DNA of 15,590 nt from Bacteriovoracia bacterium (lineage in GTDB: Bacteria > Bdellovibrionota > Bacteriovoracia > Bacteriovoracales > Bacteriovoracaceae), in contig JBKHVI010000058.1 of the NCBI GenBank assembly GCA_046570105.1, positions 1 to 15,590 on the forward strand, given 5' to 3'. Both the position numbers and the translations under genes were made by a program. This document shows, in pieces, positions 1 to 15,590 of the stretch. Positions within the stretch are counted from its first letter, which is position 1, and the number at the start of each line of letters is the position of its first letter. The notes under the pieces are model-generated. The model was not told where the DNA came from. It did not search any database and saw only the letters and a list, made by a program, of their open reading frames with translations.

Positions 1-600
1 CTTACGCTTTATGCGTTCTCAACAGAGAACTGGAGTCGTCCGAATGAAGAAGTGGGGGCACTGTTTAAGTTGCTCCACAAATTCATGATTCGTGAATCAA
101 AGCGTTTAATAAAAAACAAAGTCTGCTTTCGAGTCATTGGCGATGTGAGTAAGCTTGCTTCACAAACTCAAACTCTCATTCGTGAACTTGAAGAAACAAC
201 TAAAGACTTTGATGGTCTCAAACTGACTTTTTGTTTTAGCTACGGCGCACGCAATGAAATGGTCTATGCCGTAAATAAGTTTATAGCCGAAAATCCGGGA
301 AAAGAAATTTCTCCAGCCGATATTGAAAAGTCACTCATGCGCCCAGAAACAGGAGATGTAGATCTTTTGATTCGTACAGGTGGAGAGCAGAGAGTTTCAA
401 ATTTCTTGTTGTGGCAAATTGCCTATGCTGAGCTTTGTTTTACACCAACAAAGTGGCCGGATTTTACTCCAAGTGAGTTTCACAGCATTCTAGCATCGGT
501 TTCTAAGCGTGAACGTCGTTTTGGTGGTCTCTCGTCAACTGCCGATAAAAATATTAATCGCTCTGCTCCAACTCTCGAAGTGCAGTCGCTGCATGTCTAA
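1..600 (+). CDS. uppS: Undecaprenyl diphosphate synthase (cis-prenyltransferase), 5'-truncated by window edge
   Basis: The frame is open from base 1 and reads LTLYAFSTENWSRP (UppS motif), so the ORF-track GTG at 52 is internal. Also DLLIRTGGEQRVSNFLLWQIAYAEL and RERRFGG. Confidence 0.96.
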   Translation, partial: LTLYAFSTENWSRPNEEVGALFKLLHKFMIRESKRLIKNKVCFRVIGDVSKLASQTQTLIRELEETTKDFDGLKLTFCFSYGARNEMVYAVNKFIAENPGKEISPADIEKSLMRPETGDVDLLIRTGGEQRVSNFLLWQIAYAELCFTPTKWPDFTPSEFHSILASVSKRERRFGGLSSTADKNINRSAPTLEVQSLHV

Positions 601-1414
601 TACAACTGTTCGTATTCTGTCAGGCGTCGTGCTTGTTTTATTTGTTGGCGTTTGTATGGCCTATGGAATTGCAAGCAGTTTAGGCGCAATTGGATTGATG
701 GGAGTTTTTGTTGTTGATGAAATCGTAACGAACTTTTACGAACTCAAGCGTACCAGTCGTCGTTACATCATCTCGCAGCTCACTTATATCATCGGCTATG
801 TGTTTTTCAATTTTTGGCAGATTAGTGAGTCATCTTTTAATCTCTTTATTTCCATCGCCTGTCTGTGGAATGTGATGTCTCTGATTTATCTGTTCTTTAT
901 AAACACTAAAAAAGAAACTCTCTCTGATTTATTTGTACGTTGTTCATGGGGCGTAGGATTTCTTGTTCTCGCTCCCATGATGTGTATTTCCTATATTATT
1001 CATCAGCCTAAATGGAGTTTTCTATTAGGTGCGATGTTGATCCTCAATTTCATGGTCGATACAGCGGCTTATTTTTCTGGCCGTTTTTTTGGTAAACATA
1101 AACTTTGGGAAGCGGTGAGCCCAAAAAAAACCGTCGAAGGGGCCATTGGTGGAGTGCTCGCGTCGGTCTTGTTTACTGGACTCTATTGGCACCATTTCGT
1201 GAAACCAGTTGCTTGGCCATTACTTGTCTTCTTCCTCGTTCTCGCTTGCTGCGCTCAGCTCGGTGATTTGGTACAATCTAAACTTAAGCGACAATTCGAA
1301 ATTAAGGATAGTTCGTCGCTGATACCAGGGCACGGAGGCGTCTACGATCGGATCGACAGCTTGTTATTTGTCGCTCCTTTTTATGCTCTCCTCGTCAGTG
1401 TCCATTTCCATTAA
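593..1414 (+). CDS. cdsA: Phosphatidate cytidylyltransferase (CDP-diacylglycerol synthase)
   Basis: Multi-TM protein with DTAAYFSGRFFGKHKL, SPKKTVEG and SKLKRQFEIKDSSSLIPGHGGVYDRIDS motifs. Likely start is ATG 593 (MSNTTVRILSG), overlapping the uppS stop, not GTG 509. Confidence 0.95.
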   Translation: MSNTTVRILSGVVLVLFVGVCMAYGIASSLGAIGLMGVFVVDEIVTNFYELKRTSRRYIISQLTYIIGYVFFNFWQISESSFNLFISIACLWNVMSLIYLFFINTKKETLSDLFVRCSWGVGFLVLAPMMCISYIIHQPKWSFLLGAMLILNFMVDTAAYFSGRFFGKHKLWEAVSPKKTVEGAIGGVLASVLFTGLYWHHFVKPVAWPLLVFFLVLACCAQLGDLVQSKLKRQFEIKDSSSLIPGHGGVYDRIDSLLFVAPFYALLVSVHFH

Positions 1415-1426
1415 CGGGACGGGCCT

Positions 1427-2989
1427 ATGTTACAAGGTACATTGATTTTTATCCTATTTTTAGGACCTCTAATTTTCTTCCATGAACTTGGACACTTTTT
1501 CTTTGCGCGCTTTTTTGGTGTGCGAGTGGAAGTTTTCTCTATCGGCTTTGGACCCAAATTATTCAAGTGGAAACGCAAAGACACTGAATACGCCATTTCT
1601 GCTATTCCTTTGGGTGGTTATGTAAAAATGTTTGGCGACGATCCTTTCCGCGAACAACCACTCACTGAAGAAGAGCAAAAGGTCGCATTTAATTATAAAT
1701 CGAAATGGGCGAGATTTTGGATCGTCTTCGGTGGTCCTCTGGCCAATATGATTTTGGCATTCTTTCTTTATTTTGCTCTCGTGATTACTGGCGAAAAAGT
1801 GCCTGAAACTCGTTTCGGCTCAATCGCTCAGAGTTCACTGCTTTACGATATGGGTTTCAGAAGTGGTGACTCGATCAGAGAAATCAACGGCAAACCTCTT
1901 ATCTCATTTGATGACCTCAACCTGGCAGAATCTACTGTTGAGGAAGTTGTCGTTGAACGCCAGGGTGTGATGGTTCCTTTGAAGCCTTCTCATGGAACAA
2001 CGGCGTTCATGGAGCTTCTCATGGAGCACTCGGCAGCTTCGTTGCGCTCTCCCGTTTTTGTTAATGCTAAAGGTGAATCTTTTGCTATTACCCGCAAGGC
2101 CGGTGAGTTTGATAATGGCTTTTCACTTGAAGAAGCCTCACTCGGTGGAGTGGCCTTATGGCTGCAACCTATTTCGGCTAAGCAAAGAGCAGAGCAAAAT
2201 CCTGTTCTCGAGGGGACGCCTGTCGTAATAGAAAATTTCAGCGATGAAGCAGGATTCTGGTCTTGGGTCGCAACTCAAAAACTTTATCCGGTTGATCTGC
2301 AGGTAGGTAGTATCGTTATGCAGTCTCCTGCTGATAAAGCTGGACTCAAGCAAGGCGATATTTTGACTCATATCGCTGGTCAGCCCATGAAGAGTTTTGA
2401 AGATTTGCGCCAGCTTGTGCAAAAAACAAAAGCTGGTGAGGAAATCAATATTAGTTATCTACGTGACGGCAAAAAGCTTGAACTAAAACTTAAGCCTGAA
2501 GTTCGCACGGTAGATAAAAAAGATGTTATGACTATCGGAGTCTTCAGTGGACTTCGCCCTGTTATGCCTCGTATGCGTGAAACAAATCCAGCTGGTTTTG
2601 GTTCAGCTCTTGTTATGGCATGGAATCGCACTGTCGATGGTGTGATTAAGACTGTTGCTGGCTACAAGAAGCTAATTACGAATGAAGTTGGCCTAAAGAA
2701 TATTGGCGGTCCTCTTGCTATCGGTAAAGTCGCCAGTGATTCATTTCAAATATCTCTCTCGATGTTCTTCCGTTTGATGGCAATTATTTCCATAAACCTT
2801 GGTGTAATTAATTTGTTCCCTATCCCCGTTTTGGATGGTGGACACATTATGTTCTTAGGTTTTGAAATTATTAATCGTGGACCACTTTCACGTCGCAAAC
2901 TCGAACTCGCTCAGCGCTTTGGTGTTTCGTTCTTGTTCCTCCTTATTTTTATCGCTCTATTCAACGACATCAGCCGCCTATTCTCTTGA
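1427..2989 (+). CDS. rseP: Site-2 intramembrane zinc metalloprotease RseP with PDZ domains
   Basis: HELGH (HExxH), FSIGFGP, IPLGGYVKM, GGPLAN, PDZ signature SPADKAGLKQGD and C-terminal NLFPIPVLDGG. Canonical position after cdsA. Confidence 0.96.
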   Translation: MLQGTLIFILFLGPLIFFHELGHFFFARFFGVRVEVFSIGFGPKLFKWKRKDTEYAISAIPLGGYVKMFGDDPFREQPLTEEEQKVAFNYKSKWARFWIVFGGPLANMILAFFLYFALVITGEKVPETRFGSIAQSSLLYDMGFRSGDSIREINGKPLISFDDLNLAESTVEEVVVERQGVMVPLKPSHGTTAFMELLMEHSAASLRSPVFVNAKGESFAITRKAGEFDNGFSLEEASLGGVALWLQPISAKQRAEQNPVLEGTPVVIENFSDEAGFWSWVATQKLYPVDLQVGSIVMQSPADKAGLKQGDILTHIAGQPMKSFEDLRQLVQKTKAGEEINISYLRDGKKLELKLKPEVRTVDKKDVMTIGVFSGLRPVMPRMRETNPAGFGSALVMAWNRTVDGVIKTVAGYKKLITNEVGLKNIGGPLAIGKVASDSFQISLSMFFRLMAIISINLGVINLFPIPVLDGGHIMFLGFEIINRGPLSRRKLELAQRFGVSFLFLLIFIALFNDISRLFS

Positions 2990-3603
2990 GTACGCTGTTC
3001 ATCGATACTTCTTATAATCAAATCCTGGGCCTTCTCAATCATGAGGGGTGCCCACTGGATTTACGTATTAAAGAAGGTCAAAAATCTTCGGCTGTATTGC
3101 ATGCTGAACTTAATGACATGATGAATGCATGTTCTTTGAAGCCCTCAGAAATTAATAAAGTCGTCTATGTCGCAGGGCCAGGATTCTATACAGGTCTTCG
3201 CATGGCCTATGGAATTGCGGACATTCTGAAACTGACTGGCGCAACACTGTCGAGTTTTTATACTTTCGATATTCCGGCTTTACTGGGCTTTGAGAATTAT
3301 ACTTGGATTACGAAAGCTTATCGTGGCGAAGTTTTAGTTTTCAAGAAGTCCGAATCACGAGTGAATCATCAGCTGTATTCAGAAAAAGAATTTTTACAAA
3401 AAGACTGGAGTGGCGATATTTTTGTTCATCATCGCAATGCACTTGATGAACAAATGGCTGCTAAGCTGTTAAATGCACAATCGACTCAAGAGCTTTTGCA
3501 AAAGAATATAAAAACCATCTGTCAGCAAGTGCAAAATTCATCTCAATTAAAAGAACTCTTTTATTTTCGACCTGCCGTTGAGGAGTTCAAACCAAATCCA
3601 TGA
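2986..3603 (+). CDS. tsaB: tRNA t6A modification protein TsaB (YeaZ) family, divergent
   Basis: N-terminal LFIDTS and AGPGFYTGLR (cf. GPGSFTGLR). TTG start overlaps the rseP TGA. Confidence 0.85.
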   Translation: MSTLFIDTSYNQILGLLNHEGCPLDLRIKEGQKSSAVLHAELNDMMNACSLKPSEINKVVYVAGPGFYTGLRMAYGIADILKLTGATLSSFYTFDIPALLGFENYTWITKAYRGEVLVFKKSESRVNHQLYSEKEFLQKDWSGDIFVHHRNALDEQMAAKLLNAQSTQELLQKNIKTICQQVQNSSQLKELFYFRPAVEEFKPNP

Positions 3604-4268
3604 TTCGTCGAAACTTTTTTTTAAAAAAGAGATGGTTTTTTCTCGTCATATTTTTGATGTTTGGTGCTCTTACATTTCTACCAGAGTGGACTCGCTGGCC
3701 AATCTTAATTGGTGGGACGTTTTTACTATGGCTTCATCGCCGCTATGATATTCCTTGGCGGGACACTCTAAAAAACGATGGCGAAATTTTTCTTTCCCCT
3801 ATTGCTGGGGAAGTAGTCAAAATCGGCATGTGGACTGATCCTGAAGACGGTAAAAGCTATGGTCAGCTTCGTCTGCGGATGAATTTGACAGACAACTGGG
3901 GTCTTCATCTTCCAAGCTCAAGTGAAATGGAGTTTCTAAAAGAGTTTCCCGGCAAGTCACTCTCTCGCCGCCAGATTGGCCTTATAAGCGAAGAAAATCT
4001 AACGACCCATAGTCATACAGACATGCTTTTACGCTCAAAAAATGGCGTTGGAAGTCGCATGCGTTTTGTTCATTGCGTGAATGGGCGTTCCCCTCGTATT
4101 TGGATGAAATCCGGTGATCGGGGTCGGGGAGCCGCTTGTTTTGGACATTACCCTTTTGGTGGAAGTCTGATAGTGTACGTGCCACAACCAAGTGATATTT
4201 TAGTGGTTGAGAATGAGAAGATCGAAGCAGGTCAAACTGTTCTAGCGGTCTTCAAATCACAAGAGTGA
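3600..4268 (+). CDS. Phosphatidylserine decarboxylase-like protein (short Psd type) with atypical catalytic motifs
   Basis: Two N-terminal hydrophobic helices, LSPIAGEV (cf. SPADGKV), and C-terminal FGHYPFGGSLIVYVP...VVENEKIEAGQTVLA (cf. FGLIRFGSRVDVYLP...VGQKVxAGETVLA). Lies directly upstream of pssA, as psd usually does. Confidence 0.75.
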   Translation: MIRRNFFLKKRWFFLVIFLMFGALTFLPEWTRWPILIGGTFLLWLHRRYDIPWRDTLKNDGEIFLSPIAGEVVKIGMWTDPEDGKSYGQLRLRMNLTDNWGLHLPSSSEMEFLKEFPGKSLSRRQIGLISEENLTTHSHTDMLLRSKNGVGSRMRFVHCVNGRSPRIWMKSGDRGRGAACFGHYPFGGSLIVYVPQPSDILVVENEKIEAGQTVLAVFKSQE

Positions 4269-4278
4269 AGGACGTACA

Positions 4279-5028
4279 ATGAGCTTTGATAAGAAAAGTT
4301 TGGCTTTTTTTCTCCCTAATATTTTCACTGCACTGAATATGGCGTGTGGTTATTCGGCGATCATGTTCTCTTTTCGCGGAAGTTTTTATGCTGCCTGCAT
4401 GTTTATTGTTCTAGCAGCAGTTTTTGACAGTATGGATGGAAGAGTGGCCCGGATGACCGGCACTCAATCGAGCTTTGGTGAACAGTTTGATTCGCTTTCG
4501 GATTTGATCTCGTTTGGCATGGCCCCGGCTTTTCTTTATTACTTCAGATTTATGCAAGATTCAGGTCGCTTAGGCCTAGTGCTAGGCTTTTTCTACATGC
4601 TTTGTGGTGCCCTTCGTTTGGCACGCTTTAATGCCAATATTGACCGAGTGAAAAGTGATTATTTTCAGGGTCTACCCATTCCAGGTGGAGCTTGTGCGGT
4701 CACAGGCTTAGTTTTGATCTCAATTAATTTTCCACAAATCGCTGATTTGAAACCAATTATTTATTTGTATCTTTTGTTTTATTCAGTGCTGATGATTTCT
4801 AGTATTCCATTCCCAAGTTTTAAAAATTCTCCTTGGGTAAAAAATCACAAGAAGCAGGTCTTGATGATTATTTTCTTCGTGCTTTGCAGCCTGTTTATCT
4901 ATGAAGAAGTCATGATCCCCGTGATTATCACAACGTATGTTTTCTCTTCCCTCATTTACGTAGCTTTTAATAAAGAAAAGTTTGCTGGAATTTTTGACTG
5001 GAAGAATGAGCCAGAACAAGAGATCTAG
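4279..5028 (+). CDS. pssA: CDP-diacylglycerol--serine O-phosphatidyltransferase (subclass II PssA)
   Basis: LPNIFT, CDP-alcohol phosphotransferase motif DSMDGRVARMTGTQSSFGEQFDSLSDLISFG, LRLARFN and FQGLPIP. GAAGGA RBS upstream. Confidence 0.95.
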   Translation: MSFDKKSLAFFLPNIFTALNMACGYSAIMFSFRGSFYAACMFIVLAAVFDSMDGRVARMTGTQSSFGEQFDSLSDLISFGMAPAFLYYFRFMQDSGRLGLVLGFFYMLCGALRLARFNANIDRVKSDYFQGLPIPGGACAVTGLVLISINFPQIADLKPIIYLYLLFYSVLMISSIPFPSFKNSPWVKNHKKQVLMIIFFVLCSLFIYEEVMIPVIITTYVFSSLIYVAFNKEKFAGIFDWKNEPEQEI

Positions 5029-5805
5029 ATGCCACACTATCGCGCCACCATTTCTTACAAAGGGACGCGCTATCAGGGCTGGCAGATTCAACCCACTGGT
5101 CTCACTGTTCAAGGTGAGTTGAATAAGGCCTTAGCCTCTGTTTCTAAGACTCAAGAGATACGCACCATGGGTTCAGGTCGCACCGATGCGGGCGTTCATG
5201 CTCGAGGCCAGGTGGCGCGCTTAGACACGCCGTTGGTGATTGCGCCTGAGAATCTTTTGAAGGCACTTAATACTTATCTTCCACCAGACATCCGCATCGT
5301 GGAATGCGTTGAGAGCAATGATAATTTTCATCCGACTTTTGGCGCTGATTCAAAGTGGTATTCTTATTTCTTTATGCAGCACGCTTATCCCGATCCGCTA
5401 GTGGGCGATTTAGTGGCGAGCTATGGTTTCCCGTTAGATATTGAGAAGGTTAAAGCCGCCTGTCGTTTGTTTGTTGGAAAACATGATTTCGTGAACTTCT
5501 ATACTGAGGGCACTGAAGTTAACTCCACGGTCCGAGAGATTTATTCTTGTGAATTGTTCGAGGTTGCTCCTGGTGGCGCGCCCTTTCCTTTTCACGGCCC
5601 ACTCTATGAGATTCGTATTCACGGAGAAGGCTTCTTAAAGCAGATGGTGCGCATGATGGTGGGAGCACTCTGGAATGTTGGTCGTGGTAAAATTCCTGCC
5701 GAGGCGATCACCAAGGCACTTACCTCGCCGCGCCAAGAGCGCTTGTCTCCTGTCGCTCCTCCTGAAGGCCTCTATTTGATGCGCGTAGTCTATCCCTCAA
5801 ATTGA
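5029..5805 (+). CDS. truA: tRNA pseudouridine(38-40) synthase TruA
   Basis: YKGTRYQGWQIQ, GSGRTDAGVHARGQV (catalytic Asp), GKHDF, FLKQMVRMMVG and APPEGLYL. Confidence 0.97.
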   Translation: MPHYRATISYKGTRYQGWQIQPTGLTVQGELNKALASVSKTQEIRTMGSGRTDAGVHARGQVARLDTPLVIAPENLLKALNTYLPPDIRIVECVESNDNFHPTFGADSKWYSYFFMQHAYPDPLVGDLVASYGFPLDIEKVKAACRLFVGKHDFVNFYTEGTEVNSTVREIYSCELFEVAPGGAPFPFHGPLYEIRIHGEGFLKQMVRMMVGALWNVGRGKIPAEAITKALTSPRQERLSPVAPPEGLYLMRVVYPSN

Positions 5806-5829
5806 CTTTTGGGCCCCCTATGTTAGTTT
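5802..5829 (+). promoter_or_regulatory. Putative sigma70 promoter for tig
   Basis: TTGACT (5802-5807, overlapping the truA stop), 16-nt spacer, then TAGTTT (5824-5829) preceded by extended -10 TG (5821-5822). Confidence 0.6.
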
Positions 5830-5862
5830 GGGACGACTTTTTTTCATATGAGGGCGAAATCC

Positions 5863-7146
5863 ATGAGCTATCAAATTCAAAGCCTTAACGGCTGCACCAA
5901 AAAATTTGTCTTTAACTATGAGCAAGTTGATCTCACTAAGCAGATCCAAGCTGCTTTGGTTGATAAGCAACGTAATGCCAATCTAAAAGGTTTCCGCAAA
6001 GGAAAAGCACCACTTGATATGGTGAAGAAACTTTTCGGTCCACAAGTTGAAAACGACGCGCTTACTCGTTTTGTTTCTGAAGAGTTCTACGCAGCTCTTA
6101 AGAAAGAAAATATCCGCGCTGTTGGTTACCCATCATTTGGTAACACTCAGTATGAAGCTGGTAAGAAAGTAGCATTTGAAGCCACTGTAGAAATCATTCC
6201 AGAATTCGAACTTAAAGACTTCAGCAAATATTCTTTCAAAAAAGAAGACGACAAAGTTACGGCTGCAGATATCGAAGCTGTAAAAAAGCAATTGCTTACT
6301 TCTAAAGCAGAACTCAAAGAAGTAACTGATCCTGCTGCCACTTTGAAGAAAGGCCAGCACGCTGTGCTTAACTTTGAAGGCGAGCGCAAAGACGGTTCTA
6401 AGCCAGACAACATGAAGGCGACTGATTACATGCTTGAAATCGGCTCGAATCAGTTCATTGCTGGTTTCGAAGAAGGTATGACTGGTATGAAGAAAGGCGA
6501 AACGAAAGTTATCGCTTTGAATTTCCCTGCCGATTACCATGAGACAGAACTTCAAGGTGAACCAGTAAAGTTCAAAGTTGATCTTCTTGAAATTAAAGAT
6601 CGCCAGTTCCCAGAGCTTAACGATGAACTCGCTAAAGAGTTCGGCTACGAGTCTGTCGCTGATCTCGACAAGAAGAATACAGATCGTTTAACTGTTCAAA
6701 AGAAGCGTGAGGCTCAAGCGAAACTTCACCAACAGATCCTTGAGAAATTGATCGAAGAAAATAAATTCGACGTTCCACAAGCTTTGATTGAAGACCAGAA
6801 GCAAAGCGTGAAGCAGGATCTTTCTCGTACTTTGAAGCAACAAGGCTTCAACGATCAAATGATTGAGATGTACTTTGAACGTTGGACTGCTGACGTAAAC
6901 CAAAAAGCAGAATTCCAAGTTCGCTCAGGTTTGATCCTAGATAAGCTTGCAAAGAATTTTAATATCGAAGCGACTGAAAGTGATTTGGATGTGAAGCTTG
7001 ATGAAATGGTGGCTCAGTCAGGTATGAAGCGCGATGATATCGCTCACTTCTACAAGTCGAACGCTAATGTTAAGCGCAATCTTATGTACGCAATCCGTGA
7101 AGAAAAGACCTTCGATAAACTTATCTCATCAATGAAAGTTTCTTAA
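5863..7146 (+). CDS. tig: Trigger factor (ribosome-associated chaperone/PPIase)
   Basis: GFRKGKAP ribosome-binding motif, FKBP domain (IGSNQFIAGFEEGMTGMK, FPADYH) and C-terminal domain. Start likely ATG 5863 with GAGG at 5850-5853. Confidence 0.97.
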   Translation: MSYQIQSLNGCTKKFVFNYEQVDLTKQIQAALVDKQRNANLKGFRKGKAPLDMVKKLFGPQVENDALTRFVSEEFYAALKKENIRAVGYPSFGNTQYEAGKKVAFEATVEIIPEFELKDFSKYSFKKEDDKVTAADIEAVKKQLLTSKAELKEVTDPAATLKKGQHAVLNFEGERKDGSKPDNMKATDYMLEIGSNQFIAGFEEGMTGMKKGETKVIALNFPADYHETELQGEPVKFKVDLLEIKDRQFPELNDELAKEFGYESVADLDKKNTDRLTVQKKREAQAKLHQQILEKLIEENKFDVPQALIEDQKQSVKQDLSRTLKQQGFNDQMIEMYFERWTADVNQKAEFQVRSGLILDKLAKNFNIEATESDLDVKLDEMVAQSGMKRDDIAHFYKSNANVKRNLMYAIREEKTFDKLISSMKVS

Positions 7147-8194
7147 GTTTTTTGCCGCCTCTCTTTGAGGGGCGGCATTTTACTTCCCAGCGCGCTTCCA
7201 TCCAAATTTGTCGACACTTCCATTCTCCCGAAATAATCACACTATTCATAACTCTGGCTTCCTTTGGTGGCGCAAACTCCCACATGCTCTGTGACGGAGA
7301 TTTTGTCTGAAAGCGATTAAGTGGGTCACTTAGTAAAATGAGCAGCACAGGAATGACCGATATGCGGTTTCTCCCTTTGGTTAAAATCCACCCCAGAAAA
7401 AGCAGCAGATGCCCGGCATGGGGTTTTATCGCCGGGATGTACAAATGCCATCCATCCACCCACATGACAAATTGATGAAGCTGTTCGAGTAGCATGACGA
7501 GCTTCTGTTGCAATACTTCTATTGGAAAAGGAGACAATACGAGAGCGGCCGGGAATAAAATCAAAAGCGGTATTCCCACTAAAAAATTGATCAATGGTGC
7601 AAAGAGTGAAAAAGGTTTGAGTAGCACCCAACATAAGGTCATCTGCGCTAATACGAACCACAGAAACCTTCTCTCTTTAGGAGCAAACCAACTTAAACCT
7701 AAGAAAAGCCAGCTGCATGTCCAACTCAAGGCATGTCCATTCCAAGAGAGAAGCGCACCTTCGAGAAACATGACGATACTAAAACTTTTAAAACTAAACA
7801 GTGATTTGGGTATCGCTTTAGCAAAGCTCACTCGTGCTAAGGCCCCCAGACCATTAATCCAGCTCATACTTAAGCCTAGGAGAAACATCATAAAAGCGGT
7901 GGCGGGAATGAGGCGCCAGAGTGGGTTGAGCGTTGCCAAATGAACCCCTGAAGGCGTGAAGAGGTGCCCTAGGCCTAACTGATAGTAGGTTTGTTTCTCT
8001 TTGCGACTAAAACCCCTATCGTCTCCCACAACAATAGCTCGCCATAAGAGGGCCCCTTTTTCATTTGTCTGAGGAATCCCTCTGAGCATGCTTTTATAGG
8101 CAGGTTTAGGTGTATATCTGAACGGCTTGGCCCCAGAGAACCAAGCGAAGAAACACAGGGAGCTTAAAAGAATAATAAGTGCGTTTTTACTCAT
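7121..8194 (-). CDS. ComEC/Rec2-family membrane protein (Competence domain only; no recognisable C-terminal metallo-beta-lactamase domain)
   Basis: AIVVGDDRGFS...GLGHLFTPSGVHL matches the ComEC 'ALLLGD...GxxHLxAISGLH' motif. Multiple TM segments follow. Confidence 0.78.
   Translation of the reverse strand: MSKNALIILLSSLCFFAWFSGAKPFRYTPKPAYKSMLRGIPQTNEKGALLWRAIVVGDDRGFSRKEKQTYYQLGLGHLFTPSGVHLATLNPLWRLIPATAFMMFLLGLSMSWINGLGALARVSFAKAIPKSLFSFKSFSIVMFLEGALLSWNGHALSWTCSWLFLGLSWFAPKERRFLWFVLAQMTLCWVLLKPFSLFAPLINFLVGIPLLILFPAALVLSPFPIEVLQQKLVMLLEQLHQFVMWVDGWHLYIPAIKPHAGHLLLFLGWILTKGRNRISVIPVLLILLSDPLNRFQTKSPSQSMWEFAPPKEARVMNSVIISGEWKCRQIWMEARWEVKCRPSKRGGKKLKKLSLMR
7153..7181 (+). terminator. Intrinsic terminator of tig
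   Basis: 11-bp stem TGCCGCCTCTC / GAGGGGCGGCA (one G-U pair) with a TTT loop, followed by TTTT, just after the tig stop. Confidence 0.8.
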
Positions 8195-8206
8195 AGAGAC
8201 CCATTA

Positions 8207-8222
8207 AGCAAGTGGGATGCCG
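8207..8222 (-). promoter_or_regulatory. Putative sigma54 (RpoN) -24/-12 promoter for the comEC-like gene
   Basis: Minus strand reads CGGCATCCCACTTGCT, an exact GG-N10-GC spacing close to the TGGCAC-N5-TTGCW consensus. Confidence 0.6.
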
Positions 8223-8226
8223 AGTC

Positions 8227-8244
8227 CTAGACTTGCAAGTCTAG
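8227..8244. repeat. Perfect 18-bp palindrome in the divergent comEC/nadC intergenic region
   Basis: CTAGACTTG|CAAGTCTAG, self-complementary with no loop. Confidence 0.9.
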
Positions 8245-8319
8245 AAAATGATTGAGGTCGAAAAAGGGGCAGAGGAAGCTTTTATGGCCTTTCGGGAAAA
8301 AATTGGATAGCTAGAGGCT

Positions 8320-9162
8320 ATGCGAAACGCACTCAAGGCAGAGATAGAGGCCTGGTTAAAAGAAGATGGAGTAGGCGACGTTGCTATTTACTGGCAGCGC
8401 TTACCCAATTTCCCATCGCGCGCGCAAATCAAAATCAAATCAGATATCACGCTGGCGGGACTCCCTTGGTTCATTGCTGTTTTTGAAACACTTGATAAAA
8501 ATCTCCAAGGTCTTGAATCTCTCATGGAATATGAAGGCCAGCATTTGCGTGCAGGCACAGTCATCGATCTACCTGTTGACCTTCCATGGGGGGTGGCGAT
8601 AACCGGTGAGCGCTTGGCACTTAATCTGTTACACAAGGCCACCGCAGTAGCCACTGCTACAAAAAAACTGACTGAGACAACAAGCAAACATGGTGTTGCG
8701 GTTCTAGATACACGTAAGACCACTCCGGGACTTCGCAATCTAGAAAAATATGCTGTCACAGTTGGTGGCGGAAAGAATCATCGCTTCACGCAAGTCGATG
8801 CTTGGATGATTAAAGACAATCATAAAGAACTCATGGGGCTGAAAGGCGCTGTAGATTTTTTCCGTAGCATGCAACAGCCCTACAAGAATCTTATTGTTGA
8901 GATTCATTCACTTGATGAACTCAAAGCCGCTCGTGAATTAAATGTGACTCATTTCCTGTTGGATAACTTTACTCCAGAAATGCTCAAGAGCGCTTGTTCC
9001 TCTAAGGTGTCTGGCGAGTTCTTTGAAGTTTCTGGCGGTGTGAATCTTCAAACAGTTTCGCAATATATGATTCCTGGCGTGGATGCTGTTAGCAGCGGCG
9101 CTATTACTCAGTTCCCGGCAGCGGTTGATATCTCTTTTAAGTTTCAAGCGGTGAAGTCATGA
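8320..9162 (+). CDS. nadC: Nicotinate-nucleotide pyrophosphorylase (quinolinate phosphoribosyltransferase)
   Basis: ERLALNLL, LDTRKTTPGLRNLEKYAVTVGGGKNHR, IKDNH, LLDNF and EVSGGV. GAGG RBS. Confidence 0.96.
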   Translation: MRNALKAEIEAWLKEDGVGDVAIYWQRLPNFPSRAQIKIKSDITLAGLPWFIAVFETLDKNLQGLESLMEYEGQHLRAGTVIDLPVDLPWGVAITGERLALNLLHKATAVATATKKLTETTSKHGVAVLDTRKTTPGLRNLEKYAVTVGGGKNHRFTQVDAWMIKDNHKELMGLKGAVDFFRSMQQPYKNLIVEIHSLDELKAARELNVTHFLLDNFTPEMLKSACSSKVSGEFFEVSGGVNLQTVSQYMIPGVDAVSSGAITQFPAAVDISFKFQAVKS

Positions 9163-10733
9163 GTGATCAGACTACAGATGTCCTCATTATGGGGACTGGC
9201 ATTGCAGGACTTACAACTGCAATGAAGTTAGCTGAGAAAGGTATCAAGGTTACGATTGTAACTCGTGAAACGCGTCCAGAAGTAACGAATACACTTTGGG
9301 CCCAAGGTGGCATCATTTTTAGTGGTGACGAAACCGTCGAACAAGAAGACCTCGTTAAAGATATTATGAAGGCCAGCGCTGGCACTTCGTATTTGCCAGC
9401 AGCAGAGCTTCTCGCCAAACGTTCCGGCGATATCGTTCAAGAAATTCTCATTGATAAAGTTCACACTCCATTTGCTCATGGTGATAACGGAGAACTTCTC
9501 TACACCAGAGAAGCCGCTCACTCGCGTGATCGTATTATCTATAACGGTGATATGACTGGCAGAGCGATTCAAGTGGCGATGATGAAGCACTTGGATGATC
9601 CGAAGCGTTTTCCTACTATTGAATTTTTAACAGCTCACACTGCGATTGATTTGATCACTCCTACTCACCACGGTGTGGATATCCGCCAACGTTATGAAGA
9701 AGACAAAGTTGTCGGCGCTTATTTATGGGATCAAAAAGGGCAGATCGTTCGCAAGGTCATGGCGAAATATACTGTCCTTGCGACCGGTGGAATTGGTGCG
9801 CTTTATTTGCACAACTCAAATTCTGAAGGTGCGCGCGGAGACGGCCATGCCATGGCCCGTCGAGCGGGAGCTTTTGTCACAAACATGTAGTTTGTGCAAT
9901 TCCATCCGACAACTTTCTATGACCGCGCTTCTCATCGGCGCTTTCTGATCTCGGAAGCTCTTCGTGGAGAAGGTGGTCGCTTGATTAATGCTTCAGGCGA
10001 AGCCTTTATGTCTCGCTATCATCCGGATGCTGAACTTGCTCCTCGTGATATCGTCTCTCGCGCCATTGTTGATCAGATGATCTCTAGTAAAGCCGAGTGC
10101 GTTTTCCTGGATATTAGTCACAAGCCAACTGATTGGCTCAAGCAGCGCTTCCCAACGATCTATGCTCATTGTCTTGAAAACGGCATCGATATTACCAAGA
10201 CCCCGATTCCAGTTGTACCTGCGGCTCACTATACCTGTGGTGGAGTAAAGACAGACCTCTTGGGTCGTACGAATTTGTCACGACTTTACGCTGTCGGAGA
10301 AGTGGCGTGTACTGGCCTTCATGGTGCTAATCGTTTGGCTTCAACCTCACTCCTAGAAGGAGTGACTTGGGGATATGTGGCCGCCGAAGATATTCTTTCT
10401 CGTATTGCCGACACTCCAACTTATGATGCAAAACTTGTTAAAGAGTGGGAGCTTGGAAAAGAAGAAGTGGATCTCTCATTAGTGAACCAAGACCAGATGA
10501 CATTGAAGCAGAGTATGTGGAACTACGTGGGAATTATTCGTTCAAGAAATCGTCTCGCTCGCGCTCGCGCTATGTTCCGCGAACTACAAGACGAGGTCGG
10601 CAAGTTCTATAAAAATGCAGCTCTTCACGACAGTTTAATTGGTTTACGCAATGGAATTGAGGTGGCCCACATGGTGGTGGACGCATCTCATAGAAATCGT
10701 GAATCTATGGGTTGTTTTTATCTTAGAGACTAA
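9159..10733 (+). pseudogene. nadB: L-aspartate oxidase interrupted by a single in-frame TAG (9888-9890); nonsense allele or sequencing error
   Basis: ORFs 9159-9890 and 9894-10733 are in one frame. Motifs: GTGIAGL (FAD), WAQGG, EAAHSRDRI, LATGG, NM*FVQFHPT, LISEALRGEG, ELAPRDIVSRA, AAHYTCGG, GLHGANRLASTSLLEG. 524 codons in total; ATGA overlap with nadC. Confidence 0.9.
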
Positions 10734-11173
10734 AAGCTACATTCGAAGTTGTAAGTGCTCATGTCTTTTTTTGGAAGATCAGCTGGATACTCAGCCTTAT
10801 CTTTGCGAGCATTCGAAATAAATAGTACACCTTTAAAAGCACGAGTCTCGATAACCTGGCGTGGGTTACGATCTAAGTGCATCCAGGCCTGGATAAAGCG
10901 ATTGTTCTTTTGCTTCGAGATAAATCTCAAATGGGCTTGGCGATCAGCGGCCAGAGTCTCACGGGTGAAGACAATGGGTTTGCCACTGGTTTCAATTCTT
11001 AAGGCCAAGAAATTCGATAATGAGAAGTGACTTACGTACGATATAGCGTCAATGGCGCGAACTTGTTCGGCATCATTGGGGTAGAACCCTGGTGCTCCTT
11101 GGCGGCAACGAATGACCGTTTCGGCCCACGCCGTCCCCCAGAGAAGACCCACTATTAGTAATAAAGTACGCAT
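10730..11173 (-). CDS. Hypothetical secreted protein (147 aa)
   Basis: ATG 11173 gives the signal peptide MRTLLLIVGLLWGTAWA-ET. One Cys near each end of the mature chain (VIRC...FECSF). Stop overlaps the nadB stop. Confidence 0.7.
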   Translation of the reverse strand: MRTLLLIVGLLWGTAWAETVIRCRQGAPGFYPNDAEQVRAIDAISYVSHFSLSNFLALRIETSGKPIVFTRETLAADRQAHLRFISKQKNNRFIQAWMHLDRNPRQVIETRAFKGVLFISNARKDKAEYPADLPKKDMSTYNFECSF

Positions 11174-11291
11174 ATAGGCGCAGTATAAGGGCCAAACCCC
11201 TTCAGGGAGTACCAAATTTATAATAAAAAAGCCCTGCGAGAAACGCTATCAAGCAGCCAAAAATTCCATCTGGGCCAAAGTTCATAAGAAA

Positions 11292-11858
11292 ATGCCTCAA
11301 TGGGCGAAAAAGTTTTACCGTATTTGGGATAACCTATCAGACTCTCAAGCCGAGGCCCTGAAGCTTGAATGGTTTTATGAAGATGACGAGAAGCCCACTC
11401 AAGAAGAAAGCGCTAAGCGCCTCGGAATAAGTATCGCTTCTTATCAAGAACGCTTGGAATGGGCCTATAAGAAGCTTGAAATCCTTTACCCTGAGTTCAC
11501 TACACGTAAGCGCAAGAATCCGACCGTAACAAAAATGGCTCAACCTCCGGAACCACTATATGAAATCCTCACGTGTGGTGATAAAGTTCAAATCCAGCAC
11601 CCTGTGAGACAAAATAAAATTCTAACTACCCGGCAGCGCCAGAAAATAATGAAGTGGGTCCACGAATCTACGGCAAACTATTTATTCCGTTACGATCATT
11701 ATACTGATTTTAATGATTTAGAAGATGAAAACGAGCTGGAAGCCTTTGAAGAGGCTATTGAACAAGAACATCAGGATCTTTTGGACTTAAAAGCAGAAGA
11801 ATCCGGGCCCGCCCTACTCCGTCTCGATAAAATTTTAAGCCAAACAAACGATACCTAA
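11292..11858 (+). CDS. Sigma70 region-4-like helix-turn-helix protein with acidic C-terminus, possibly 5'-truncated
   Basis: LSDSQAEALKL...PTQEESAKRLGISIASYQERLEWAYKKL fits the sigma70_r4 pattern (L++xxRExxxL...TxxEIAxxLGISxxTVxxRLxRAxxKL). The frame stays open upstream to 11178. Confidence 0.65.
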   Translation: MPQWAKKFYRIWDNLSDSQAEALKLEWFYEDDEKPTQEESAKRLGISIASYQERLEWAYKKLEILYPEFTTRKRKNPTVTKMAQPPEPLYEILTCGDKVQIQHPVRQNKILTTRQRQKIMKWVHESTANYLFRYDHYTDFNDLEDENELEAFEEAIEQEHQDLLDLKAEESGPALLRLDKILSQTNDT

Positions 11859-11868
11859 TGATTCCCTC

Positions 11869-13665
11869 TTAGGCTGCCAGCTTTAAAGGACTTGAAGAAG
11901 CAGCTTTTTTGAACTCTTCTCGAATCTCGCTTCCCCAAATGACTTGATGAAAGCGTGCCATCGTATCAAAGCTTAACTTGTTCAGCACTTTTCTTCCGTT
12001 TATTACCCTTGCTCTTTTGATGTCAGGAAGGCCAGAGCAAACCTCTTGTGAAAACTCTTCTGAGAGCATCGGGATTAATGAACAAAGCTCATCAACGCTA
12101 AGCTCTTTAAAAAACTCCATTGCTGATGGTTTGCTCTGCTCAAAAAGCTGAGAAAGCGTAAATCTGTGGTCTAATCCACGACTCAGTATAAACTCATCAA
12201 ATTGAGTTTGATTGAGGTATTTCAAGGTGGAAGTAATACGATTATCAGCATCTTCTTCAAAGCGTCTTCGCAGCTCATTCACTTTTTTGTCAAACTTAAT
12301 GAGAGAAGAATGTTCAAATTCAACATGATCCAACTTGCTTATGCTATCAGGCTGTATGAATCCATTGTTTATTAAGGAAGCCATCCTTATTGAATCCATA
12401 CAATCCATTGTAATGGCTTTTTCAGTTTCGTTAAAATCATCGAAGCAGACTCCCAGGGCTTGAAGGGGTATACTATTTAAAGATGCGCGGATACTATTCA
12501 TGAAATATACATTCGGATAGAGCATCAAAGACATCAGCTGCTGATAAATATGTTTGTGATCCTCGGGAGTACTCTCAAGATAGAGGTTACTGGAGAGAAA
12601 TCTAGAGTAGTACTGAAAATTTTTGCTCTTCGTCATGCTTGTATTTTCAAGGTAGGTTTTATCACCTAGAATCTGGCTTAAGCACCAAATATCCTTAAAC
12701 TTCCGCTTATCCATGGCGTCCATAAAGAAACTCGTGATTACCTCTCCATGGTTATGATGAATTTCAATGATCTTATCTTTGGGATCACTAAGGCCCGCAC
12801 CAGTGGTCTTCAATTCGTCCTGCAATTCACTGTTCAAAACATTATGAGAATCATCAAAATGAGAGGATGAAGAGATTTGGTTATTGGCATTCGATAAAGC
12901 TGATAACGTTCTATTTATTGAGTTCAGGGCCTTAATCGAGAAGAAAAAGCACAATCCCAGGAAGCTTAGGAGAATCAGAAGAGTTACCCCTAAGCCGACT
13001 TTCAGAGGGGAGAGAATTTTTTCACTTAAGAAATCTTGGAGAGAAAGGGCAGCCTCCCGGAAGCTTTTGGCAAATGATTCTGGTTCAAAACGGATCTTTT
13101 TTCCCTCGTCAAGACTTTCAGAATTTAACGCTTTCGCTTTTCTGTGATTGAACTCAACAGTGAGCCCGATTTTCAGAGGACTCATTTTATCTTCAATGAG
13201 GGATCTAATCAGACGCTCAATTTTCTTATCAAGCTTGGTCTTATGATACAGTACAATTTGTACACTTTCCGTGTGAGTAAGGATTAAGCTCGGCTCAACT
13301 GTGAACTTAGAGCCGTCGATTACCAGAACTGATTCATCTTCTGGTGTTTTTACCATTACACCATCATGAGAAATATTGAGCCCCGGTAAATCGTCAAATT
13401 TCTGGCGAGTATTTCTCTTCGCTTGAGGAGAATTCTTGTCAAATTCTTTTCTAAGTGAAAAGTGATCAACGTTGAGGTGAAGAGAAACCCATAAGTTTTC
13501 CACCCCCATAAATTGTGAAATTTGAGATTCTAAATTCCGGGACAATTGACTCTCAAGCTCGTAAACAGAGGATCGGATATATCCATCAGCATTGTCTGAA
13601 GCAGAGGCAGGCAGTAAGGCTAAAGTCAAAATAACCATCAGCATTAGCTTTATCTTAGTTTTCAT
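11869..13665 (-). CDS. 598-aa membrane protein: signal peptide, FliF-like ring-building periplasmic domain, one TM helix, FliG-middle/C-like cytoplasmic region (putative FliF-FliG-like fusion)
   Basis: ATG 13665 follows AGGA and overlaps the motB-like stop. Signal peptide ends LALLPASA-S; TM VGLGVTLLILLSFLGLCFFFSI; C-terminal FTLSQLFEQ...FFKELSVDELCSLIPMLSEEFSQEVCSGLP resembles FliG_C. The CDS is well supported; the domain call is by eye. Confidence 0.62.
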   Translation of the reverse strand: MKTKIKLMLMVILTLALLPASASDNADGYIRSSVYELESQLSRNLESQISQFMGVENLWVSLHLNVDHFSLRKEFDKNSPQAKRNTRQKFDDLPGLNISHDGVMVKTPEDESVLVIDGSKFTVEPSLILTHTESVQIVLYHKTKLDKKIERLIRSLIEDKMSPLKIGLTVEFNHRKAKALNSESLDEGKKIRFEPESFAKSFREAALSLQDFLSEKILSPLKVGLGVTLLILLSFLGLCFFFSIKALNSINRTLSALSNANNQISSSSHFDDSHNVLNSELQDELKTTGAGLSDPKDKIIEIHHNHGEVITSFFMDAMDKRKFKDIWCLSQILGDKTYLENTSMTKSKNFQYYSRFLSSNLYLESTPEDHKHIYQQLMSLMLYPNVYFMNSIRASLNSIPLQALGVCFDDFNETEKAITMDCMDSIRMASLINNGFIQPDSISKLDHVEFEHSSLIKFDKKVNELRRRFEEDADNRITSTLKYLNQTQFDEFILSRGLDHRFTLSQLFEQSKPSAMEFFKELSVDELCSLIPMLSEEFSQEVCSGLPDIKRARVINGRKVLNKLSFDTMARFHQVIWGSEIREEFKKAASSSPLKLAA

Positions 13666-14239
13666 TTTCCGTTTCCTGATAATTTCTAGTGATAAGTATT
13701 CTGATTTCATCTAAAACTTCTTCATCTGTCCCGCCAGCGGGCTTTCTTTCAAAGCTCCCTACGCTCATATATTCTTTTTTTAGGCCCAGTCCATGCAGAT
13801 ATTCTCTCACGGCCAGTGCTTGCTCAAAAGTATGTTCCGGACCCAAAGCAATTTGGAACATAATATTGGGCATATGGCGATATGTAATGTCTGCAATGTT
13901 GGCCAGGTGGTATTTCCCCTCTAGAGTAATCTGCGATTCGGCAAAGAGGTTCGGCTTTCTAATCTTAATCAAAATATGCTGATGAAGTCTCTCCAGGTCA
14001 TAGCTTTGTCTTAGTGTGGTAGATTCCATGCTCTTACCAATATTCTTAAGAACTTCATCTTGCTTATCAGCAGTGAGTGTTTCTTTAAAAACTTTCTCTT
14101 GTTGACGTGCTTTAATAACAAAGAAAAGAATAAAAAAACATAAAAGCACTGTCACAAGATCAGAGTATGAAATCAGCCAGTCTTCTCCCCTTTCGGGTCG
14201 CTTCATTTCAAAGTCAAAAGATTGATCGTTGTCCTTCAT
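13655..14239 (-). CDS. MotB/PomB-like stator B subunit with shortened, degenerate OmpA-like domain
   Basis: WLISYSDLVTVLLCFFILFF is the MotB TM motif with the ion-binding Asp (D27). ATGA overlap with the motA-like gene. Only 194 aa. Confidence 0.88.
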   Translation of the reverse strand: MKDNDQSFDFEMKRPERGEDWLISYSDLVTVLLCFFILFFVIKARQQEKVFKETLTADKQDEVLKNIGKSMESTTLRQSYDLERLHQHILIKIRKPNLFAESQITLEGKYHLANIADITYRHMPNIMFQIALGPEHTFEQALAVREYLHGLGLKKEYMSVGSFERKPAGGTDEEVLDEIRILITRNYQETENEN

Positions 14240-15009
14240 GCAGCCTCGGTTCTTTTAACTTCCTCATCAAGTGAAGGATGCCCAAGGAATTCACGAATGA
14301 GGACCGGATCATTCTTATCAGCGGCAATCATTAAGAAGGTATCTACAATCTTCTTTTTTAATACCAATTCAAGTTGAGACTTATTTACAAGTATTTCTGA
14401 CATTGGTACTAAGATATAGTTTGCCATAAGTAGACCGTAAAGAGTTGTCACCAGGGCCATTGCCATTTTTATGCCAATAGCTTCCATTCCGGTGGACAGG
14501 CTCATCTGTTCAAGAAGCCCTATTAAGCCCAAAATTGTTCCGATCATTCCAAAAGCTGGGGGGTACTTGGCAATTGATCGAACGAGATCGGAGTTTTTAC
14601 TCATTCGTGTTTTATACGATTGCATGTCTTCATACATAATGCGCTTGATATTCTCAGCGCCAATTTCATTCTGAAGGAGTCGCAATCCTTTTTGAATGAA
14701 TAAGTTATCAGAGGAATGTTCAAGCATACTAATCTTCCGGACAGAAGAGGCTTTCTGCGAGATGACGAGTAGCTCTTGAAGAACCTCATCCTCATCATTT
14801 GCGGATTTGAAGAAAACCTCAGTAAGTGAGATGACAAGCTCTTTAAGATTTTTCCAGGTAATCGACATCAAAGCAGCTGCCAAAGTTCCGCCTGCGACTA
14901 AAACGAAGCTGAAAAGATCCAGATAAAGGCGTGAATTCTCCGAAACACCGGTTAGGGCCTGAATCAGAATAGCTGTGCCAAGTAAAAAGCCTAAGATTAC
15001 TGTGATCAT
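14236..15009 (-). CDS. MotA/PomA/MotP-like stator A subunit
   Basis: SFVLVAGGTLAAALMS, FIQKGLRLL, PPAFGMIGTILGLI and MAMALVTTLYGLLMANYILVP. AGGAGG RBS at 15020-15025. Confidence 0.93.
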   Translation of the reverse strand: MITVILGFLLGTAILIQALTGVSENSRLYLDLFSFVLVAGGTLAAALMSITWKNLKELVISLTEVFFKSANDEDEVLQELLVISQKASSVRKISMLEHSSDNLFIQKGLRLLQNEIGAENIKRIMYEDMQSYKTRMSKNSDLVRSIAKYPPAFGMIGTILGLIGLLEQMSLSTGMEAIGIKMAMALVTTLYGLLMANYILVPMSEILVNKSQLELVLKKKIVDTFLMIAADKNDPVLIREFLGHPSLDEEVKRTEAA

Positions 15010-15032
15010 TTAAAGTAATCCTCCTATTCCAC

Positions 15033-15059
15033 CTTTCGTCGGAATAAATCTTATCTTTA
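15033..15059 (-). promoter_or_regulatory. Putative sigma28 (FliA)-type promoter for the motA-like operon
   Basis: Minus strand TAAA-N15-GACGAAAG (consensus TAAA-N15-GCCGATAA), upstream of the AGGAGG RBS. Confidence 0.6.
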
Positions 15060-15076
15060 AGAAATTTAATACATAA

Positions 15077-15427
15077 TTAAGGATTCTGAATAGCCCGACT
15101 CACTTGATCAACAATGGCTTGAAGACGTTGCTTTTTTTGTTCTGCTGTATCCAGCTTCACTTCAGCAGAAGCTAACTCTTTTTCAAGAGCAGAGAGTTCT
15201 TTCTCTAAATCAAGTTTTTCCTTTGTAACTTCTGCGAGAGTTTTCTTTAAATCATCTATAGAATTCTGAAGCTTTTTATTTTCTAACTCTAGAGCCAGCT
15301 TCTCTTTTGTAAGCGTAATCACCTGCTCCTTACTCTTATCTTGGCCAATTCTAGAGGTATCAATTCTGCTTTCCTGAGCGTAAGAATTCCCGAGTAATAA
15401 GATCAAAAAGGCAGCAAGATAATTCAT
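15077..15427 (-). CDS. Hypothetical secreted coiled-coil protein (116 aa)
   Basis: Signal peptide MNYLAAFLILLLGNSYA-QE followed by a continuous Leu heptad pattern (LTKEKLA LELENKK LQNSIDD LKKTLAE VTKEKLD LEKELSA LEKELAS). Confidence 0.8.
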   Translation of the reverse strand: MNYLAAFLILLLGNSYAQESRIDTSRIGQDKSKEQVITLTKEKLALELENKKLQNSIDDLKKTLAEVTKEKLDLEKELSALEKELASAEVKLDTAEQKKQRLQAIVDQVSRAIQNP

Positions 15428-15434
15428 GCTTTAG

Positions 15435-15461
15435 CTATCGTCATATTTTTAGAAGAATTAA
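15435..15461 (-). promoter_or_regulatory. Putative sigma28 (FliA)-type promoter for the coiled-coil gene
   Basis: Minus strand TTAA-N15-GACGATAG, ending 7 nt before the ATG at 15427. Confidence 0.55.
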
Positions 15462-15466
15462 GTGGT

Positions 15467-15477
15467 TGTGCTATAAT
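15467..15477 (+). promoter_or_regulatory. Putative sigma70 extended -10 promoter for the lipoprotein gene
   Basis: TGTG-C-TATAAT (TATAAT at 15472-15477), 30 nt before ATG 15508. Confidence 0.6.
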
Positions 15478-15507
15478 TAAACTATTATTCATTCAAAGTA
15501 AAATACT

Positions 15508-15590
15508 ATGAAATACTTTTTTCTACTCTTTACATTAATCAGTTGCGCCACCGGCTCTAAAATCTCCCTACAGTCCGAGCCGGACAAAGC
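15508..15590 (+). CDS. N-terminus of a putative lipoprotein (3'-truncated by window edge; not in the ORF track)
   Basis: MKYFFLLFTLISCATGSKISLQSEPDK: basic N-region, hydrophobic stretch and lipobox LIS-C. Confidence 0.65.
   Translation, partial: MKYFFLLFTLISCATGSKISLQSEPDK

Follow-up and report, generated by a model that had tools for sequence, protein, structure and literature searches.

A FliF/FliG-like fusion encoded beside its own MotA- and MotB-like proteins suggests a rotor-stator module outside the flagellum in Bacteriovoracia

Pairs of A and B subunits forming an ion motor are encoded with dedicated envelope partners in several systems, among them ExbBD-TonB, TolQR-TolA, AglRQS-Glt gliding and ZorAB. 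In these 5:2 motors the A subunits are non-flagellar and the partners are TonB-type or cytosolic, with no FliG ring. To our knowledge, FliG-coupled MotAB stators have been taken to serve flagella only, and how the rotor-stator pair arose is still an open question in the field. In the T9SS/gliding machinery of Bacteroidota (GldLM motor, GldKN ring, SprB adhesin), an ion motor moves a ring together with large surface adhesins. Fusions of FliF with FliG are also on record. In the relevant passages of PMC4768692, Chlamydia carries a natural, non-flagellar one of about 330 aa, with two membrane helices, RBM2 and FliG-M only, no SpoIIIAG-like RBM3 and no stator named for it; artificial Salmonella fusions cited there still assemble and rotate.

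Here we analyse a contig of 15,590 nucleotides from a Bacteriovoracia bacterium (JBKHVI010000058.1; hereafter the window), in which a fusion with RBM3, a single membrane helix and FliG N, M and C regions is encoded next to a stator, unlike the Chlamydia protein. With the flagellar motor core the locus shares PomA ion-site residues in MotA, the conserved MotB aspartate, a split RBM3 and a FliG-like region. The Bacteroidota system may be a functional analogue, whereas the parts in the window are homologues of flagellar ones; no Gld or Por family matched among the proteins scanned. Zorya or another defence system was considered and rejected: ZorA, ZorC, ZorD and ZorE gave no match, and weak ZorB matches were obtained for MotB only.

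The core consists of three minus-strand genes: a motA-like gene (14236..15009, 257 aa), a motB-like gene (13655..14239, 194 aa) and the gene of the fusion, the putative rotor protein (11869..13665, 598 aa from the ATG at 13665). The first two overlap by 4 nt (14236-14239), the last two by 11 nt (13655-13665), and AGGAGG, read directly from the letters, stands about 10 nt ahead of the motA ATG. On re-reading, the overlapping frames and the ribosome-binding site are as the first-pass annotation had described them. Its remark that rod, hook, export, fliM/N and che genes are missing from the window holds as well, as the remaining scanned ORFs are housekeeping or family-less, none of them flagellar or chemotactic. 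An alternative ATG at 13710 would lengthen the fusion to 613 aa; we favour the shorter start because the G404 orthologue has 596 aa. A promoter and terminator scan stayed at chance level (11 versus 9.9 and 4 versus 3.6).

The MotA-like protein matches Pfam MotA_ExbB (E 5.8e-25). Its best NCBIfam models are MotP (E 4e-36) and PomA (1e-32), with TolQ at 7e-7, all under the curated cut-offs. For comparison we took the FIT class of PMC12505986 as the flagellar stator class and the PomA ion-site residues given in the pertinent part of PMC10374538. By residue columns, P151, G154, M155, T158, T188 and T189 occupy PomA ion-site positions, T158, T188 and T189 falling in the columns of PomA T158, T185 and T186. 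At the sequence level the A subunit is nearer to MotA/PomA than to ExbB/TolQ, and because of the three threonines Na+ is the probable ion. It belongs to a distinct flagellar-type 'PPAFG' subfamily, which forms a clade of 92 sequences (support 0.996). Module MotAs do not all fall in one clade: those of L060, L302 and L303 lie outside it, and deep nodes are weak (0.68). Charges of the PomA R88/E96 type are off the canonical columns in the window and G404 proteins, in a gappy part of the alignment with R91, K92 and E97 nearby; across module MotAs the canonical torque charges lack conservation.

The MotB-like protein has one membrane helix bearing Asp27, a short plug/linker and an OmpA-like domain. 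It matches Pfam MotB_plug (E 5.2e-11) and aligns to the module MotB profile at 98.9% over 159 columns, while the Pfam scan gave it no OmpA match. The peptidoglycan motif of MotB anchors a stator; this G-H-x-D motif is kept in 66 of 77 module MotBs and is missing in those of the window and G404.

In the fusion, a signal peptide is followed by a periplasmic ring-building domain, one membrane helix, a linker and a FliG-like cytoplasmic half. The structure model has a pLDDT of 83.3, with hydropathy peaks at residues 5-23 and 223-241; a single-sequence fold (pLDDT 36.9) was set aside. Likeness to FliF and FliG becomes visible only with deep profiles and the structure model: no Pfam family matched above cut-off (best MgtE_N, E 0.013), and Foldseek returned nothing at E 0.001, with FliG and FliF chains heading its list.

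Residues 23-180 (13126..13599, minus strand) form a predicted split ring-building motif like FliF RBM3/SpoIIIAG, its insert carrying a family-conserved L-P-G motif. A fold search placed FliF RBM3 chains as the top two of 48,161 (8z5v_A, Z 9.6, rmsd 3.1, 100 aligned; 6scn_A, Z 9.4), the next unrelated row having Z 8.5, and hhalign of the fusion against a FliF C-terminal alignment gave 92% (E 6.7e-7). In contrast to flagellar FliF, the FliF part comprises RBM3 and one membrane helix after the signal peptide, fused to FliG. RBM3 starts straight after the N-terminal hydrophobic stretch, with no RBM1-RBM2 between two membrane helices, and PF01514 (YscJ_FliF, RBM1-RBM2) did not match at the fusion gene. 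Four copies of the domain were predicted to pack side by side with a score of 0.53, against 0.00 for the best control; at least 63% of contacts recur between runs, at a pLDDT of at least 63. Of 30 solved pairs 20 passed the mark for self-association, as did 1 of 23 single chains; here the pass may reflect likeness to solved FliF rings.

The FliG-like N, M and C region spans residues ~319-582 (11920..12711, minus strand). Aligned with canonical FliG, the fusion family (79 rows) gave 98.75% in hhalign (E 1.4e-16, 263 columns). It is the 79-row alignment that carries this signal, its distant rows being closer to FliG; a direct comparison of FliG with the 12 nearest fusions was weak, at 4.9% (E 0.008). 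In the fold search FliG chains ranked 6, 7 and 35, with 8umd_B at Z 8.3 (rmsd 18.6, 213 aligned) and 1qc7_B at Z 6.2 (rmsd 3.4, 79 aligned). By computation, the fusion joins a predicted periplasmic domain of FliF-RBM3 type, through a single membrane helix, to a cytoplasmic half resembling FliG, and the structural resemblance to FliF and FliG proposed for the third gene was found. Torque charges of FliG (R and E/D-D, of the R281, D288/D289 type), invariant in 30 of 30 canonical FliG sequences, are lost in the 16-row subfamily of the window. The 598-aa protein has I549, N556 and G557 at those columns; kept by the subfamily instead are K550 (12/16) and R553 (15/16).

These losses bear on how the parts might work. 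Without a freely spinning ring, MotA could turn round MotB and pull or gate the FliG domains in the manner of Ton, Tol and Agl, opening an envelope channel or reporting surface load. Such an energiser or sensor would fit the canonical torque charges and anchor motif missing from the window subfamily, and the cNMP-binding gene in the cluster of one module subfamily (16 of 80 loci). No rod-holding collar is evident either, since the insert at the beta-collar position is short and of low confidence in the model. We nevertheless consider it unlikely: across the family the FliG-like region is kept at full length, together with an RBM predicted to oligomerise, neither of which a one-to-one energiser would need, and 66 of 77 module MotBs retain the peptidoglycan motif.

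The unit extends beyond its core. Upstream of motA lies a gene for a 116-aa exported coiled-coil protein (15077..15427, minus strand), with a counterpart in the same place in the G404 orthologue of the operon. Its Pfam matches are of coiled-coil type only and under cut-off, and it is 40% identical over 121 aa (pairwise E 3e-23) to a 130-aa gene product encoded before motA in locus L271. Divergent from these genes, the first 27 codons of a lipoprotein gene (15508..15590, plus strand) run into the contig end; the signal peptide ends in a lipobox Cys, and the divergent position is as in L271. When the genome was scanned in six frames with a PEGA N-terminal profile, this start gave the top match (E 0.001), so that the gene is most likely that of the PEGA/TPR lipoprotein of the module. 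A bare triad, as seen in L272, was therefore rejected for the window, which is a whole contig ending inside a partner gene. The span 11869..15009 given in the first-pass annotation is right for motA-motB-fusion and too short for the whole unit.

Among the 15 loci of close relatives, 11 have the lipoprotein, 12 a barrel and 11 an adjacent ORF of at least 850 aa; those large adjacent ORFs that were scanned carry RCC1, fn3, LamG, Ig, NHL or FG-GAP repeats. ORFs of at least 850 aa occur in just 22 of 80 loci, and neither barrel nor giant lipoprotein was found in the source assembly (88% complete). The description as minimal and self-contained does not survive the 116-aa gene and the lipoprotein start, nor the outer-membrane barrel and giant adhesin-like lipoproteins of relatives.

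The block that bears the module is, from the genome comparison, an insertion at about 11,200, with its left boundary at 11199..11240. Identity to a same-genus genome (G459) stops at ~11,199, where G459 continues into a conserved next gene, and contigs of X1, X2 and X3 branch at 11,205-11,237; those in X2 and X3 extend 671 and 2,562 letters beyond position 15,590. No tRNA was found at the site, and a fusion homologue is present in 0 of 10 same-genus genomes. At the left edge stands an HTH-like gene that is no motor part (11292..11858, plus strand; 188 aa), with weak Sigma70_r4/HTH matches; at the DNA level it has a 72% match on C13, where TraG/VirD4, Replic_Relax and integrase genes lie nearby. 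A copy that arrived on a mobile block could be inactive and drifting, even if the family functions elsewhere. The insertion missing from same-genus genomes, the altered MotB and charges and the partner genes not found in the assembly would suit such decaying cargo. We regard it as highly improbable, given that all four complete ORFs are intact, that ion-site residues are retained and that near-identical DNA occurs in runs from a second study. In addition, G404 orthologues (41-48% identity) share the MotB changes, which points to a conserved variant and against decay.

The order motA-motB-fusion recurs in 14 of 15 close-relative loci, the fifteenth being ended by a contig start. A fusion of at least 450 aa lies within 7 kb in 61 of 80 loci with a PPAFG motA, and in 33 of 38 where flanks are full, so the expected linkage to motAB elsewhere is borne out. 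Across 73 pairs, the MotA and fusion trees have 24 of 38 well-supported MotA splits in common and the same nearest neighbour in 41. They are broadly congruent, a congruence inflated by shared ancestry, and computation shows the fusion travelling with its own clade of flagellar-type MotA/MotB, as far as sequences tell. When 21 ORFs from the flagellar region of the source genome were compared with the 80 loci, no export gate, rod, hook or FliM/N appeared with the module, and the only matches were sigma-54-type activators and the fusions. Compared with the flagellum, the module comes without genes for export gate, rod, hook, filament and FliM/N, differs in torque charges and has other partners, namely a TPR lipoprotein, a barrel and lipoproteins of giant size. 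Word-indexed protein searches found one relative only, a metagenome scan with close alignment yielded no confirmed locus, and we found no description of the module in the literature searched, which covered few subscription papers.

MotAB of the module could still be a spare stator that sometimes plugs into the ordinary flagellum, the fusion acting as stator store, chaperone or regulator. The source genome is flagellated and the MotA is of flagellar type. Separate flagellar fliF, fliG, fliM/N and motAB genes all lie elsewhere in the assembly, a check that the annotation had asked for in the case of fliF, fliG and motAB. However, modules occur in four genomes (89-94% complete) without matches to FlhA, flagellin, FliF or FliM/N. 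The unconserved torque charges of module MotAs and the absence of the fusion from all ten same-genus genomes also argue against a spare stator.

Evidence of both kinds comes from Bdellovibrio bacteriovorus. The published Bd3021 primer exactly matches motA of locus L136, which clusters with motB, with genes for a lipoprotein and barrels, and with a fusion of 578 aa; by this match motAB2 (Bd3021/Bd3020) is located in the same kind of module, with a subfamily and gene order that differ from the window's. The published primer for motAB1 (Bd0144) had no match among the motA genes compared. A 2011 study by Morehouse is reported to deal with the B. bacteriovorus motAB pairs as flagellar stators. In the sections concerned, a 2026 review (PMC13689555) would have three motAB pairs power one propeller type, and PMC11323537 treats all three as flagellar stators, motAB2 included; the published passages mention neither fusion nor partners. 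On the other side, in a two-hybrid assay reported in that part of PMC11323537, FliL-Bd1076 bound MotB3 and neither MotA2 nor MotB2, and motAB3 is present in every strain examined, with motAB1 and motAB2 patchy (PMC11870529). Taken with the modules in genomes without flagellar matches, we judge a spare flagellar stator quite unlikely.

We now propose a working scheme for the module. By analogy with the flagellar motor, many copies of the fusion would polymerise by way of the RBM, forming a ring in the inner membrane with the FliG domains beneath it. Ions would pass MotB Asp27 through MotA5B2, and the MotA pentamer, as it turns, would drive the fusion ring; rotation of the ring is something we infer from that analogy. 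CheY would not switch such a ring, which has no FliM/FliN partner. From gene context, the PEGA/TPR lipoprotein and the small outer-membrane barrel might couple motor work to the outer membrane, whose end of the machine might export, display or move giant adhesin-like lipoproteins for contact with surfaces or prey. Handling of these lipoproteins is, from gene context only, a tentative assignment of output. A dedicated non-flagellar rotor-stator pair we hold with good confidence, and a flagellum-independent machine built on it is probable. The idea of a self-contained rotor in place of a spare flagellar stator gains from folds, linkage, tree congruence and genomes without flagellar matches, and loses its three-gene self-containment.

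Altogether, the module looks like an undescribed motor made from flagellar parts, with a job other than swimming. It is conceivable, short of an even chance, that it represents a widespread rotary machine in which a one-polypeptide ring spun by private stators exports or drives giant adhesins without a flagellum or type III gate. If so, some 'extra flagellar stators' of predatory bacteria, motAB2 included, would not be flagellar; motAB2 places such a module in the laboratory predator B. bacteriovorus, and the flagellar role published for this pair would need re-examination. The module would also be a living model of a lone motor core, in an ancestor-like state or through reuse of the flagellar motor. 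If a rotor made of one polypeptide is kept with its own stator in genomes without flagellar genes, the pair would prove able to work alone and would offer a simple system for reconstituting torque generation. The variable giant surface lipoproteins linked to the module suggest that predators may have a new route of adhesin export or surface movement.

The window is one entire contig, C58, of a source genome 3.0 Mb long and 88% complete. Direct reading of the sequence bears out the gene layout of the first-pass annotation: motA (14236-15009, 257 aa), motB (13655-14239, 194 aa) and a 598-aa gene (11869-13665) lie on the minus strand with overlaps of 4 and 11 nt, and AGGAGG stands ahead of motA. 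The first encodes a flagellar-type MotA (Pfam E 5.8e-25; best models MotP and PomA, both under cut-off), placed inside a clade of 92 sequences, PPAFG (support 0.996), separate from 10 canonical MotAs; the second, a MotB carrying Asp27 (E 5.2e-11). The remaining scanned ORFs of the window are housekeeping or without family. Two minus-strand products have no Pfam or NCBIfam family: a 357-aa membrane protein (7121-8194) and an exported protein of 161 aa, ~147 aa from its ATG (10730-11215), whose gene is retained next to nadB in several same-genus genomes. The window's nadB (9159-10733) is split by a single TAG (9888-9890) into ORFs of 243 and 279 aa, being either a pseudogene or a base error; same-genus copies are one ORF of ~524 aa.

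The proposed FliF/FliG likeness of the 598-aa protein, here the fusion, holds. Pfam does not recognize it; an Atlas feature search leads to clusters of 480-720 aa, with FliG_C, FliG_M or YscJ_FliF_C in some members. We compared it with close relatives and with long genes that neighbour motAB elsewhere in the phylum; among 17 candidates of the latter kind, 10 match FliG_C or FliG_M (E < 0.001), and one was left out afterwards as unrelated. In profile comparisons, 12 close relatives align with 15 motAB-linked long proteins over 505 columns (99.1%, E 1.7e-18), and these 15 with canonical FliG over 284 (98.5%); compared directly, the close relatives match FliG weakly (4.9%). With a 79-row fusion alignment, 263 columns of the C-terminal half align with FliG (98.75%, E 1.4e-16), and the N-terminal part aligns with FliF RBM3 (92%, E 6.7e-7).

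In the structure model (mean pLDDT 83.3, pTM 0.47), residues 23-180 find FliF RBM3 as the top two among 48,161 chains (Z 9.6 and 9.4; rmsd ~3.2 over ~100 residues). For residues 322-582, FliG chains come next (Z 8.3, rmsd 18.6), and the FliG C-domain alone gives Z 6.2 and rmsd 3.4; Z values are modest throughout, with an OsmC fold reaching 8.5. In Foldseek, FliG and FliF lead the ranking, yet none at E 0.001. Hydropathy marks just an N-terminal stretch, by inspection a predicted signal peptide, and one helix at 223-241. A predicted tetramer of residues 22-186 packs side by side with a score of 0.53 (best control 0.00), contact agreement of at least 63% and pLDDT of at least 63. In calibration, 20 of 30 solved pairs reach this mark, as does 1 of 23 single chains; resemblance to rings of known structure may be part of the reason for the score.

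The triad recurs elsewhere. The fusion profile matches in 16 of 236 other genomes of the family and in 0 of 10 of the same genus; in 15 loci taken from 14 of the 16, the order motA-motB-fusion is found 14 times, the remaining locus being interrupted by a contig start. An independent GTDB scan with a MotA pattern gave at least 119 rows, 80 with flanks, and among the matches listed nearly all are Bdellovibrionota. Again among the matches listed, a first round found 59 fusion ORFs; in 61 of the 80 flanked loci a fusion of at least 450 aa is found no more than 7 kb away (33 of the 38 whose flanks are complete). PEGA-type lipoproteins are present in 48 of the 80 listed loci, barrels in 45 and ORFs of at least 850 aa in 22; the profiles were built in part from the same loci, and a few loci repeat earlier ones. 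None of these 80 listed loci gave a match to a flagellar structural gene. Of 38 well-supported splits, 24 are common to the MotA and fusion trees (73 pairs; Spearman 0.55), an agreement inflated by kinship.

Variants occur as well. In L156, L166, L185, L186 and other loci, fusions are longer (750-830 aa), a cNMP-binding gene lies between fusion and motA (16 of 80 loci, among the matches listed) and a zinc-ribbon gene follows motB; cyclic-nucleotide control is possible there. At L137, L153 and L158, PPAFG motAB stand back to back with genes for an LED-repeat protein of 511-521 aa and for a protein of 355 aa that matches the fusion profile and MgtE_N weakly; a protein related to the LED-repeat one is encoded in the source genome (contig C4:40286-41698).

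The source genome has separate canonical genes: fliF and fliG on contig C1, fliM/N-type on C33 and motAB on C6. Across it the fusion profile finds one long gene only, that of the window. Among five genomes picked for weak FliG_C scores, G106 has flagellins; G046, G187, G071 and G055 (89-94% complete) gave no match for FlhA, flagellin, FliF or FliM/N. In each of these four, motA, motB and fusion genes lie side by side, so that related triads do exist in genomes without detected flagellar genes; in G071 and G055, MotA falls outside PPAFG. The incompleteness of the assemblies limits this result, but gaps would hardly account for four flagellar families missing from all four. We consider it improbable that the pair is a spare flagellar stator, although B. 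bacteriovorus motAB2 is handled as one in the available text of PMC11323537 and PMC13689555, which speaks against our view. In PMC11870529, motAB3 occurred in every strain studied and motAB1 and motAB2 were patchy. The Bd3021 (motA2) primer in the supplement table of PMC11323537 fits, with no mismatch, motA of a B. bacteriovorus cluster (L136) whose last gene is a 578-aa fusion.

Short stand-alone FliG_C-domain proteins (frames of 108-279 aa) also lie away from flagellar genes in the source genome (C15:47550-47987, C19:4380-4817, C14:7466-8281, C74:167-445), and similar matches are frequent throughout the phylum. The same genome has an additional MotA/ExbB-type gene with a membrane partner (C9:67324-68928) and a MotB/OmpA-like ORF matching the module MotB profile (C64:8975-9739).

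The description as a minimal three-gene module does not stand. In the orthologous operon of genome G404 (48%, 42% and 41% identity for the triad), the order is a 1,096-aa RCC1-repeat protein, a barrel, a divergent PEGA/TPR lipoprotein, a 130-aa coiled-coil gene, motA, motB and fusion. The window has a 116-aa gene 40% identical to the coiled-coil one and, at 15508-15590, 27 codons beginning a lipoprotein, the genome's best PEGA-profile match (E 0.001); contigs from other sequencing runs extend past this end, and the rest of the set was not found in the source assembly. Large neighbours differ between loci (RCC1, fn3, LamG, Ig, NHL, FG-GAP repeats) and have N-termini that are lipobox-like by inspection. 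One locus (L272) has the triad alone, and its genome carries another module that is full.

In 9 of 10 same-genus genomes, one conserved gene, which from its motif we take to be RimO-like, comes directly after nadB or after nadB and the small 147-aa gene. The window diverges from the same-genus genome G459 at ~11,199, three sequencing runs give contigs that branch at 11,205-11,237, and a gene related to the 188-aa edge gene of the window lies on C13 close to genes for a coupling protein, a relaxase and an integrase; the module therefore came in on an inserted block. Positions 47500-53656 of C13 are the remains of an integrative element, with genes for DUF6166, a TraG/VirD4 coupling protein, Replic_Relax and a phage integrase, and match the edge gene at 72% in DNA. 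That the window's copy is decaying cargo is the least probable of the alternatives.

Several residues set this copy apart. Its MotA ion site agrees with that of PomA (T158, T185, T186 type; available text of PMC10374538), which suggests Na+ as the ion; the second threonine is kept in only 34 of 95 module MotAs. The MotB peptidoglycan motif, kept in 66 of 77 module MotBs, is lost in the window and G404. Canonical FliG torque charges are absent from the window's 16-row fusion subfamily, where K550 and R553 are conserved instead; in most of the remaining 63 rows, acidic residues persist near the D288/D289 columns. The changed charges would be accounted for by a private interface that has co-evolved, and also by a loss of torque transfer. 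An energiser or sensor without free rotation is unlikely, if less so than a spare stator.

In flagella, MotA rotates around MotB as ions flow, and FliG takes up the torque. Computation shows the module's folds, topology, self-association tendency, linkage and flagellar-gene independence; by inference it would work like the flagellar motor core, its own stators rotating a putative ring of the fusion, unswitched. Through lipoprotein and barrel the motor would act on the outer membrane, most likely exporting, displaying or moving giant adhesin-like proteins.

We found no description of the module in the literature searched. The available text of PMC12505986 sets out stator classes, mentioning FliG once and FliF not at all, and the Chlamydia FliF-FliG fusion, as given in the available part of PMC4768692, differs in build from ours. 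On defining features the module belongs neither to FliF nor to FliG nor to the flagellum. The copy in the window is a divergent, contig-cut member of an apparently undescribed module: a real, conserved set of flagellar parts, independent of the flagellum and probably a rotor-stator.
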